Of a stretch of DNA of 64,000 nt, positions 1 through 64,000 are shown piece after piece. This DNA is from a virus (Duplodnaviria; Heunggongvirae; Uroviricota; Caudoviricetes). Both the position numbers and the translations under genes were made by a program. The notes under the pieces were generated by a model that saw nothing but the letters and a program-made list of their open reading frames with translations, did no database searches and had not been told where the DNA came from. Within the stretch, counting starts at the first letter, position 1, and each line of letters starts with the position of its first letter. The stretch is taken from IMG/VR virus record IMGVR_UViG_2690316311_000019. One strand, 5' to 3'.

Positions 1-1
1 C

Positions 2-424
2 GAGTTAAGCCATGCTAAGCGTATCCCTGCATGGGTGATGTCGCATCCATTGCGTCATGTGTTTTTACAAGGCTATCTTGATACTGATGGGACACCAAGT
101 GGTAAAGCGGGATTTAGAATTAATAGTGTTAGTTCTGCGCTTGCTTGGGGCGTTGCGGGGTTGTCACAGACTTGTGGTTATGTTTCTTCGGTCAGCTTTA
201 TTGAAGTTGAGCCCAAAAAAGTGATCGAGGATCGCGTGGTAAATCAACGGAATTATTATCAGGTAACAATCTGCCCGCAGAAATTGTCACGTAAATCAAG
301 ATTGGCTCATGGAATGCTTTTACGAACAGTCAAAGAGTTTAAATCGGTAGGCCTAGATACTGTATACAACATAGAAGTCGAAGGTGATCATTCCTATATC
401 CTCAATGGTGCGGTGGTCCATAAC
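2..424 (+). other. Intein, C-terminal portion (LAGLIDADG-type homing-endonuclease motif plus splicing blocks F/G) inserted directly before the catalytic Cys of the C5-MTase PCQ motif
   Basis: FLQGYLDTDGT motif; ...VYNIEVEGDHSYILNGAVVHN immediately followed by Cys (+1) that starts CQAFSIAG; N-terminal half of intein is upstream of the window. Confidence 0.6.
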
Positions 425-2212
425 TGTCAGGCATTCAGTATCGCGGGATTACGTGGTGGGCTTGATGATGAGCGTGGCGCGCTAACTTTAAAGTATGTGG
501 AGTTTGCAAATGCAATTGACGACAAACGGGCTGAGTCATTTCTCAAACCAGCCGTTATCGTCTGGGAAAATGTCCCAGGAGTCTTGTCATCGGCAGATAA
601 CGCCTTCGGATGTTTCCTTGCCGGATTGGCTGGAGAAGATGTGCCATTTGAACCAGGTGATCGACCTGAATCAGGAAAAAGCAACGCGTTCTGGCGGTGG
701 GATGGCAAAACCGGTTGCCATGTTCCAAAGTGGCCGCAGTGTGGTTGTATTTATGGACCGCAGCGAAAAGTGGCCTGGAGAATCCTTGATGCCCAATACT
801 TCGGAGTGGCACAACGACGCCGACGCGTGTTTGTTGTCGCAAGTGCTCGAACAGATCTCGATCCCGCAACGGTACTTTTTGAGTTCGAAGGCGTGCGCCG
901 GAATATTGCGCCGAGCAGAGGCGAGGGGAAGGAAACTACCAGATATACTTCAAACATCGCTATCAGAACTTGCGATGATACAAACATAATTGCCATGGCA
1001 CATGGGCAAGGAGGGGCTGAGATAAAAACCGATAATTCGGCACCAACTTTGACATGTAACCATGAAGCACCAATTGTATTGCTCGGCGACGGTAGAATGC
1101 GCCGTCTTACCCCTGTCGAATGTGAAAGGCTGCAAGGTTTTCCTGATTGGCATACGTTGATCCCTACGGAAAAGCGTAAAAAAGTTAATTCAGATGAACT
1201 GGCATATCTGCACAATCACTATCCAGATTTAAGCGAAGAAGAGGCCGCAATGCTTGCAGCTGACGGACCGCGTTACAAAGCGATCGGCAATAGTATGGCA
1301 ATACCAGTAATGCGCTGGATTGGCGATCGGATTACTAAGGCCGTATGTCGGCAGAAAGAAGGAAGTGAAACAAAAGAGCGAAAAGTTAAACCAGCGGCAG
1401 AATTCGAACGGTCCATATTCAAATGGGCTGGTGGAAAATTTGGTGTTCTGGAACAAATCTTTCGCTATTTGCCAGAAGGGAAGCGCCTGATTGAACCTTT
1501 CGTTGGTGGCGGAGCTGTCTTCATGAATGCCGGATACCAGGAAAATCTGCTAAATGATGTGAATGCTGACCTGATTAACTTTTACAAGACTCTGCAACGC
1601 GAGGCGCATTCACTTATCACTCTGGCACATCGTTTCTTCCAGGACTACAACACACAGGAAGGATACCTGGCAGTACGGAATGCGTTTAACAAACAAGTCT
1701 ATGATGATTTACATCGCGCAGCGGCGTTTTTGTTCCTGAACCGACATTGTTTTAACGGATTGACGCGTTACAACCAGGCCGGTGAGTTCAATGTCGGTTA
1801 TGGGAAGTATAAAACTCCGTATTTCCCATTACAGGAGATGGAAGCCTTCCTCGGTGCGGAAGGGCGGTCTGAGTTTGTATGCGGTGATTTTGCAGCGGTG
1901 ATTGAAGCTGCCGGAGAAGGAGATGTCATCTTTTGCGATCCGCCGTATGAACCGCTTCCAAATACAGAGGGATTCACGAACTATTCCGGTCATGACTTTA
2001 AGTTTGAAGAGCAAAAACGCCTGGTGTCTCTGTTGACGGATGCTCATCGTCGAGGTGCAAAGGTTCTCATTACTAACAGTGGCGCGCCAAACATCAGAGA
2101 GCTTTATCATGACAGTGGCTTCAGAGTGGAACCTCTTTTTGCCAGACGTTCTGTGTCTTGTAAGGGGGACACTCGAGGTGTAGCTCATGACGTTTTGGGT
2201 ATATTGCTCTAA
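2..2212 (+). CDS. dmt: Bifunctional DNA methyltransferase Dmt, 5'-partial (frame open to window edge): C5-cytosine MTase motifs IV-X followed by Dam-like N6-adenine MTase domain
   Basis: CQAFSIAG (motif IV Cys at nt 425-427), ENVPGV, QRRRRVFVV, LQGFPDW, GNSMAIPV; C-terminal domain with KWAGGKFG, EPFVGGGAV and DPPY; stop TAA 2210-2212. Confidence 0.8.
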   Translation, partial: ELSHAKRIPAWVMSHPLRHVFLQGYLDTDGTPSGKAGFRINSVSSALAWGVAGLSQTCGYVSSVSFIEVEPKKVIEDRVVNQRNYYQVTICPQKLSRKSRLAHGMLLRTVKEFKSVGLDTVYNIEVEGDHSYILNGAVVHNCQAFSIAGLRGGLDDERGALTLKYVEFANAIDDKRAESFLKPAVIVWENVPGVLSSADNAFGCFLAGLAGEDVPFEPGDRPESGKSNAFWRWDGKTGCHVPKWPQCGCIYGPQRKVAWRILDAQYFGVAQRRRRVFVVASARTDLDPATVLFEFEGVRRNIAPSRGEGKETTRYTSNIAIRTCDDTNIIAMAHGQGGAEIKTDNSAPTLTCNHEAPIVLLGDGRMRRLTPVECERLQGFPDWHTLIPTEKRKKVNSDELAYLHNHYPDLSEEEAAMLAADGPRYKAIGNSMAIPVMRWIGDRITKAVCRQKEGSETKERKVKPAAEFERSIFKWAGGKFGVLEQIFRYLPEGKRLIEPFVGGGAVFMNAGYQENLLNDVNADLINFYKTLQREAHSLITLAHRFFQDYNTQEGYLAVRNAFNKQVYDDLHRAAAFLFLNRHCFNGLTRYNQAGEFNVGYGKYKTPYFPLQEMEAFLGAEGRSEFVCGDFAAVIEAAGEGDVIFCDPPYEPLPNTEGFTNYSGHDFKFEEQKRLVSLLTDAHRRGAKVLITNSGAPNIRELYHDSGFRVEPLFARRSVSCKGDTRGVAHDVLGILL

Positions 2213-2219
2213 TAAATTT
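2203..2219 (+). promoter_or_regulatory. C1 repressor operator (ATTGCTCTAATAAATTT) overlapping the dmt stop codon
   Basis: Exact 17-bp match to the P1 C1 operator consensus; partial inverted copy immediately downstream. Confidence 0.7.
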
Positions 2220-2393
2220 ATTAGTGTAATATCACCTCAATGAATCGTGATTTATAGAGCGATTTAGCTGTTAGCCGCGACAGGCGCGGCGGTAAGCATG
2301 GCTGGGCCTAGTCCTCCCAGACAAACCACCGAGTTGCCAGGTTGACCATGCGCCTAAGTGGCAACGCCGAAGTGCGTTACGAGCGTCCAGTTT

Positions 2394-2419
2394 GCCCATC
2401 TTCGGGTGGGCGTTTTTTT
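2394..2419 (+). terminator. Rho-independent terminator (GCCCATC-TTCG-GGTGGGC + T7)
   Basis: 7-bp GC-rich stem, tetraloop, followed by run of 7 T. Confidence 0.6.
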
Positions 2420-2603
2420 CAGGGTTTTCGTCATGGTTAGCGACTTTGCGGCGGTTTAGAAACTGACCATTAAAGTAAATGCAAACGATGATCTGATGAT
2501 GGTAGCGGCCTAAGAAGCCAGATGCCATGGGGTATGAGTCGTCCCCCGTCAAAAAATCGACCGCAGAGTGTCCCCGTCTGTGTATTAGGGAACGGGGAGG
2601 CAC

Positions 2604-2678
2604 AACAGGTAAGGGCGCTGGTGTGATTAACCAGATGAACGAGAAGGGGCCATCTGTTGGTCAGCGTCCTTTCCTGTT
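2604..2678 (+). repeat. Hairpin element E0 of a 4-member family (arms AACAGGTAAGGGCGCTG / CAGCGTCCTTTCCTGTT)
   Basis: Imperfect inverted repeat whose arm sequence is shared with elements at 3136, 3507 and 3779. Confidence 0.5.
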
Positions 2679-2884
2679 GCGTTTTCTTTTCAGCGTAACA
2701 GCGGTGCTTAACAGCACTTTGGGTACAGTTCCACGAATTTACGGGTATATCCCGTCATGCTGAAGGCGCTAATCACGCTGGAAGCCAGGGTTATGCATCC
2801 CCTGTTACCGAATTGCAGCCAGGGCGCGGTGCGCCGAAAAGCATACGGAGGTGGAAGCCCTCGCCGGAGACGTACCCGGCAAGT

Positions 2885-2959
2885 GATGGTGTAGCTCAGC
2901 GGTAGAGCAGTTGGCTGTTAACCAACTGGTCGGTAGTTCGAATCCACCCACCATCGCCA
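2885..2959 (+). tRNA. tRNA-Asn (anticodon GTT)
   Basis: Cloverleaf read by hand: acceptor GATGGTG/CACCATC, D-arm GCTC-AGCGGTA-GAGC, anticodon stem GTTGG/CCAAC with loop CTGTTAA, T-loop TTCGAAT, discriminator G + CCA. Confidence 0.8.
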
Positions 2960-2964
2960 CTTTA

Positions 2965-3051
2965 GGGGAGTTAGTCCGTAGGGGTAGCGGGGTAGACTGT
3001 AAATCTACTGTCATTGCGACTCGGGTGGTTCGACTCCATCACTCCCCACCA
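2965..3051 (+). tRNA. Type-II (long variable arm) tRNA-Tyr-like, anticodon GTA; D-arm pairing irregular, may be a pseudo-tRNA
   Basis: Acceptor GGGGAGT/ACTCCCC + A + CCA; anticodon stem GTAGA/TCTAC with loop CTGTAAA; variable arm and T-arm resemble E. coli tRNA-Tyr. Confidence 0.5.
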
Positions 3052-3055
3052 CATT

Positions 3056-3131
3056 GCCGATTTAGCTCAGTTGGTAGAGCAGTCGCTTTGTAAGCGAATG
3101 GTCAGCGGTTCGATCCCGTTAATCGGCACCA
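3056..3131 (+). tRNA. tRNA-Thr (anticodon TGT)
   Basis: Acceptor GCCGATT/AATCGGC, D-arm GCTC-AGTTGGTA-GAGC, anticodon loop TTTGTAA, T-loop TTCGATC, CCA end. Confidence 0.75.
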
Positions 3132-3135
3132 ACAT

Positions 3136-3210
3136 AACAGGTAAGAGCATTCTCCCTTATGGGGCCTGGCTTAAATGCATCGAGTGCTCTTACCGTTGTG
3201 ATGAAGTGCA
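3136..3210 (+). repeat. Hairpin element E1 (arms ACAGGTAAGAGCATTCTC / GAGTGCTCTTACC, conserved 3' tail GTTGTGATGAAGTGCAG)
   Basis: Immediately downstream of tRNA-Thr; arm and tail shared with E2/E3. Confidence 0.5.
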
Positions 3211-3506
3211 GATCTTAGAAGCAACCAGAAGATAAGCATCTGGCTTCACAACATAAACCGCAGGAACGACCAATAAACGGTAGTCCGTATGGAGAACACC
3301 CCGTTGAGGAAGAGGCCTGGCCGGAACCGTAACCGGCGACTGGTAATGTGTGTAAATGGAGCGAAATATGTGGGCGTTTAACGGGATACGGGTTGTAACA
3401 GCGATTATTAACGGCGAACTTAAGTATTCACGTTTCGAGACAAATGAACGTGATGGGAAATGTATTGGTGTGCGGTTAGTAAGAGAATACGCATAACAAC
3501 TACAAC

Positions 3507-3606
3507 GTTGAGAACACTGGCGTAACGGGGTCATATCCCAATCTACGAATAAATGTTGCGTTGCCGCGTGACAACCAGTGTTCTCAACATTGTGGTGAAT
3601 GCACAG
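3507..3606 (+). repeat. Hairpin element E2 (perfect 14-bp stem GTTGAGAACACTGG / CCAGTGTTCTCAAC; loop contains GTAACGGGGTCATATCCCAATCTAC; tail ATTGTGGTGAATGCACAGG)
   Basis: Loop motif and tail shared with E3. Confidence 0.5.
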
Positions 3607-3778
3607 GCTGATGTGCCGCAACTACAGTAGTGCGCGCTTTGCGGGGCTTGCTACAACCCTGTGTCGGAGTTCAGCACCGACCATCACAGTTTGATTCTCT
3701 GGCATGAGCATAACGCTGAAATAAGTCCAGTCTGGTGCGGTCTGATCACCCGCCGTTAGCTCCACGAAACGGAGCACG

Positions 3779-3864
3779 TAACAGGTAAGAGCATTCTCCT
3801 GTAACGGGTTCATATCCCAATCTACAGGTCCACCAAGAATGCTCTTTCCGTTGCGGTGAATGCG
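3779..3864 (+). repeat. Hairpin element E3 (arms of E1 + loop motif of E2; tail GTTGCGGTGAATGCGG)
   Basis: AACAGGTAAGAGCATTCTCC ... GTAACGGGTTCATATCCCAATCTAC ... GAATGCTCTTTCC. Confidence 0.5.
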
Positions 3865-4004
3865 GCTAAGCGCACGCGGGGAAATGGTTATATCTGTCCA
3901 TTATTTCTCCTTGTTTCCACGTCCACGGTGGATAACCAGCCAAAGGACACCGGGAGGAACCCGGCACCGCAGCTTTTTTATTCGTTAAATAATGGAGTGA
4001 GAGG

Positions 4005-4241
4005 ATGCAGAACAATCCGAACAAATGTCGAACGCTATGGGTGCGGTTATATATTTATGCCGTCCTCTGTTTGATTGTGTCACTGGTTCTGTATGTTTGG
4101 CTTTTGCCAAATATGATCTCATCTAACAGCACAATACTTGTATTGTTGGGAGTCCTTCTCGCGCTCATTTACCCGGCTTTCGCAGTAGTCTTTTTTCGTG
4201 AAAAAACCAGGAAATTAATTAATGAAAAAAACGTTGATTAG
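4005..4241 (+). CDS. upl: Small two-helix membrane protein upstream of plp
   Basis: 78-aa hydrophobic ORF with GAGAGG RBS; position immediately upstream of lipoprotein gene. Confidence 0.5.
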   Translation: MQNNPNKCRTLWVRLYIYAVLCLIVSLVLYVWLLPNMISSNSTILVLLGVLLALIYPAFAVVFFREKTRKLINEKNVD

Positions 4242-5049
4242 TGCAGCGATTATTTTGGGTTCTTTATGTCTGACCGGATGCGATCGGGTAGAGCCAGGTA
4301 ACGTAGGGATCAAAGTAAATAAGCTGGGGGATGATAAAGGTATCGGTGAAGTAGTTGGCGTTGGTCGCTACTGGACAGGCTTGAATACTGAAGTTTATAT
4401 CTTCCCGACCTTTAAGCAAATGAAGACATACGATGAGCCGTTCAGCTTCCAGATGAGCGACGGAACAACCATTGGTTACCACATCGGCGTAGCCTACAAG
4501 GTTGATCCAGCAAAAGTCACAACGGTATTTCAGACCTATCGCAAAGGTGTAGATGATATTACTGATACCGATCTACGCCAGAAGGTTGCAGATGCTCTGA
4601 ACCGATTAGCCAGCAAAATGACCACCGACAAATTTATCGACGGTGGCAAATCTGAATTGCTTGATGCAGCCCTTAAAGACATTCAGGAAGAAATGACGCC
4701 AATCGGCATTCAGGTGATGAGCCTCTCTTATGTAGGTAAGCCAGAATACCCGCCAACAGTTATTGACAGTATTAACGCCAAAGTCACGGCAAACCAAAAA
4801 ACCCTGCAACGCGAGCAAGAGGTCAAACAACGTGAAGCAGAGGCCAACATGCTGCGCGCGGAAGCTGCCGGACAGGCTGATGCTATTCGCACAAAAGCCC
4901 AGGCCGAAGCTGATGCCATTCGTTTACGTGGTGAAGCTCTGCGCCAGAACCCCGGTGTTATGGACTTGGAAGCGATCAACAAATGGAACGGTACATTACC
5001 GCAGTATATGACCAGTAATACCGCTGTTCCGTTTGTTCCGGTGAAATAA
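4222..5049 (+). CDS. plp: Lipoprotein, SPFH/band-7-like
   Basis: Lipobox LCLTGC after signal peptide; 275 aa. Confidence 0.65.
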   Translation: MKKTLISAAIILGSLCLTGCDRVEPGNVGIKVNKLGDDKGIGEVVGVGRYWTGLNTEVYIFPTFKQMKTYDEPFSFQMSDGTTIGYHIGVAYKVDPAKVTTVFQTYRKGVDDITDTDLRQKVADALNRLASKMTTDKFIDGGKSELLDAALKDIQEEMTPIGIQVMSLSYVGKPEYPPTVIDSINAKVTANQKTLQREQEVKQREAEANMLRAEAAGQADAIRTKAQAEADAIRLRGEALRQNPGVMDLEAINKWNGTLPQYMTSNTAVPFVPVK

Positions 5050-5076
5050 AAGCGTAAGCAAAATTGGCAGTAATCC

Positions 5077-5152
5077 GGCCCTTTAGCTCAGTGGTTAGAG
5101 CTGGCGACTCATAATCGCACGGTCACCGGTTCAAGTCCGGTAGGGGCCACCA
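5077..5152 (+). tRNA. tRNA-Ile2-like (anticodon CAT, ileX-type, lysidine-decoding candidate)
   Basis: Acceptor GGCCCTT/AGGGGCC, anticodon loop CTCATAA, T-loop TTCAAGT, ACCA end; near-identical architecture to E. coli ileX. Confidence 0.7.
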
Positions 5153-5426
5153 TATTTGGTTGTAACACGGCGTCTGGCACATGCGTCGTTAGCGGTCTGG
5201 TGACGTTAAAGGGGTAACCTTTCCCCTAGCTCAGGCAACAAACCAGGTAGCCGGAATGTGCAAGCCCCGTTCATAGCGTCGGACTGCGGATTCACCATCC
5301 TGGCGATTCGGTGTGACAACCGGGAAGAGTCCGGCGCATTAATCCTGATTTTCTGGTGATGACTCATATCGTTAGGAGTGATTTGAGTATGCCGATTATA
5401 TCTGACATTCAGCACGCCTGGGTGGA

Positions 5427-6797
5427 GTGCTAATGTCTGCATCCCCTCTTGAATCCATGCCAAATTCCCTTAGTGCAGAACAAGCTGTACTTGGTGGCTT
5501 AATGCTTGATAACTGCCGCTGGGATGAAGTTGCAGATCGTATAGTTGCTGATGATTTTTATACCAGTGCTCATCGTGAAATTTTCAGTGAGATGGAGAGG
5601 TTATTAAGTCATGGCAAACCGATTGATTTGATAACACTTGCTGAAGCACTTGAACAGAACGGTAAATTAGAACGCGCCGGTGGTTTTGCGTACCTTGCGG
5701 AGATGTCAAAGAACACGCCCAGCGCGGCAAATATTTGTGCTTATGCGGATATCGTTCGTGAACGCGCGGTTGTTCGTGAAATGATTTCCGTCGCAAATGA
5801 AATAGCTGAAGCTGGATATGCGCAGGATGGCAGGGGCAGCAATGAATTGCTGGATATGGCCGAGCGCCGCGTTTTTGAAATAGCTGAAAAACGACAAAAG
5901 AGCGGTAGTGGTCCAAAAGATATCGCCAGCATTCTCGATGCAACGGTATCTCGCATAGAAGAGTTGTTTCAGCGACCGCATGATGGTGTAACGGGGCTTG
6001 ATACCGGATTTACCGATCTCAATAAGAAGACGGCAGGACTTCAGGCGTCCGATCTCATTATTGTCGCCGCCCGCCCATCGATGGGGAAGACTACGTTTGC
6101 GATGAATCTCGTCGAAAATGCCGCAGTCCGTAACGATAAGCCCGTATTGGTTTTTAGCCTTGAGATGCCGAGCCACCAACTGATGATGCGCTCACTGGCT
6201 TCTCTTGCACGCGTTGATCAGACTCGTATTCGAACAGGGCAACTTAACGACGAGGATTGGGCGCGGGTTTCTGGCGCAATGGGGATTCTGTTGGACAAGC
6301 AGAATATTTTTATTGATGACTCAAGCGCCCTGACACCTACAGAGCTTCGTTCCCGCGCTCGTCGTGTTTATAAAGAAAATGGTGGTTTGAGCATGATTAT
6401 GATCGACTACCTGCAACTTATGCGCGTCCCCGAGCTGCAAGATAACCGAACGCTGGAAATTGCCGAGATTTCTCGCTCACTGAAGGCTTTGGCGAAGGAA
6501 TTACAAGTACCGGTGGTGGCATTGTCACAACTTAATCGATCGCTTGAACAGCGTGCGGACAAACGACCGGTAAATTCAGATTTACGTGAATCAGGAGCAA
6601 TTGAGCAGGACGCAGACCTGATCATGTTTCTGTATCGCGACGAAGTTTATCACCCGGATAGCGAAATGAAGGGCATTGCCGAGGTAATTATCGGAAAGCA
6701 ACGAAATGGCCCAATTGGCACGGTGAGATTGGCTTTTAACGGCCAATACTCACGGTTTGATAACTATGCTGGTGCTGACTGGCAAGAGGATTATTAA
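5427..6797 (+). CDS. ban: Replicative DNA helicase, DnaB family (Ban)
   Basis: 456 aa; Walker A PSMGKTTFAMN, DnaB motifs (SLEM, ALSQLNR, IEQDADLIMFLYRDE). Confidence 0.85.
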   Translation: MLMSASPLESMPNSLSAEQAVLGGLMLDNCRWDEVADRIVADDFYTSAHREIFSEMERLLSHGKPIDLITLAEALEQNGKLERAGGFAYLAEMSKNTPSAANICAYADIVRERAVVREMISVANEIAEAGYAQDGRGSNELLDMAERRVFEIAEKRQKSGSGPKDIASILDATVSRIEELFQRPHDGVTGLDTGFTDLNKKTAGLQASDLIIVAARPSMGKTTFAMNLVENAAVRNDKPVLVFSLEMPSHQLMMRSLASLARVDQTRIRTGQLNDEDWARVSGAMGILLDKQNIFIDDSSALTPTELRSRARRVYKENGGLSMIMIDYLQLMRVPELQDNRTLEIAEISRSLKALAKELQVPVVALSQLNRSLEQRADKRPVNSDLRESGAIEQDADLIMFLYRDEVYHPDSEMKGIAEVIIGKQRNGPIGTVRLAFNGQYSRFDNYAGADWQEDY

Positions 6798-7795
6798 TGC
6801 AATGGAATGAGGAAAAGCCGATGAACATCCTGATCATTGGGCGAAAATTTGAAGCTATCAGTGATGTGAAAACATATACGGAAATGTGGGCTTACAACCT
6901 GGCCTGCGCCTTTAGTGAGGCAGGGGTAACATTGCAATTCCATCGTCCATATTCCCCCGGCGTCGAAAGCCCGGAGGATTATGTTGAAGCTGTGTTGACC
7001 GCTGCGACCTCGTGTTCTGCGAAAGCCATTTTAGCGCCAGGATTGCGGTATTTTACTACGGTGCCCAGGGAAATAGGCGTGCAACTGCGTCGTCGATTCA
7101 CTGGATGGGTAGCCCAGGTATACGACGGTTCTATGCTGGATTCGGCACCAGTCGATATTACTTTTACTGTCCGCGATGATACCTGGCGGTACCTGGATAA
7201 TCCCGGCAGGTTAGAGCGTCATAATCGCTTTAACAAACATGTTGGATGGGCAGCGAATCAGGATCTGTTCCATCTGGAAACCAAAACAGACGATGTTCTG
7301 CGTATTTTTGTAGACCACGCTGCATTTGATGTTAGTGGGTTTGATCACTCCTTAAGTATCCTTATGAACCTTCAGCGTCTGACCGTTCCGTATGAGGCCA
7401 GAACGTTGACCGATGACGGATTGATTACCATTGATCCGGGGAATATATCGGTAACCCCATACAGACGGACGCCGGTACCAGCAACCGAATTTGCAGCTGA
7501 ATTGCGTAAGAGTGACGTGTTTATCGTTACGCATCCCGAAAGCCTTGGATTAACTGTACTTGAGGCGGCAATGTGCGGGGCGTTGGTATTAACGCCTCCC
7601 GATTGTCTTCCGCCAGATCGCCTGGCTTTGGTGAACCATATGGTTATCAAGTCGCGGATTGATTGGGATGAGGTTATTGCTCGCGTTGATCGCGTGAAAA
7701 ATGCTGAAAAGGTCCAGTGTCACACCTGGTCGGCAATTGCGGAAAAGATGCTTGAGACGTTTGTCACGCAGAAACCGTCGCGCGGTAACGGATAA
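6797..7795 (+). CDS. Putative glycosyltransferase (GT-B fold, group-1-like)
   Basis: C-terminal VFIVTHPESLGLTVLEAAMCGALVLTPP resembling GT4 E-x7-E motif; start overlaps ban stop (alternative start 6821). Confidence 0.4.
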   Translation: MQWNEEKPMNILIIGRKFEAISDVKTYTEMWAYNLACAFSEAGVTLQFHRPYSPGVESPEDYVEAVLTAATSCSAKAILAPGLRYFTTVPREIGVQLRRRFTGWVAQVYDGSMLDSAPVDITFTVRDDTWRYLDNPGRLERHNRFNKHVGWAANQDLFHLETKTDDVLRIFVDHAAFDVSGFDHSLSILMNLQRLTVPYEARTLTDDGLITIDPGNISVTPYRRTPVPATEFAAELRKSDVFIVTHPESLGLTVLEAAMCGALVLTPPDCLPPDRLALVNHMVIKSRIDWDEVIARVDRVKNAEKVQCHTWSAIAEKMLETFVTQKPSRGNG

Positions 7796-7817
7796 AAAAT
7801 TGAACCCGTCATAACAG

Positions 7818-7841
7818 AAAAGCCCGAACGCCGGGCTTTTC
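7818..7841. terminator. Bidirectional hairpin terminator between convergent genes
   Basis: AGCCCG-AACGC-CGGGCT flanked by A-run and T-run. Confidence 0.55.
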
Positions 7842-10988
<3,147 letters not shown>

Positions 10989-21045: not shown

Positions 21046-21812
21046 GCGAGATTGACTATCAGGCGCTGCGTGAAGCAGCAGAGAAAGCAACTAAAGGATG
21101 CTACATCGTAGGGCATACATCGGGCAATCAGCATGAGAATATAACAGGAGTTTTTGTTTGTCAAAAATGGAAAGGAGAACCCGGTGGCGTAATTGCAGAA
21201 TGTCATGTTAACTGCCTGGTTGAAACAGATGCTCAGGCTTACGCAAACGCTGAATTTATTGCTGCCTTTAATCCAAATGTTGCGCTGGTGCTTCTGGATG
21301 AACGGGAAAGAAACCAGCAATACATCAAACGCCGCGACCAGGAGAACGAGGAGATTGCGCTTACGGTTGGGAAGCTGCGTGTTGAGCTTGAAGCAGCAGA
21401 GAACAACCTTATTGATAGTGAATGCCATGTTGCTGAACTGGAAGAAGCTCTACGCGATAAGCAGGCGTTACTTGAAGCCTCAGAAAAGCGCAACGCAAAA
21501 TTACAAAGCGAGAATGCATACATCCGCAACCGGTACAAAGAACTGGACCTATTAATCGGGAAAAACATTCTGGTCATGCAGGCTGCCATTATCGAATGGC
21601 AGGCAACTGGCGACGCTAAGAGCGGACTAGCATGGATTTATAACACACTGTTTGGCCCTGGCGAATTACCGGACGAATCTGAGAAAGATGCTCAGGCCTA
21701 CTTTAATCGCAAATATGCACCGATTGACGAAAAGCTTATGGCGCTTCACAAGTGGTTTTGGGAACAAAGTGAAGCCGAGCGCGCCGCTGGCATTCGCATC
21801 AAAGGAGAGTGA
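21042..21812 (+). CDS. Ead/Ea22-like protein, copy 2
   Basis: N-terminus SEIDYQALREAAEKATKG; coiled-coil middle. Confidence 0.5.
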   Translation: MSEIDYQALREAAEKATKGCYIVGHTSGNQHENITGVFVCQKWKGEPGGVIAECHVNCLVETDAQAYANAEFIAAFNPNVALVLLDERERNQQYIKRRDQENEEIALTVGKLRVELEAAENNLIDSECHVAELEEALRDKQALLEASEKRNAKLQSENAYIRNRYKELDLLIGKNILVMQAAIIEWQATGDAKSGLAWIYNTLFGPGELPDESEKDAQAYFNRKYAPIDEKLMALHKWFWEQSEAERAAGIRIKGE

Positions 21813-21813
21813 G

Positions 21814-22329
21814 ATGGCGTTAACACACCGAGAACTCTGTCAGATTGCGTACAAGTTCCTTAAGCGCAACGGGTTCAAGGTTTGCTTTCATGACCGCTTT
21901 ATAGCTGTAACCAGTACCGGAGAACAGCCAGATGCTATGGGATTCAGAAATTCAGCATCATGCCTGATAGAGGCGAAGTGTTCTCGTGCTGACTTGTTGG
22001 CAGATAAAAAAAAGCGTTTCCGTAAAAATCCGTCTCTTGGAATGGGCGACTGGCGATTCTTTATTAGTGAGCCGGGAATTATTTCAATTGAGGATTTACC
22101 ACCTGGCTGGGGATTACTTCACGTTGTTAACGGAAGAGTACGGAAAGTACATGGGTGGCCCAAGGGTAATTGCTGTTGGGGTAACCCTGAAGATAAACCT
22201 TTTATTGGGAATAAGCAGGTTGAATGCGATTACATGTTATCTGCATTAAGGCGCATGGAGTTGAGAGGGCACCTTAATGAAATATATGACGGTGTAATTG
22301 TTAATAAGAAAGAAGGAAACGCGGCATGA
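21814..22329 (+). CDS. Hypothetical protein, possible PD-(D/E)xK nuclease fold
   Basis: PDAMGF...CLIEAKCS motif; internal start chosen by RBS AAGGAGAG. Confidence 0.35.
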   Translation: MALTHRELCQIAYKFLKRNGFKVCFHDRFIAVTSTGEQPDAMGFRNSASCLIEAKCSRADLLADKKKRFRKNPSLGMGDWRFFISEPGIISIEDLPPGWGLLHVVNGRVRKVHGWPKGNCCWGNPEDKPFIGNKQVECDYMLSALRRMELRGHLNEIYDGVIVNKKEGNAA

Positions 22330-23183
22330 TCACTATTACCAAAGAGCGACTGCTGACAATCAAGCAGTGGCGCGAAACATACGGACCTGATAGCAACGTT
22401 GTACTGCCAGCAGAAGAAGCGGAAGAACTGGCGCGTATCGTGCTGGCATCGCTGGAAGCAGAGCCTGTTCTGTATCAGTCCTGCACTCGCCCCACCTGGA
22501 ATAGCGGTGTTCCGTGGACGGAATGGAAAGAACGTAGTCGTGAGTGCTACGAAGACGATTTGCGTTTTACAGACACGCCTGACCATGCCGGTTGGATATA
22601 CAAATGTCGAAAACTATATACCACTCCGCCAGCGCCGATAGCGTTAGAGGCCATTGAAAACGCAATTGAATACATTCGTAGTATCGCTTTTCACATCGAT
22701 GAAGACGATTACCACGGCAAACATATTGCGTATTTCATGCGACAAGCATTGGCCTGGCTGGAAGGGCATTCATGCAGCGACGACAGACTGGGTAAAGCCG
22801 ACAATCAGCCAGCATCTGGCAACCAGGCTGCCGAATCCAATCGCGGTAATGAGTGGACCGGCAATCCTGATATTGATAACGCCATCATCATGCTCGACCG
22901 CATAGATACGCTGGAAAATTGCGATGATGACCGTATTGAGGCTGTTAAGGCTGTTTTGCGTAGACTGGCAGGCAACTCTCCGGTAACTCCGGATGGTTGG
23001 ATAAGCTGTAGTGAGCGAATGCCACCTCAAGATGATTGGATTTTAATTTATTCAAAGCACGGCGAGTATATGGCAGGACAGGTACAAGGGGAATACGTGG
23101 AGTTGAGCGACGGCACTTTATCGTGGTTAGGGAACGCCTTGTTCTGGATGCCGCTACCAGAACCGCCGCAGGAGGCGAAATGA
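22326..23183 (+). CDS. Hypothetical protein
   Basis: 285-aa ORF. Confidence 0.35.
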   Translation: MITITKERLLTIKQWRETYGPDSNVVLPAEEAEELARIVLASLEAEPVLYQSCTRPTWNSGVPWTEWKERSRECYEDDLRFTDTPDHAGWIYKCRKLYTTPPAPIALEAIENAIEYIRSIAFHIDEDDYHGKHIAYFMRQALAWLEGHSCSDDRLGKADNQPASGNQAAESNRGNEWTGNPDIDNAIIMLDRIDTLENCDDDRIEAVKAVLRRLAGNSPVTPDGWISCSERMPPQDDWILIYSKHGEYMAGQVQGEYVELSDGTLSWLGNALFWMPLPEPPQEAK

Positions 23184-23440
23184 TGGATGTAAAAGAGAAG
23201 GTTTTGCAGGTGATGCGTTCCCGGGCTGCCCTGCAAGATAAAGCTCTCGGCGGGGAATATCCATTCAGGATGGCAACCTGGAATCTGCGGTTGGCAATGG
23301 AGAAGGAATTTCCTGATGAAGAATGGCGTTCGGCAGATTTGCGCAAAATTCTTATGGAGCTGGCTAAAGACGGAACAGTATCCAAAGATACCCATGCCAG
23401 CCGGATTGGTCAGGCGGTATGGAGACTGGAGGTGAGGTAA
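23180..23440 (+). CDS. Hypothetical protein
   Basis: 86-aa ORF, ATGA overlap with upstream gene, GGAGG RBS. Confidence 0.35.
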   Translation: MMDVKEKVLQVMRSRAALQDKALGGEYPFRMATWNLRLAMEKEFPDEEWRSADLRKILMELAKDGTVSKDTHASRIGQAVWRLEVR

Positions 23441-23721
23441 TGGCTAACCTGCAACTTGCCGTTAAAGGTGAATACTTCGATGCCATGATTCGCGGGGAGA
23501 AAACGGAAGAGTATCGCCTGTGTAATGACTACTGGAATAAGCGCCTCGTTAACTGTAAGTATGACCGCCTGATTATCACAAAGGGATATCCGAAGCGCGA
23601 AGACTTCAGTCGCAGAATTGACGTCCCGTATAACGGATATGAAATAAAAACAATCACACATCCACACTTCGGTGATAAACCGGTAAAGGTGTTCGCGATA
23701 AAAGTGAAGATTAATAGCTAA
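23440..23721 (+). CDS. Hypothetical protein
   Basis: 93-aa ORF. Confidence 0.35.
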   Translation: MANLQLAVKGEYFDAMIRGEKTEEYRLCNDYWNKRLVNCKYDRLIITKGYPKREDFSRRIDVPYNGYEIKTITHPHFGDKPVKVFAIKVKINS

Positions 23722-23744
23722 ATTTCAATTAACACGGAGTAATT

Positions 23745-24038
23745 ATGTGGCGCGGTAATAATCATGGCGGAAGTCAGATGATACTTACCGAATATACGTT
23801 CGACCACAAAACCAATAAATCACGTTCAGTATATTTGCTTCGGCACAATAGCCGCGTAAGAAATACCGTTCTGGAGCAAAATCTGACCGTTGAAATGGAT
23901 AATTTGGGAAACTTCAAGCCAACAATATCGCTTGATGATTTTCCGTGTGGTTTAAGCGAAAGAGAAGCAATGCTGAAATTAGCAGAATGGCTACAAAGAT
24001 TAAGCATTGCTATTGAAGATAACTGGCCTGAACCTTAA
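23745..24038 (+). CDS. Hypothetical protein
   Basis: 97-aa ORF. Confidence 0.3.
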   Translation: MWRGNNHGGSQMILTEYTFDHKTNKSRSVYLLRHNSRVRNTVLEQNLTVEMDNLGNFKPTISLDDFPCGLSEREAMLKLAEWLQRLSIAIEDNWPEP

Positions 24039-24044
24039 ATTAAT

Positions 24045-24419
24045 ATGATGACACTAAAACATTTTCTTGACCGCCCATTATGGGCGGCAGCCGCAGGCTA
24101 TGACTTTAATTATATGGATTGCATGTCTTATACTGCCAATGCATACGACCATTCGTTCAGCCTGCTGTTTAATTCTTTAAGAATATTGCCGGAAACAGAA
24201 GTTGGAGAGCTTCATTTATGGATATTGGGCTTTATCGCGGCTGGAGTTGGTATTGCCGTATGGCCTTTTATTTTCTGGCTGGTGGCTGTTGTAGTGTGGT
24301 TTAAGTGCAAGACGTACCGGAAAAAGTATTTCTTAGGTGATGGAATGACTGATATTGCCAAAATGAACATTGAAAAATGGACTAAGGAATGTGAAAAGAA
24401 ATGGCGCAAAAAGAAATGA
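24045..24419 (+). CDS. Hypothetical membrane protein
   Basis: Hydrophobic segment LWILGFIAAGVGIAVWPFIFWLVAVVVWF. Confidence 0.35.
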   Translation: MMTLKHFLDRPLWAAAAGYDFNYMDCMSYTANAYDHSFSLLFNSLRILPETEVGELHLWILGFIAAGVGIAVWPFIFWLVAVVVWFKCKTYRKKYFLGDGMTDIAKMNIEKWTKECEKKWRKKK

Positions 24420-25090
24420 CTACTCTAACGACAGCATACTTACAGCAATTGGTATTTTTTGCAGGCGAGGCTACTTGTCATCCTGACGCAAACTATTTAT
24501 TGGAATTTGAGAGGTTAGCGTCACCCGGTATCGTTCTGGAACTGGCCCAACAGGTGCTGGCCTTGAGACAAAAAGAGCAACATGAAAGTAATACGTGTAG
24601 ATTGAATTTTGAGCAGTGGCTGGAACAGCAACGCGGAAAAATCGATGTGGACTGTGGTTGTGTGTCCACTGAAACATTCATGCACTGGCTGCGGGTAGCT
24701 TACGAGGCTGGCAACTATCCGGATATTCCGGATATTCCGGATAGTTCGGTGCCAGCGCCAGGAAAGGGCGTCACAGGTGAACGTATCCGCATTAAGCCGC
24801 ATGTTTATCGCGAACTGGTTAACCGTCTCCACGATACAGCGATCAAGTGTGCAGGCACCCAGCAATTACGAGAAAGAATTAGCCGTGTTTTGGGCGACGT
24901 TATTACGCCAGACCATCATAAACAAGCCGAGAAAAGTGACCTGGAAAGGTGTCACCTTGAGGCGGCATTAAACATTAAGCCGGGGCATACGCTTGGCATT
25001 ATCGATGCTCTGTTGGTTCATAAGATGGCCAGGGCTTTATTGCCGCTGGTGGCTGAAAAGCATGAGGCGGACCATGCCAACGAAAGCTGA
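24401..25090 (+). CDS. Hypothetical protein
   Basis: 229-aa ORF; contains short in-frame tandem repeat coding PDIPDIPD. Confidence 0.35.
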   Translation: MAQKEMTTLTTAYLQQLVFFAGEATCHPDANYLLEFERLASPGIVLELAQQVLALRQKEQHESNTCRLNFEQWLEQQRGKIDVDCGCVSTETFMHWLRVAYEAGNYPDIPDIPDSSVPAPGKGVTGERIRIKPHVYRELVNRLHDTAIKCAGTQQLRERISRVLGDVITPDHHKQAEKSDLERCHLEAALNIKPGHTLGIIDALLVHKMARALLPLVAEKHEADHANES

Positions 25091-25358
25091 GTTACAGGCG
25101 CGCATAGATATTCTTGAAAAAGAGAATGCGAGTCTAAAAGGAATGCTGGCGCGGGCGGAAAGGGAATTATCAGGCAAATTATTGCCAGAAGAGCTGCCAC
25201 CAGCAGATATACCTGATCGAGTGTCCTGGTGGATGAAGTATTTCCGTGCACCGTGGGAGGCGTTTTGGTGCTACGACCATCGCAGATGGTGTGATGAGCT
25301 TGATAGCAGTTTCCCCTATTTTGCGGAAGGGAACTCTTGCCCTGAATGTAGGAGTTAA
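25074..25358 (+). CDS. Hypothetical zinc-ribbon protein, paralog 1
   Basis: C-terminal PWEAFWCYDHRRWCDELDSSFPYFAEGNSCPECR. Confidence 0.35.
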   Translation: MPTKAELQARIDILEKENASLKGMLARAERELSGKLLPEELPPADIPDRVSWWMKYFRAPWEAFWCYDHRRWCDELDSSFPYFAEGNSCPECRS

Positions 25359-25663
25359 TGATGACCGGAGAGCTTTATTTTAAAATGGCACGGGAGCGGC
25401 GTGTGCATCTGGATCGGATATTTCATCTCCAGAAGAGAGTAGAAGAACTGGAACGTCGTCTGAACTGTTATCCTGTTGATATGGTGTCTGCAATACCGCC
25501 GATTCCAATAGAAATGCAGATCCGCCTATGGATGGAAGAATATGGAATGCCGTGGGAGATATTTTTCTGCTTCGACCATAAACAGTGGGTAGATGAGCTG
25601 GATAATAGTTTCCCATATTTCACAGAGAACACATGCCCAGTATGCAGGAAGAACGGAATATGA
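25358..25663 (+). CDS. Hypothetical zinc-ribbon protein, paralog 2
   Basis: C-terminal PWEIFFCFDHKQWVDELDNSFPYFTENTCPVCR. Confidence 0.35.
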   Translation: MMTGELYFKMARERRVHLDRIFHLQKRVEELERRLNCYPVDMVSAIPPIPIEMQIRLWMEEYGMPWEIFFCFDHKQWVDELDNSFPYFTENTCPVCRKNGI

Positions 25664-26184
25664 CAAAATTTGGAAAGCTGGAAGCTCATTTGCTAACTCG
25701 TAACTACCGCCATGATATACACCCATATAGACAGTGGATCGATGAAAGTGAAGGAGTAGTTACATTCCCTCTATACAGGTTTGATGGGATGTTGGCTGGG
25801 TATCAGACATATAGACCAGGTGCTCCTAAGCAGCATAGCAATCCGAAGATGGCCCGGTATTTCACGCGATCACATGGCAGACAGTTACTTTGGGGAACCT
25901 ATCTTCCTTTAAAAGATGGCCCAATATGGATAACTGAGTCTATTTTTAAGAGCGCAGCTGTACACAACGCGGGCGGCAATTCGTGGGCGCTGTTAGGTTC
26001 GACTTTCTCCGCAGGATTACGCCGTCAACTTGCGATGCTGCCGTATGACTTTCGTGTAATAGGTGACAATGATGCGGCTGGTGAATTACTTGTGAAGTCT
26101 TTCGGAAAAGGTTTTGTGGCCCCGGATCTTGACGAGCTACAACCACATGAAGTGTCTCATTTGATTTTTAGCCATAGCCAATAA
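25660..26184 (+). CDS. Hypothetical protein with Toprim-like motif
   Basis: RVIGDNDAAGE motif. Confidence 0.3.
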   Translation: MTKFGKLEAHLLTRNYRHDIHPYRQWIDESEGVVTFPLYRFDGMLAGYQTYRPGAPKQHSNPKMARYFTRSHGRQLLWGTYLPLKDGPIWITESIFKSAAVHNAGGNSWALLGSTFSAGLRRQLAMLPYDFRVIGDNDAAGELLVKSFGKGFVAPDLDELQPHEVSHLIFSHSQ

Positions 26185-26244
26185 GCATCTCTCCCCTTTG
26201 AGGCCACAATTAGTGGCCTTAAACAATGTGTTTTCTACCTCGAT

Positions 26245-26460
26245 TTAGCCTCTATTATCGTTTTGCATTTCTCTAATCCGGTTCAGAACTACTTCATGCT
26301 GGGCTTGGATAGCGGCTTTTTCGTTTTCAAGTCGGGCAATAGACATCTCTAATTCTTTGCTGTACCAGGCGAGTTGGGCCAGGTTCATCCGGTTGTGGTC
26401 GAGAGTTGGAGACACTTCGACGCGATCCCTTTCTTCCTGCTTTAATGAGAAGAGATTCAT
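26245..26460 (-). CDS. Hypothetical protein
   Basis: 71-aa ORF. Confidence 0.3.
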   Translation of the reverse strand: MNLFSLKQEERDRVEVSPTLDHNRMNLAQLAWYSKELEMSIARLENEKAAIQAQHEVVLNRIREMQNDNRG

Positions 26461-26490
26461 CTCATCCCTTGAGGAAAATTCAGCAACAAT

Positions 26491-26826
26491 TTATTGTTGA
26501 TGATCCGGTCGCTGCGGCATCCTCGCCAGTATAAATGGCGGTTCTTTTGAAAACATGAATGTCGGTTCAGACCGTGTTTTTACCCAGCTTGCCTGCTGTC
26601 TTTCGGCAAGTTCACAGGCTTCATCATAGTTATTTGCCAAACCAAGCACGGATGGACGGTCCCACGCGCCACCATTCAGACAATAAACAACAATTTTCCC
26701 GTCATGTTCTGTAACCCCATAGGGATGGTCCCACCAGGCGTCCAGCTGAGCTTTAGAGCGTCTCTCGTTAGGAGTGCAGTCAAAATTTTTGGGCAATACA
26801 GGATCGAGAGGAATGCGATTAGGCAT
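26491..26826 (-). CDS. Hypothetical protein, divergent from humD across LexA box
   Basis: 111-aa ORF. Confidence 0.35.
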   Translation of the reverse strand: MPNRIPLDPVLPKNFDCTPNERRSKAQLDAWWDHPYGVTEHDGKIVVYCLNGGAWDRPSVLGLANNYDEACELAERQQASWVKTRSEPTFMFSKEPPFILARMPQRPDHQQ

Positions 26827-26961
26827 AGCTAATTCCTTATTAACTGATTGGCAATGAGGTTACGCTGATCCGTTGGTGATGAATAGTAGCAAAGCGCACA
26901 AAATCATCTGCGGTGGTTGATGTACATAACGCGTTTGCACCAAAGGTGTCTCTTTAATGTA

Positions 26962-26981
26962 TACTGTATAAATGAACAGTA
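26962..26981. promoter_or_regulatory. LexA (SOS) box TACTGTATAAATGAACAGTA
   Basis: CTGT-N8-ACAG palindrome about 20 bp upstream of humD start. Confidence 0.75.
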
Positions 26982-27000
26982 TTATTGAGGTGAAAACGCT

Positions 27001-27390
27001 ATGGGCTTCCCTTCTCCTGCGGCGGATTATGTTGAAAGCAGAATTTCTCTTGATCAGCAACTAATCAGGCATCCATCAGCGACCTACTTCATGCGGGCGG
27101 CAGACAGCCATCACCGTGAGGGAATATTGCAGGGTGCTTTGCTGGTGGTTGATTCCTCGCTTACTCCGGTTGATGGTTCGCTGCTTGTCTGCGCTATGGA
27201 GGGTGAATATCGCATAAAGAGATACCGAAAGTATCCGCGCCAGCACCTGGAGGATTTAAGCACCGGGAAGAAAGAGGCGTTACCAGTAGATGACGATGGT
27301 TACACGGGTAGTAATGCTGTTTTTGGTGTGATCACTCATGTCATCAATGATGCCCGATGTGGGGAGTTTGATGATTGTCCGATCATTTAA
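27001..27390 (+). CDS. humD: UmuD-like SOS mutagenesis protein
   Basis: 129 aa, LexA/UmuD peptidase-like fold; LexA box upstream. Confidence 0.75.
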   Translation: MGFPSPAADYVESRISLDQQLIRHPSATYFMRAADSHHREGILQGALLVVDSSLTPVDGSLLVCAMEGEYRIKRYRKYPRQHLEDLSTGKKEALPVDDDGYTGSNAVFGVITHVINDARCGEFDDCPII

Positions 27391-27462
27391 GCTGCAAAGT
27401 GCTGGTGCTTTATGCCTGTGAAGTTTATAATTGTGTACACATAACGAGTACACGAGGTGTTT

Positions 27463-27684
27463 ATGCAATCCATTAACTTCCGTACCGCGCGTGGCAACCT
27501 TTCTGAAGTGCTTAACAATGTTGAAGCCGGGGAAGAGGTTGAAATCACCCGCAGAGGCCGTGAGCCAGCAGTAATTGTCAGCAAGGCTACTTTCGAAGCC
27601 TACAAAAAAGCGGCGCTGGATGCTGAATTTGCATCCCTGTTTGACACCCTGGACTCCACCAACAAGGAACTGGTTAACCGATAA
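27463..27684 (+). CDS. phd: Phd antitoxin
   Basis: 73 aa from [39 protein letters not shown]... Confidence 0.9.
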
Positions 27685-28064
27685 TGAGGCATATATCACC
27701 GGAAGAACTTATTGCGCTTCATGATGCGAATATAAGCCGCTACGGCGGCCTGCCGGGAATGTCAGATCCGGGTAGGGCAGAGGCCATTATCGGGAGAGTT
27801 CAGGCCAGAGTTGCCTACGAAGAGATCACCGACCTTTTCGAAGTCTCCGCCACCTACCTGGTGGCTACGGCGAGAGGGCATATATTCAATGATGCCAATA
27901 AGCGTACCGCGCTAAACAGTGCGCTGTTATTTCTACGCCGTAACGGGGTGCAGGTATTTGATTCACCTGAACTGGCAGACCTTACCGTAGGGGCTGCGAC
28001 TGGCGAGATATCTGTATCTTCTGTCGCCGCCACGTTACGTAGATTGTATGGTTCTGCGGAGTAG
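27684..28064 (+). CDS. doc: Doc toxin (Fic-fold kinase)
   Basis: 126 aa; overlaps phd stop. Confidence 0.9.
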
Positions 28065-28068
28065 ATTA

Positions 28069-28248
28069 ATGGCACGCAAATACAACAAATTGTCCCGTGA
28101 AGCGTTAAAGATGCTTCTTGATGGCGTGAGTCGCCGCGAGGTAAAGCAATACCTGGTTGGTAAGCAAATTAGAGCCAGGACTGCTATTGCTGTGTTATGC
28201 CGTCAGGAAATGGTTGTGCTTAAACAGAGAATGCCGGGCAGCAGATAA
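28069..28248 (+). CDS. Small post-doc protein
   Basis: 59-aa ORF directly downstream of doc. Confidence 0.3.
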   Translation: MARKYNKLSREALKMLLDGVSRREVKQYLVGKQIRARTAIAVLCRQEMVVLKQRMPGSR

Positions 28249-28275
28249 AGCCCAATCAGTGATGAAAGGTGTGAT

Positions 28276-29319
28276 GTGAAAGCCGTAATTACTCCCTTTG
28301 TACAAAAAGAGCTTGGCGTCGCCACATTCAAAGTGGATCAGGAAGTCAGAAAGCTGGTGGAGGCTGGCCGTAAATTTATTATGGAGCCGGTGCCGCGTGA
28401 GTTAATCGAGCACATGGACGACGGCCTCGTTGTTTCCGAGCAAACTATGGCAACAAATGAGGCGTTGCAGCCGTTTTTTAACAGCGATGAACTGTTTCGC
28501 CGTATTGGTGGAATTGACGCGCTGGTGGCGTGGTTGCGCAGGAAAGAGGGGCAATGCCAGGCCGCAGATCGTAGCTGGTGTGACAACCATATTGTCCACG
28601 CAGAACGAGACAATAGCGCGGTGTTGTTGTGCTGGCATCACGATAACCATTACCGGATGCGTGGTTTTAATGAGCTGAAAGAAACGCTGCATAATAATCG
28701 CGTTAACTGGATACTGGATGTCGCCCGTCAGGAAATGGGGCTTTCAGATGGCCATGATTTAAGTATTCAGGAACTGTGCTGGTGGGCTTTCATGCGCAAC
28801 ATGATGCACCTGATGCCGGAAGAAGTTTGCCGCATATCAATAAATAAGATGAAGGCTGCTCCGCAGGATAGCGGACCTTTGAAAGAGGCGGATATTCGCC
28901 CGTACGACGATCGTGCTACAGCATATGTTCAGATGATGGAAGAACGCGCCGCGCCGATGCGTGCAAAAGTATGCCCTGTGGATGTTGACTCCGACCCTGG
29001 CATGGCGCATTTCAAAATACCAAAACTGCAATCGCTAAAATTACCCGAGTACATGGACTTTGTTGCTTCCCGTCCGTGCTGTGGATGTGGAGCTGCGGGA
29101 GCTGGCGCTCGCATTACGCCTTATATCGTTCGTCATAGTCGATTATGCGCGCATGACATTTACGCAATTCCTCTGTGCCAGTCATGCCAGCGTGATATTG
29201 AGCGTGACCGCGATAATTGGGAGAAGACGCACGGCAGGCTGGCGATGCATCAACGATTGTTCTTTGATTACGCGCTTGGAGTCGGCGCTATCACAAGTCA
29301 CTCGTCGAGCGTTAGATAA
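28276..29319 (+). CDS. Hypothetical protein downstream of doc
   Basis: 347-aa ORF. Confidence 0.4.
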
Positions 29320-29320
29320 A

Positions 29321-29337
29321 ATTGCTCTAATGTATTG
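29321..29337 (+). promoter_or_regulatory. C1 operator (ATTGCTCTAATGTATTG)
   Basis: 12/17 match to consensus with core ATTGCTCTAAT intact. Confidence 0.55.
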
Positions 29338-29407
29338 CTATTTCTTTAATCGAGGGTATTATATTCCACGTTGATTAGTTGACATGGGCTAATCAGTAGG
29401 TGACAGG

Positions 29408-29860
29408 ATGTTACTTAACTGGCAGGGACGCCACTTCATGGAAATAAATCACTCACGAATAACATCGTACGAGATTGCGGATTACATGATCCGCACTAAA
29501 TCTCTTCTATCAGCGAAAGAACTCGCAGCAATTCTTGAAAAGGAATACCCGCATCTGGATGTCGATAAGCGCGATGTTTATCTGCGCTTAAAGGCTATCG
29601 CTGTGTCTAAGTATTCGTCTGTTTTGATTGATGACAGTACACGCCCACGTAGATTTCAGATCCACTCTCTGAATCCTGAATTCTTTCGCCGTAGCCGCGC
29701 TCCGCGCCGGTTTGATGAAAAACTCCAGAACGAACTCTATATGACGCAGGACGAAAAGGAACGCCGGGAGCACCAGCCTTGGGTAATGGCGCGTCAACTT
29801 TTCAATAAGGTGGCCCGTCAGCACCGTCATTACGGTAATGCCACATCCGCACGTATCTGA
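29408..29860 (+). CDS. lpa: Late promoter activator (alternative start 29438)
   Basis: 150-aa ORF preceded by C1 operator, upstream of pacA. Confidence 0.55.
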   Translation: MLLNWQGRHFMEINHSRITSYEIADYMIRTKSLLSAKELAAILEKEYPHLDVDKRDVYLRLKAIAVSKYSSVLIDDSTRPRRFQIHSLNPEFFRRSRAPRRFDEKLQNELYMTQDEKERREHQPWVMARQLFNKVARQHRHYGNATSARI

Positions 29861-29945
29861 TTGATTGCTTGCCCGTTCCGGGCCTTTTGACATGTGACTT
29901 TCGTTACCCTCGCGTCAAAAAGAGTTTTTACGAAAGGAAGCATAA

Positions 29946-31139
29946 GTGACCTGGGACGATCACAAGAAGAATTTTGCTCGCCTGGCGCGAGATGGTGGTT
30001 ACACCATCGCACAGTATGCCGCCGAGTTTAATCTTAACCCTAATACTGCACGTCGTTATCTCCGTGCCTTCAAAGAAGACACCAGGACAGCGGACAGCCG
30101 CAAGCCAAATAAGCCAGTCAGGAAGCCACTAAAAAGCATGATCATTGATCACTCTAATGATCAACATGCAGGTAATCACATTGCGGCTGAAATAGCGGAA
30201 AAACAAAGGGTTAATGCCGTTGTCAGTGCCGCAGTCGAGAATGCGAAGCGCCAAAATAAGCGCATAAATGATCGTTCTGATGATCATGACGTGATCACCC
30301 GCGCCCACCGGACCTTACGTGATCGCCTGGAACGCGACACCCTGGATGATGATGGTGAACGCTTTGAATTCGAAGCTGGCGATTACCTGATAGATAACGT
30401 TGAAGCGCGGAAGGCCGCGCGCGCTATGTTGCGTCGGTCCGGGGCCGATGTTCTGGAAACCACTCTTCTGGAAAAGTCTCTTTCTCATCTCCTTATGCTG
30501 GAGAACGCCAGGGATACGTGTATTCGTCTGGTGCAGGAAATGCGCGATCAGCAAAAAGACGATGATGAAGGGACTCCGCCTGAATATCGTATCGCGAGCA
30601 TGCTAAACAGCTGTTCCGCGCAGATAAGCAGCCTGATCAACACCATTTACAGCATCCGGAATAACTATCGAAAAGAAAGCCGGGAGGCGGAAAAGCACGC
30701 TTTATCTATGGGGCAAGCTGGCATTGTTAAGCTGGCATACGAACGAAAGCGTGAAAATAACTGGTCAGTGCTGGAAGCAGCTGAATTCATCGAGGCGCAT
30801 GGCGGGAAAGTGCCGCCCCTGATGCTGGAGCAAATCAAAGCCGATCTGCGTGCTCCTAAGACCAATACCGATGATGAGGAAAGGCAAACAGCCGTCGGTG
30901 GCCCTTCTCTTGAAGATCTGGACAAAGTTGCGCGAGAACGGGCCGCCAACCGCCGCGCGGATGCCGCATTGTGGATTGAGCAGCGTAGGGAAGAAATCGC
31001 CGATATCGTTGATACAGGCGGTTATGGAGATGTTGATACTGAAGGTGCATCAAACGACCCATGGCTGGAACAAGACCTGGACGAAGACGAGGAGGAAGAC
31101 GAAGAAGTTACCCGCAAGCTATACGGGGATGATGATTAA
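29946..31139 (+). CDS. pacA: Terminase small subunit / pac-site recognition protein PacA
   Basis: 397 aa; contains pac hexamer clusters; acidic C-terminus. Confidence 0.8.
30139..30325 (+). other. pac packaging site: two clusters of TGATCA/TGATCG hexamers (each containing a GATC Dam site)
   Basis: Hexamers at about 30139, 30146, 30158 and 30269, 30281, 30292, 30320. Confidence 0.7.
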
Positions 31140-32623
31140 TGGCCAGAAGTTGCGTAACGGATCCACGTTGGCGCGAGCTGGTGGCGCTATATCGTTATGA
31201 CTGGATTGCGGCCGCTGATGTTTTGTTCGGCAAAACACCTACCTGGCAGCAGGATCTGATTATTGAGTCTGTGCAGGAACAGGGTAGCAAGACATCTGTT
31301 TCGTCTGGTCACGGTACCGGGAAATCAGACATGACTTCTATCATGATCATGTTGTTCATAATCATGTATCCCGGTGCCCGAGCCATTATCGTTGCGAACA
31401 AAATTCAGCAGGTAATGACCGGTATATTCAAGTACATCAAGATAAACTGGGCTACTGCCACCAGCCGTTTCCCATGGCTTGCTGATTATTTTGTTCTGAC
31501 AGAAACCGCTTTCTATGAGGTTACTGGTAAAGGTGTATGGACTGTAGTACCGAAGGGCTTTCGTCTGGGAAGTGAAGAAGCTCTCGCCGGTGAACACGCA
31601 GATCATCTTCTGTATATTATCGATGAAGCCTCCGGTGTCAGTGATAGAGCTTTCGGTATCATCACCGGTGCTCTTACCGGACAGGATAACCGCATCTTAT
31701 TACTGTCACAGCCTACACGCCCAAGCGGCTATTTCTACGATACTCACCATAAACTGGCCAAGCGTCCTGGTAACCCTGATGGCGTTTATACGGCGATCAC
31801 GCTTAACAGTGAGGAATCACCGCTGGTAACGCCAGCATTTATCAAAATGAAGCTGGCGGAGTACGGCGGGCGCGATAACCCTATGTACATGATTAAGGTA
31901 CGCGGCCTATTCCCTAAATCACAGGATGGCTTCCTTCTTGGACGTGATGAGGTTGAACGTGCAACGCGGCGGAAAGTCAAGATTGCAAAAGGATGGGGCT
32001 GGCTTGCATGTGTGGACGTTGCTGGTGGTACGGGACGGGATAAGTCCGTTATCAATATCATGATGGTGTCCGGCCAGCGAAATAAACGCCGTGTAATCAA
32101 CTATCGAATGCTGGAATACACAGACGTTACAGAAACGCAGCTTGCCGCCAAAATTTTCGCAGAATGTAATCCTGAGCGATTCCCAAATATCACCATAGCG
32201 ATAGACGGCGATGGCCTGGGTAAAGCAACGGCGGATCTGATGTACGAGTATTATGGTATTACCGTACAGCGTATACGCTGGGGTAAAAAGATGCATAGCC
32301 GTGAAGATAAGAGCCTGTACTTTGATAAACGTGCTTATGCCAACGTTCAAGCCGCAGAGGCCGTAAAATCTGGTCGTATGAGACTGGATAAGGGTAATGA
32401 AACTATTGAGGAAGCGTCGAAAATCCCTGTAGGGATTAACTCCGCAGGTCAATGGAAAGTGATGAGTAAGGAGGATATGAAGAAAAAACTCAACCTGCAC
32501 TCACCAGACCATTGGGATACATATTGTTTCGCTATGCTGGCTGATTATGTTCCCCAGGATGAAGTGCTTAGCGTCGAAGACGAAGCGCAGGTTGATGAAG
32601 CTCTGGCATGGCTTAATGAATGA
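31139..32623 (+). CDS. pacB: Terminase large subunit PacB
   Basis: 494 aa; Walker [15 protein letters not shown] overlap with pacA. Confidence 0.8.
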
Positions 32624-32626
32624 ATA

Positions 32627-32643
32627 TTTGCTCTAATAAATTG
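32627..32643 (+). promoter_or_regulatory. C1 operator (TTTGCTCTAATAAATTG) just after pacB stop
   Basis: 15/17 match to consensus. Confidence 0.6.
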
Positions 32644-32699
32644 TGTTTTTTAGCTACCGATGTTACATTGAACCTGACCTCTTGCGCCTTGAGGCATTT

Positions 32700-32796
32700 T
32701 CGGTTTATGCTTATCAGGCACCTCATTAAAACGGGTGCCGGGATTGGCCTCCCGCTTAAGTCTAAGGCGATACAGACGCCGCTCGCGTCTTTTTTT
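32700..32796 (+). ncRNA. Candidate C4-type antisense RNA (anti-SD GCCTCCC, duplicate GTCTAAGG box, intrinsic terminator)
   Basis: GCCTCCC at about 32747 complementary to RBS GGAGGC at about 32949; hairpin GACGC-CGCTC-GCGTC + T7 at 32775-32796; no credible ORF. Confidence 0.35.
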
Positions 32797-32961
32797 GTAT
32801 CGGCGTACACGCACACCTCTACAATGGTGGGCTGTATGGGGCTACCTTCGGGTAGGCTGGTTACCTTGGACGCCAGTAAGGCCAACTCCGTACAGTCCAC
32901 CGCCAGCAAGATTGGTCTCTTCTGCGGTGGTTACATACCAACGTCTAAGGAGGCTGCCAAT

Positions 32962-33183
32962 ATGGCTACTATCCCTACCCCAACTCATCCTGAATTTATC
33001 TGGCGCTTTTACTCCTGCCAAAAACGTCACTATCACTTCGTTATTGCACCAACAGAAGATGAGGCCCGCTCTCAGCTTCCTGACGCCCCATGTATTTTCT
33101 CTGCCCGTTTTTCCACTGATTCACGCAATTCTCTCAGTTACTGGTGCCTCCCTGTTAACGCTTCTGCTCAGGAGGGACTATGA
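32962..33183 (+). CDS. 73-aa ORF translationally coupled to antirepressor (icd-like position)
   Basis: Strong RBS TAAGGAGG 8 nt upstream; stop TGA overlaps next ATG. Confidence 0.45.
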   Translation: MATIPTPTHPEFIWRFYSCQKRHYHFVIAPTEDEARSQLPDAPCIFSARFSTDSRNSLSYWCLPVNASAQEGL

Positions 33184-34297
33184 GAACGTCATTAGTCACC
33201 CGTGAAGAGATGATCGAGGCAATTGAACAGCACACTGCCTGTATCAGTACCAGGGATATACCAGGCGTTATTGCCAACTACTTCATGATCACCAAACAAC
33301 TTTACCGGAGAAAGGACAAGAACGCGGTTCACCGTATCCTGTTGTCTGATATCCGCGAATACCTGCTCGAACAGGGTCATCTGAATTACGCAACCGTCGC
33401 AGCCGAAGCACGCAAGGAGGCACACAGAATGAAAGCAACTAACGTTAAATCAGAAAAAATTCATGCACCTTCAGTTCAGGAATCGGAGCTGGTGGTTGTT
33501 CAGAATCAGTCTGATGAAATTCCCGTTCTGGAATGGCAGGGAGTGCGTGTAGTGACAACCGAGACTCTTGCTAGAGGGTATGGGACAGAAACAATCCGTA
33601 TTCGCCAAAATCATCATGAGAACAAAGTACGCTTTGTTGAAGGGAAGCACTTTTTCAAAGTTGAAGGAGAATCATTGCGCGAGTTGAAGCACAGAGTAGC
33701 TTTAAACTACTCTGTAAAAATTGCTCGCAATGTTCGCTCACTCCCCTCTGGACAGAACGCGGCGCAGCCCGCCACGCTAAAATGCTCGAAACCGATCAGG
33801 CATGGGCATTCTTTGAAAAACTGGAAGACAGCTACTTCCGACAAAAAGAACAGCAACCGATCGCAATCCCCCAGACGCTTCCTGAAGCCCTACGCCTGGC
33901 TGCCGAACTGGCTGAACAAAAGCAACTTCTGGAACAGAAAGCCCACCAGCTAAATCAGCAGCTGGTGGCCGCCGCTCCTAAAGTCGATTTTGCCGACCGG
34001 GTATCAGTAGCTAAAGGGATCCTGATTGGGAATTTTGCAAAGGTTGTTGGACTTAAGCAAAACGCGCTGTTTGTCTGGTTACGGGAGAACGGCATCCTGA
34101 TAGCGTCCGGTGGACGTAAAAATGTGCCGTTCCAGCAGTACATCAACGCGGGGTATTTCACGGTGAAAGAAGTGGTGCTGGATGATGAAGATGGCTACCA
34201 GATACGGTTGACGCCTCAATTAACGGGTAAAGGCCAGCAGTGGTTGACGCGTAAACTGCTCGATGCTGGCTTGTTAAAACCGGTGGCAGCTGAATAA
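33180..34297 (+). CDS. Antirepressor-like protein (N-terminal ORF6N-like domain, C-terminal KilA-C/Ant domain) encoded in two frames (33180-33953 and 33782-34297)
   Basis: EWQGVRVVTTETLARGYG...FVEGKHFFKVEGESLRELK in frame 0; FADRVSVAKGILIGNFAKVVGLKQNALFVWLRENGIL in frame 2. Confidence 0.5.
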
Positions 34298-34329
34298 TGG
34301 AAGAATGCCCGGTTGATGCCGGGCATAAT

Positions 34330-35181
34330 TTATTGCGCGCTTTCGGGGGTGTCGTTTACTGGCTGCCCCTTCTTGGTTTTACGGCTGCGCGTAACTGATG
34401 CGGCTGACTTAACCTTTTTCTCTTCGCGAGTGATGGCAATTTGTTTTTTTACATTTTCAATATCTGCCAGGCGATATATTTTTGCTTGCGGCCAGCGGTC
34501 GCAGATGATCGGTTCTATGGAGTCATAAAGGCTAAATTTTGCTTTTTCGAATTCACCGTTGATGATAATTCCATCACGGAGAGTTTCATCGCAGATAAAC
34601 ACGCCACACAGTGGCACATGGTAACTAACTGATTTACCATCATTGTAGTTAGGGCTACTGGAAATGTAGTGGACGCGCAGCATTGTTTCGCTAAAGCCGT
34701 GTACGCGCATACGGAATTTTTCATCCTCCGGGTACTGCTTCATTAGCTCTTTTGTTGCTTCCAGGTTCTCTATGTATTTCGCACTGTGCTCATTGATCCC
34801 CGCGCTTTTTTGGATGCGAATGTCCTTATCAATCAGATGAATAATGCGGCCAGCGGTCATGTTGACGCTGTTCACAGCTTCTGTCTGATAAGTTGTAACC
34901 TTACGCACACCGCGAAGGATGTTAGGCACTGGATATAAAATAGTCTTTGGGATATTGAGGTCTGGGTACTGTTCCAGTTCCCGCGCCATTAAAGTCCATT
35001 TATCAATTTCAGCCTGAATGCTGTCAGTTTCTTTGAACGGTAGAACGACAACCGGGCGTACAGGACGACCGTCGCTGGCTGTATCAACGTGTTGGGCGCG
35101 TGCAACAGCTTTTTTTAGAAAGAGATCCCTGAAGCTGACGAACTCCTGGTACAGTTGTTCGCCGTAGACATAATTTATCAT
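34330..35181 (-). CDS. c1: C1 repressor of lysis
   Basis: 283 aa; adjacent to coi and loxP-cre; many cognate operators in window. Confidence 0.8.
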   Translation of the reverse strand: MINYVYGEQLYQEFVSFRDLFLKKAVARAQHVDTASDGRPVRPVVVLPFKETDSIQAEIDKWTLMARELEQYPDLNIPKTILYPVPNILRGVRKVTTYQTEAVNSVNMTAGRIIHLIDKDIRIQKSAGINEHSAKYIENLEATKELMKQYPEDEKFRMRVHGFSETMLRVHYISSSPNYNDGKSVSYHVPLCGVFICDETLRDGIIINGEFEKAKFSLYDSIEPIICDRWPQAKIYRLADIENVKKQIAITREEKKVKSAASVTRSRKTKKGQPVNDTPESAQ

Positions 35182-35291
35182 TGATCCTCCTCCAGAATTG
35201 ACATGGCCAACAACTCACAGCGGATTACACTGGGAGTTGTTGGCCACCATTATAGAAGGATCCAACGAAAATAATAGATTTATTAGTGCAT

Positions 35292-35501
35292 TTATTGTGA
35301 GTCTGGCTGGTTAGTGGCCATGAGATATTCGATTGTGTCAGTGAGATCATCCAGGTCGTCTTGGGTGATGCGGTACTCCTGATTGGATATCTTTGAGTAG
35401 TGTTCAGCAATGGCGCGGGCAGCGTCGGTTTCGGCAGGGTCTACAGATAAAGCGTTAGAGCAATGTCTAACGTCGTCGATGGTTGGTTGAATGAAAGCCA
35501 T
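35292..35501 (-). CDS. coi: C1 inactivator Coi
   Basis: 69-aa acidic ORF immediately upstream of c1. Confidence 0.7.
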   Translation of the reverse strand: MAFIQPTIDDVRHCSNALSVDPAETDAARAIAEHYSKISNQEYRITQDDLDDLTDTIEYLMATNQPDSQ

Positions 35502-35740
35502 AATTATGCCTCACTGTATTGACAACACAGAGCCTGAAGCTCTGACCTACTGTTTCACCCATGATCCATGCTGGGGTAATCTAACAACATTGCGCTGTGT
35601 GTAAGATGAGCAATGCATAGCTGTAATGCCGTTGTATAAGGTTTCCCTGTTTGCTCATTTCCTTCTGAGCCGCTCTACAACGCTGAAGACACATTAAATA
35701 GTGAATCCAAAGTCGTATTACGTAACGGCGGCAAAACTAT

Positions 35741-35757
35741 AATTTATTAGAGCAATT
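35741..35757 (-). promoter_or_regulatory. C1 operator (minus orientation)
   Basis: AATTTATTAGAGCAAT on plus strand; coordinates approximate. Confidence 0.5.
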
Positions 35758-35822
35758 GTCAAACAACTATGAAAAACAATCCAGTTTTTGGCTGGTGGAG
35801 TGGGATTTTTCTCTCAAAATTT

Positions 35823-35839
35823 ATTGCTCTAATAATTCT
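35823..35839 (+). promoter_or_regulatory. C1 operator (ATTGCTCTAATAATTCT)
   Basis: 15/17 match; coordinates approximate. Confidence 0.5.
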
Positions 35840-35882
35840 TGATTTTTATGCGTAGCTGGACGTAAACTCCTCTTCGGACCTA

Positions 35883-35916
35883 ATAACTTCGTATAGCATA
35901 CATTATACGAAGTTAT
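35883..35916 (+). other. loxP site-specific recombination site
   Basis: ATAACTTCGTATA-GCATACAT-TATACGAAGTTAT, perfect 13-8-13 loxP. Confidence 0.95.
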
Positions 35917-36325
35917 CTTAAGGGTTATTGAACATGATTAATTTACCTGTAAATCCATACAGTTCAATACCTTATCAGGTCAAATAGTGATCATTTGATC
36001 AAGGTTGCGCTACGTAAAATCTGCGAAATGTTGGCAGTGTTAGTGCTCCAGATTTCGCGTAGCGCACTTAGCACCACCAATCAATCAGAGGTGAAAAATG
36101 GGATATTCAGCTGCTAAAGGTCCACTCATCTTGAGCTTGAGAAAAATCGTGGTTACTGGCGGGCAAAAGGGTTTGATCGTGATAGTTGTCAACTGTCATT
36201 ATCGCGCGGTGAAGAAAAGATAGAACGCAGTCGCGGTCGTTGGCGTTTCTATGACGAGAATCATAAACAGGTAAAGGCAGAGCCGATCCTGTACACTTTA
36301 CTTAAAACCATTATCTGAGTGTCAA

Positions 36326-37357
36326 ATGTCCAATTTACTGACCGTACACCAAAATTTGCCTGCATTGCCGGTCGAGGCAACGAGTGATGAGGTTCGCAAG
36401 AACCTGATGGATATGTTCAGGGATCGCCAGGCGTTTTCTGAGCATACCTGGAAAATGCTTCTGTCCGTTTGCCGGTCATGGGCGGCTTGGTGCAAGTTGA
36501 ATAACCGGAAATGGTTTCCCGCAGAACCTGAAGATGTTCGCGATTATCTTCTATATCTTCAGGCGCGCGGTCTGGCAGTAAAAACTATCCAGCAACATTT
36601 GGGCCAGCTAAACATGCTTCATCGGCGGTCCGGGCTGCCACGACCAAGTGACAGCAACGCTGTTTCACTGGTCATGCGGCGGATCCGAAAAGAAAACGTT
36701 GATGCCGGTGAACGTGCAAAACAGGCACTAGCGTTCGAACGCACTGATTTCGACCAGGTTCGTTCACTCATGGAAAATAGCGATCGCTGCCAGGATATAC
36801 GTAATCTGGCATTTCTGGGGATTGCTTATAACACCCTGTTACGTATAGCCGAAATTGCCAGGATCAGGGTTAAAGATATCTCACGTACTGACGGTGGGAG
36901 AATGTTAATCCATATTGGCAGAACGAAAACGCTGGTTAGCACCGCAGGTGTAGAGAAGGCACTTAGCCTGGGGGTAACTAAACTGGTCGAGCGATGGATT
37001 TCTGTCTCTGGTGTGGCTGATGATCCGAATAACTACTTGTTTTGCCGGGTCAGAAAAAATGGTGTTGCCTCGCCATCATCCACCAGCCAGCTATCAACTC
37101 GCGCCCTGGAAGGGATTTTTGAAGCAACTCACCGATTGATTTACGGGGCTAAGGATGACTCTGGTCAGAGGTACCTGGCCTGGTCTGGACACAGTGCCCG
37201 TGTCGGAGCCGCGCGAGATATGGCCCGCGCCGGAGTTTCAATACCGGAGATCATGCAAGCTGGTGGCTGGACCAACGTAAATATTGTCATGAACTATATC
37301 CGTAATCTGGATAGTGAAACGGGGGCAATGGTGCGCCTGCTGGAAGATGGTGATTAG
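36326..37357 (+). CDS. cre: Cre tyrosine recombinase
   Basis: 343 aa, MSNLLTVHQNLPALPV...; differs from canonical P1 Cre at a few positions. Confidence 0.95.
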   Translation: MSNLLTVHQNLPALPVEATSDEVRKNLMDMFRDRQAFSEHTWKMLLSVCRSWAAWCKLNNRKWFPAEPEDVRDYLLYLQARGLAVKTIQQHLGQLNMLHRRSGLPRPSDSNAVSLVMRRIRKENVDAGERAKQALAFERTDFDQVRSLMENSDRCQDIRNLAFLGIAYNTLLRIAEIARIRVKDISRTDGGRMLIHIGRTKTLVSTAGVEKALSLGVTKLVERWISVSGVADDPNNYLFCRVRKNGVASPSSTSQLSTRALEGIFEATHRLIYGAKDDSGQRYLAWSGHSARVGAARDMARAGVSIPEIMQAGGWTNVNIVMNYIRNLDSETGAMVRLLEDGD

Positions 37358-37374
37358 CCGTCAATGTATAATAA

Positions 37375-37391
37375 ATTGCTCTAATTATTTG
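37375..37391 (+). promoter_or_regulatory. C1 operator (ATTGCTCTAATTATTTG)
   Basis: Core ATTGCTCTAAT intact. Confidence 0.5.
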
Positions 37392-37407
37392 ATATTTATG
37401 GTGGCAT

Positions 37408-37719
37408 ATGAGAAAGGATTTCAACATCGACGGAAAATATGTAGTGCTGTCTGTAAGCACTAATATTCAGTCGCCAGCCGTCATTGTCACTGTAAAGCTG
37501 AGCGATAGAATGCCTGATATTGACTCAATATCCGTTGCGTTTCCTGTCAAAAGTATGCGTAGTGCTGAACATTTCGTGATGAATGCTACCGAGGAAGAAG
37601 CACGGCGAGGTTTTGCTAAAGTGATGTCTGAGTTTGGCGAACTCTTGGGTAAGGTTAACAATGTCCTTTCAATCAGTTCAGCAAGGTCCAAAGCATTAAC
37701 AGCTTCCATGATGAAATAA
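37408..37719 (+). CDS. cra: Cre-associated small protein
   Basis: 103-aa ORF between cre and ref. Confidence 0.45.
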   Translation: MRKDFNIDGKYVVLSVSTNIQSPAVIVTVKLSDRMPDIDSISVAFPVKSMRSAEHFVMNATEEEARRGFAKVMSEFGELLGKVNNVLSISSARSKALTASMMK

Positions 37720-37850
37720 AAAAAGCCTGGCAAGGAGCCAGGCTGCACAAAAGAGCGGGTTTGTATTCCGCATCCAATCAATCAAGAAGGAGTATAGCAG
37801 ACAGATACTGAAGTGAAAAAATGTGACTCACGATAAATAAAATATCTATC

Positions 37851-37867
37851 ATTGCTCTAATTAATTG
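37851..37867 (+). promoter_or_regulatory. C1 operator (ATTGCTCTAATTAATTG) overlapping a TATAAT -10 box
   Basis: Operator followed by TATAAT at 37869-37874. Confidence 0.6.
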
Positions 37868-37934
37868 ATATAATTGAGCCGCAGTTTTTGTCAACTACGA
37901 AGACGTTGCCATTACTTCACTCCTTGACATCATT

Positions 37935-37960
37935 GGCGGCCATTAGGCCGCCTTTTTTTT
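37935..37960 (+). terminator. Rho-independent terminator / attenuator (GGCGGCC-ATTA-GGCCGCC + T8) 7 bp upstream of ref
   Basis: Perfect 7-bp GC stem and T8. Confidence 0.6.
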
Positions 37961-37966
37961 GACCAT

Positions 37967-38527
37967 ATGAAAACAATCGAACAAAAAATTGAACAGTGCC
38001 GCAAGTGGCAGAAGGCAGCCAGAGAACGAGCGATCGCTCGGCAACGGGAGAAGTTGGCTGATCCGGTCTGGCGAGAATTTCAATATCAGAAAATGCGGGA
38101 TACTATCGACCGCCGTATCGCTAAACAGAAAGAGCGCCCACCAGCTAGCAAAACGCGGAAAAGCGCGGTAAAAATAAAATCTCGTGGCTTGAAGGGGAGA
38201 ACACCAACGGCGGAGGAACGGCGCATCGCCAATGCTCTTGGCGCTCTCCCCTGCATTGCCTGCTATATGCATGGAGTAATATCTAATGAGGTGTCTCTGC
38301 ACCATATCGCCGGTCGTACCGCGCCGGGTTGTCATAAAAAGCAATTGCCACTTTGTAGATGGCACCACCAGCATGCAGCACCGGCTGAAGTAAGAGCAAA
38401 ATACCCCTGGCTGGTCCCTGTTCATGCCGATGGTGTGGTTGGAGGCAAGAAAGAATTCACCCTGCTGAACAAGTCAGAGATGGAGTTACTGGCTGACGCC
38501 TATGAGATGGCAAACATCATGCACTAA
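37967..38527 (+). CDS. ref: Recombination enhancement function, HNH endonuclease
   Basis: 186 aa; HNH-like CIACYMH...HHIAGR...CRWHH. Confidence 0.85.
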   Translation: MKTIEQKIEQCRKWQKAARERAIARQREKLADPVWREFQYQKMRDTIDRRIAKQKERPPASKTRKSAVKIKSRGLKGRTPTAEERRIANALGALPCIACYMHGVISNEVSLHHIAGRTAPGCHKKQLPLCRWHHQHAAPAEVRAKYPWLVPVHADGVVGGKKEFTLLNKSEMELLADAYEMANIMH

Positions 38528-38569
38528 TAAATATATTATTTTTAATGATAAATGATTGACAACTGACAA

Positions 38570-39358
38570 GTGACTTCAGTCAGAATCATCACACGCCCGG
38601 TACGGATGGATCCCTTTTCAAATATTCCATGGACGGCACAGTCTGAGTACCGGGCGCTACCTTCAGTTGTATTGCTAAGCCGCCGCTGGTGGCTTTTCTT
38701 TTTTGTAGGGGGCGCTATGGATAAGAAAATATGCGTTGTTTCGATGAGCGTCGGCAAACCGGCGTCAATGACTGCTGCATGGATCAATAACGAGCTGATA
38801 ATGGCTGAGCGGACCAGCTACCCTGAACGCCGCCGCGATATGGAACTCCAGCTGCTGCGCGAATTGCGAGAAAAAGAGGAAAAGGGTTTTATCGTGCTGG
38901 TGGAAGAGGAAAACAGCTTTATTACTGGTCGAGTTGGCCAGCGTGTAAGGTTGCGCGATCCCTTCATGAACAGCAGGCCGGTACTAATTGAGGCAATGCA
39001 GATTTATAAGGAGCTGGAACGCCAGAAAGCAATCAAGTTACCGCGCAAGGAATCCGGCAAATACATCCTTCACAAAAGCATCTTCGATTCCGAACACGAT
39101 AAAAAAGGCGATGAATTTTTCAACATCAACTGGAGCGAAATAACGACAGAACATGTTCTGACGTTACTATGTTGCTTTGCGACGGAATACAACAACGTTG
39201 CCAGCGCCGACTACATCAGGGCAATGGCTGGAGAAGTTGAGGCCAATCAGGATACGTCGTTACTAAGTCCCCTAGTGAATATAATTCAAGCTACTCATGA
39301 AATTGCCGCGCGGAAAGTGCCTAAAGGTTCATTAACTGGTAAAGATAATTATCTTTAA
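38570..39358 (+). CDS. mat: Hypothetical protein in mat position (alternative start 38717)
   Basis: 262-aa ORF downstream of ref. Confidence 0.4.
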   Translation: MTSVRIITRPVRMDPFSNIPWTAQSEYRALPSVVLLSRRWWLFFFVGGAMDKKICVVSMSVGKPASMTAAWINNELIMAERTSYPERRRDMELQLLRELREKEEKGFIVLVEEENSFITGRVGQRVRLRDPFMNSRPVLIEAMQIYKELERQKAIKLPRKESGKYILHKSIFDSEHDKKGDEFFNINWSEITTEHVLTLLCCFATEYNNVASADYIRAMAGEVEANQDTSLLSPLVNIIQATHEIAARKVPKGSLTGKDNYL

Positions 39359-39360
39359 AC

Positions 39361-39390
39361 TTATTGGGCGCTAACTATGCGCCCATTATA
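39361..39390. terminator. Bidirectional hairpin terminator (GGGCGC-TAACTAT-GCGCCC)
   Basis: Between convergent mat and PIN-like gene. Confidence 0.5.
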
Positions 39391-40341
39391 CTAATCAATA
39401 AATACACGGAATGTCTCCAGCATCCCTTCAGGATCTTTATCCTCGTCACCTAATGATATTAGTCTTCTGGCAAGAAGTTTCACATCATCATCATCTTTGA
39501 TGTAACCAACCTGATCATTTTCAAAATAAATATCAATTATTTTTAGGATTTGCTCTTGTGTAAAGTGAGTGAGCTTTAATAATTTTGCTACAACTCGATG
39601 TGTTGTAGCAAAACTGCCAGAGTGTCGTAATTCATCTATAGTGAGATTAACTTCCATTTCCACCAAGTTACTAGCTTGAGGAAAGTGCTCGCCTATAAAC
39701 TCTGATAAGCGGGAATAGATATGTGGTTCTGAATTTTTCTTTTTTTTCCACTCATGCTTCAAATATTCATTCATATCATCCTTTATAAAGGCACTTTTAT
39801 AATCACCATCTTCAGTTATGATATATATATCCTCACCGTCTGGTATCGCTTTTAGCAAACATTCCCAATTAACTGCGTCACCATATGATTTATTTTTGCC
39901 TGGCGGGTTTCCAAGATCAAATCGAAGTTTCCCCTTATCTATTGTTTCATCATCAGCCTCTATTTTAGATGCTGCATCAAAAATCCTTTTAATTACAATA
40001 TCGGCAGCCAAAGCCTCCTCTTTAAACAATTTCTGGATATCTGTAATAATTTCATTCTTTAACCTACCTGCTTCTATAACCTTATCATTAAATTGTGAAT
40101 GCTTTTCATGTTGCCTAAAAATCTGGGGAAGCGCGGGCTTATAATCTTTTGTTATTTCCTTTATGGTTTCAGAGAGAACTTTAGAACGATTTCTCCAGAA
40201 CTCATTCACTAAAAGCTCTGGTAACCAAAGTTTTAAACGACCATATTGATGTAAGGCAAATACTTTATCCAGCTCATCTAGTTTATCTCTACCCATCCTG
40301 TAAAATTCTAAATATAGATTTGTATCAATAAAAACATTCAT
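39391..40341 (-). CDS. PIN-like nuclease-fold protein, AT-rich cargo gene in the res/mod slot (candidate defence / exclusion gene)
   Basis: N-terminus MNVFIDTNLYLEF, later acidic motifs DIYIITEDGDY; 316 aa; GAGGA RBS; visibly lower G+C than flanks. Confidence 0.55.
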   Translation of the reverse strand: MNVFIDTNLYLEFYRMGRDKLDELDKVFALHQYGRLKLWLPELLVNEFWRNRSKVLSETIKEITKDYKPALPQIFRQHEKHSQFNDKVIEAGRLKNEIITDIQKLFKEEALAADIVIKRIFDAASKIEADDETIDKGKLRFDLGNPPGKNKSYGDAVNWECLLKAIPDGEDIYIITEDGDYKSAFIKDDMNEYLKHEWKKKKNSEPHIYSRLSEFIGEHFPQASNLVEMEVNLTIDELRHSGSFATTHRVVAKLLKLTHFTQEQILKIIDIYFENDQVGYIKDDDDVKLLARRLISLGDEDKDPEGMLETFRVFID

Positions 40342-40402
40342 ATCACATCCTCATTAAGAGTAATTTAGGCCACTCTAAAAAATAAAGTGACCTAACAGGA
40401 AA

Positions 40403-40651
40403 TCAATCAGCATTCAGGAGCAATGCGTTATCTATGATGATCTGCTCCCATTCTTCGAATGCCCGGTCGCGGACGCCCTGGGGAACGCTGTTAGTTTTGA
40501 AATCGACGACCGTACGCCATTTCCCGTCCGGACGGTACATGCGCAGAGCTTTACTTCCCCCTTCCCTGCGCACCTCAACGTTATGCTTATCAGCAAACTC
40601 TTGTAATGCTCGTAGCGTCCCATGCTTTACTGTGTAGTATCGCTTTTTCAA
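40403..40651 (-). CDS. lxc: Small regulatory protein in lxc position
   Basis: 82-aa ORF downstream of ulx and darB. Confidence 0.45.
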   Translation of the reverse strand: MKKRYYTVKHGTLRALQEFADKHNVEVRREGGSKALRMYRPDGKWRTVVDFKTNSVPQGVRDRAFEEWEQIIIDNALLLNAD

Positions 40652-54916: not shown

Positions 54917-57893
54917 TATTTAGCTCCTTTGCCACACCTAATAACAGTTCCAGCAATCCGTCACCATTCATCAGTGATGCGGCAGCGGCCTCTTTGTCAT
55001 GATACAACTGAAGAGCCATAGAGAATACTTCCGTTGCTGACGTTTTGGAAATAGTCGGTGATTTCTGCCGAATTTTCCCGGTGTTACTTACTGAGGCTGG
55101 CGGGTATACCTTCGCCATATAAATATTACTCAATCGAGATCTGAAGCACCATTCAGGCTTGCCACGCCCACCGATATTGACGAAAGATGGCTTATCCCCT
55201 TCAACATTGGCCTTCAGGAATGACCGGGCTTTCTCTAACAAACCTGGGTTACTGTACTCAAGATGATGACCCAGCTCGTGCCACAGTGCACTTGCATTTT
55301 CATCGTTCAAATTGACAGCAACAACACCATTAAGATTTGCATATGCCCTTCCCTGGTGGTGAACCACCTTTGATAAGGTCGAAATTTTACCGCCGGTCAG
55401 GCGATAAATATCAGCAAGTTCCTTGCGCAGGTCTATCCCACCATTCTGTCCAGCGCGGGCTTCTTCCACTTCTTCCGTGATAAAAGAGTCGGCCCACTCA
55501 AGAGCTTTTTCTTCAGATACGGATGAGTTGGCGATCGCACTGTTCATGGCGGATAACACTTTCTCGTGGACCGAACCCATACTTCGCTGATTCATTTGCC
55601 AGCGTGTCTGCGGGTTATATGAGAATCGCTTAAGTAGTTGGTCAAGATGCTCAAGTTCTTCTTCGCTGACATACTTTTTAGCCTCACCAATAATGCCGGG
55701 GAGAATATTGCCGTTAGGATTAAACGCTCGCGAAAGGAAGTGTTTCAGCGCCCCCATGCCCTCCGATGCTTCAATATCACCAATAACCCGGTTAACAATG
55801 GCCGCACTCTTCGGATTAGCATCCGCCAACGCTCTGACTACAATTTGCAGGGACGATACGACCTCACGCTGCATATCCGTCCTGATCTCATCAATAAACT
55901 CTGGCGTTATGCCGTGCTCTTTAAGGATATCCCTGCCTTCCGCCGTTACCCCATCGATATCACCGACATGTTTATTAACCCGACTTTGCAATGCCTTAAA
56001 TGCCTTCAGAATTCCACGGGCATCATCCGCTTTACTAACGGCCTTCCTGAATGCTGGCAAGAAGTCTGAGTTAACCTCATTTTGTTGATCGGCCCACTGA
56101 ATGGAGGCTTCTTTCATCTCGTCCAGAGTCAGATCACCCAACGCGGTATGGTCTGTGAATATGAGCGATAACCTCTGAACCATTTCTGCCAATGGTGATG
56201 CCGAATGCGCCGCGCTAAGGAATGCTTTCACCCTGGTTGGGCGAATGGAAAACCAGTCAATAGCTGGTGGCATATCTCCGTTTTTTATCGCCTGCGCTAT
56301 CTCGTCAAAGCCATCGCGCCCAAGGGAGGATGCGTGATTTAACAAGCCGCGAAGTAACGAATTGCTGATACCGAATAATCGGCACCATTTTTTCACGTCG
56401 GCAACAGGCATTCGAACAAAATGCGCAAGCACTTGAACAAGCTGTTCATCCTGGGGATCTGTACGGGAAAGCAGCCTGATCAGATGAATAATGTCTTTGA
56501 TGCCGGATGCCCGATGTAATAGCAAACTGGTATACGGAGCAACACCGTTGTAACTACCGCCGGAAACGGACTCGAAAAGACCGCCGGATATCCCTTGCAT
56601 GCCTTCGTTTTCCAGTTCCTGAGACACCTGGCGAAGGATATCCTGTAACGACACATCGCCGCCGCCAAACATATCCCCCAGCGCCTGGCCCTGGTGCTGT
56701 AACTCATCATTGATACGTTGCGCCATCAACTTAAAGGCGGTGGCCATACGCTTCGCGCTACGGTTATTCGCGACGATGAACAACGCGAGTGCTTTCACTT
56801 CCGGGGCCGTTTCGCTGAACATATCCCCCTGAGCAATAACATCGGTAATATGCTGGCCTGACTCCTTCGATTGCCTTACCAGGTCTACCGCATCTTTCAA
56901 TGCCGCCAGCGCCTTTTTATCGAGGCTATCCGCTGTCTCAATGCCATCAACAATAGTTGTCACAGCCTGCTTGTGCGCTTCTCCTGATAAAGCCTGCATC
57001 TGGACAAAATCATTGGCTGCCGCATTAAGCGCCGTCAGAACATTACGCATATCCGGATCAGGTTCTTCTGCAACCATCCTTACCAGGCGCGCATCCTTAT
57101 ATGCCTTGGCAAAGATCGCGTTTTGTATACGGTCTACAAGTTGCCGTGTTGGTCGCCCATCTTCAGTTACAAGGCCAGCCGCCTGTGTGGCACCAACTTG
57201 CGTCATAAATCCGCGAATAAACGCGTCATTACTGCGGCTAAGCAGATCTCCGCTTTCTGACGGGTTAAAAAGCGCCATCATCGCCGGTGTTATGCTGTCG
57301 GCATCAACAAAAGCCTTTTCACTGGCTGCCATTTCCTGAAGATCAGAAATATTTGAGTCCTTGGCAAACTGAACGCGGTCAACCTTAGTTAACCGGCGGC
57401 GCACCAGTACCGGAGCCGTCATTGATTCAACCTTTTCAGGTCGTATGCCGAATTCGGTCGCATGATCAATCAGGTACTCACGATACCGATCCGCATTGCC
57501 GTCCTGATAGGCTTTGATGATCCCCATGGTCCGTCCATTACCTGACTCAACGGCATTGTCCTCACCAATTATCGGCGCACCATGGCTGGATAAACCGGAA
57601 TCAGTAAGCTGAGCAGGCCGCAAATCTTTGGATATCTGGTTAACCTGAAGAAGGCTGGATGCGCGGGTCCGGTCGCGCGGCTGAAGTTCCTGGGGATAGT
57701 CAGGATTAATTTTCCCATCCAGAGTATTGGATACCAAAAGAGCTGAGGCATCGACGATATCAAACGCTGTTTTTACCTCGTCTCCCTTCGCTGTCACCAC
57801 ATACGAAACCCGCCCATAATCGGGCAGGTTCTTTAGCAGCTCGATCAGCGTTTCTATGCTGGTGGCCATTACCACCTGATCGCTTAAGCTCAT
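54906..57893 (-). CDS. ddrB: Large internal head (Dar) protein
   Basis: 995 aa in darA operon. Confidence 0.45.
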   Translation of the reverse strand: MSLSDQVVMATSIETLIELLKNLPDYGRVSYVVTAKGDEVKTAFDIVDASALLVSNTLDGKINPDYPQELQPRDRTRASSLLQVNQISKDLRPAQLTDSGLSSHGAPIIGEDNAVESGNGRTMGIIKAYQDGNADRYREYLIDHATEFGIRPEKVESMTAPVLVRRRLTKVDRVQFAKDSNISDLQEMAASEKAFVDADSITPAMMALFNPSESGDLLSRSNDAFIRGFMTQVGATQAAGLVTEDGRPTRQLVDRIQNAIFAKAYKDARLVRMVAEEPDPDMRNVLTALNAAANDFVQMQALSGEAHKQAVTTIVDGIETADSLDKKALAALKDAVDLVRQSKESGQHITDVIAQGDMFSETAPEVKALALFIVANNRSAKRMATAFKLMAQRINDELQHQGQALGDMFGGGDVSLQDILRQVSQELENEGMQGISGGLFESVSGGSYNGVAPYTSLLLHRASGIKDIIHLIRLLSRTDPQDEQLVQVLAHFVRMPVADVKKWCRLFGISNSLLRGLLNHASSLGRDGFDEIAQAIKNGDMPPAIDWFSIRPTRVKAFLSAAHSASPLAEMVQRLSLIFTDHTALGDLTLDEMKEASIQWADQQNEVNSDFLPAFRKAVSKADDARGILKAFKALQSRVNKHVGDIDGVTAEGRDILKEHGITPEFIDEIRTDMQREVVSSLQIVVRALADANPKSAAIVNRVIGDIEASEGMGALKHFLSRAFNPNGNILPGIIGEAKKYVSEEELEHLDQLLKRFSYNPQTRWQMNQRSMGSVHEKVLSAMNSAIANSSVSEEKALEWADSFITEEVEEARAGQNGGIDLRKELADIYRLTGGKISTLSKVVHHQGRAYANLNGVVAVNLNDENASALWHELGHHLEYSNPGLLEKARSFLKANVEGDKPSFVNIGGRGKPEWCFRSRLSNIYMAKVYPPASVSNTGKIRQKSPTISKTSATEVFSMALQLYHDKEAAAASLMNGDGLLELLLGVAKELNNAD

Positions 57894-57905
57894 CCCTGTT
57901 ACGCC

Positions 57906-58271
57906 TTATGCTGCCTCTTTAATGTTGGCGGCTATCCATGCCGCCGTGTGCTGTTTAACCTGGTCCAGGTCGATGTATGTGCCAACATATTGACTCAAAT
58001 CCTGCAAGGTACCGATAAATGCATCGGTGCTCTGATCGACGAATTTATCAGCCAGGAAATCAGCAACCAGTTTTGGCACACCATCATGTACCGAAGGTTG
58101 TTTTTCCTCGCCACTACTGCCGCCGGACACACCGTACCCCATCTGTTGCATGATCTGGTCAATTTCATCGCTGATATCCAGCAACTCCATGCCACTCGCG
58201 GTAGCCGCTTTGGACATCAGAGCATCCAACTTATCGCTGAGATCCATTAACTCAATAGCTGATAGTGTCAT
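57906..58271 (-). CDS. ddrA: Dar operon small protein
   Basis: 121 aa. Confidence 0.45.
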   Translation of the reverse strand: MTLSAIELMDLSDKLDALMSKAATASGMELLDISDEIDQIMQQMGYGVSGGSSGEEKQPSVHDGVPKLVADFLADKFVDQSTDAFIGTLQDLSQYVGTYIDLDQVKQHTAAWIAANIKEAA

Positions 58272-60187
58272 GCCGCTACCCCCGCTTTCTGGATTGCTAC
58301 CAGCAGATCAGCCAGGTGGCGAGCAGCGCCATTAACCAGCTCTTCGTTTTCCTCAAAACGTCCGGCAGCCTGAAGGGCTGCAATCGCTTCCCGGACATTG
58401 CCCCGGGCGTTACGGATCTCCGCCATGTCAGTGCTTTGCATATCCATCACGTTATTGAGATATTCAATGGCTTTATTAGCCTCTGCATCTGCTTCGCTAA
58501 CCGTTTCATCAGGCTGTGCCGGGGCCGGTTCTGGCTGAGTAATCTCACCGACTTCGGCCTGCAATGCATTGATCATGCTCTGCACCATTTTCTCGGTGCC
58601 AGCGCCCCCCGGAAACGCAATATTGGGGAAAGTTTTTTGAAACTGAGTCTTCAGCATTACGCGGAACTCGTCTGGTGAGCTGGTGGCCAGCTCCAGAGCT
58701 TTTTGTGCATATTTGCCAAACGGACCATTAGTAAGTGTCTTCGCCAGGAAGTCGAAAGAATCCTCGCGAGGCAATAACTTCAGGTCGTACTCACTCATTT
58801 GCTGATCAGAAAGCGGGGTATCGTAAGTAGCAATGCCGTAGCGTGCATATTCATAATACGGGTCACCTTCATCAGGGCGCGGCAGAATTGCTTTGTTACC
58901 TTCAGGTATTGCGCCAGGGGCCGCCGGACGCATTTGCAGGGCATATCGATATGCACCTACAGAGACTTCTGGTTCAGGCGAAGAGCTACCGGTATCCTCC
59001 GCTGGTTCAGGTTCGACGTTTTCCGGTTTATGTTCTTCTGGTTGGACCAGGTATTCCGATACATTACCCGCTTTATAGGCTTTAAACAGCTTGCCGATCG
59101 CATCTGCCATGTCCACACCCTGTATGGATTTAGCCTTGATCATGTATACGCTGCCATCCGGATCGGTTAACTGGATATACCCTTCGCCATCCCCAATGAA
59201 TTGCTTCATTGATGCACCATTACTGAGCGTCGCTTCCCCGTCCATATGCATACGATTTTTGATACTGGCAAGGCGATCCGTCAGCGCGCGAGAGTGCCCA
59301 CCAGTCATCCCCGCAGGAGCAATGGTATCGCGCCCACCAGTGCGATTGAGCTGATCAATCTCCGCCTGCAAACGCTCATTTTCTTGATAAAGAGAATCCG
59401 CTTCCGAAGCAACCACGTTAATTTTCTGCTCCAGATCTGCCTTCTGGCCTTCTACCGCTGCCACCTGATCCGCGAGGTCGCTCATGGCATCCTCTTTCTG
59501 GTCACTGTCAGCCTGTAGTTGGGTTATTTCATCAACCAGGGCTTTTTTCTTCTTCTGCGCACGCTGGAATTTTGCCGAGTTTTTCTCTGCAAGGTTGGCA
59601 AGTTTCATGGTGACCTGCGCCAGCGTCATATCACGTCCACTCATCGGAGCAACGGTATGAGTAACGTCTTTTTTATTCAGTAAGAACTGGAAAGCAATCA
59701 GCGTATCGCTATTGGTGATCCGGTTTTCCGCTGTCGGGCTATGAAACAGAATGCTGATAGTCTGACCATCACTGAGCGGAATAATGGCTGGCAGAACCGG
59801 CAGCCCGTTAACGTTACGCGCCCGGCCAATTTCAGCCCCGCCGATCGCGCGTGCACCGTTCTGGGCCACGTCCCCCGTTTTATCACTCCCCGCAGAGATT
59901 CCGGTACCATTCAGCTTCTGGTTCAATGCCCGGACAAATGCCTGCATGGTCCGGTGTAGCTGCAAACGAGTAGAACTAATCGCCTCCAGTAAATCCGTAG
60001 CACACCAGTGGATCGGCGTGTCATAGAAGAACGTAGCCTCGATTTCCTCCAGGGTGTTGGATTCCGTCATCAGATAGCGGTCCTCACCGGCCATTAATGC
60101 GCGATATTCATCATCAGTCACTGGCGGGGGAAGCACGTCAAGCCCAGGCTTGATCGCCACCCCTTTATTGATATTGAACTGTTCCAT
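58268..60187 (-). CDS. darA: Defence-against-restriction protein DarA (internal head protein)
   Basis: 639 aa; operon position. Confidence 0.55.
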   Translation of the reverse strand: MEQFNINKGVAIKPGLDVLPPPVTDDEYRALMAGEDRYLMTESNTLEEIEATFFYDTPIHWCATDLLEAISSTRLQLHRTMQAFVRALNQKLNGTGISAGSDKTGDVAQNGARAIGGAEIGRARNVNGLPVLPAIIPLSDGQTISILFHSPTAENRITNSDTLIAFQFLLNKKDVTHTVAPMSGRDMTLAQVTMKLANLAEKNSAKFQRAQKKKKALVDEITQLQADSDQKEDAMSDLADQVAAVEGQKADLEQKINVVASEADSLYQENERLQAEIDQLNRTGGRDTIAPAGMTGGHSRALTDRLASIKNRMHMDGEATLSNGASMKQFIGDGEGYIQLTDPDGSVYMIKAKSIQGVDMADAIGKLFKAYKAGNVSEYLVQPEEHKPENVEPEPAEDTGSSSPEPEVSVGAYRYALQMRPAAPGAIPEGNKAILPRPDEGDPYYEYARYGIATYDTPLSDQQMSEYDLKLLPREDSFDFLAKTLTNGPFGKYAQKALELATSSPDEFRVMLKTQFQKTFPNIAFPGGAGTEKMVQSMINALQAEVGEITQPEPAPAQPDETVSEADAEANKAIEYLNNVMDMQSTDMAEIRNARGNVREAIAALQAAGRFEENEELVNGAARHLADLLVAIQKAGVAA

Positions 60188-60188
60188 G

Positions 60189-60800
60189 TTAATTTCCTGC
60201 TTTCAGTTGCTTAAGACGGCGTTTGAGTTCGCCATTTCGGGCCTTTTCGTTATTGAGTCGGCCTGTCTCCTTATCCAGCTTCGCCCGCAAATCAGTGATC
60301 TGCTGTTGATTGAAAGACACCGAGTTCTGCGCTGATTTATAAGCGGCAACCACCTGAGCATTCCGCTGTTTTGCCTCTTGCAGGCGCTGAAAGTTGGATT
60401 TTACTGCCGGTTTCTTGTCTACCGGATTGGCAACACGTTTCGCTTTGGCGATCAGTGATTTCTGGAATTTTGCGGAGTTTTTGCGGGCCGCTTGCCCCAT
60501 GACGGTACCAAGCGTCTTGATATCCGGCGACTGAGCGTTAGGAATAGCTTTTCCATTCAGCCTCACAGACGATATATCGCCAGTATCGTTTACCTGTATG
60601 GCAAGAATTTGTCCGTCGTTAAGAACCAGCTTTGCGGTTTTAACTTTAACGCCATCTTTCGTTGTTGCGCGGTTGCTGGAGTCAACCTCAATTACCGTAA
60701 CACCGGTTTTATTGATCGCCGCGATAAGGGATTTCAGCCCCTTTTCATTAACCTGGTCAAAATCGACCGTTGCATACTTATTTTTCGTCATCTGACACAT
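60189..60800 (-). CDS. hdf: Dar operon protein
   Basis: 203 aa. Confidence 0.45.
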   Translation of the reverse strand: MCQMTKNKYATVDFDQVNEKGLKSLIAAINKTGVTVIEVDSSNRATTKDGVKVKTAKLVLNDGQILAIQVNDTGDISSVRLNGKAIPNAQSPDIKTLGTVMGQAARKNSAKFQKSLIAKAKRVANPVDKKPAVKSNFQRLQEAKQRNAQVVAAYKSAQNSVSFNQQQITDLRAKLDKETGRLNNEKARNGELKRRLKQLKAGN

Positions 60801-61221
60801 CCTGTGCGAGATTTATTACGTAACTTCTGCGGATTTGCTGAGTAACAGGGAAAATCCGATACAACGGGTTAATGAACGAGTCGCCATGCGTAACCATGAC
60901 GTTGAAATGCCACAGCCGTTCTCCTTTACCCATATATTCAGTGGGTATGTACAACCATTCACTGTTTTCGCCCTGTTCAGCCGACGTCAGACAACGTTGT
61001 TCGCCTTCAATCACTGTCGTTGGCTTCTGAACATCGCGGATCCAATATCTGACCGTTGCGCCGCGCAAAAACGGGAATTTAGACCGGTATTTGAACGGCA
61101 CCCGGATGAAACCCGGTTTAATTTCCACATCACCAAGTTCTAAATGCGTGATGTCCTTGCGTTTTAGCAAATAGCGATCGGCTAAGGCTAACGCAAGAGC
61201 GCATACACCCCAGCCAATCAT
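60778..61221 (-). CDS. lydB: Putative antiholin / lysis regulator
   Basis: 147 aa overlapping holin gene. Confidence 0.45.
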   Translation of the reverse strand: MIGWGVCALALALADRYLLKRKDITHLELGDVEIKPGFIRVPFKYRSKFPFLRGATVRYWIRDVQKPTTVIEGEQRCLTSAEQGENSEWLYIPTEYMGKGERLWHFNVMVTHGDSFINPLYRIFPVTQQIRRSYVINLAQDVSDDEK

Positions 61222-61547
61222 TTCCCACCTCCCTTTTTCACCAAACTTGTAAGAACATTCAGAATGCTATCGATATTCACTCGTTTCATCCCTGAAATCA
61301 CCTCATGACCGTTATTGCTGGCTATCGTTACCATTAAGTACGTAATTGATAACTCCCAGCCCTCGTGTTGCCCCAATAGGTACGCCACCGCGCCAGCTGT
61401 CACTGCAACAAAGATCTCCGTAACCAATCCCAACAAATTGCCAGACTGGCGACCGTCTCGGACATCCATCAGGAACGTGCCTATCCCACCAATTACTGAA
61501 AGCAGGAGCGCAATAGCAACTGGAGCTAATTCCTGTGTGTCAAGCAC
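61218..61547 (-). CDS. lydA: Holin
   Basis: 109 aa, two hydrophobic helices, charged C-terminus; GTG start with AGGAGGG RBS. Confidence 0.6.
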   Translation of the reverse strand: MLDTQELAPVAIALLLSVIGGIGTFLMDVRDGRQSGNLLGLVTEIFVAVTAGAVAYLLGQHEGWELSITYLMVTIASNNGHEVISGMKRVNIDSILNVLTSLVKKGGGK

Positions 61548-62302
61548 AAGTTCCCTCCTACGTTGTCAGGAGGTAATGGTATGCAAAGTAACTTCTCAAC
61601 CGGTCATGCAAAGACAACAAGCGGAAAAAGAAAAGCAAAGCCTGCTACAGCTCGTCAGGGATAAAACTCAGCTCTGGGACTCACAGTTACGGCTAGGCAT
61701 TATTTCCGTTCAGGGTAAACAAAAATTAACCGAGTGGATTCTCTATGCGCAGAAAGTCGAATCCACGGATACCTCCATCCTTCCAGTAACGTTTCCCGAA
61801 AAGCCGGAATGAGGAAAGGCCCGGAATCGGGCCTTAATTAATATCTATAAGCTCAACAAATAAGAGCTAACAATTTTGTTAATTTCCTCTGGAAATAATG
61901 CATTGTGCTTATATATACCTGAAGCTATATTAAAGAGCGTCATGTAAAAAATAAACCAATCAATTAAATCTATTTTCAACAAACAAGTCAAAATTTTTAA
62001 CAGATATGTATAGAAATGGCAAGCCATAAATTAATAATGACATCCTTAATAAGTCTAAAGAAACACTAAATAGATAAAATATAAATTATTACATCCAAAA
62101 ATATAGAAAGTGTTGGCAATCTTGCAACTCATTATCAATACAATATTGACATCCCTTTAGCGCTCAGTTTAAAATTAACATTTGTGTTTACATTGTGCGT
62201 TGATTTAGTTTAGCAGGAACGCAGTAACACACTGATGATTATTGTTTTAATTATAATGTCAATATATAAACATAGAAACCAAAAAATATAGGCAGTTGCA
62301 AT

Positions 62303-62875
62303 ATGTTATGTTACTTAATAGCTATTCACTTTGTCATCTTCGGGAATTCAAAAGCTCTATTGAGCTACTGGATGGCTGAAATCATCAGGCGTGAAAAAAT
62401 GGATGTTTGGCGACTATTAAGAGAGAAGAAGCAGCGCAATCGGAATTTCCTTTTCTGGTGGAGACTGGCTAATGAAATGTATATTAATGGCAATAAATTA
62501 CATAAGAAAGCAGCCAGAAAGTTAAACAATAATATAATTAACAGATTTGGTTGCGAAATTGGATTGGGCGCAAATATTGGAAAAGGTTTAACAATTCCCC
62601 ATCATACTGGAATTGTTGTTCATTTTGCTGTTGATGCTGGTGAAAATCTGGTTTTGCGACAGAATACTACCATTGGACAGGTAGATGGTGACATGCCTGG
62701 TTCAAGAGTAAAAATTGGTAATAACGTTGATATCGGAGCTAATTGTTGCATCATTGGATTATCACGTAAAATTGGGGATAATGTAAAAATAGGTGCAATG
62801 TCTTTTATAAATAAAGATATACCATCGAACTGCACATATATAACAAAAAAGAGCGGTGTTGTATTGTATAAATAG
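62303..62875 (+). CDS. Hexapeptide-repeat acetyltransferase (serine-O-acetyltransferase / WcaB-like), AT-rich cargo; true start may be 62372 or 62399
   Basis: Left-handed beta-helix repeats: FGCEIGLGANIGKGLTIPHHTGIVV...IGNNVDIGANCCII...IGDNVKIGAMSFI. Confidence 0.6.
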   Translation: MLCYLIAIHFVIFGNSKALLSYWMAEIIRREKMDVWRLLREKKQRNRNFLFWWRLANEMYINGNKLHKKAARKLNNNIINRFGCEIGLGANIGKGLTIPHHTGIVVHFAVDAGENLVLRQNTTIGQVDGDMPGSRVKIGNNVDIGANCCIIGLSRKIGDNVKIGAMSFINKDIPSNCTYITKKSGVVLYK

Positions 62876-62883
62876 AGTACATG

Positions 62884-62911
62884 AAGCCATCAATATTTCT
62901 ATCGATGGCTT
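62884..62911. terminator. Bidirectional hairpin (AAGCCATC-loop-GATGGCTT) between convergent acetyltransferase and U
   Basis: 8-bp stem, T-rich 3' flank. Confidence 0.45.
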
Positions 62912-62918
62912 TATCCTT

Positions 62919-63496
62919 TTATTGCGGGGCGACTGGCCACTCAACATCCGATGCTACTGTTGTATCAACACGATTCAACAATACCCGATATGTCTTCCAT
63001 GCAGTCAGTAACGATGCCTCTTCCTCCGTCGCAATATCCAAATCTACGGCATCCTGAAGTGGCGCAATATGCTCACTGGCCATCTGCATCAGGCTGTTTT
63101 TTGTTTCTTCCGCCTTCCGGATCCGGAACAGTTTTTCTGCTTCTGCATCTTTCACCCAGGCTGTGCCGTTCCACTTCTGAAACTCCCCTTCCGGGGATAA
63201 CCAGGTGACATTTTCCGGTAATGGGCCAAGTTCAGAAATAAATAACGCGTCGCCGGAAGCCACGTCATAGACGGTTTTTCCCCGATGGTCTTCAACGAGA
63301 TTCCACGATGCCTCATCACTGTTGAAAACGGCCACGAAGCCAGCCGGAATATCTGGCGGGGCAATATCGGTACTGTTTGCAGGCAGACCTGTATGAGGTG
63401 GAATGTATGCATCACCTTCACCAATAAACTCATTGGTTCCAGCCAGTAGATTATAAATTTTTATGGTCCGTGATTGTTCACTCATTCTGAATGTCA

Positions 63497-63497
<1 letters not shown>
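62919..63497 (-). CDS. U: Tail-fibre assembly chaperone
   Basis: 192 aa; Tfa-like; directly downstream of tail-fibre gene. Confidence 0.65.

Positions 63498-64000
<503 letters not shown>

What the first reader, a model, noticed from the sequence alone, without database searches (positions are those of the whole stretch)
2..430. Intein with LAGLIDADG-like motif inserted at the catalytic cysteine of the Dcm-like domain of Dmt
The first about 130 codons of the window (same frame as dmt, open to the window edge) do not look like methyltransferase. They contain FLQGYLDTDGT (LAGLIDADG-type homing-endonuclease motif) and end with ...VYNIEVEGDHSYILNGAVVHN followed directly by Cys. That is a textbook intein C-terminal block F/G with His-Asn and a +1 Cys. 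The +1 Cys begins CQAFSIAG, i.e. the catalytic PCQ motif IV of C5-cytosine methyltransferases, so the intein sits at the active-site nucleophile. Downstream extein length (595 aa) is what I would expect for an intein-free bifunctional Dmt. I do not recall an intein in P1 dmt, so this may be a mobile-element invasion of an otherwise conserved phage gene. Only the C-terminal part is in the window.
Basis: partly seen in the sequence, partly recalled or inferred. Interest (0 to 1): 0.75.

Follow-up and report, generated by a model that had tools for sequence, protein, structure and literature searches.

The report
Intein in P1-family dmt methyltransferase
The window opens inside a genuine, unannotated self-splicing protein element (an intein carrying a homing endonuclease) that interrupts the DNA methyltransferase gene dmt of a P1-like phage-plasmid exactly at the enzyme's catalytic cysteine; it is a new example of a well-known kind of selfish element, common in E. 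coli P1-like plasmids and present in at least one laboratory P1vir stock.

Summary
The observation and the interpretation both hold. Window 2-424 (+, frame 2) encodes the last 141 residues of a 341-aa intein. Window 425-427 is the +1 Cys, which is the catalytic Cys of C5-methyltransferase motif IV (PCQ). A plasmid that differs from the window at 3 bases in 12 kb supplies the missing upstream part: ...VLVGGTP|CFTAGHMVL...NGAVVHN|CQAFSIAG. Reference P1 and P7 lack exactly these 1023 bp, and their homology to the window starts at base 425. Blocks A, B, F and G, two LAGLIDADG motifs with their acidic residues, HMM hits, and an AlphaFold model matching PI-SceI (E 2.6e-18) all agree. The intein is in 152 of 5426 complete E. 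coli genomes, against 339 with an empty site. It sits on three dmt backbones and is 3-5 times less diverse than its flanks, which suggests recent horizontal spread. Relatives down to 23% identity occupy the same P|C site in many phage C5-methyltransferases. All have proline at -1, which normally blocks splicing. I found no publication on it, and RefSeq names the protein only "Dam family methyltransferase". Verdict: real, a new member of a known kind, moderately interesting. Splicing and cleavage are inferred, not shown.

The parts
2..424 (+). C-terminal 141 residues (201-341) of the 341-aa Dmt intein: the second half of the LAGLIDADG endonuclease domain plus the C-terminal splicing blocks. Residues 1-200 and the 77-aa N-extein lie upstream of the window.
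   Evidence: Translation. Identical to L001 intein nt 601-1023. Full gene in near-identical plasmid L010. Pfam and NCBIfam hits.
62..94 (+). Second LAGLIDADG motif (block E), FLQGYLDTDGT. The candidate catalytic Asp229 is at 86-88.
   Evidence: D229 is invariant in 20 haplotypes. Conserved in most relatives.
362..403 (+). Intein block F, VYNIEVEGDHSYIL.
   Evidence: Aligns to the Spl DnaX mini-intein C-terminus.
404..424 (+). Intein block G, NGAVVHN, with penultimate His340 (419-421) and terminal Asn341 (422-424).
   Evidence: (TIGR01443 above cutoff).
425..427 (+). +1 Cys. It is the splice-junction nucleophile and also the catalytic Cys of C5-methyltransferase motif IV (P-C-Q). Homology to intein-free P1 and P7 begins here.
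425..2212 (+). C-extein of dmt (595 aa plus stop). It holds the rest of the C5-methyltransferase domain: ENV at 566, QRRRR at 812, the variable block at 926-1090, and GNSM at 1286. The Dam-type N6-adenine methyltransferase domain follows (FVGGG at 1499, DPPY at 1937).

Best explanation
This is a canonical class 1 intein (341 aa) with an embedded two-motif LAGLIDADG homing endonuclease. It is inserted in the dmt gene of a P1-like phage-plasmid, between Pro77 and the catalytic Cys of motif IV (G-G-T-P|C-Q-A-F-S) of the N-terminal C5-cytosine methyltransferase domain. The following mechanism is inferred from the established chemistry of class 1 inteins. The 1013-aa precursor is made when the C1-repressed uhr-hrdC-dmt operon is switched on in lytic growth. 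Cys1 forms a thioester with Pro77. The +1 Cys, which is the methyltransferase's own catalytic thiol, attacks that thioester. Asn341, helped by His340, cyclises and releases the intein. An S-to-N shift then restores the Pro-Cys bond. The products are a 672-aa P7-type bifunctional Dmt with an intact PCQ active site and a free ~39-kDa endonuclease. When an intein-free P1-family genome is in the same cell, through co-infection or superinfection of a plasmid lysogen, the endonuclease would cut the empty site. Repair from the intein-bearing copy would then copy the intein in (homing). Shown here: the insertion, all sequence and fold hallmarks, the presence/absence polymorphism, and the diversity pattern. 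Inferred, not shown: splicing, DNA cleavage and homing.
For: (1) There is a clean 1023-bp in-frame insertion. P1 and P7 homology to the window starts at base 425, and the proteins read VLV(W/G)GTPCQAFS against VLVGGTP|CFTAGH...VVHN|CQAFS. (2) All splicing determinants are present and are invariant in 20 haplotypes: Cys1, block B T61-x-x-H64, block F, His340-Asn341 and Cys+1. (3) Both LAGLIDADG motifs keep their acidic residue (D137, D229). (4) On the full protein, LAGLIDADG_3 scores 29.9 bits against 22.5, TIGR01443 scores 28.8 against 15.6, and Hint_2 scores 28.1 against 28.4. Distant relatives at the same site pass the Pfam Intein_splicing and Hint_2 thresholds. (5) The AlphaFold2 model has mean pLDDT 81.6. 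Foldseek top hits are PI-SceI (E 2.6e-18), the Tli and Pho VMA inteins, PI-PfuI and PI-PkoII, followed by I-DmoI and I-SceI. (6) Polymorphism: 152 complete E. coli genomes carry the intein and 339 have an uninterrupted site. Empty-site alleles L004 and L005 have flanks that differ from the intein-bearing flanks at 2 bases in the 36 upstream (positions -1 and -22) and at none in the 36 downstream. (7) The intein sits on three extein backbones of 672, 754 and 807 aa. (8) Among 31 alleles, segregating sites are 2.9% in the intein against 11.7% and 10.9% in the flanks (Fisher p 9e-12). Third-codon-position diversity is 1.05% against 5.2% and 3.2%. (9) Relatives at 23-55% identity occupy the same P|C junction in other C5-methyltransferases: 59 of 62 viral loci, plus Metarhizobium and Mannheimia, and including a 141-aa mini-intein. 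(10) The C1 operator Odmt is conserved exactly upstream of the intein-bearing operon.
Against: No experiment shows splicing or cleavage. The -1 residue is proline, which is reported to block or strongly impair splicing in natural and engineered inteins (PMC6486613). Efficient splicing therefore cannot be assumed. The counter-argument is that Pro-1 is invariant across the whole family while the splicing residues stay conserved. Within-population variation in the intein is 16 synonymous to 17 non-synonymous changes, so purifying selection looks only moderate. Pfam Hint_2 and Intein_splicing fall below their gathering scores for this particular sequence. General homologous recombination among mosaic P1-like plasmids could also place the intein on several backbones. 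C5 methylation by P1 Dmt is itself only predicted in the P1 annotation.
Confidence: 0.82

Rival explanations
1. It is a splicing-impaired or trapped intein. The insertion is a real intein by descent but splices poorly or not at all because of Pro at -1. Intein-bearing dmt alleles would then have a dead C5 domain, while the separate C-terminal Dam domain, which P1 needs, keeps working. The element would persist because it costs little.
For: Pro at -1 is reported as incompatible with splicing for most inteins tested. The Dam domain is a separate C-terminal module. C5 activity of Dmt is only predicted. Inteins persist in dmt pseudogenes truncated by IS elements (L008 and L016) and in a decayed Mannheimia gene. 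The ratio of non-synonymous to synonymous variants is fairly high.
Against: All catalytic splicing residues are invariant in 20 haplotypes, and no copy has a stop or frameshift. Pro-1, Cys1, TxxH, the terminal Asn and Cys+1 are conserved in relatives down to about 25% identity in many different methyltransferases. That is hard to explain without selection for splicing. Motifs VI, VIII and X of the C5 domain are intact downstream.
Confidence: 0.1
2. It is a domesticated or conditional intein. Splicing would be gated, for example by redox state through Cys1 and Cys+1 or by DNA damage, and would act as a post-translational switch for C5 methylation. The endonuclease would be secondary or inactive.
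For: The +1 nucleophile is the enzyme's catalytic thiol, so no C5 activity is possible before splicing. Conditional splicing is documented for other inteins in active sites (RadA intein, PMC4513877, listed). Expression is tied to lytic development through the C1 operator.
Against: There is no direct evidence. About 69% of E. coli dmt alleles do without the intein. The low diversity and multi-backbone distribution look like a selfish spread rather than an old regulatory module. Both endonuclease motifs are intact.
Confidence: 0.06
3. It is not an intein at all. It could be a bacterial intein-like (BIL/Hint) domain, a fused free-standing endonuclease, an intron-encoded LAGLIDADG protein, or a conserved Dmt domain.
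For: Pfam Hint_2 and Intein_splicing scores are below gathering thresholds for this sequence. A BIL domain appears as a weak hit.
Against: The insertion is in frame, with Cys1 and HN/C+1, at a conserved catalytic motif. It has an embedded endonuclease, which BIL domains lack. Full-length structural matches are to PI-SceI-type inteins. No Rfam intron family is detected. The region is absent from most Dmt homologues.
Confidence: 0.02

Closest known systems
PI-SceI (Sce VMA1 intein) and other archaeal and bacterial inteins that carry a LAGLIDADG homing endonuclease (PI-PfuI, PI-PkoII, Tli and Pho VMA inteins)
   Same: Two-domain architecture: a HINT splicing domain split by a two-motif LAGLIDADG endonuclease. 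Cys1, block B TxxH, terminal His-Asn and Cys+1 are present. These are the best structural matches (E 2.6e-18 to 4.7e-10). Insertion is at a catalytic motif of a nucleic-acid enzyme.
   Different: Sequence identity is only 11-18%. The host protein is a phage C5-cytosine methyltransferase. The -1 residue is proline, and the +1 Cys doubles as the host enzyme's catalytic nucleophile. At 341 aa it is smaller than PI-SceI (454 aa, my own knowledge).
Inteins in actinobacteriophage DNA methylases (Kelley et al. 2016, PMC5050341, DNMT-1/2; Gosselin et al. 2023, PMC9957025)
   Same: These are LAGLIDADG-containing inteins with patchy distribution in orphan phage DNA methyltransferases. They are inserted at a conserved site, and there is evidence of horizontal transfer between divergent methylase alleles.
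   Different: Kelley et al. describe their exteins as N6_N4_Mtase (PF01555) proteins of mycobacteriophages. Gosselin et al. do not mention cytosine or a catalytic cysteine. The present family is in PF00145 C5-methyltransferases, at the motif IV Pro|Cys junction, in enterobacterial P1-like phage-plasmids and many other phages.
[quoted passage not shown]
   Same: They function, or must function, with Pro at -1 and use Cys+1. The best PDB sequence hit for blocks F and G is a DnaX mini-intein (Spl DnaX, 7cfv).
   Different: Those are engineered constructs tested in model fusions. Here Pro-1 is the native and invariant context of a whole natural family, and its splicing has not been tested.
Intein-free Dmt of P1 (AAQ14041, 754 aa) and Dam of P7 (AAQ07538, 672 aa)
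   Same: The window's extein is the P7-type protein, with 577 of 595 C-extein residues identical. Gene order (uhr-hrdC-dmt), the C1 operators and the Dam domain are the same.
   Different: There are 341 extra codons at Pro77|Cys78. Reference P1 additionally has Trp instead of Gly in GGTPC and a 137-aa variable block instead of 55 aa.

Membership tests
Class 1 intein | In-frame insertion in a host protein that is absent from orthologues, with exact extein continuity | tested here: met
   A 1023-bp insertion. P1 and P7 homology starts at window 425. Empty-site alleles are colinear.
Class 1 intein | Cys or Ser at intein position 1 (block A) | tested here: met
   CFTAGHMVL follows GGTP in L010 (3 differences from the window in 12 kb) and in all 37 intein-bearing alleles examined. 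This lies outside the window itself.
Class 1 intein | Block B T-x-x-H | tested here: met
   T61 and H64 (TTNDHPF) are invariant in relatives and in 20 haplotypes. This lies outside the window.
Class 1 intein | Blocks F and G with C-terminal Asn (usually His-Asn), followed by a +1 Cys, Ser or Thr | tested here: met
   Window 362-427 reads VYNIEVEGDHSYILNGAVVHN|C. TIGR01443 scores 27.2 bits against a cutoff of 15.6.
Class 1 intein | HINT fold | tested here: met
   The AF2 model (pLDDT 81.6) matches PI-SceI, the VMA inteins and PI-PfuI with probability 1.00. Pfam Hint_2 scores 28.1 against 28.4 and Intein_splicing 17.7 against 35.8, so the HMM evidence alone is borderline.
Class 1 intein | Autocatalytic protein splicing that yields ligated exteins | not testable with these tools
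   This needs expression plus western blot or mass spectrometry. Pro at -1 is a known obstacle.
LAGLIDADG (DOD) homing endonuclease, monomeric two-motif type | Two LAGLIDADG motifs, each with a conserved acidic residue | tested here: met
   YLAGAYVGD137G lies upstream of the window, and FLQGYLDTD229G is at window 62-94. Both Asp residues are invariant in 20 haplotypes.
LAGLIDADG (DOD) homing endonuclease, monomeric two-motif type | Family HMM and fold | tested here: met
   Pfam LAGLIDADG_3 scores 29.9 bits against 22.5. Foldseek matches I-DmoI and I-SceI at E around 1e-5.
LAGLIDADG (DOD) homing endonuclease, monomeric two-motif type | Site-specific cleavage of the intein-less allele, and homing | tested here: inconclusive
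   Cleavage cannot be tested here. The population pattern fits homing but does not prove it: low intein diversity against the flanks, three backbones, and linked flank markers ACA-CCA.
Bacterial intein-like (BIL) domain | A Hint domain without an endonuclease, in variable or non-conserved proteins, and usually lacking the canonical +1 nucleophile requirement | tested here: not met
   This element has an endonuclease domain, HN|C+1, and insertion in a conserved catalytic motif.
Group I or group II intron encoding a LAGLIDADG protein | A structured intron RNA around the ORF, with the host frame interrupted | tested here: not met
   There is no intron family in Rfam at E<=1 over L001 3000-4700, and the reading frame is continuous.
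P1-family bifunctional Dmt (C5-cytosine plus Dam-type N6-adenine methyltransferase), the host gene | N-terminal PF00145 motifs and a C-terminal D12-class Dam domain, in the uhr-hrdC-dmt operon | tested here: met
   PF00145 and PF02086 or TIGR00571 hits. Motifs ENV, QRRRR, GNSM and DPPY are present. Synteny and C1 operators match.

The most novel reading that the evidence does not exclude
The P1 Dmt intein belongs to a large, undescribed family of phage inteins that all splice with an obligatory proline at -1 and use the C5-methyltransferase's catalytic cysteine as the +1 nucleophile. If it splices efficiently, it would be a naturally Pro(-1)-tolerant intein native to E. coli, which would be useful for protein engineering. 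It could also act as a post-translational gate on cytosine methylation. Its endonuclease might mediate competition (marker exclusion) between co-resident P1-like phage-plasmids, including in ordinary P1vir transduction stocks.
Probability: 0.15. Interest if true: 0.6.

Novelty: new member of a known kind. Interest (0 to 1): 0.42.

Why it matters
P1 is a classic model phage and the standard transduction tool, and E. coli is the usual host for intein work and is generally treated as intein-free (my own knowledge). About 3% of complete E. coli genomes, and roughly a third of P1-type dmt genes, carry an intact and apparently mobile intein that annotation pipelines label only as "Dam family methyltransferase". 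That matters for annotation, since protein length and predicted activity are wrong unless splicing is taken into account. It also gives a tractable natural system, P1vir in E. coli K-12, for studying homing between phage-plasmids. The wider family marks the Pro|Cys junction of motif IV as a recurrent intein insertion site in phage C5-methyltransferases. Its invariant -1 proline runs against the usual rule for splice junctions.

Tried and rejected
(1) RNA intron: an Rfam scan of the insertion and its flanks found nothing relevant, only a chance SAM_alpha hit at E 0.62. The hits for 'intein + dmt + phage P1' and 'intein + P1-like' were unrelated. The library does not hold all journals, and InBase and REBASE could not be consulted. 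(3) A PDB sequence search gave only weak partial hits (E 0.0015 to 0.18), so the structural comparison was needed. (4) A conserved non-intein domain of Dmt is rejected by the 339 empty-site genomes. (5) A BIL domain is rejected (see the membership test). (6) My first diversity scan was inflated by loci with rearranged upstream sequence, and it used a wrong residue index (228 instead of 229). It was redone with filtering. (7) The four-gamete pattern, with both intein haplotypes on both backbones, was considered as proof of homing. I rejected it as proof, because ordinary recombination among mosaic P1-like plasmids gives the same pattern.
Full report
OBSERVATION. In frame 2 of the + strand the window is open from base 2 to the stop at 2210-2212. 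The first 141 codons (2-424) contain FLQGYLDTDGT (62-94), VYNIEVEGDHSYIL (362-403) and NGAVVHN (404-424). They are followed directly by Cys (425-427) of CQAFSIAG. The downstream extein is 595 aa. It contains C5-methyltransferase motifs VI (ENV, nt 566), VIII (QRRRR, nt 812) and X (GNSM, nt 1286), and then a Dam-type domain (FVGGG at nt 1499, DPPY at nt 1937). The only corrections are that there are 141 codons rather than about 130, that the intein ends at 424, and that the LAGLIDADG motif seen is the second of two.

WHAT IS UPSTREAM. The window differs at 3 bases in 12 kb from E. coli plasmid pO26_10153_1 (NZ_AP027192.1). In that record the gene is 1013 codons long and reads ...DVLVGGTP|CFTAGHMVLCKNGYKPIE...NGAVVHN|CQAFSIAG. 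The insert is 341 aa (Dmt residues 78-418), and the window starts at intein residue 201. Reference P1 Dmt (754 aa) and P7 Dam (672 aa) read ...VLV(W/G)GTPCQAFSIAG with nothing in between. Megablast homology of the window to these phages starts exactly at base 425. The insertion is therefore a clean 1023-bp in-frame element between the Pro and the catalytic Cys of motif IV.

IS IT AN INTEIN. All class 1 hallmarks are present:
- Cys1 (block A).
- T61-x-x-H64 (block B, TTNDHPF).
- Block F.
- His340-Asn341 (block G).
- Cys+1.

Two LAGLIDADG motifs (YLAGAYVGD137G and FLQGYLDTD229G) lie between the splicing halves. On the full protein, Pfam LAGLIDADG_3 (29.9 bits against 22.5) and NCBIfam TIGR01443 intein_Cterm (28.8 against 15.6) pass their cutoffs. 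Hint_2 just misses (28.1 against 28.4), and Intein_splicing is sub-threshold. An AlphaFold2 model built from nine family members has mean pLDDT 81.6. Its best PDB matches are PI-SceI (E 2.6e-18), the Tli and Pho VMA inteins, PI-PfuI and PI-PkoII, followed by the free-standing LAGLIDADG enzymes I-DmoI and I-SceI. No intron RNA family is detectable across the insertion.

DISTRIBUTION.
- Phage collection: 5 of 18 P1-family records carry the intein. These are RCS47, vB_EcoM-Ro157c2YLVW and OP279344.
- OP279344 is a laboratory P1vir stock that was sequenced for an Argonaute study (PMC10250240).
- PLSDB: 127 plasmids carry it (112 Escherichia, 14 Salmonella, 1 Shigella).
- Complete E. coli genomes: 152 of 5426 carry the full intein at 98.7% identity or more, with 148 copies on plasmids and 5 on chromosomes.
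- An empty-site probe finds 339 genomes with an uninterrupted site. About 31% of P1-type dmt genes are therefore invaded.
- Public sources name the exact 1013-aa protein, seen on at least 1000 contigs, only as "Dam family site-specific DNA-(adenine-N6)-methyltransferase".

EVIDENCE FOR MOBILITY. The intein occurs on three extein backbones that differ in the central variable block of the C5 domain. These are 672 aa (P7 type, as in the window), 754 aa (P1 type) and 807 aa (a Salmonella plasmid and one IMG/VR contig).

Among 31 intein-bearing alleles (20 haplotypes):

| Measure | N-extein | Intein | First 460 nt of C-extein |
|---|---|---|---|
| Segregating sites | 11.7% | 2.9% | 10.9% |
| Third-codon-position diversity | 5.2% | 1.05% | 3.2% |

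The difference in segregating sites between the intein and its flanks is significant (Fisher p 9e-12). This fits a recent spread of one intein lineage into dmt alleles that had already diverged.

All 31 intein-bearing alleles in that analysis read ACA-CCA in the two codons before the intein, whereas the five empty sites examined read CCT at -1. Two flank haplotypes track two intein haplotypes. Empty-site alleles L004 and L005 differ from intein-bearing flanks at 2 bases in the 36 upstream and at none in the 36 downstream. They are plausible susceptible sites or precise-loss alleles. Reference P1 differs at several wobble positions and has Trp for Gly in GGTPC. None of this proves homing, because ordinary recombination among mosaic P1-like plasmids is an alternative.

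THE WIDER FAMILY. Protein and DNA searches found relatives only in PF00145 C5-methyltransferases and always at the same junction. In IMG/VR, 59 of 62 full-length loci read P|C...HN|C(Q/T/A). They span 23-100% identity and several methyltransferase subfamilies (GGTP, YSFP, GGFP and HGSP contexts). Two more read SPE|C...N|CT and are also PF00145. Some of these distant relatives pass Pfam's Intein_splicing and Hint_2 thresholds. Relatives also occur in Metarhizobium album (48% identity, same site) and Mannheimia haemolytica. One relative is a 141-aa mini-intein without an endonuclease. Only the P1-type hosts are fused to a Dam domain.

MECHANISM (inferred). Standard class 1 chemistry applies:
1. 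An N-S shift at Cys1.
2. Trans-thioesterification by Cys+1.
3. Asn341 cyclisation.
4. An S-N shift.

The spliced product regains the Pro-Cys-Gln active site. Before splicing the C5 domain cannot be active, because its catalytic thiol is the +1 residue. The C1 operator Odmt is conserved exactly upstream of the intein-bearing operon (126 of 128 bases in the control region). Precursor, and hence endonuclease, should therefore be made during lytic growth or superinfection, which is when a second P1-family genome can be present as a target.

One feature argues for caution. The -1 residue is proline, and natural and engineered inteins are reported to fail with Pro at -1 (PMC6486613). Pro-1 is nevertheless invariant across the family together with the splicing residues. 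That suggests these inteins are adapted to it, but only an experiment can tell.

COMPARISON WITH WHAT IS KNOWN. Inteins with LAGLIDADG endonucleases at catalytic motifs of nucleic-acid enzymes are a well-known kind. Inteins in phage DNA methylases have been described for actinophages, and for mycobacteriophages the exteins are N6/N4-type enzymes (PMC5050341; PMC9957025). I found no description of an intein in P1 dmt, in E. coli P1-like plasmids, or at motif IV of C5-methyltransferases. The library is incomplete, and InBase and REBASE could not be checked. I therefore rate this as a new member of a known kind.

LIMITS.
- The N-terminal 200 intein residues are not in the window and are taken from a near-identical record.
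- Splicing, cleavage and homing are inferred.
- Allele samples for the diversity tests are convenience samples (31-37 alleles), not the full set of 491.

Noticed in passing
window 926-1090: The central variable block of the C5-methyltransferase domain (presumably the target-recognition region) is the 55-aa P7 type, not the 137-aa P1 type. A third type (807-aa extein) occurs in a Salmonella plasmid (L013) and one IMG/VR contig (L036). P1-family Dmt proteins therefore probably have at least three cytosine specificities.
   Followed up: partly
L002 (AF234172.1) about 2989-3000, the 12 bases upstream of the empty site: Reference P1 reads VLVWGTPCQ (TGG), where every other allele examined has the conserved GGTPC (GGG). 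It also differs at wobble positions -7, -4 and -1 from intein-bearing flanks. This could impair the C5 domain of reference P1, or make its site resistant to the endonuclease.
   Followed up: no
window 2965-3051: A tRNA-Tyr (GTA) gene lies between tRNA-Asn and tRNA-Thr. It is absent from reference P1 and P7 but present in phage Ro157c2YLVW and plasmid pKFu022_2.
   Followed up: no
window 2203-2230: The divalent C1 operator Oban (Obana and Obanb of P1) is conserved exactly. It overlaps the dmt stop codon.
   Followed up: partly
window 503: This is one of three differences from pO26_10153_1 in 12 kb. It changes Leu to Phe in the C-extein (KYVEFANAI against KYVELANAI in all other alleles seen).
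   Followed up: no
L008 (NZ_CP100503.1) and L016 (NZ_CP173574.1): These are dmt pseudogenes truncated downstream by IS200/IS605 (with TnpB) or IS91 insertions. Both still carry an intact, open intein.
   Followed up: no
P0010, L059 and L060 (Mannheimia haemolytica): A 47-48% identical intein sits at the same site, but the C-extein stops after about 20 aa (CQSDKGGT...). This is an intact-looking intein in a decayed methyltransferase gene, seen on 578 contigs.
   Followed up: no
P0019: A 141-aa mini-intein with no endonuclease domain lies at the same GGTP|C...HN|CQ site of a C5-methyltransferase. It shows the endonuclease-loss stage of the homing cycle within this family.
   Followed up: no
L003 (OP279344.1): A laboratory 'P1vir' stock differs from reference P1 in dmt: it has the intein and the P7-type variable block, and the record is titled as lacking res and mod. 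Lab P1 lineages are therefore not uniform.
   Followed up: partly

Follow-up and report, generated by a model that had tools for sequence, protein, structure and literature searches.

In phage T5, a virulent phage, a gene for tRNA-Tyr (T5t22) lies in a tRNA-rich region of about 8 kb and has its own strong promoter (PMC11555353). The T5 GenBank record notes that with a swapped anticodon this tRNA is an effective amber suppressor. Retron-Eco7 depletes the tRNA-Tyr of the host, and infection is rescued from it by the tRNA-Tyr of T5, of SP15 and of a Klebsiella phage; mutations in the anticodon or stems of the phage tRNA abolish the rescue, which was credited largely to the very strong dedicated promoter in T5 (Azam et al., PMC11555353). 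An independent structural study confirmed that PtuAB is less toxic in vivo when additional tRNA-Tyr is supplied; cleavage of tRNA-Tyr by PtuAB could not be reproduced in vitro (PMC12819146). Evasion of tRNA-depleting defences by means of a tRNA has so far been shown for virulent phages such as T5.

Closer in sequence to the gene considered here, and the closest outside phage-plasmids (90–94% over 87 nt), are the tRNA-Tyr genes of rV5-like (Vequintavirus) and T4-like (Tequatrovirus) phages, which are virulent and have big tRNA sets. Their architecture is identical to that of the present gene while their neighbours differ, being Arg-Tyr-Ser in the rV5-like and Met-Tyr-Asn-Arg in the T4-like phages and Asn-Tyr-Thr here. 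Closest in genomic setting is the tRNA operon of P1 and P7 (trnA-trnT ... trnI), in the same place between dmt and ban, where Asn and Thr are separated by 2 nt with no Tyr gene between them. The P1 record matches what the initial annotation says of P1, namely three tRNAs, for Asn, Thr and Ile.

The locus to be compared with these is at positions 2965–3051 of a stretch of viral DNA 64,000 nucleotides long (IMGVR_UViG_2690316311_000019), analysed as a whole and called the window below. From its sequence and the analyses that follow it is very probably, at roughly 85%, a functional tRNA-Tyr(GUA) gene. It is also an ordinary accessory gene of P1-like phage-plasmids that has already been annotated, and not a discovery. 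The gene counts as known because it is annotated and because it belongs to a well-populated tRNA family, one member of which has been studied by experiment. For genome annotation it carries little weight, as P1-like elements in GenBank and RefSeq have their tRNA-Tyr named already.

The gene and its operon

What had been claimed from the sequence was an 87-nt tRNA-Tyr with anticodon GTA between tRNA-Asn and tRNA-Thr, with spacers of 5 and 4 bp. Stems, CCA and coordinates are all as described and the spacers are CTTTA and CATT, so that, with the ARAGORN coordinates, the spacers and the Rfam score in agreement, these statements were correct. The features of the locus and its surroundings are as follows.

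2203–2230, no strand assigned: bivalent operator of the C1 repressor (P1 Op72 / Oban), in overlap with the ban promoters; match to P1
2393–2419, plus strand: terminator-like hairpin with a T-run, closing the dicF-like region; terminator scan
2885–2959, plus strand: tRNA-Asn(GUU); ARAGORN, Rfam (69.9 bits), alignments
2960–2964, plus strand: spacer CTTTA, 5 nt, after tRNA-Asn
2965–3051, plus strand: tRNA-Tyr(GUA), class II, 87 nt including the encoded CCA; ARAGORN, Rfam, RNAfold, covariation, record annotations
2965–2971 with 3041–3047, plus strand: acceptor stem GGGGAGU/ACUCCCC
2972–2975, plus strand: connector UAGU, 4 nt
2976–2979 with 2987–2990, plus strand: D-stem CCGU/GCGG, 4 bp; Infernal alignment and RNAfold MFE
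2980–2986, plus strand: D-loop AGGGGUA, a canonical loop with A14, G18-G19 and A21 present
2992–2996 with 3004–3008, plus strand: anticodon stem, the arm being GUAGA-CUGUAAA-UCUAC
2999–3001, plus strand: anticodon GUA
3010–3012 with 3018–3020, plus strand: stem of the long variable arm GUC-AUUGC-GAC
3024–3028 with 3036–3040, plus strand: T-stem, with the T-loop UUCGACU at 3029–3035
3048, plus strand: discriminator A, followed by the encoded CCA at 3049–3051
3052–3055, plus strand: spacer CATT, 4 nt, before tRNA-Thr
3056–3131, plus strand: tRNA-Thr(UGU), allele A; ARAGORN, Rfam (67.8 bits), alignments
5077–5152, plus strand: fourth tRNA of the operon, anticodon CAU; 100% identical to trnI (tRNA-Ile2) of P1 and P7

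The Tyr gene itself reads GGGGAGUUAGUCCGUAGGGGUAGCGGGGUAGACUGUAAAUCUACUGUCAUUGCGACUCGGGUGGUUCGACUCCAUCACUCCCCACCA on the plus strand. The initial annotation had proposed a check with tRNA predictors, and both ARAGORN and the Rfam tRNA model accept the gene: the former calls tRNA-Tyr(gta) at exactly 2965–3051, and with RF00005 the score is 41.9 bits (gathering score 29; E = 1.7e-5 when the whole window is searched), a tRNA match far beyond chance. The same model gives E. coli tyrU 53.4 bits. The three E. coli tRNA-Tyr genes (tyrT, tyrV and tyrU) are only 69–71% identical to this one, and share with it the class II layout, the anticodon loop CUGUAAA, A73, G1-C72 and a similar variable arm.

Would such a tRNA be charged and used? 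It carries U8, A14, G18-G19, A21, U33, U54-U55-C56 and A58. The identity elements of bacterial TyrRS are A73, G1-C72, the anticodon G34-U35-A36 and a long variable arm, and because all of these are present, charging of the phage tRNA by the host TyrRS would be expected. Since its anticodon loop is identical to that of E. coli tRNA-Tyr, it would be expected to read UAU and UAC.

The 740 bp upstream of the tRNA block are 98–99% identical to P1, including the C1 operator, the ban promoters and the dicF-like region, all annotated in the P1 record, and a similar likeness holds for operator, promoters and dicF-like leader when P7 is included. The operator consists of a perfect ATTGCTCTAATAAATTT at 2203–2219 (plus strand) and a copy with 2 mismatches at 2214–2230 (minus strand). 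Because this upstream region and its operator match P1, and trnI is identical, the Asn-Tyr-Thr cassette of this P1-like phage-plasmid is placed by sequence within the ban operon, which C1 represses, with the C1-controlled ban promoters about 650 bp upstream of the tRNAs. If P1 biology is a guide, tRNA-Tyr would be silent in the lysogen and transcribed once C1 repression lifts, and RNase P and 3′ trimming would then excise it from a polycistronic precursor in which CCA is already encoded. As in P1, the strong terminator-like hairpin at 2393–2419 is positioned between the ban promoters and the tRNAs; it consists of GCCCATCTTCGGGTGGGC followed by T7 and is conserved in P1 and P7.

Unlike the T5 gene, the present copy is in the C1-repressed operon of a temperate phage-plasmid, and beside the tRNAs of the window a counterpart of the strong dedicated T5 promoter is not evident. 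In a simple scan of 2100–5300 a sigma-70 consensus promoter was not found near the tRNAs, a result that says little either way because the promoters annotated in P1 also went unfound.

On the tRNA at 5077–5152 the records differ. ARAGORN and NC_050153 call it tRNA-Met(CAU) and the P1 record says tRNA-Ile2; from its sequence, the tRNA-Met label in newer records is likely a mis-annotation.

The D-arm and its register

In the initial annotation the D-arm was said to pair poorly. It does so when drawn in the canonical register, in which ARAGORN finds two pairs and mismatches, but once the register is shifted by 2 nt there is a clean 4-bp stem, CCGU/GCGG, and covariation, favouring the shifted register, rules the canonical drawing out. 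The defective look in the canonical register is thus due to a D-stem shifted by 2 nt, behind a connector of 4 nt (UAGU) in place of the usual 2 nt. E. coli tRNA-Tyr, in contrast, has a 2-nt connector (so in tyrU and tyrV), a D-stem of 3 bp (CCC/GGG) and a D-loop of 11 nt, the corresponding sizes in the present gene being 4 nt for the connector, 4 bp for the D-stem and 7 nt for the loop; the distance from acceptor to anticodon stem is 20 nt in both. The RNAfold MFE structure is the cloverleaf with the shifted D-stem. The RNAfold z-score, −0.67, is uninformative on stability.

How far is this register supported by the evolution of the gene? An alignment was made of 18 homologues, a small sample of related sequences, from rV5-like, Cronobacter CR3-like, Pectobacterium, T4-like (of Escherichia and Klebsiella) and T5-like phages, Sugarlandvirus, Felix O1-like and Enterococcus phages and SSU5-like phage-plasmids. 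All the homologues collected have a connector of 4 or 5 nt and then C(C/U)G ... C(G/A)G, the D-arm design shared by the family being UA with 2–3 further nt, then C[C/U]G U ... G C[G/A]G. With the shifted register 99.5% of the cells of the alignment are paired, and with the canonical one 87.4%; for the D-stem on its own the values are 100% and 27.8%. The pairs changed on both sides number 15 of 24 in the shifted and 14 of 24 in the canonical model. None of 500 shuffles matched the values observed for the shifted model, and in slid-partner controls pairing was only 43–56%. In the D-stem there is one compensatory change, CG to UA, coming from two related T5-like phages. A73, the anticodon GUA, A14, G19 and U55 of the T-loop are invariant, G1-C72 is retained in all 18 homologues and G18 in 16 of them. 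As read from this alignment, all five helices are kept through compensatory changes across distant phage families, and the fold that covariation shows is a cloverleaf with its D-stem shifted 2 nt behind a 4-nt connector.

The same layout was met outside the family alignment, in a pattern scan of 110 unique phage tRNA-Tyr sequences from IMG/VR, mostly of unrelated genes. The canonical 2-nt connector fits about 80 of the 110, and nine fit the 4-nt connector only, three of these nine being the present tRNA-Tyr and its SSU5-like variants. By this count, nine of the 110 sampled, the 4-nt-connector design is a minority class, yet a recurrent one. The unrelated genes with this layout have other stems (CGG/CCG and CCGC/GCGG) and therefore give independent support for the shifted register.

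A family of phage tRNA-Tyr genes

At least 80% of the gene is covered in 1359 phage records, at about 77–100% identity, and by sequence it belongs to a family common to T5-like, rV5-like, T4-like, Felix O1-like and other virulent phages. T5 tRNA-Tyr is 83.5% identical to it. The tRNA-Tyr of T5 and of T5-like SP15 resembles the window gene in having a 4-nt connector and a shifted D-stem of 3–4 bp, and shares with it the variable arm GUCAUUGCGAC, the T-arm and A73; the T5 tRNA differs in having G1-U72 and the D-stem CUG/CAG where the window gene has G1-C72 and CCG/CGG.

Members of the family fare badly with generic tools. When 11 of them were searched with Rfam, four scored 29.9–33.6 bits and seven fell under the threshold. 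ARAGORN misses four, those of CR3, of the Enterococcus phages A155 and EFP01, and of SYGMH1. In the copies of the Enterococcus phages CCA is not encoded, and G stands where T54 would be (GGTGCGA or GGTGCAA). In some GenBank records members of the family are tagged tRNA-OTHER, tRNA-Pseudo or tRNA-Val, scattered labels that arise because the tools misdraw, under-score or miss the non-canonical D-arm. Phage genomes probably contain more members of the family than are annotated, and the corrected D-arm register should guard against their dismissal as pseudogenes.

Annotation and distribution

Over 451 bp round the Tyr gene the window is 100% identical to Escherichia phage vB_EcoM-Ro157c2YLVW (MH160767 / NC_050153), the record of which annotates tRNA-Asn, tRNA-Tyr(gta) and tRNA-Thr. 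The same 451 bp are identical in many E. coli plasmids, for example pO111_2 of O111:H- strain 11128, for which RefSeq (NC_013370) has tRNA-Tyr without a pseudogene flag; in the RefSeq (PGAP) entries listed, the gene is called tRNA-Tyr. Was it, then, already annotated in P1 references, an outcome that the initial annotation had allowed for? P1-like records do annotate it, but the P1 reference itself lacks the gene. A search of the accessible literature did not find a paper on this gene.

Over 25 kb the window is about 98–99% identical to several P1-like phages, the figure for Ro157c2YLVW being 98.8% identity across 82%. As the 25-kb comparison is not one of identity, the window is, by sequence, a close relative of that phage and a P1-like element.

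In a census of complete E. coli genomes (n = 5426), with the 87-nt gene sought at 95% identity or more, 269 genomes had it, in 273 copies that were all plasmid-borne, none being chromosomal. It was joined to the P1-specific upstream flank in 101 genomes. The remaining carriers are SSU5-type plasmids of 106–114 kb, for example CMS-2020a and Cyrano, in which the sequence flanking the gene matches Salmonella phage SSU5 at 78.7% identity. As a rough estimate, about 1 in 6 P1-like plasmids carries the gene.

Composition of the tRNA block

The initial annotation had the Tyr gene 'wedged' between its neighbours. It does adjoin Asn and Thr, and the comparison with P1 that had been suggested finds both P1 and P7 without a tRNA-Tyr at this place. 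However, the picture is too simple, and insertion of tRNA-Tyr as the sole event is rejected, because on either side the Asn and Thr genes, too, are other alleles than those of P1. Identity to P1 falls exactly at the tRNA block, where Asn and Thr both show compensated stem differences from P1 and P7. The tRNA-Asn of the window differs from trnA of P1 and P7 and is near-identical to the tRNA-Asn of SSU5-like and N4-like phages.

For tRNA-Thr(UGU) there are two alleles, which differ by compensated changes in the anticodon stem and T-stem and have been shuffled without regard to the Tyr gene or to whether the plasmid is P1-like or SSU5-like. Eight elements were compared.

Window: first slot Asn, Tyr present, Thr allele A
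pESA138_1: first slot Asn, Tyr present, Thr allele B
pRHB22-C23_3: first slot Arg(UCU), Tyr present, Thr allele B
pAVS0578-B: first slot Arg(UCU), Tyr present, Thr allele A
SCU-175 (SSU5-like): first slot Asn, Tyr present, Thr allele A
SCU-107 (SSU5-like): first slot Asn, Tyr present, Thr allele B
P1 and P7: first slot Asn (own allele), Tyr absent, Thr allele B

Among the blocks compared, the four P1-like variants with a Tyr gene have it in identical form, and the two SSU5-like copies are 1–3 bases off. In at least one of the plasmid records listed, NZ_CP043277, there is the P1 flank with tRNA-Arg in the first slot, and the match stops before any Tyr gene. At both junctions of tRNA-Tyr stands AATT; a deletion between these repeats predicts CCAATTGCCG, and P1 has CCAATGCCG, one base off. 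On such sequence comparisons the presence of the Tyr gene here and its absence in P1 and P7 is recombinational shuffling of a modular cassette, in P1-like and SSU5-like phage-plasmids, and the simplest reading is that the conserved tRNA genes would supply the homology through which phages resident in one host exchange cassettes. The tRNA locus of P1 becomes, by this account, a recombination hotspot, at which whole tRNAs and even parts of them are swapped between unrelated phage-plasmids.

The tRNA-Arg(UCU) of pRHB22-C23_3 and pAVS0578-B (401–477 of the compared segments) is homologous to 2885–2959 of the window. Its acceptor stem, discriminator and T-arm are those of tRNA-Asn while its D-loop and anticodon arm differ, and RefSeq has it as tRNA-Arg; from its sequence it looks like a chimera from recombination within the gene. 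In the N4-like phage vB_EcoP_3HA13 (1001–1250 of the compared segment) the order is Asn, 5 nt, Ser(UGA), 4 nt, Thr, with a near-identical Asn and spacer lengths equal to those of the window, the class II tRNA in the middle being unrelated. This arrangement suggests that the place between Asn and Thr is a conserved 'slot'. SSU5-like phage-plasmids (CMS-2020a) have an extra tRNA-Ser(UGA), which follows Asn-Tyr-Thr at a distance of a few hundred bases (3739–3825 and 3473–3559 of two compared segments).

Possible benefit of the gene

Of the two options that the initial annotation left side by side, that of a functional additional tRNA-Tyr is the one supported, by the predictors, the RefSeq calls, the covariation and the T5 homologue. 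What would a phage gain from it? The codons read by the tRNAs in question were counted in 44 long window ORFs taken together, 14,828 codons in all, with these frequencies.

UAU and UAC (Tyr): 30.5 per 1000
AUA (Ile2): 11.1 per 1000
ACA (Thr(UGU)): 11.8 per 1000
AGA (Arg(UCU), a tRNA of the sister plasmids): 5.0 per 1000

E. coli K-12 has, per 1000, about 28 UAU and UAC, 4 AUA, 7 ACA and 2 AGA. Enrichment of Tyr codons was not found in these 44 ORFs, and the suggestion that the gene would matter for codon usage is not supported there. It is because Tyr codons are not enriched that we favour, tentatively, replenishment of a depleted tRNA-Tyr pool as the likeliest benefit. The tRNA would keep the pool filled in lytic growth when defences or competitors deplete the tRNA of the host, retron-Eco7/Ec78 being an example, and as a homologue of the T5 tRNA-Tyr that rescues infection it is a candidate anti-defence tRNA. 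Any benefit is conditional, since most P1-like plasmids manage without the gene.

The usual proposal for phage tRNAs is codon supply, in this case that tRNA-Tyr just boosts translation of Tyr-rich phage genes in lytic growth. For the operon as a whole the proposal has merit, as AUA, ACA and AGA are used at about 1.7–2.5 times the E. coli level, and codon supply explains Ile2, Thr(UGU) and Arg(UCU) well and Asn weakly. For Tyr it does not do well: the frequency in the window is about that of K-12, and E. coli already has three tRNA-Tyr genes of its own, so that for this gene the proposal is doubtful.

Less probable again is that a working gene without benefit was carried in as a neutral passenger by a cassette swap between co-resident phage-plasmids. 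The mosaic block, with its two Thr alleles, its Asn or Arg first genes and its several combinations with and without Tyr, is what such a history would leave; the same Asn-Tyr-Thr block is found in unrelated SSU5-like phage-plasmids, and only some P1-like plasmids, about one in six, carry the gene. However, Tyr is near-invariant across the P1-like and SSU5-like copies amid neighbours that vary, and compensatory evolution has maintained the family in many lineages of virulent phages, which together argue for purifying selection and make a passenger quite unlikely.

The other option first put forward, a decaying pseudo-tRNA with a broken remnant of a D-arm and with processing and charging lost, could appeal to the two D-stem pairs of ARAGORN's canonical fold, to an Rfam score below that of tyrU and to the tRNA-OTHER, tRNA-Pseudo and tRNA-Val labels on some relatives, but it is largely refuted and highly improbable given helices intact in the shifted register, where the D-stem has 4 perfect bp and is both conserved and covarying in the 18 homologues, universal, identity and tertiary-contact nucleotides that are all in place, a T5 homologue of like design that is active in translation, and 95–100% identity among 272 E. 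coli plasmid records.

Replenishment of the tRNA-Tyr pool can be extended to the distribution of the gene. tRNA-Tyr and tRNA-Asn have in common a queuosine-modified G34-U35-N36 anticodon and are substrates of colicin E5. The Tyr gene may persist where retron-Eco7/Ec78, or nucleases such as colicin E5 that act on tRNAs with Q34, deplete tRNA-Tyr, and, owing to the shifted D-arm with its 4-nt connector, degraders of the host tRNA would then act less well on the phage copy. Taken jointly, that the presence or absence of Tyr among P1-like and SSU5-like phage-plasmids is an anti-defence polymorphism and that evasion through the D-arm is part of it, this is unlikely to hold as a whole. If true, it would be the first tRNA-based counter-defence in a temperate phage-plasmid. 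The natural Tyr-plus and Tyr-minus P1-like phages are a ready, nearly isogenic system in which to test tRNA-based evasion of defence.

Other RNA elements in the window

Three further matches to Rfam families lie far from the tRNA operon. An isrK-like Hfq-binding RNA (60.8 bits) at 32718–32795 on the plus strand is immediately 5′ of a C4 antisense RNA (75.9 bits) at 32820–32907, also on the plus strand. Near the end of the window, at 62956–63154 on the minus strand, is an IS009 element (192.4 bits).

Follow-up and report, generated by a model that had tools for sequence, protein, structure and literature searches.

In immunity regions of the P1/P7 type, the antisense RNA C4 is processed by RNase P, and Rho-dependent polarity acts on the antirepressor gene ant. 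The immI region of these phages (RF01695, RF03163) is situated in the order sim-immI-kilA/repL. It consists of a C1 operator at a promoter, the boxes a1 and b1, C4, and the boxes a2 and b2, the latter covering the ribosome-binding site of icd. Next comes the 73-aa Icd, which is coupled by ATGA to Ant1, and a nested Ant2 start is found 249 nt on. The locus described here repeats this arrangement of parts, and the KilA-C C-terminus of its antirepressor is about 90% identical to that of P1/P7.

Related switches are found in other mobile elements. In the satellite P4, the CI RNA is described as causing premature transcription termination before the replication genes, and P4 has no antirepressor. 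P4 immunity (CI RNA, seqA/seqC) resembles the present locus in that an RNA of the C4/CI type is processed from a leader, with complementary repeats on both sides, but the genes downstream are icd and ant here, and no primase follows. P4-like elements on E. coli chromosomes are similar also in sequence, their leader and C4 being 84-89% identical to ours. Their a1 and a' are identical to those of our module, and in E32511 a2 reads TTGGCCT and an Icd-like ORF follows; their b boxes, however, differ. The immI of D6 (NC_050154) contains a leader of the isrK type, C4, icd and ant, and its promoter has the same geometry of TTGCGC, 18 nt and -10 hexamer as the one proposed below. In contrast to our locus, it lies in another genomic context, no P1-type C1 operator was found within 3 kb of it, and the D6 Ant has 313 aa and is annotated as Rha/Roi/KilA-like. 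In the Stx2-converting phages P13374, TL-2011c and phi191, an isrK-C4 unit precedes a regulator of the Rha type. Over the leader, C4, the target boxes and the Shine-Dalgarno sequence they share about 79% identity with our locus, but icd is missing, the RNA module is fused directly to the Rha-family gene, and the a/b class is TTGCTAC and CAATCAAGG.

The isrK-orf45-anrP region of Gifsy-1 in Salmonella (RF01394) is a case with experiments on a leader of this kind. A terminated leader sRNA of about 77 nt, IsrK, and a processed RNA of about 80 nt (STnc1160) were detected, the latter at the place where C4 sits in our locus (PMC4825925). As here, a conserved RNA immediately after the leader is complementary to it, two AUGs stand 12 nt apart at an equal distance from the leader, and AUGA couples a small ORF to the antirepressor. 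The downstream effector acts on the lambdoid repressor and AntQ (PMC4825925). Unlike our locus, Gifsy-1 has no icd, and its coupled orf45 overlaps the C4-like RNA; here the ORF ending in AUGA is the Icd-like one and not a short ORF over the downstream RNA. The published model also differs, since it is one of activation by the leader and not of repression by C4: beyond any titration of a repressor RNA, IsrK is reported to activate the translation of what lies downstream (PMC4825925).

The window, a stretch of 64,000 nucleotides, contains a 1.7-kb cassette (32624-34329) between pacB and c1 of a P1-like phage-plasmid. pacB ends at 32623, and the c1 stop lies at 34330. In P1, P7 and SJ46, only 24 nt separate the two genes, and the cassette is missing. 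The first-pass annotation had stated that nothing of this size lies here in P1 and had proposed an extra or relocated antirepressor module. The spacing in the P1 references, which lack the module at this place, agrees with this, and extra is the proper word, since pF1273-3, the closest complete relative, also keeps a canonical immI elsewhere, with its own C4, a c4-a1b1 leader matching RF03163, and an intact 347-aa ant. Thus, judged by these comparisons, the cassette is an extra immI-type module and not part of the backbone. The order of its parts (operator, promoters, a1, b1, c4, a2, b2, icd, ant1/ant2) equals that of annotated P1 immI, as had been suggested from c4, icd and ant at first reading. 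We consider it probable that the region constitutes a complete second immI-type immunity module, of the D6 or 'IsrK-leader' subtype, inserted between pacB and c1. The module is a new example of an already known type, and it is not rare: 271 PLSDB plasmids have the cassette at the pacB-c1 site, and the phages RCS47, JL22 and vB_EcoM-673R5 also carry it between these genes. Among 5,426 complete E. coli genomes, approximately 130, including many STEC, contain a P1-like plasmid bearing the extra C4/antirepressor switch. When the 73-aa Icd protein was the sole query, three near-identical loci only were obtained in genome contigs. A 'kilA' DNA marker is useless for describing the genomic context, since it cross-matches ant. 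An inserted ant gene at the pacB-c1 site was already noted (PMC6906374), and we found no paper in the literature that analyses the RNA part of this insert or links IsrK to P1 C4.

Directly after the pacB stop, as was noticed at first reading, stands a predicted binding site for the C1 repressor (TTTGCTCTAATAAATTG, 32627-32643; plus strand, like all features below unless stated otherwise). This Oc4/Op51-like operator matches the P1 consensus ATTGCTCTAATAAATTT at 15 of 17 positions and aligns with P1 Oc4. In the whole window, 15 P1-type C1 operator sites were found at three mismatches or fewer, against 0.26 expected by chance. From where it stands with respect to the operator, by analogy with annotated P1, a putative C1-controlled promoter of the P51a/P2c4 type (TTGTGT, 17 nt, TACATT) may be assigned to 32641-32669. 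A putative constitutive leader promoter (TTGCGC, 18 nt, TATGCT; 32682-32711) would have its +1 near 32718. Its geometry and -35 hexamer equal those of the D6 promoter (TTGCGC, 18 nt, TATATT), its -10 is kept in the P4-like and Stx-phage homologues, and 6 nt separate it from position 1 of the isrK model downstream. A consensus promoter scan flagged neither of the two proposed promoters. The leader RNA itself is of the IsrK type (32718-32795) and matches RF01394 over model positions 1-77 with 60.8 bits against a gathering score of 50. It contains a1 (TTGGCCT, 32744-32750), placed in a hairpin loop of the folded leader, and b1 (GTCTAAGG, 32760-32767), and both boxes covary with the C4 loops. The covariance-model match ends in a Rho-independent terminator, as IsrK does; the terminator scan places it at 32774-32796, as an AGACGC/GCGTCT hairpin followed by T7, and the hairpin had also been seen by the first-pass annotation. 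RF03163, the model of the c4-a1b1 leader, gives no match at the pacB-c1 module, whose leader matches isrK instead, and a terminator scan found no canonical intrinsic terminator in the type-A leader of P1. In its site, its terminated IsrK-type leader and its a/b code (a, TTGGCCT or TTGGTCT; b, GTCTAAGG), the module is unlike immI of P1/P7.

A C4-type antisense RNA is predicted here, as it was by the first-pass annotation, but it lies downstream of the terminator and not around 32747, where it had been placed. RF01695 matches 32820-32907 over its full length (1-87) with 75.9 bits against a gathering score of 45, and by homology to P1 c4 the mature RNA would extend from about 32826 to 32901. Its minimum-free-energy fold is the family structure (z = -3.5). 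The RNA contains the b' loop (CCTTGGAC, 32864-32871) and a' (AGGCCAA, 32879-32885). The target box a2 (TTGGTCT, 32912-32918) pairs with a' with one G-U, and b2 (32943-32950) pairs with b' and overlaps the icd Shine-Dalgarno sequence AAGGAGG (32947-32953). The duplicated box GTCTAAGG, already recognized at first reading, is thus b1 and b2, and it is complementary to the C4 loop CCUUGGAC.

These pairings were examined among 26 distinct module variants. All 27 internal pairs of C4 are paired in 100% of cases, 9 of them with compensatory changes. The 15 pairs of a'/a2 and b'/b2 are likewise paired in 100% of cells, and 7 of them are changed on both sides (4 of 7 in a'/a2 and 3 of 8 in b'/b2). For the C4 stems and the two target pairings together, 16 pairs are changed on both sides, and the observed score was reached by none of 500 shuffles; the independent covariation events behind these figures are few, because there are only about 3 × 3 box classes, spread by recombination. 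The pairings a1/a' and b1/b' are about 99.4-100% paired with 7 covarying pairs, and covariation among the variants is three-way, a1-a'-a2 and b1-b'-b2. Boxes a and b occur in 5 combinations, assorting independently of each other yet always matched three ways. Whole-molecule RNAduplex of C4 against its targets is uninformative because it unfolds the C4 stems, so that duplexes of the loops only were used. The b'/b2 loop duplex is -13.9 kcal/mol, and b-loop duplexes range from -11.7 to -13.9 kcal/mol for cognate against -2.8 to -10.0 kcal/mol for non-cognate combinations. GCCTCCC is present at 32747-32753, but the pairing with the Shine-Dalgarno GGAGGC that had been proposed for it shows no covariation: the Shine-Dalgarno sequence is invariant, and the segment reads GAACCCC or AGACCCC in other variants. 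It was rejected as an anti-Shine-Dalgarno element, and the segment is part of a1, a box that pairs with C4.

The Icd-like ORF (32962-33183) encodes 73 aa, matches NCBIfam NF033153 with 49.8 bits and is 80% identical to P1 Icd. It is preceded by AAGGAGG, and its stop overlaps the ant start as ATGA (33180-33183), an arrangement by which it is read as translationally coupled to ant. The first 10 codons or so are unlike those of P1, and the first five (MATIP) are those of the Stx-phage gene at the equivalent position. The antirepressor gene, of the Ant1/Ant2 type (33180-34297), contains ORF6N and KilA-C domains. An Ant2-like ATG with its own Shine-Dalgarno sequence AAGGAGG lies in frame with the Ant1 start (33180) at 33429, and the offset of 249 nt equals that of P1 ant2. 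The protein is 56% identical overall to canonical Ant; its N-terminal 84 aa and C-terminus are conserved, whereas its centre, unlike that of P1/P7, is an ORF6N domain. The ORF, its coupling and the two domains in different frames had all been read correctly by the first-pass annotation. A hairpin terminator with a 9-bp stem, including 6 G-C pairs, lies between the convergent ant and c1 (34305-34326, no strand assigned).

A mechanism may be proposed for this anatomy and these pairings by analogy with P1 immI and Gifsy-1 IsrK, and promoters, RNA processing and polarity by Rho are likewise taken over from these by homology. Transcription would start from the constitutive promoter (+1 near 32718) and from the upstream promoter overlapping the C1 operator. 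The majority of transcripts would end at 32774-32796 and yield a leader RNA of about 78 nt displaying a1 and b1, and the read-through transcripts would be processed to a C4-type RNA of about 76 nt. This RNA would then pair through its b' loop with b2 and through its single-stranded a' with a2 of the icd-ant mRNA. Because b2 overlaps the icd Shine-Dalgarno sequence, translation of icd is proposed to be blocked, and because ant is coupled to icd through ATGA, synthesis of the antirepressor would also be off. Rho-dependent polarity probably adds to the shut-off of ant. The a1/b1 leader would compete for the C4 loops and so set the threshold, but since the Gifsy-1 leader is reported to be activating, the sign of its net effect here is uncertain. 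Changing b2 from GTCTAAGG to GTCAAAGG would be expected to abolish repression by C4, and the matching change of b' to restore it. A point against this reading is that the broken ant makes selection on the circuit doubtful in this allele.

The logic of Gifsy-1 IsrK may instead dominate at this locus, so that the leader opens in trans an inhibitory structure in the read-through mRNA and activates translation of the small ORF and the antirepressor. We regard this as a possibility to be taken seriously, though not a likely one, and we attach the same tentative weight to its corollary that the C4-like piece is mainly a cis-inhibitory structure or a by-product of processing and not a trans-acting repressor. 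The isrK match exceeds its gathering score, a terminator follows the leader, the leader is complementary to the downstream RNA, AUGA couples a small ORF to the antirepressor, and the geometry is equal, with AUGs at 32824 and 32836, 12 nt apart and about 30 nt past the leader; moreover, this logic has experimental support in Salmonella (PMC4825925). However, the covariation of a2 and b2 with the C4 loops is no less strict than that of a1 and b1, as is expected if C4 targets the mRNA as in P1. The icd-ant arrangement is also of the P1 type, and the ORF starting inside C4 (32824) lacks conservation: 8 of the 26 variants, this one among them, keep it open into icd, and in the other 18 it is stopped 6-8 codons upstream of the icd start. 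Activation by the leader and repression by C4 can both hold. By contrast, it is scarcely credible that the product of 32620-32960 is not RNA but a protein of the 'Ash family' joined in frame to Icd. One frame is formally open over 32620-33183, the translation of 32722-32958 matches Pfam PF10554 (Phage_ASH) with 30.5 bits against a gathering score of 26, and PGAP (NCBI) calls an 'ash family' pseudogene on this stretch. Nevertheless, the changes among variants compensate RNA helices and are not protein-conservative, in-frame stops occur in other variants, P1 has an early stop in the corresponding frame, two Rfam models cover the stretch, and the authors of the Gifsy-1 study saw nucleotide but not amino-acid conservation (PMC4825925). 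The covariation data indicate that the stretch upstream of icd is RNA. The earlier statement that about 320 bp here contain no credible ORF has to be qualified by the formally open frame and the PGAP label.

For the antirepressor, the ORF6N part is read in frame 1 (33180-33953, stop 33953) and the KilA-C part in the other frame (frame 2, 33782-34297), and a pseudogene, a sequencing error, programmed frameshifting and two genes had all been suggested at first reading. Alignment to intact relatives defines the lesion as a 1-nt deletion after 33743, the missing base being an A at 33743/33744. pE2-2, 99.8% identical, has TCACTCACCCTCTGG at this site and an intact ORF of 372 aa, so that an intact antirepressor with KilA-C is absent in this allele but present in such relatives. 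Most of the type-B ant ORFs have 370-372 aa, and RefSeq flags ant as 'frameshifted' or a pseudogene. Sequencing error was rejected, since the frameshifted allele occurs in 7 complete STEC genomes of several serotypes, from different projects and several laboratories. A functional Ant could still arise if the two frames were joined by programmed -1 slippage on C_CCC (33743-33746) or made separate proteins, and it is true that tRNA-Pro slipping by -1 on C CCC would produce SLPLWTERG, where the intact protein has SLTLWTERG, and that the second frame has an ATG at 33782. We consider this very improbable: there is neither an X XXY YYZ heptamer nor an obvious stimulatory structure downstream, the CCCC run owes its existence solely to the loss of the A (ACCC or ATCC stands in intact relatives), no Shine-Dalgarno sequence precedes the ATG at 33782, and about 95% of carriers of this ant variant have a single intact ORF. 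What the evidence favours is a true 1-nt deletion, passed on by inheritance, which takes away the KilA-C domain and leaves ant a pseudogene; most likely the allele continues to yield the RNAs and Icd, whereas a functional antirepressor is no longer produced. In this lineage the whole module might even be a decaying and functionless remnant, the antirepressor dead and the rest carried along, as the frameshift, the RefSeq label and the intact 347-aa ant of the canonical immI in the closest relative would allow. This seems rather unlikely, because plasmids with intact ant show 100% identity to this allele in operator, leader, C4, target boxes and icd, the lesion is a single one, and the allele has spread to the 7 complete genomes. 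In addition, an allele that has lost Ant but keeps C4 would retain, through its RNA, immunity to incoming elements of its own class.

An immI-type module with its own RNA code remains the preferred reading. In pF1273-3, the canonical immI has a different a/b code (TTTGACAG and GATTGTG), and thus the two circuits would be orthogonal there. Among the box classes present at the pacB-c1 site of P1-like plasmids is that of D6 (TTGAGAC and GCAAAAGG). One may imagine that natural P1-like phage-plasmids run two orthogonal RNA-gated antirepressor circuits, with a combinatorial code of a box by b box whose pool is shared with D6-like plasmids, P4-like satellites and Stx-converting phages; we offer this as speculation that is quite improbable. 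If it is true, C4 or leader RNAs could act between elements in the same cell, partly repressing or derepressing an antirepressor other than their own, as with the P4-like satellite of strain MS14385, which shares the a boxes with the module, and selection in STEC would favour ant-less alleles with a retained C4, like this one, as devices purely for immunity or 'anti-induction'. That Stx phages take part in cross-talk by having an identical specificity class was rejected as unsupported: the 42-nt C4 core with both loops occurs at 129 plasmid places and only 5 chromosomal places, and the b boxes differ in those Stx-phage and P4-like homologues whose sequence was read. The current understanding is not overturned by the module. 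An extra switch with a non-canonical RNA code bears on heteroimmunity, the coexistence of phage-plasmids and mutual induction, and P1 C4, Gifsy-1 IsrK and P4 CI, which are usually treated apart, can be brought together as one switch family of leader decoy, antisense RNA and coupled ORF. Finally, annotations as 'ash family protein' are to be flagged, as they overlie RNA genes.

The window derives from a P1-like phage-plasmid. Its DNA between pacB and c1 holds a genuine second module of the immI type, belonging to the D6/IsrK-leader subtype; the antirepressor gene of this module is broken in the window allele. Gene order around it is as in P1: pacA (29946-31139), pacB (31139-32623) and c1 (34330-35181, minus strand), then coi and cre. 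The module begins with a C1-operator-like site (TTTGCTCTAATAAATTG, 32627-32643) that agrees with the P1 consensus for C1 operators in 15 of 17 positions. With up to three mismatches allowed, the window has 15 sites of this kind where chance would give 0.26; they are dispersed over it, for example at 2203, 18431, 35740 and 51670, with an overlapping inverted pair at 2203-2230. Two Rfam matches above the gathering score follow side by side on the plus strand, isrK (RF01394, 32718-32795, 60.8 bits) and a full-length C4 antisense RNA (RF01695, 32820-32907, 75.9 bits), the only C4 match in the window. A consensus scan finds a hairpin with a T-run at 32774-32796. Since the leader promoter of phage D6 has the same geometry (TTGCGC, 18 nt, -10), the transcript is predicted to start at position 1 of the isrK model. 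The C4 segment alone adopts the family structure (-41.6 kcal/mol, z = -3.5), with b' (CCUUGGAC, 32864-32871) in its second hairpin loop and a' (AGGCCAA, 32879-32885) in a single-stranded stretch. Their partners are a1 (TTGGCCT, 32744-32750) and b1 (GTCTAAGG, 32760-32767) upstream, and a2 (TTGGTCT, 32912-32918) and b2 (GTCTAAGG, 32943-32950) downstream, where b2 overlaps the Shine-Dalgarno sequence AAGGAGG. This sequence precedes a 73-aa ORF (32962-33183) that overlaps the next ORF by ATGA, has an NCBIfam "Icd-like" match and shares 80% identity with P1 Icd, apart from the first ~10 residues.

Alignment with the richly annotated immI of P1 gives the same order: Oc4 operator, P2c4 and P1c4 promoters, a1, b1, c4, a2, b2, icd, ant1 and ant2. 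The first-pass annotation had rightly recognised the kind of module, and all the sequence features that it named are found where it placed them. Its duplicated box, at 32760 and 32943, is b1/b2, and the C4 covariance-model scan that it proposed yielded the RF01695 match. However, it had put the antisense RNA around 32747, whereas the match lies 3' of the terminator; its GCCTCCC is composed of the 3' end of a1 and conserved C residues, and the pairing proposed for it is unsupported.

By sequence comparison, the module is an insertion relative to P1, in which 24 nt separate the stops of pacB and c1; P1, P7, SJ46 and others matched the query at its flanks only (29% coverage). In five non-P1 IMG/VR contigs homology to the window is confined to 32628-34288, which marks the limits of the cassette. 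The module is a common one among natural P1-like plasmids; RefSeq annotates part of it, and it has been mentioned in the literature. The complete pacB-module-c1 arrangement is present in phages vB_EcoM-673R5, JL22 and RCS47 and in 271 PLSDB plasmids. The closest complete relative, E. coli O157:H7 plasmid pF1273-3, is collinear with the window at 98.4-99.96% identity, and identical (100%) over 32300-34700. The RCS47 record annotates "ant" at this site, and Venturini et al. already noted an ant inserted here, naming RCS47 (PMC6906374). Our literature search found no paper analysing the RNA part of the insert. Beyond the window's extent, pF1273-3 also carries a canonical immI (C4 at 68.4 bits, c4-a1b1, icd, a 347-aa ant and kilA), the a box of which is TTTGACAG and the b box GATTGTG, a code with no relation to that of the window.

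The mechanism of P1 immI is established, among others through the papers of Citron, Biere and Schuster. Beyond the anatomy and pairings, which are observed, the working of the present module is inferred from P1 immI, as described in the annotation notes of the P1 GenBank record, and from IsrK of Gifsy-1 (PMC4825925). C4 would be processed out of read-through transcripts and would pair with a2 and b2, so that the icd ribosome-binding site is occluded and the coupled ant blocked, while the terminated leader would bear a1 and b1 as decoy copies of the target. Experiments on Gifsy-1 detected the leader in terminated form and, just 3' of it, a processed RNA of ~80 nt (STnc1160); that study compared the system with CI/seqA of P4 and read the conserved downstream RNA as "orf45" (PMC4825925). 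In net effect the leader may either activate, as proposed for Gifsy-1, or simply titrate C4.

Scanning IMG/VR for the pattern of a conserved segment of icd gave 120 stretches, in which the regions 5' of icd show two architectures. Type A has a P1-like c4-a1b1 leader and adjoins sim. Type B has an IsrK-type leader with terminator; pacB flanks 50 of its 57 occurrences, and c1 comes next wherever the downstream sequence is long enough. Both boxes of type B occur in three forms, the a box as GGCCT/GGTCT, GGAAC and GAGAC and the b box as GTCTAAGG, GCAAAAGG and GTCAAAGG, and these are found in five combinations. Upstream copy, C4 loop and downstream copy co-vary in all cases except one recombinant (L094:5029-5318, minus strand), the sole broken three-way match seen, where a1 (TTGAGAC) is mismatched to its own a'/a2 (GTTCCAA, TTGGAAC). 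Pairs were counted on A1, in which 26 different type-B sequences are aligned. The internal helices of C4 with a'/a2 and b'/b2 comprise 42 pairs, all 1092 cells being paired (100%) and 16 pairs changed on both sides, although the variation as a whole represents a small number of independent events, as few box classes have spread by recombination. None of 500 shuffles attained the pairing or the covariation score of the real alignment; pairing in slid controls was 26-50%. For a1/a', b1/b' and the leader hairpins, 99.4% were paired (0/500 shuffles). Loop-only b duplexes have -11.7 to -13.9 kcal/mol when cognate versus -2.8 to -10.0 when non-cognate. That a and b assort independently argues for selection on each pairing. 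The type-A modules beside sim (L012-L131), which are the canonical immI of natural P1-like elements, show at least six b-box classes (GTTAGTG, GATTGTG, GTACATG, ACTTACG, ACGAATG and ACTTGTG) and two a-box classes, with matching C4 loops in every case; immunity specificities are thus far more numerous than the classical P1/P7 pair.

By Pfam matches, the antirepressor is split between a frame with ORF6N (33180-33953) and one with a KilA-C (ANT) domain (33782-34297). Compared with RCS47 and with pE2-2, a relative with intact ant (99.8% identical), one A is missing outside any homopolymer run (TCACTC-CCCTCTGG in the window, TCACTCACCCTCTGG or TCACTCATCCTCTGG in pE2-2/RCS47). Slippage by -1 on the C_CCC that the deletion produced could rejoin the frames, but nothing supports it; RefSeq flags the gene as "frameshifted", and type-B ant ORFs in the IMG/VR sample are overwhelmingly 370-372 aa. 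The exact allele recurs in four PLSDB plasmids and seven complete E. coli genomes from several projects (O157:H7 F1273 and TX 376-2, EH2252, EH031, UTAK-13, OkiPb01717 and O103:H2 CEC12044), and the window's ant variant is carried by about 130 genomes. As judged from these records, the deletion is a real, inherited loss-of-function mutation of an STEC-associated plasmid lineage. The intact pE2-2 protein (372 aa) and canonical Ant have in common the Ant1-specific 84 residues of the N-terminus and, at the other end, a nearly identical KilA-C domain; the centre of the pE2-2 protein differs and is an ORF6N domain. Within its gene, at the 249-nt offset of P1 ant2, a further start codon in the same frame has an AAGGAGG of its own.

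The isrK-C4 tandem is general beyond P1. It is found at about 79% identity in Stx2 phages P13374, TL-2011c, phi191 and many Stx2a phages, where it precedes a Rha-type regulator beginning with the same MATIP codons, without icd, and at 84-89% in chromosomal P4-like satellites of E. coli, where a primase-type gene follows in both satellites and an Icd-like ORF in that of O157:H7 E32511. The architecture of D6 immI is exactly that of type B, and the a/b class of D6 (TTGAGAC with GCAAAAGG) also occurs at the pacB-c1 site. E. coli MS14385 carries both a P1-like plasmid (NZ_LR130557.1) of the window's C4 class and, in its chromosome, a P4-like satellite (L133). The a boxes of this satellite are those of the window and its b box that of the Stx phage, which indicates shuffling of boxes among element types; since only the a boxes are common to both C4 RNAs, partial cross-recognition is possible. 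The window's full C4 core (42 nt, with its two loops) was located in 132 of 5,426 complete genomes, 129 of its 134 places being on plasmids, and this search gave no evidence of an Stx phage with the window's exact box class. In P13374 (O104:H4), an Rfam match to sRNA-Xcc1 (RF02221, 79.6 bits, L132:3523-3606) sits beside antB2 in the antirepressor region, ~800 nt 3' of the isrK-C4 pair. A 3.7-kb contig labelled "MAG: Bacillota bacterium" (L011, JAFAFU010000035.1) encodes an Icd of 96% identity together with a leader/C4 of type B, and probably represents a wrongly binned piece of an enterobacterial phage-plasmid.

As in Gifsy-1, there are two AUGs at a spacing of 12 nt (32824 and 32836), which in the window lie inside C4. 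The ORF beginning at them shows no conservation across the type-B variants, and in 18 of the 26 in A1 it is ended 6-8 codons 5' of the icd start by a stop in the same frame, which is TAG in those read; icd itself starts with GTG, not ATG, in 7 of the 26. PF10554 (Phage_ASH) and PGAP "ash family protein" calls coincide with the translated IsrK-type leader and C4 RNA at 32620-32958 of the window, L133:2120-3148 and in many RefSeq records (30.5 and 50.6 bits), and the family may have been modelled largely on RNA genes rather than a protein. Other Rfam matches in the window are a full-length IS009 (RF02111, 192 bits, 62956-63154, minus strand) close to its end and four plus-strand tRNA genes, three of them tightly clustered, at 2885-3128 and 5077-5149 (69.9, 41.9, 67.8 and 64.7 bits).

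Follow-up and report, generated by a model that had tools for sequence, protein, structure and literature searches.

The ref locus and its control region

The window, a stretch of 64,000 nucleotides of viral DNA, is identified by comparison as a P1-type phage/plasmid, with 98% identity to P1. Over the region examined in detail (37400-38600), identity to phage P1 (AF234172 / NC_005856) amounts to 98.3%, and that to P7, RCS47, SJ46 and further Punavirus genomes to 92-95%. A query of 301 nt from around the ref leader matched 700 plasmid records, with E. coli predominating, and one of these (NZ_CP038378) is 100% identical over the query. The genes and control elements at this locus are as follows.

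36326-37357: cre (ORF list)
37408-37719, + strand: c8, the gene 5' of the ref leader (ORF and P1 annotation)
37718-37743, - strand: c8-proximal hairpin GCCTGGC/GCCAGGC, predicted leftward-facing terminator (terminator scan)
37831-37837, + strand: CGATAAA, H-NS binding motif (sequence read directly; motif reported in PMC4713147)
37846-37851, + strand: -35 element CTATCA of the predicted promoter P2ref (position transferred from P1 GenBank; weak, 3/6 match)
37851-37867, + strand: C1 operator Oref, ATTGCTCTAATTAATTG, monovalent (consensus match; Oref annotation in AF234172)
37866-37874, + strand: extended -10 element TGaTATAAT of predicted P2ref (sequence and annotation)
37881-37934, + strand: predicted leader, about 54 nt, in which a 5' hairpin (37881-37909) precedes a linker that is largely unpaired (MFE fold, co-transcriptional fold series)
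37905-37911, + strand: GTTGCCA, candidate antiterminator strand, overlapping the P1ref -35 element (nascent-RNA fold)
37906-37933, + strand: predicted promoter P1ref, TTGCCA, 16 nt, TGaCATCAT (P1 GenBank annotation; consensus scan)
37935-37960, + strand: predicted intrinsic terminator or attenuator, stem GGCGGCC/GGCCGCC, loop ATTA, T8 (sequence, scan, folding, shuffles, conservation)
37961-37969, + strand: 6-nt spacer GACCAT and the ref ATG (sequence)
37967-38527, + strand: ref, 186 aa, RecA-dependent HNH nuclease (ORF list; 98.4% amino acid identity to P1 Ref)

The gene preceding the ref leader is thus c8, where the original prediction had placed cra; in the P1 annotation cra is located upstream of cre. 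Ref, a RecA-dependent nuclease, raises the ciprofloxacin sensitivity of P1 lysogens and reduces lysogenisation (PMC4713147), and therefore the tightness with which ref is restrained is biologically relevant.

Oref is a 17-bp asymmetric site in which 15 of the 17 positions agree with the C1 consensus ATTGCTCTAATAAATTT, and it aligns with Oref (former Op1/Op2a) of P1 AF234172; this agreement, with two mismatches, and the P1 annotation confirm the C1 operator predicted at 37851-37867. Sites matching the consensus with up to three mismatches occur 15 times in the window, against 0.26 expected from shuffles. The operator core ATTGCTCTAAT shows no variation among the relatives collected, including the more distant JK004-type loci described below. 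Oref fills the spacer between the -35 and -10 elements of P2ref and contributes the TG of the extended -10, these two nucleotides (37866-67) being the last two bases of the operator. The overlap of operator and TATAAT box proposed earlier therefore applies to the TG of the extended element, while the perfect TATAAT hexamer itself (37869-37874) starts two bases past the operator end. The -10 element is of low diversity in 62 unique relatives, and the transcription start is predicted near 37881.

Published data agree in placing ref under C1 control. The gene is repressed by C1, and activity is higher in its absence (PMC4713147); inactivation of C1 led to a 73-fold induction of ref, whose peak came later than those of other C1-controlled genes (Ronayne et al. 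2016; PMC4713147). Binding of H-NS at CGATAAA in the ref 5' regulatory region was reported from EMSA/ChIP (PMC4713147). The co-repressor Bof/Lxc is also tied to ref regulation in the title of Schaefer & Hays 1990. Oref, P2ref and P1ref are all annotated in P1 GenBank AF234172; the terminator is not. No mapping of P1 transcript ends or start sites was found in the literature searched.

The terminator hairpin and the ref start

The hairpin GGCGGCC-ATTA-GGCCGCC (37935-37952), with a stem of seven G-C pairs and a 4-nt loop, has a folding energy of -15.0 kcal/mol on its own and is followed directly by T8 (37953-37960). It ranks second in strength among the 20 hairpin-plus-T-run motifs on both strands of the 64-kb window. 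Three motifs in the window have at least seven T and an energy of -12 kcal/mol or lower; 60 dinucleotide shuffles gave 0.03 such motifs on average, and none of them (0/60) reached -15 kcal/mol. The predicted GC hairpin with T8 at 37935-37960 is thereby borne out. A bidirectional terminator was considered and rejected, because the minus strand after the stem reads AATGATG and has no T-run. A search of the window, including the sequence that follows the resident ant gene, gave no second copy of the hairpin.

Conservation of the locus was followed in 90 loci collected with c8 as the anchor, to which a scan of genome contigs contributed only three; diversity figures refer to 62 unique sequences. 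The hairpin is kept in all of the ref-retaining P1-type loci sampled, a shallow family whose locus set was picked by requiring a hairpin-like motif. The stem GGCGGCC/GGCCGCC is present in nearly all of them, and the only stem changes in ref-bearing P1-type loci are G.U or U.G wobbles. At 0.014, nucleotide diversity is lower in the stem than in the remaining intergenic region (0.077), at third codon positions of c8 (0.165) or in the hairpin loop (0.27). Five different loops occur, namely ATTA, ATCA and TAAA in ref-bearing loci, and GAAA, GCAA and TAAA in variants in which ref is absent. The T-run comprises 7-10 nucleotides in ref-bearing loci and six in the ref-less variants, and its positions 1-6 are invariant in the 62 unique sequences. 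A stem of low diversity carrying a changeable loop is the pattern expected for a working terminator hairpin.

The T-run is separated from the ref ATG (37967) by 6 nt, GACCAT, one fewer than the 7 bp given in the original prediction. No Shine-Dalgarno sequence is present in the 20 nt preceding the ATG (GCCGCCTTTTTTTTGACCAT). Both T-run and spacer differ among relatives, the former ranging from T6 to T10 and the latter reading GCCAT, GACCAT or ACCTT; because of this variation, neither an upstream reading frame nor a Shine-Dalgarno sequence is conserved.

On its other side, the promoter block is bounded by the predicted minus-strand terminator adjacent to c8. This hairpin (37725-43) is third in the motif ranking of the window (-14.0 kcal/mol) and is invariant in the 62 unique relatives; its T7 run lies on the minus strand only, with none on the plus strand.

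The original prediction also pointed to a similar arrangement at 16290-16357, a likeness that proved superficial. The segment 16290-16355 corresponds to the annotated operator pair OpmgRa/OpmgRb (Op86a/b in P1, Op(sht a/b) in P7), and the hairpin located there, 3' of pmgQ, is weaker (-8.5 kcal/mol, T6). The -10 element of the predicted promoter PpmgR (16314-19) abuts this hairpin, and therefore transcripts would begin inside it.

A second phage lineage and the promoter P1ref

A tblastn search with Ref retrieved homologues in Cronobacter phage JK004 (Ref 65% identical) and phage D6 (56%). The JK004-type set comprises JK004 (MZ188976), three IMG/VR relatives and one Salmonella plasmid. The genes upstream of ref in these genomes differ from those of P1, whereas the order of the parts is the same: a C1-type operator (ATTGCTCTAATAATTAT), TATAAT, a leader of 41-45 nt, a hairpin, T8 and the ref start. 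The hairpin is GACGGTC-TTCG-GACCGTC followed by T8, with a terminator energy of -10.6 to -11.2 kcal/mol, and the gap between T8 and the start codon is 10-13 nt, with no clear Shine-Dalgarno sequence. Among 12 distinct sequences drawn from the two lineages, 98.8% of the cells of the stem alignment are paired. Two pairs are compensatory across the lineages (G-C to A-U, and C-G to U-A), further pairs vary by wobble, and the single broken pair belongs to a ref-less variant, L004.

In all ref-bearing loci of both lineages the terminator is placed between the C1-operator promoter and ref. Neither the operator nor the terminator was found at the Ref homologues of D6-type, Enterobacter, Klebsiella and Vibrio origin, and the D6 ref gene has an ordinary Shine-Dalgarno sequence (AAGAGG). 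The terminator is thus tied to the C1-operator promoter, since it is present in both lineages that carry this promoter and absent from D6-type and the other Ref loci.

The predicted promoter P1ref offers a different account of the hairpin. Its -35 element, TTGCCA, lies at 37906-11 and its -10 element, CATCAT, at 37928-33, and transcripts from it would start at about 37939-37942, inside the terminator hairpin. The hairpin could then essentially be a terminator of cre-c8 that insulates ref, the gene being expressed mainly from P1ref and the transcripts of P2ref being irrelevant or abortive. P1ref is annotated in P1, with a TG-extended -10 that ends at 37933, and a start inside the hairpin would bypass the terminator; P1-type relatives differ little in the segment TGACATCAT, and the layout predicted at pmgR, with a -10 abutting the hairpin 3' of pmgQ, is similar. 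The hairpin near c8, with its T-run on the minus strand only, should allow plus-strand transcripts of cre and c8 to reach 37960, and in JK004-type loci the upstream genes likewise run into the operator and terminator without a terminator of their own. Several observations are difficult to reconcile with this account, which we consider unlikely. P1ref scores only 9/12 against the consensus, plus the TG, and has no C1 operator, although ref is reported to be C1-repressed (PMC4713147). Insulation alone would be served equally well by a terminator 5' of the promoter, yet two lineages keep it 3'. No P1ref-like promoter is evident in JK004-type loci, which nevertheless retain the order promoter-terminator-ref; P1ref as a conserved bypass promoter was rejected for lack of such an equivalent, and ref would therefore be reachable in these loci only by read-through.

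Termination of upstream transcription remains part of the interpretation preferred here, in which the hairpin acts as a leaky terminator in the leader of ref. As the c8-proximal hairpin has no T-run on the plus strand, cre-c8 transcripts probably end at 37960. The original prediction had raised the case of a hairpin that serves upstream transcription only; this role is likely to exist, as an additional rather than the sole one.

The leader RNA and the control of ref

The MFE fold of the leader has a z-score of -3.8. Its sequence is poorly conserved between P1-type and JK004-type loci, and most of the JK004-type leader cannot be aligned with that of P1. In the nascent-RNA fold, GUUGCCA (37905-11) pairs with UGGCGGC (37934-40) before the 3' arm of the terminator is made, with a gain of 7.7 kcal/mol. 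The GTTGCCA strand is partly shared with the 5' hairpin (37881-37909), giving a topology of the 1:2 / 2:3 / 3:4 kind. The gain in P1-type leaders (ddG -7.7) is matched by 6-8% of dinucleotide-shuffled leaders, and in several natural variants of ref-bearing P1-type loci (ATGGCCA, GAGCCA and GTGCCA) the pairing is weakened with no compensating change. Once complete, the terminator is far more stable than the competing helix, with a closing pair probability of 0.93 at equilibrium. In the JK004-type leaders the only invariant block is AACTGTC, whose sequence complements six of the seven 5'-arm bases; the ddG of the competing helix is -5.3 to -7.8, and the corresponding shuffle fractions are 0.30, 0.01, 0.03 and 0.06. 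Refolding barriers, by a crude direct-path estimate, are 6 kcal/mol for the window and 7-12 kcal/mol for JK004-type leaders. For the window sequence, an antiterminator helix that tunes read-through is plausible and weakly supported; the case is better for the JK004-type leaders.

A three-way covariation was also considered, in which P1 GTTGCCA was aligned by hand with JK004 ACTGTCA, so that both the 3' arm and the upstream partner compensated two differences in the 5' arm. Unbiased pairwise alignments of the leaders gave 24-480 co-optimal solutions and tended to place ACTGTCA against P1 TTTGTCA (37887-93). The covariation was set aside, because these alignments are ambiguous and leave the homology unsupported.

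Attenuation of the trp type, by translation of a leader peptide, was rejected. The sole ORF that crosses the hairpin, from TTG 37906 to TGA 37962, lacks a Shine-Dalgarno sequence, and its frame is not conserved, a 1-nt difference in P1 fusing it in frame with ref. No Rfam family matched at the gathering score anywhere near the ref leader; the sub-threshold matches (suhB, RprA, rseX, MicA and others) are generic terminator matches, and no riboswitch was matched in the leader.

These results bear on whether the terminator could belong to a regulated switch, with a phage factor, a host factor or the translation of a leader peptide opening it in lytic growth. The attenuator-antiterminator control named in a 1988 title on ref (see below), the leader topology just described and the late induction peak of ref relative to other C1-controlled genes (PMC4713147) are in keeping with a switch. 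Its components are harder to find: the single leader ORF lacks both a Shine-Dalgarno sequence and conservation, the T-run varies from 6 to 10, and neither a riboswitch nor another known RNA family was matched. We know of no antiterminator protein in P1. Since no sensor, either a conserved leader peptide or a known riboswitch, is apparent, a constitutive leaky attenuator is favoured and a regulated switch is judged highly improbable.

In 15 of 87 related loci, ref is replaced by a convergent icd-ant operon, which encodes a KilAC antirepressor; pEA18_2 carries one such variant. The junction lies inside the T-run, and the operator, the -10 element, the leader and the hairpin are all kept; persistence of the module thus does not require a gene to attenuate. 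The leader RNA of such loci would run antisense to the 3' untranslated region of the ant operon. Transcription of ant should continue through the ref hairpin, where that strand offers no T-run, and end at the terminator next to c8. In the ref-less variant L004 the -10 element has been lost through a 13-bp deletion, and this locus has the only stem-breaking change; both look like decay.

Retention of the module in these 15 loci is one reason to consider a stand-alone small-RNA gene of about 80 nt, trans-acting or antisense and expressed on derepression, with ref as a passenger transcribed by leakage. Such a gene would have its own promoter, a short transcript (predicted 77-80 nt), a strong terminator and a long U tail, and P1 offers precedents in the c4 and isrK-like RNAs after Op51 and in the 'dicF-like' region with a terminator in the ban leader. 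The leader is poorly conserved between the lineages and variable within each, with no conserved seed; no Rfam family reaches the threshold, and complementarity within the window does not exceed chance, the best antisense or trans matches of the leader being 10-mers with E of about 3. Recombination at the edge of a module could account for retention without ref, and in L004 the promoter and the stem are decaying together. This possibility is accordingly considered distinctly unlikely. Its stricter form, an autonomous gene induced by derepression and kept as a unit when ref was exchanged for icd-ant, with read-through into ref being secondary, is very unlikely. The short C1-controlled RNA of the original prediction nevertheless survives in part: if transcription starts near 37881, a terminated leader RNA is an unavoidable by-product, of about 77-80 nt instead of the 70 nt estimated, and it gives no sign of acting in trans.

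The interpretation that we consider likely is that a leaky leader terminator damps C1-controlled transcription of ref and blocks read-through from cre-c8. In a lysogen, C1 bound at Oref would block the extended -10 promoter P2ref, with H-NS bound just upstream. Upon derepression, RNA polymerase would start near 37881, transcribe the leader of about 54 nt and then meet a strong terminator of seven G-C pairs and U8. Most P2ref transcripts would end there, as RNAs of about 77-80 nt, and only the read-through fraction would carry ref; the leader segment that could pair with the 5' arm of the terminator may set this fraction. The ref mRNA, having no Shine-Dalgarno sequence, would be weakly initiated in translation, which would damp expression further. 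A host-damaging nuclease would thus be held under layered restraint by C1 (together with Bof, according to the title cited above), H-NS, attenuation and weak initiation. The same terminator would end rightward transcription from cre-c8, which is constitutive and made in lysogens, at 37960 after it has crossed Oref.

The assignment of ref mRNA to read-through from P2ref is the simplest reading of two facts, namely that ref is reported to be C1-repressed and that the only annotated promoter with a C1 operator next to ref lies upstream of the terminator. The analysis shows the sequence elements, their strength over chance and their conservation and covariation, and published work supplies C1 control, lytic-phase induction and H-NS binding. 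We infer the start site, the efficiency of termination, the origin of ref mRNA in read-through and the part played by the competing helix. Between the two branches of the original prediction, an attenuator and a short RNA, the attenuator is the better supported, by the logic of C1 control, by its recurrence in the JK004-type lineage and by the title of Windle, Laufer & Hays 1988 (J Bacteriol 170:4881; cited in PMC4713147), which refers to attenuator-antiterminator control of ref. The ref leader terminator is therefore a real and conserved element, functional by all the comparative criteria applied, of a P1 control region that, going by this title, was already described in 1988, and the present finding is a rediscovery rather than a new one. 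Later work on the mechanism of read-through, whether a passive leak or an antiterminator, is apparently absent from the literature searched. What is added here is the occurrence of the promoter, the terminator and the start without a Shine-Dalgarno sequence in a second phage lineage, with compensatory changes in the stem; the absence of this design from D6-type Ref genes; and the persistence of the module after replacement of its cargo at the ref locus.

Dual short and long prophage transcripts are known for IsrK of Gifsy-1. The ref leader resembles IsrK and the P1 immI and ban leaders in that a short RNA element separates a repressor-controlled prophage promoter from the protein genes; in the window itself, isrK-like and C4 matches follow Op51, and the ban leader contains a terminator. 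Unlike these systems, the ref leader matches no RNA family and has no conserved sequence suggestive of an independent RNA function. Like the trp, pyrBI and his attenuators of enterobacteria, it has its terminator placed after the promoter and before the start codon, and a segment further upstream is predicted to pair with the 5' arm while the 3' arm is still to be made. It differs from them in having no conserved leader peptide, ribosome-binding site or evident sensing input, and its competing helix is weak relative to the terminator (-7.7 against -15 kcal/mol).

The closest counterparts are phage loci. In the P1 ref region (98% identical) the operator, the -10 element, the hairpin and the ref start occupy homologous positions, the differences being a few substitutions and a 1-nt insertion in the window between the T-run and the ATG (GACCAT versus GCCAT in P1). 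The JK004-type ref leaders differ in two compensatory stem pairs, a shorter leader and other upstream genes, and their complement to the 5' arm, the one invariant block of the leader, would form an antiterminator more competitive than that of the window. They share with the window the C1-type operator, TATAAT, a short leader, a 7-bp tetraloop hairpin, T8 and a start codon without a clear Shine-Dalgarno sequence.

Minus-strand and operator-like signals around c8 and ref

Three sequence elements lie near the Oref promoter block:

37375-37400, gap between cre and c8: ATTGCTCTAATTATTTGATATTTAT, a site resembling a C1 operator (three mismatches) with a -10-like element
37718-37743, minus strand: c8-proximal terminator hairpin, GCCTGGC-AAGGA-GCCAGGC, -14 kcal/mol
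38535-38562, minus strand: promoter-like site, TTGTCA, 16 nt, AATAAT, a consensus match only (10/12)

The c8-proximal hairpin lies directly 3' of c8, is followed by a T7 run on the minus strand only, ranks third by strength among the terminator motifs in the window, and shows no variation across 62 relatives. To its right, the P1 annotation contains no gene on the minus strand. This terminator and the ref-proximal one face outward, one on each side of the promoter block. The promoter-like site adjoins the Omat operator region and is directed leftward, antisense to ref; a transcript starting there would reach the minus-strand terminator at 37743-37718.

By eye, the cre-c8 site is a near look-alike of Oref together with its -10. 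P1 has ATTGCTATAAT... at this position instead of ATTGCTCTAATTATTTGATATTTAT, and its annotation records no operator at the place corresponding to 37375-37400. In the variant carried by the window, c8 may be under C1 control.

Other C1-controlled units and Rfam matches

The following features are found elsewhere in the window:

2203-2230: Oban, a bivalent operator in the ban operon leader
2394-2418: ban leader terminator, GCCCATC-TTCG-GGTGGGC with T7, strong, about 165 nt after Oban
16290-16355: annotated operator pair OpmgRa/OpmgRb, one on each side of a hairpin
16314-19: predicted -10 of PpmgR, abutting that hairpin
32718-32795: isrK, Rfam match at gathering level
32820-32907: C4 antisense RNA, Rfam match at gathering level
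62956-63154, minus strand: Rfam family IS009, gathering-level match, 192 bits

With this leader (2203-2418), the ban operon represents another C1-controlled unit with a terminator ahead of its genes. This terminator precedes tRNA genes and falls within the region named 'dicF-like' in the P1 GenBank record, for which Rfam returned no family match. The hairpin between OpmgRa and OpmgRb (CGTGATG..CATCACG with T6) is located 3' of pmgQ; since the predicted -10 abuts it, PpmgR transcripts would begin within the hairpin and so escape termination. In the immI region, the C1 operator at 32627-32643 is followed a short distance downstream by the isrK and C4 matches.

Relatives lacking ref

In 15 of the 87 related elements, a convergent icd-ant operon, encoding a KilAC antirepressor, occupies the place of ref (P1-type loci L003, L004, L005, L093 (4480-6100) and 11 more), forming a second immI-like module. 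The replacement junction falls within the T-run, the Oref promoter, leader and hairpin being kept. In the alignment to window positions 37859-37941, the ref-less locus L004, from plasmid pB1W1-p1 of E. coli, shows a 13-bp deletion that takes out the -10 and half of the operator. The only substitution observed to break the stem (GGCGACC) is also found in this locus, where the promoter seems to be decaying along with the terminator.

Complementary blocks in the ref leader

Two mutually complementary blocks, UGUCAA (37889-37894) and UUGACA (37924-37929), are among the best conserved in the ref leader. ACUGUCA and UGACGGU of the JK004-type lineage (Cronobacter phage JK004 and relatives) look like their counterparts. 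However, the JK004-type 3' block, UGACGGU, overlaps the 5' arm of the terminator. In the P1-type leader, about 9 additional nt (CATCATTGG) lie between UUGACA and the stem.

Follow-up and report, generated by a model that had tools for sequence, protein, structure and literature searches.

Introduction

Among described anti-phage systems, the one closest to the gene discussed here is DARNA from E. coli ECOR30, also called PD-T7-3 or 'Dandelion', for which structures are available as PDB 9wxf, 9wwz and 9wx2 and under the depositors' codes 9tra-9tre (bioRxiv 10.64898/2026.02.22.705581). DARNA is a dodecamer that is activated by ssDNA that phage SSB presents, and it cuts the tRNA anticodon loop; within the protein, F368 stacks on a thymine and D372 reads a cytosine, while Q403 reads a thymine and W406 stacks on a third base (bioRxiv 10.64898/2026.02.22.705581). 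The same preprint describes CapRel, a fused toxin and sensor (bioRxiv 10.64898/2026.02.22.705581).

Two further systems, both reported with DefensePredictor (Science 2026, PMC13092281), bring in PIN domains. DS-5 consists of the PIN_12 protein WP_021513009.1 and a DUF5830/AcrIF4-like partner, both of which are required, and the D7A and E44A mutants of its PIN_12 protein lose defence (PMC13092281). DS-3 is a single split-PIN defence protein; it has no antitoxin, and infection is proposed to release it from auto-inhibition (PMC13092281). Members of the PIN_12 family itself have been described as products of monocistronic genes in which strand 2 is followed by a long helical insert (Matelska et al. 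2017, PMC5499597).

Here I describe a PIN_12 gene in a viral DNA stretch of 64,000 nucleotides (IMG/VR record IMGVR_UViG_2690316311_000019, hereafter the window), which is a P1-like phage-plasmid. The gene lies at the place that in P1-like elements is known for res-mod, a low-GC variable region (PMC9603915), and its product combines a nuclease domain with a C-terminal tail that appears to be distantly related to part of DARNA. It is a strong candidate for an anti-phage gene, judged by its sequence and its setting.

A swappable cassette between mat and lxc

In the annotated P1 record, mat (2716-3468) is followed by res (3544-6456) and mod, both on the minus strand, and by lxc (9750-9998, minus strand), and P7 has the same layout, which bears out what the first-pass annotation had stated about the type III restriction-modification genes of P1. 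The corresponding interval of the window contains one intact open reading frame instead, encoding the single 316-residue, minus-strand product that the annotation had called, co-oriented with lxc and starting directly downstream of it, at a distance of 61 nt (Table 1). The identical protein is WP_001100381.1 in the identical plasmid NZ_CP013030.1, and 771 public contigs carry it without a single change.

Table 1. Features of the mat-lxc interval and its flanks, in window coordinates
Feature	Position	Strand	Basis or remark
cre	36326-37357		followed by c8, ref and mat
mat	ends 39358	+	
Variable mat 3' tail (last ~25-43 codons)	39229..39358	+	BLAST breakpoints; seven-variant alignment
Mat-side hairpin, 7 bp, GC-rich	39365..39385	.	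flanked by the convergent mat and PIN-gene stop codons
PIN_12 + C-terminal-module gene	39391..40341	-	complete ORF, ATG start, 316 aa + stop
C-terminal helical module, residues 222-316	39394..39678	-	PADLOC, hmmsearch, hhalign, AF2
Motif N275-D-Q277-V-G-Y280-I281	39499..39519	-	aligned to DARNA N401-N402-Q403-C-Y405-W406-R407
Motif S241-G-S-F244-A-T-T-H248	39598..39621	-	aligned to DARNA S365..F368..A371-D372
PIN domain (VapC-group, PIN_12/DUF4935), residues 1-~221	39679..40341	-	
Leader, 61 nt, cargo-specific	40342..40402	-	from the lxc stop codon to the PIN-gene ATG
Shine-Dalgarno GAGGA	40348-40352		within the 61-nt leader
Leader hairpin, 13 bp	40365-40395		directly after the lxc stop codon
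lxc	40403..40651	-	conserved backbone gene; right boundary of the slot
ulx	40648-41088	-	darB next, also on the minus strand

Across 703 P1-like plasmid backbones, the same slot is filled by type III restriction-modification genes (EcoP1I in P1, EcoP7I in P7), CapRel, SIR2, DUF2971, GNAT or EAL+AraC, is empty, or holds the PIN gene; the comparison that had been proposed as a check on whether the locus varies thus found that it does. The PIN gene occurs in only ~3% of these backbones and is therefore dispensable for the phage life cycle, and a tblastn search of plasmids with the tail returned 23 copies, all of them already known. By its position, its low GC content and the alternative occupants in related elements, the gene is a cargo of this variable site, and the mat-lxc slot itself is a hotspot at which single cargo genes are swapped. 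Since GNAT and EAL+AraC are not recognizable defence genes, it is best called an accessory-cargo slot and not a purely defensive one.

The boundaries of the swapped segment can be placed closely. On the right, the lxc stop codon is the exact end of homology among slot variants. On the left, BLAST alignments break within mat at query positions 657/660 and 718, while the one with JL22, whose cargo is the same, continues to 816; the 3' tail of mat varies along with the cargo, which places the left recombination boundary within that gene. The hairpin on the mat side also differs from one slot variant to another, each having its own. In the window this hairpin is real (dG -14.4 kcal/mol, z -4.5, with none of 200 shuffles equally stable), as the first-pass annotation had seen, but its role as a terminator, which had been taken for granted there, is only plausible, as neither strand has a U/T tract and a terminator scan gave no flag. 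At the other end, the whole 61-nt leader, with its 13-bp hairpin and a short second one, folds with a dG of -20.7 and a z of -5.0; the 13-bp hairpin is stronger than the mat-side one and was absent from that annotation. No sigma-70-like promoter was predicted in the leader (40342-40402), and the idea that a backbone promoter equivalent to the P2mod of P1 drives the cargo was dropped, because the -10 position is altered in the window (TGATTT).

The cargo also looks foreign. Its GC content is 0.343 (GC3 0.274), set against 0.483 for the window, 0.481 for mat, 0.488 for lxc and ulx together and 0.521 for darB, and a value this low is reached in less than 1% of 951-bp windows; the AT-richness noticed at first sight is hence confirmed, and the conclusion that the gene was acquired horizontally is supported. 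Comparison with the JL22 allele gives a dN/dS of 0.079, which indicates purifying selection. A 108-codon antisense reading frame (39818-40144) was judged spurious, since it lies wholly within the conserved PIN frame that is under this selection.

The PIN domain as a predicted effector

The protein starts with MNVFIDTNLYLEF and has the motif DIYIITEDGDY farther along, the two segments on which a PIN-like nuclease had originally been proposed, and both prove to hold invariant acidic residues (D6 in the first, D178 and D180 in the second). Residues 3-181 match the Pfam family PF16289 (PIN_12) over its entire profile (1-172 of 172), with a score of 60.7 bits, where the cut-off is 32, and an E-value of 3e-16. 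D6, N8, E47, R52, D114, R140, D155 (in the loop GNPPGK..GD155), D178 and D180 are invariant, and the acidic ones among them, D6, E47, D114, D155, D178 and D180, are kept in all 37 of the diverse homologues that were aligned, so that a PIN fold and four to five conserved acidic active-site residues are both present. A long helical insert (residues 42-123) separates strand 2 from strand 3, and together with the solo gene this reproduces the two traits that were described for PIN_12 proteins (PMC5499597).

Other searches were less telling. Neither the protein nor the family profile had a meaningful match among PDB sequences (none at E <= 10 for the family profile), and the sequence-to-profile signal must be called weak, because this search missed Dandelion although it is in the file. 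The PIN folds that had been expected at the top of a Foldseek search against the PDB did turn up, but only as weak matches with E-values of 0.09 or worse. NCBIfam returned no match to the 316-residue protein, and the only match in PHROGs was a family of unknown function. Taken on its sequence, the N-terminal domain is most likely a metal-dependent VapC-like nuclease and the predicted effector, for which RNA would be the most probable substrate.

The comparison with PIN systems is instructive in both directions. DS-5 shares the Pfam domain PIN_12, and its D7 and E44 align with D6 and E47 of the present protein, although the hhalign match (81%) covers the first ~60 residues only; moreover, DS-5 has two genes and a 376-residue PIN protein with an unrelated C-terminal half, whereas the mat-lxc slot has no partner gene. 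DS-3 resembles it as one PIN protein without an antitoxin but differs, by description, in belonging to another PIN family (working name PIN8), in its 340 residues and in a PIN fold split between the termini, and nothing in that description points to a DARNA-like tail. Unlike VapBC, the PIN protein is without a VapB antitoxin and has the long helical insert as well as an extra C-terminal module. No adjacent antitoxin gene exists in the cassette, in which there is room only in the 61-nt leader and in the 32 nt that separate the gene from the mat stop codon, and a ToxI-like RNA antitoxin was rejected, as the cassette contains no tandem repeats and no Rfam matches.

Relatives of the gene are widespread. 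The family that combines PIN_12 with this tail has ~190 close clusters at 50% identity in Enterobacteria, Vibrio, Aeromonas and Bacteroidota, with relatives on 22 viral contigs, and homologues elsewhere are solo genes (in five other contexts) without a conserved neighbour. Their locations are islands that also contain HsdM, Mrr, HNH and anti-restriction genes, the end of a prophage, and sites next to EndoU and DUF3800, and some are in chromosomal islands that are not phage-derived.

The gene had been put forward in the first-pass annotation as a candidate for an uncharacterized defence factor, and an independent prediction agrees with the first half of that statement while qualifying the second. 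WP_033545800.1, an allele of the PIN gene in the same slot (roughly 91% at the DNA level), is among the high-scoring entries that the supplement to DefensePredictor labels 'predicted novel defense gene', with a log-odds of 14.1, and its best HHblits match there is PD-T7-3, at 79.6% probability (PMC13092281). The gene is thus not wholly unnoticed, a defence role having already been predicted for its allele in a public supplementary table.

A tail that resembles the ssDNA-reading part of DARNA

The first-pass annotation had overlooked the C-terminal module and also its connection with DARNA, which is the most informative aspect of the finding. Modelled by itself with AF2, the tail has a pLDDT of 90.9, and in a distant branch of the family a Pro-rich linker lies between it and the PIN domain. 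A PADLOC run, which had been suggested as a check, gave two matches. One is to the PD-T7-3 model, in which residues 178-281 correspond to profile positions 293-398 of 432 (E 7e-5); it is partial and is seen in one of the 37 family members only, while true DARNA proteins match the model over its full length at 1e-149 to 1e-168. The other is to PDC-S34 (PDLC05001), an uncharacterized PADLOC candidate on which no publication was found. Here the C-terminal 72-100 residues match within profile positions 254-378 of 384, seven viral relatives match as well, and the tail is matched in 37 of 37 members (best E 1.6e-16, profile ~296-373 of 384). This match too is short of full length, and it leaves the first ~295 profile positions uncovered, so that the N-terminal domain of PDC-S34 is a different one.

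For a direct comparison the DARNA sequence was recovered by a degenerate-pattern scan; all 16 residues that the preprint names were at the positions given there, the match to PD-T7-3 was 3e-168, and the sequence is identical to PDB 9wxf. The forward cloning primer of DARNA, for its part, lies in a P2-like tail-fibre-assembly gene, which in 359 genomes is accompanied by varied cargo. When the family tail was compared by hhalign with a 34-sequence DARNA alignment, residues 229-315 of the family paired with 353-447 of DARNA, in the C-terminal 86-90 columns only, at a probability of 74-77%, an E-value of 2e-5 and a score of 40.8; the highest score among 40 column-shuffled controls was 22.1, and reversing the alignment gave 15.6. 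Identity is ~13-14% of aligned positions, and the family profile scores 7.6 bits against the DARNA sequence (profile to sequence). A tail-only profile search of 1.84 billion representatives gave 1358 matches, and the 150 best that were listed all belonged to the same family or were fragments of it. A distant but repeatable relationship thus appears to link the tail to the distal part of the DARNA C-terminal domain, where ssDNA is read.

It is the distribution of the conserved residues that makes this relation suggestive. DARNA and the PIN family appear to have in common the motifs S..F and N-x-Q-h-x-W, which in DARNA contact the bases of ssDNA, and the best-conserved residues of the tail coincide with such contacts (S241/S365, F244/F368, N275/N401, Q277/Q403 and W280/W406, the family consensus at the second motif being N-x-Q-V-x-W-I). 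N275/N401 is invariant in both families, and Q403 is invariant in DARNA, with Q277 present in 36 of the 37 family sequences. Two key positions have changed, D372 to His or Arg and the invariant R407 to Ile, and base specificity or the type of ligand could therefore differ from DARNA.

These two substitutions, together with the single family member recognized by the PD-T7-3 model, also speak for another interpretation, in which the protein would still be a defence nuclease but the tail would be auto-inhibitory, serve oligomerization or sense a protein, and the likeness to DARNA would amount to a helical-repeat scaffold. The same slot does host fused toxin-sensor proteins with protein triggers, such as CapRel-SJ46. 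I nevertheless find this interpretation unlikely, since the residues common to both families are precisely base contacts of DARNA (F, N, Q and W), the hhalign score is far beyond its shuffled controls, and an invariant N-x-Q in both families is not expected of a purely structural scaffold.

Discussion

DARNA and the PIN protein are alike in being single nucleases, borne by prophage hotspots and without an antitoxin, and they differ in the effector, which is a HEPN domain with RX4H in DARNA and a PIN domain here, with no HEPN effector in the latter, and in length (455 against 316 residues). The C-terminal domain of DARNA comprises 297 residues within a HEPN-driven dodecamer, while the tail of the PIN protein has 95. 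CapRel-SJ46, a validated system of the P1-like phage SJ46, occupies the same slot and likewise joins a toxic enzyme and a C-terminal regulatory or sensor domain in one polypeptide, but it is an unrelated RelA/SpoT pyrophosphokinase, has the opposite orientation and is triggered by a capsid protein.

With these comparisons in mind, the reading that I favour, and on which I would call the balance even, is that the gene encodes a single-protein, abortive-infection-type anti-phage nuclease, carried as mat-lxc cargo and made of a PIN effector and a DARNA-like tail. The prophage would express the PIN protein and thereby protect its host from other phages. In the uninfected lysogen the protein would be inactive, and an infection-specific nucleic-acid cue would turn the nuclease on; the tail would act as the regulatory or sensor module, homologous to the part of DARNA that reads ssDNA bases exposed in phage replication, so that the switch would be DARNA-like, the HEPN effector having been replaced by PIN.

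A tail that binds ssDNA could also be put to more direct use, namely to target the PIN domain to invading or replicating phage DNA, which it would then cut, giving exclusion by direct immunity and not by abortive infection with RNA cleavage. The apparent homology of the tail to an ssDNA-binding module would suit this, DNA nucleases are found in the PIN-like superfamily (PMC5499597), and the gene takes the place of a DNA-targeting restriction system in the slot; even so, I regard a DNA-directed enzyme as quite improbable. Poorest of all, and highly improbable, is a role that does not protect the host, be it as a selfish toxin for plasmid addiction or as a nuclease of the phage life cycle (host RNA shut-off or anti-defence): PIN domains are the classic VapBC toxins (PMC5499597), the gene is carried by a plasmid prophage and non-defence cargo (GNAT, EAL+AraC) shares its slot, but neither the cassette nor the surroundings of homologues offer an antitoxin, whether gene or RNA, homologues occur in chromosomal islands outside phages, and phd-doc is already among the conserved genes of P1-like elements (PMC9603915).

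If the nuclease is indeed switched by its tail, the idea can be carried further, although I would do so only tentatively and with more doubt than confidence. The DARNA-type ssDNA-reading module may be a portable sensor that has at least three N-terminal partners (HEPN, PIN_12 and the one in PDC-S34), and the PIN_12-tail family may represent widespread, unrecognized ssDNA-activated immune nucleases, in which His or Arg at the position of D372 would confer a different sequence or ligand specificity.

Were this true, the DARNA principle, immunity triggered by endogenous-type ssDNA that phage SSB makes accessible, would reach beyond one HEPN family, the ssDNA sensor would be an exchangeable module, and the DUF4935/PIN_12 proteins, of 'function unknown' since 2017, would for the first time be given a function, along with a mechanism open to testing. 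Quite apart from the mechanism, the mat-lxc interval of P1-like phage-plasmids is an exactly delimited site at which single genes are swapped, in a backbone present in about 700 sequenced plasmids, many from clinical E. coli and Salmonella. As immune genes, both known ones and candidates (type III restriction-modification, CapRel, SIR2, DUF2971 and PIN), interchange there, the slot provides a convenient natural library for single-gene systems, and if the proposed function is correct, its cargo would affect the range of phages that a lysogen resists, which would be relevant to P1 transduction and to phage therapy.

A PIN-like nuclease gene in a variable slot

The window is a phage-plasmid of the P1-like kind (Punavirus). 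Across the region it matches the E. coli plasmid NZ_CP013030.1 at 100% identity and phage JL22 at about 91%. In it, cre, c8, ref and mat are followed by a single 316-aa ORF and then by lxc, ulx and darB (Table). The first-pass annotation had placed res and mod of P1 in the interval that this ORF fills, a correct premise because both genes stand between mat and lxc in the annotated records of P1 and P7. The ORF is, as it also claimed, more AT-rich than its surroundings, with a GC content of 0.343 (GC3 0.274) against a window mean of 0.483 and 0.48-0.52 in the flanking genes. Its hairpin terminator on the mat side held only in part: a GC-rich hairpin does lie between mat and the ORF, where the two genes converge on their stop codons, but it is without a U tract and a terminator scan of the region gave no call there. 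A stronger hairpin, of 13 bp, stands immediately past the lxc stop codon in the 61-nt leader of the ORF and is followed by a GAGGA ribosome-binding site, while no promoter-like site was found in this leader. Folding prediction for the leader RNA also gives a second small hairpin that pairs this Shine-Dalgarno sequence with upstream bases, a hint of translational control of the PIN gene.

Features of the window and of loci fetched for comparison
Feature	Position	Strand	Remark
mat, 3' end	39229-39358	+	VP.G.LTGK.N motif kept despite variation, also in L002, L003, L005, L006, L008 and L009
GC-rich hairpin	39365-39385		dG -14.4, z -4.5
316-aa ORF (PIN gene)	39391-40341	-	between mat and lxc
Leader RNA	40342-40402	-	
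lxc, ulx		-	beyond the 316-aa ORF
darB	41122-47890	-	overlapping ORFs 47027-47890 (287 aa) and 41122-47034 (1970 aa)
Third low-GC patch	~53650-54850		GC ~0.37; small ORFs of 92-95 aa, function unassigned
Low-GC island	~61400-62900		lowest GC of the window, down to 0.315
Hexapeptide-repeat (LbH) acetyltransferase-like ORF	62303-62875	+	190 aa
Tail-fibre-assembly-like gene	62919-63497		adjoins the LbH ORF
Slot: type III RM			P1, P7
Slot: CapRel			SJ46, 673R5, many plasmids; PDC-S33 match 7e-87
Slot: 435-aa SIR2 protein	L033 1145-2452		PDC-S25- and ThsA-like
Slot: 346-aa DUF2971 protein	L008 2138-3178		PDC-S31
Slot: 202-aa GNAT acetyltransferase	L034 1289-1897		
Slot: EAL + AraC-HTH pair	L009 1725-3299		IS1-interrupted in one case
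Slot: empty			RCS47
DARNA primer locus	L030 4962-5084	-	

A 2.5-kb query covering mat, cargo, lxc and ulx found the backbone in 703 plasmid records and the full PIN cassette in 22 of these, and the other occupants (Table) come from a sample of 60 records together with phage records. The lxc stop codon is the exact right boundary in every slot variant; the left one falls within the last 25-43 codons of mat, and as these co-vary with the cargo, exchange must recombine inside mat, swapping the C-terminus of Mat as well. The SIR2, GNAT, DUF2971 and EAL + AraC-HTH cargo is as uncharacterised as the PIN gene, and the last pair also occurs in OP279344, which is titled 'P1 del res del mod'. In P1-like elements, res-mod has been described as a 'highly variable region' of low GC (PMC9603915), and a 2025 survey of such elements reported type III RM, dGTPase, PrrC and CapRel; a literature search turned up no paper on the PIN gene, nor any that treats the slot as a defence hotspot.

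Elsewhere in the window, the split darB implies a frameshift when compared with DarB of P1 (2255 aa), and the gene table of NZ_CP013030.1, which omits pseudogenes, has no darB CDS. The LbH ORF in the low-GC island (Pfam Hexapep 24.6 bits, under the cut-off of 27) may be a further cargo gene, e.g., a receptor- or O-antigen-modifying enzyme.

The PIN domain and its relatives

The PIN gene is genuine and under selection: its exact product is encoded on 771 public contigs. Two alleles, of at least 99% and ~91% DNA identity, are present among 23 PLSDB plasmids and JL22, with a dN/dS of 0.079 between them. Full-length homologues of 316-335 aa, with identity down to 34%, extend to Pantoea, Klebsiella, Serratia, Aeromonas, Vibrio and many Bacteroidota, and relatives lie on 22 viral contigs. 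The protein matches Pfam PIN_12 (formerly DUF4935) at 60.7 bits (cut-off 32) as well as PIN_8, and its AlphaFold model, built with 37 diverse homologues as input, has a pLDDT of 91.4. Without exception, the 37 sequences have D6, N8, E47, R52, D114, R140, the GNPPGK..GD155 loop, D178 and D180; the motifs singled out in the first-pass annotation, IDTN and TEDGDY, contain D6 and D178/D180. The 2017 classification of PIN-like domains placed DUF4935 in the VapC group, as a family with monocistronic genes and no known function (PMC5499597).

The homologues are always solo genes in the contexts examined, and no antitoxin gene, known RNA or repeat array was found in the cassette. In Klebsiella/E. coli the homologue shares an island with HsdM, AlpA, HNH, RadC, CbtA/CbeA, Mrr and an anti-restriction gene; in Pantoea it lies in a prophage, at the end closest to the integrase, and in Vibrio it neighbours a DUF4011 helicase in a variable island. 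The Salegentibacter locus adjoins EndoU, YopA and DUF3800 genes. In Aeromonas the neighbours are housekeeping-like, none of them recognisable as a defence or mobile-element gene.

Two validated PIN systems come from the DefensePredictor paper (Science 2026, PMC13092281): DS-3 is a single split-PIN protein, and DS-5, made up of a PIN_12 protein and a partner, loses defence when the PIN protein has the D7A or E44A mutation. The DS-5 PIN aligns with the family only over the first ~60 residues, and within that stretch its D7 and E44 correspond to D6 and E47 of the present protein. In a supplementary table of the same paper, WP_033545800.1, with 316 aa encoded by 951 nt, is entered under 'predicted novel defense gene' (log-odds 14.1), with PD-T7-3 as top HHblits match among known defence proteins (79.6% probability). 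Since this entry is the ~91% (DNA) allele of the PIN gene, located in the mat-lxc slot of plasmid NZ_CP041922.1, the defence prediction and a faint PD-T7-3 link are already public as a table row.

A tail resembling the DARNA sensor

PADLOC gave two matches, each to the C-terminal part of the protein: PDC-S34 (E 1.2e-11, residues 227-298 on profile positions 299-370 of 384) and PD-T7-3 (E 7e-5, residues 178-281 on positions 293-398 of 432). PD-T7-3 has lately been characterised as DARNA, which joins an N-terminal HEPN tRNA anticodon nuclease to a helical C-terminal domain that binds ssDNA, requiring 'CT' motifs read by F368, D372, Q403, W406 and N408. The active form is a dodecamer, triggered by phage SSB rendering ssDNA accessible, and the preprint mentions neither PIN proteins nor homologues (bioRxiv 10.64898/2026.02.22.705581). 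The DARNA sequence was recovered by running a degenerate DNA pattern, drawn from residue positions in the preprint, over viral contigs, which returned seven in-frame matches (an out-of-frame control gave 4 random ones). One of the seven, L030, encodes a 455-aa protein with 16/16 preprint-named residues at the stated positions, a PD-T7-3 model match of 3e-168 and identity to the PDB 'Dandelion' chains 9wxf, 9wwz and 9wx2. [quoted passage not shown] In 359 complete E. coli genomes, the site of the DARNA cloning primer falls within a gene for tail-fibre assembly in P2-like prophages (L020 and L021 are chromosomal examples; see also Table). DARNA is therefore cargo of the P2 hotspot that this gene and the tail-sheath gene enclose; other genomes have there a restriction endonuclease or small genes of unknown function.

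The family tail profile aligned only weakly with the DARNA sequence (residues 356-408, 7.6 bits). Against a 34-sequence DARNA alignment, hhalign placed family residues 229-315 on DARNA 353-447 with 74-77% probability (E 2e-5, score 40.8), compared with scores of at most 22.1 for 40 column-shuffled tail alignments and 15.6 for the reversed alignment. The best-conserved residues of both families superpose: S241 (35/37) on S365 (33/34), F244 (36/37) on F368 (29 F, 5 Y), N275 (37/37) on N401 (34/34), Q277 (36/37) on Q403 (34/34) and W280 (25 W, 6 Y) on W406 (16 W, 12 G). The cytosine reader D372, however, is His or Arg in the PIN_12 tail and the invariant R407 is Ile, and it also counts against the relationship that only 1/37 family members matched the PD-T7-3 model and that searching the PDB sequences with the family profile gave no match at E <= 10. 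On balance I consider it likely, from these alignments, that the ~90-residue tail is homologous to the distal domain of DARNA, and plausible that it kept an ssDNA-sensing function.

The tail also behaves as a module, as only the C-terminal 75-100 positions of PDC-S34 were matched, by 37/37 family members and seven viral relatives, and PDC-S34 therefore joins the same tail to a different N-terminus. Counting DARNA, the PIN_12 family and PDC-S34, the tail appears to occur in at least three domain arrangements. In a distant viral branch (393-409 aa), PIN domain and tail are separated by a long Pro-rich linker; on viral contigs L049-L054 this is a low-complexity stretch of 40-80 residues, rich in Pro/Ala/Gln, and some members end in a poly-Pro tail.

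A candidate defence gene

The original observation of ORF, slot position and composition is confirmed, and its reading as a PIN-like nuclease and candidate defence factor is supported; the PIN gene is probably an anti-phage defence gene. The most likely mechanism would be that of a single-protein abortive-infection nuclease, its PIN domain serving as effector, most probably an RNase, under the control of a DARNA-type nucleic-acid-sensing tail; that ssDNA itself is the trigger is a more tentative proposal, on which I would lean slightly towards doubt. The PIN protein opens the portability of the DARNA sensor to direct test, and DUF4935 gains a working hypothesis.

Follow-up and report, generated by a model that had tools for sequence, protein, structure and literature searches.

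What became of the invertible tail-fibre segment in this P1-like phage DNA, and what does an acetyltransferase gene do beside its receptor-binding genes? A sequence-only reading of the 64,000-nt stretch that we analysed (the window) had described an AT-rich island with a hexapeptide-repeat acetyltransferase gene at the place of cin and the invertible segment in P1. We compared the locus with P1 and its relatives, with complete E. coli genomes and with protein family and structure databases.

Two events at the tail-fibre variable region

The locus is 99.9–100% identical to pO111_2 of E. coli O111:H- 11128 (NC_013370). This identity assigns it to a P1-like plasmid prophage of the pO111_2 type, carried by Shiga-toxin E. 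coli, in which it makes up the tail-fibre variable region. It is annotated in public records. The flanks are those of the P1 C segment, with the dar/lyd operon on the left and the Sc-R-baseplate genes on the right, and the U'/U hairpin is also shared (Table 1); pO111_2 moreover retains the constant part of S, the right inverted repeat and cixR. Unlike P1, the window lacks cin, cixL, Sv' and the 5' part of U', and U and the Sv tip have been swapped for tfa/stf and the acetyltransferase gene. We conclude from the alignments that two independent events shaped the locus, a deletion and a replacement.

Table 1. Features of the locus, in window coordinates
Feature	Position	Strand	Basis or remark
lydA holin gene; conserved flank from P1 on the left	61218..61547	-	ORF; Pfam Phage_holin_3_3
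P1 lydA-upstream spacer, kept	61548..61607	-	Colinear with P1 L003 up to 9244
Fusion ORF, 78 aa	61576..61812	+	10 spacer codons and the C-terminal 68 codons of U' (61608-61812)
GC-rich 8-bp hairpin	61816..61835		P1's own hairpin from between U' and U, resembling a bidirectional terminator; alignment to P1 and JL22
AT-rich non-coding spacer	61840..62302		Composition, GC 0.27
CysE/WcaB-like left-handed beta-helix acetyltransferase, 190 aa	62303..62875	+	ORF intact; phrog_2154
Hairpin between convergent acetyltransferase and tfa genes	62881..62914		Fold; U-rich tract after it on the + strand
Lambda-type tail-fibre assembly gene tfa, in P1 U position	62919..63497	-	Pfam Caudo_TAP full length
Hybrid S/stf tail-fibre gene, 3' end (receptor-binding tip)	63497..64000	-	ORF; continues past the window

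On the lydA side, identity to P1 is 98.6% up to 61607. Homology by blastn stops there, restarts at nt ~330 of U' and ends at 61839, right after the U'/U hairpin. The retained spacer upstream of lydA includes the equivalent (61576-61594) of the P1 late promoter LPdar, annotated at 9213-9231 of L003. The alignment identifies an illegitimate deletion of 2.9 kb with its junction at 61607/61608, which took lydC, cin, cixL, Sv' and the 5' part of U'. A Cin-mediated deletion was rejected, as neither microhomology nor a cix-like sequence was found at the junction and its left end lies upstream of cin. Phage vB_EcoM-Ro157c2YLVW has the same junction, which was present in 49 of 5426 complete E. coli genomes and was plasmid-borne in all of them.

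Using Cin and Sv' of phage JL22 as tblastn queries, we detected neither cin nor Sv' anywhere in the 64-kb window. The sequence-only reading had likewise reported neither Cin nor U'/Sv' genes; it was right about cin and Sv' and missed a truncated U'. The search for cix-like crossover sites that it had proposed yielded no 20-mer with ≤4 mismatches in the window, and an orphan cixR with one mismatch is kept in pO111_2 outside it. The window does not hold the combination of cin, two inverted cix sites and two Sv-U sets that makes up the Cin/cix invertible C segment of P1.

The U' remnant forms most of the fusion ORF at the deletion junction, where it continues the reading frame of the spacer codons. 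Its identity follows from the blastn junction in P1 U' and from tblastn with U' of JL22, and the ORF matches the Pfam profile Caudo_TAP only at positions 55-131 of 131. It is probably a pseudogene, left over from the half of the invertible segment that was lost. The deletion also accounts for the short ORF with an AGGAGG ribosome-binding site that had been read at the island boundary: it is an artefact of the fusion and no gene of the island. A new gene with its own ribosome-binding site was also rejected: the ATG opens the LPdar-colinear stretch, and AGGAGG lies just upstream in the lydA spacer. The terminator hairpin noticed behind this ORF exists and folds better than shuffled sequence (dG −15 kcal/mol; z −2.7 on the + strand and −3.7 on the − strand), but it is P1's own U'/U hairpin. 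In P1, the gap between U' and U is just 28 bp.

Divergence from P1 begins immediately after this hairpin. The GC content of 61840-62918 is 0.314, the lowest among all 1079-bp windows of the 64 kb (mean 0.483, sd 0.036) and ~4.6 sd lower than their mean, whereas 61548-61839 is ordinary (0.47). The AT-rich island is thus real, but its non-coding part measures 463 bp, not the ~0.7 kb described earlier. This spacer is confined to P1-like plasmids; it was matched in 65 of the 5426 complete genomes, on plasmids only and on 0 chromosomes. Rfam gave nothing credible for a structured RNA in it (top match cyano_tmRNA, 18 bits versus a GA of 70). A 60-aa ORF at 61845-62027 on the − strand had no family matches in a Pfam scan; JL22 and Ro157c2YLVW carry it with a frameshift and pLH09-a-D lacks it, and it was rejected as an island gene.

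By the same alignments, P1 U and the 3' part of Sv are replaced by a block consisting of the 463-bp spacer, the acetyltransferase gene, the hairpin, a lambda-type tfa and a lambda/P2-type stf tip. The gene previously called U is of lambda-Tfa type and not P1 U: it is ~90% identical to lambda tfa/stf DNA, and 94-96% identical to copies in P2-like prophages. The full S/stf gene of pO111_2 is intact (2850 nt). Over 1798 bp, the cassette of acetyltransferase gene, tfa and stf shares 94-96% identity with P2-like prophages in O104:H4 and further STEC; the match opens at the start codon of the acetyltransferase gene and extends ~610 nt into stf (window equivalent ~64108). In the window, the cassette comprises 62304-63497 and the stf tip that follows. 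Within E. coli the acetyltransferase gene always travels with tfa/stf. In the P2-like prophages, the cassette occupies the cargo site by the tail-fibre assembly gene (the Z/fun hotspot, 'moron position 2'), a site with a record of defence cargo and of RBP swapping (bioRxiv 10.1101/2024.10.15.618418; PMC3573123). The replacement would have occurred by recombination with a foreign block.

JL22 has the same island and the same tfa/stf replacement, but keeps lydC, cin, Sv', a full U' and both cix sites, in the order cin-Sv'-U'-island-tfa-stf. There the acetyltransferase gene, flanked by U' and tfa, is part of a C segment that is intact and invertible. The segment of JL22 is therefore invertible and that of the window's lineage is not. 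The cin+ plasmid pLH09-a-D carries the same segment in the inverted state, and the gene is thus found in both orientations. Because cin+ relatives carry the gene inside the invertible segment, the view of the island as a replacement of cin is unsupported; the loss of cin and Sv' belongs to the separate deletion. This deletion would lock the phage into the lambda-type fibre, leaving the U' stub and the orphan cixR. It marks an STEC P1-like plasmid lineage whose phage, if still viable, would have a fixed host range.

Fold and substrate class of the acetyltransferase

Databases annotate the gene as 'serine O-acetyltransferase' (sacF in JL22), and PHROGs places phrog_2154 in the category 'unknown function'. 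Pfam Hexapep was matched with an E value of 1.9e-5 and 24.6 bits, under the GA of 27. The AF2 model (pLDDT 95) has regular short strands at residues 84-180, as in a left-handed beta-helix, and a PDB fold search gave 99 matches at E≤1e-3, the best 50 of which (E≤2.3e-6) are all beta-helix SATs. These results place the protein in the hexapeptide/left-handed beta-helix superfamily and, with the intact ORF and the matches to CysE-, EpsC- and WcaB-like models, agree with the 190-aa acetyltransferase of the sequence-only reading. No match to PF01757 (AT3 membrane acyltransferase) was found; the model consists of soluble helices and the beta-helix.

A 158-aa product starting at Met33, as annotated in JL22, was rejected. 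The first 32 residues are conserved family-wide, with L19 and E26 near-invariant, AF2 models the N-terminal helices with confidence, and in the P2 copy of the gene a strong Shine-Dalgarno sequence, AAGGAG, precedes the GTG start.

Like CysE and the WcaB/EpsC-type enzymes, the protein combines a helical N-terminal region with a left-handed beta-helix and has the catalytic His and its acidic partner; the CysE-like subgroup motifs 'WWRLA' and 'IG.G..I.H..G.V' are also present. Every NCBIfam equivalog cutoff was missed, however. The scores were 65.6 versus 210.65 bits (TIGR01172) and 42.2 versus 397 bits (NF008349) for CysE, and 56.5 versus 194.65 bits for WcaB and 77.5 versus 150 bits for EpsC, which amounts to resemblance only; the NeuD family model gave only 30 bits. 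The protein therefore belongs to a separate, uncharacterised subfamily (phrog_2154).

If the annotation were correct, a genuine serine O-acetyltransferase would serve as an auxiliary metabolic gene in the lysogen or in lytic growth, either raising the supply of O-acetylserine and cysteine or perturbing CysB signalling. In its favour, the closest PDB matches by sequence and by fold are all CysE enzymes, and the catalytic pair is kept (H100 = CysE His158, E85 = CysE Asp143; His in 39/40 and D/E in 40/40 members of the family alignment). The fold search, however, cannot separate serine- from sugar-specific enzymes, because few sugar-specific CysE-like structures have been solved. CysE binds L-serine through Asp157, Arg192 and His193. 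P99 stands at the position of Asp157, which varies among the family members; His193 has a gap opposite it in the alignment, and an equivalent of Arg192 is retained in only 9/40 members. SATase_N had no Pfam match, and the N-terminal domain is cut down to five helices (residues 2-82 of the AF2 model). The C-terminus (...VLYK) varies across the family and is not a CysK-binding tail ending in Ile. With scores this far under the CysE cutoffs and these residues and domains missing, we consider serine acetylation quite improbable.

A cargo gene and its probable role

A sigma-70-like promoter candidate for the acetyltransferase gene was found at 62146-62175 on the + strand (TTGACA-18-TAAAAT, 11/12 in the scan). 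Both hexamers are kept in diverged copies, and promoter-like sites occur in both the P1-like and the P2-like context of the gene. The convergent terminator hairpin of the earlier reading was recovered between the gene and tfa, with a dG of −17 (+) and −16.4 (−) kcal/mol and z values of −4.7 and −3.7; 0 of 200 shuffles folded as well. It is likely a bidirectional terminator; promoter and terminator calls are consensus predictions. The gene runs opposite to the late tail operon. Its low GC content, its own promoter-like element and terminator and this direction suggest that it is probably expressed from the prophage.

The gene is absent from P1 and present in JL22, Ro157c2YLVW and pO111_2, and its GC content is 0.31 versus 0.48. 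The idea of a foreign cargo gene beside receptor-binding genes is thereby borne out, as a self-contained unit, and fits what is known of AT-rich cargo genes in tail-fibre hotspots. The gene was found in 530 of the 5426 complete E. coli genomes, mostly on chromosomes, in hosts of many serogroups (O111, O26, O157, O104, O103).

One could suppose that a gene which in E. coli always moves with tfa/stf is a functionless passenger, hitch-hiking with the cassette of fibre tip and chaperone. Its AT-rich DNA may be silenced by H-NS, and at least one copy, in pLH09-a-D, is frameshifted, possibly through a sequencing artefact. The dN/dS ratio, however, is 0.07-0.26 over all pairs, mostly 0.15-0.21, and by this measure the gene is under purifying selection. 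The reading frame is intact even in the IS-riddled, decaying P2-like prophage of O157:H7, and homologues at 41-69% identity are conserved across many genera. A passenger without function is therefore very hard to reconcile with the data, and it is the least probable of the explanations weighed here.

Neighbouring genes of the homologues give an indication of the substrate. In Xenorhabdus, the homologue lies between an integrase and a tail fibre and adjoins a GT25 LPS glycosyltransferase. In Pseudomonas and Halopseudomonas, it lies between hldE-msbA-LPS-kinase and neuB/pse-type genes. NeuB is downstream in 6 of 77 species loci, and others have WaaP-type kinases or GT2 as neighbours. Homologues in phiNP, Buttiauxella and E. 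coli are at prophage ends or adjacent to tfa. Most species-level homologues have unrelated neighbours, e.g. a fixed POT-transporter/GGDEF locus in Rahnella, which limits the glycan context to a minority. This comparative context fits a surface-glycan role of the lysogenic-conversion type better than housekeeping serine acetylation, and the gene is most likely a 'moron', a cargo gene whose product is a sugar O-acetyltransferase of the cytoplasm.

We favour, with a probability of roughly 0.55, a locus formed by replacement and deletion whose moron O-acetylates a precursor sugar of an envelope glycan and so alters the lysogen surface. The enzyme would be a cytoplasmic, presumably trimeric, left-handed beta-helix protein that uses acetyl-CoA and the Asp/Glu85-His100 pair. 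Candidate targets would be intermediates of the LPS core, the O-unit or an exopolysaccharide; the occurrence of the gene across many O-serogroups counts against an O-unit-specific target. Lambda-type Stf tips bind the protein OmpC, and a direct receptor-masking logic is therefore not obvious. The changed surface would result in lysogenic conversion or superinfection exclusion.

Exclusion might also be exerted inside the cell, by a single-gene anti-phage function that acetylates a small molecule or protein of phage or host. The P2 Z/fun site would suit such a function, and homologues lie beside an Abi-family gene (ESSI2_ev040) and hicAB (phiNP). However, PADLOC-DB v2 returned 0 families for the acetyltransferase, as for the U' stub and the 60-aa ORF, there is no conserved partner gene, and the non-phage members in LPS and nonulosonic-acid clusters point to sugar chemistry. 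We regard an intracellular defence as unlikely.

Envelope modification by a gene at this site has a parallel in neaT of the CFT073 prophage, at P2 'moron position 2' (between G and FI). Both sites lie beyond the tail-fibre assembly gene, and neaT likewise runs opposite to the tail genes, has ~30% GC and encodes an acyl/acetyltransferase thought to alter the cell surface. The two are analogous only: NeaT is a membrane protein of the AT3 family (PF01757), non-homologous to the cytoplasmic beta-helix protein, and in the window the cassette has been relocated into a P1-like plasmid. NeuO of prophage CUS-3, reportedly a prophage-borne hexapeptide-repeat O-acetyltransferase of the K1 capsule encoded near the tail-spike gene, is alike in kind; the 5' end of the gene here showed no phase-variable repeat tract. 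neaT has been found to alter surface behaviour (PMC3573123). The JL22 authors have noted in print that the acetyltransferase gene is carried by P1-like plasmids, and called its role unknown (PMC9603915). A literature search for a characterised phage-borne 'serine acetyltransferase' gave only that paper and a cargo-gene table for phiNP of C. rodentium, and a search on pO111_2 gave nothing about the gene.

If the enzyme modifies an envelope glycan, ~10% of complete E. coli genomes, including most sampled O157:H7, O111, O26 and O104:H4 strains, carry an unstudied prophage gene with possible effects on phage susceptibility, serology and host interaction. Its linkage to a swappable fibre tip would then mean that host-range and exclusion functions move together.

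Acetyltransferase, fibre tip and chaperone may even form one portable unit in which the enzyme modifies the envelope receptor or co-receptor matching the fibre; we hold this only as a tentative, rather doubtful extension. With such a unit, a P2-like or P1-like phage that gains host range would also gain protection of its lysogen, and the protection would extend to the burst, against adsorption by fibres of the same specificity. On cin+ plasmids, a flip changes the orientation of the gene relative to the late S operon and would couple its late expression to fibre type.

The locus at the window's right end and the loss of cin

The right end of the window covers part of a P1-like plasmid prophage, from dar/lyd to the tail fibre. 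Positions 61000-64000 match pO111_2, a plasmid of E. coli O111:H- 11128, at 99.93% identity, and the sequence was already public and annotated. Two events separate the locus from that of P1: a replacement that brought in an AT-rich island carrying an acetyltransferase gene, and a deletion that removed cin. Over the 1079-bp island, identity to pO111_2 and to at least seven further E. coli plasmids of roughly 90-100 kb is 100%, and among windows of the island's size its GC content is the minimum of the entire 64 kb (mean: 0.483; sd 0.036).

Features of the tail-fibre end of the window
Feature	Position	Strand	Properties
lydA	61218-61547
Short ORF	61576-61812
Upstream hairpin	61816-61835
AT-rich island	61840-62918		GC 0.314
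AT-rich non-coding spacer	5' part of island		463 bp; GC 0.27
Promoter candidate	62146-62175		TTGACA-18-TAAAAT
Acetyltransferase ORF	62303-62875	+	intact, 190 codons; GC 0.35
Hairpin	62881-62914		-17 kcal/mol, z = -4.7; equally stable shuffles 0/200
Tail-fibre assembly gene (tfa)	62919-63497		convergent with acetyltransferase, 3' of it; full-length Caudo_TAP
Rfam IS009 (RF02111)	62956-63154	-	full-length match; 192 bits vs GA 117
Tail-fibre gene, 3' end	beyond tfa		continues past window edge

Homology to P1 (98.6%) extends across lydA and its upstream spacer up to 61607 and restarts at 61608, at about nt 330 of U'. The absent 2.87 kb of P1 comprise lydC, cin, cixL, Sv' and the 5' part of U'. 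As the sequence-only reading had held, the locus carries neither a Cin ORF nor Sv': tblastn with Cin and Sv' of JL22, a cin+ phage-plasmid relative, found no match anywhere in the 64 kb. The search for crossover sites that it had proposed found no cix-like 20-mer with up to four mismatches in the window. The junction at 61607/61608 shows neither a cix-like sequence nor useful microhomology; the deletion was thus illegitimate rather than made by Cin.

The same reading had placed a short ORF with an AGGAGG RBS at the island boundary. This ORF joins, in frame, 10 codons of the lydA upstream spacer and the final 68 codons of U', as evident from the P1 alignment and a partial Pfam match (Caudo_TAP positions 55-131 only; profile length 131). 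Its ATG coincides with the first base of a stretch colinear with LPdar, an annotated P1 late promoter. The hairpin that follows is the U'/U intergenic hairpin of P1, and P1 similarity stops just beyond it, at 61839. Apart from this ORF and the length of the AT-rich stretch (given as about 0.7 kb), the earlier description of the locus stood.

Among 5426 complete E. coli genomes the exact junction occurred in 49, without exception on plasmids of roughly 90-100 kb, in strains of O111, O26, O157 and similar serogroups. The island spacer occurred in 65 of these genomes, so the cin-less lineage makes up about three quarters of the P1-like plasmids that carry the island. This independent loss of cin adds to what had been described. 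An orphan cixR with one mismatch is kept in pO111_2 ~1 kb past the window end (L004, NC_013370, 10137-10156; window-equivalent about 64976-64995). It carries a single core C-to-T change (TCTTAAATCAAGGTATTGGA); the right 0.6-kb inverted-repeat copy is also kept, although cin and cixL are lost.

Origin of the island and its cassette in P2-like prophages

In the replacement, U and the 3' part of Sv of P1 gave way to the island, tfa and an stf tip; in pO111_2, P1 homology picks up again inside the 0.6-kb inverted-repeat part of S. The JL22 authors reported this replacement and remarked on the 'serine acetyltransferase' there, stating that the reason for its presence was unknown (PMC9603915). JL22 has intact lydC-cin-Sv'-U' followed by the same island, tfa and a hybrid stf, and its cixL and cixR are both perfect; this places the acetyltransferase within the invertible C segment of cin+ relatives, between two convergent assembly genes. 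In plasmid pLH09-a-D the C segment has the opposite orientation, and the acetyltransferase therefore flips along with it. In this plasmid (L020, NZ_CP100548, 1400-5810), which has the same island, cin adjoins the Sv/tfa side of lambda type, and S-U' and the acetyltransferase point in the same direction; the annotation marks several genes as frameshifted, which an assembly error could explain.

The window island is 94.7% identical to that of phage Ro157c2YLVW (L001, 8641-9718), which has the same deletion junction. Divergence of about 5% in the island, among plasmids with identical junctions and flanks 98-99% identical, suggests recombinational allele exchange or quicker drift of AT-rich DNA.

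The 463-bp spacer was found in P1-like plasmids only. P2-like prophages of STEC, O104:H4 C227-11 among them, share the right-hand 1.8 kb of the block at 94-96% identity. This stretch opens with the acetyltransferase start codon, takes in the hairpin and tfa, and stops about 610 nt inside stf; in tfa/stf its identity to lambda tfa/stf is about 90%. The IS009 'sRNA candidate' match falls wholly within the tfa coding sequence, in its 3' part, and this family may be just the conserved lambdoid tfa 3' end.

Of the 5426 complete E. coli genomes, 530 carried the acetyltransferase gene, at 533 chromosomal and 66 plasmid sites. In the prophages inspected, this gene and the tail-fibre assembly gene are convergent, the former just past the latter; the position is known as the P2 cargo hotspot Z/fun or 'moron position 2' (PMC3573123; bioRxiv 10.1101/2024.10.15.618418). 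We regard the acetyltransferase as AT-rich cargo in a tail-fibre hotspot, a known pattern; to this the analysis adds that the gene moves together with the fibre tip, between elements of P2-like and P1-like type. In an O157:H7 prophage the gene is intact despite IS30 and IS3 interruptions and a frameshifted tape-measure gene.

Two cassette-bearing P2-like prophages (L007, O157:H7 86-24; L008, O104:H4 C227-11; 1900-10100) differ from the canonical P2 order in that their FI-FII-E-E'-T-U block is inverted with respect to D as well as to the V-W-J-I-H-G block. The 86-24 prophage is the more degraded (IS30, IS3, frameshifted T, truncated tfa, H missing).

The acetyltransferase and its predicted role

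The true form of the protein is 190 aa, since L19 and E26, which precede the alternative Met33 start, hardly vary among 40 homologues, the N-terminal helices are confidently modelled (pLDDT > 90), and the P2-prophage copy has a GTG start with AAGGAG seven bases ahead. A start at Met33 was rejected on these same grounds. The AlphaFold2 model (pLDDT 95) comprises five helices (residues 2-82) and, after them, a left-handed beta-helix. All 50 PDB fold matches listed are CysE serine acetyltransferases, as are all the strongest matches by sequence (TM about 0.7, 20-29% identity). Nevertheless, judged from sequence, the protein is not a bona fide CysE, because all NCBIfam equivalog cutoffs were missed by far (CysE: 65.6 vs 210.65; EpsC: 77.5 vs 150; WcaB: 56.5 vs 194.65), the serine-binding positions are lost though the catalytic pair is kept, and the variable C-terminus lacks a CysK-binding tail. 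The catalytic His (H100, CysE His158) is retained in 39 of 40 members and the acid (E85, CysE Asp143) is D/E in all 40; CysE Asp157 corresponds to a variable residue, His193 to a gap, and Arg192 is retained by 9/40. True serine acetyltransferase activity is accordingly improbable.

Pairwise dN/dS among P1-like and P2-like alleles was 0.07-0.26, and the gene is maintained by selection; we give very little credence to passenger DNA. PHROGs places the protein in phrog_2154, labelled 'unknown function'. PADLOC returned no match for it; an intracellular defence function appears rather unlikely.

Homologues at 41-69% identity occur in Enterobacterales, Orbales and Pseudomonas/Halopseudomonas, and 39 of 78 have a GC content more than 8 points below their flanks. 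Phage-type settings recur among them: at a prophage end in E. coli (past the tail-fibre genes) and Buttiauxella (convergent with the tail fibre), next to an integrase in Salmonella and Proteus, convergent with tfa in Citrobacter phage phiNP, following the integrase and an Abi gene in ESSI2_ev040, and between integrase and tail fibre, with a GT25 LPS glycosyltransferase, in Xenorhabdus. Among 77 loci (one per species), the direct downstream neighbour was a GGDEF protein in eight (the fixed Rahnella locus), NeuB+SAF in six, Caudo_TAP in four and an integrase in two; upstream neighbours include LPS kinases and GT2 enzymes. In Pseudomonas abyssi the gene belongs to an LPS-core and nonulosonic-acid cluster, in the order hldE, msbA, kinase, acetyltransferase, neuB, GT28, cytidylyltransferase-aminotransferase. 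Such neighbourhoods favour a sugar substrate, yet they come from a minority of loci. In Rahnella spp. (L037, L040-L042, L045, L047, L050, L052) the homologue occupies a fixed place on the chromosome, flanked directly by genes for a POT-family peptide transporter and a PAS-GAF-GGDEF protein and by none of phage type; stably resident, non-phage members thus also belong to the family.

We propose that the acetyltransferase would be expressed from its own candidate promoter, which is conserved in diverged copies (a different candidate, 10/12, exists in the P2 context), with transcription probably terminating at the shared hairpin. The enzyme would then O-acetylate an envelope glycan precursor, dependent on acetyl-CoA, and so alter the lysogen surface. 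The gene's occurrence in many O-serogroups speaks against an O-unit target tied to one serotype. Its nearest analogue in function is neaT, which occupies the same P2 hotspot in the same orientation at about 30% GC and affects surface behaviour and virulence; its product, however, is a non-homologous AT3 acyltransferase (PMC3573123). The significance would be greater if the enzyme modifies the receptor matching the co-transferred fibre tip.

The window has a second low-GC patch (1079-bp GC down to 0.346). The ORF at 38570-39358 (+; 262 aa) had no Pfam match; the adjacent patch gene at 39391-40341 (-) encodes a 316-aa protein with a PIN_12/PIN_8 domain, and the patch may represent a further insertion into the P1 backbone, of cargo or defence-like type.
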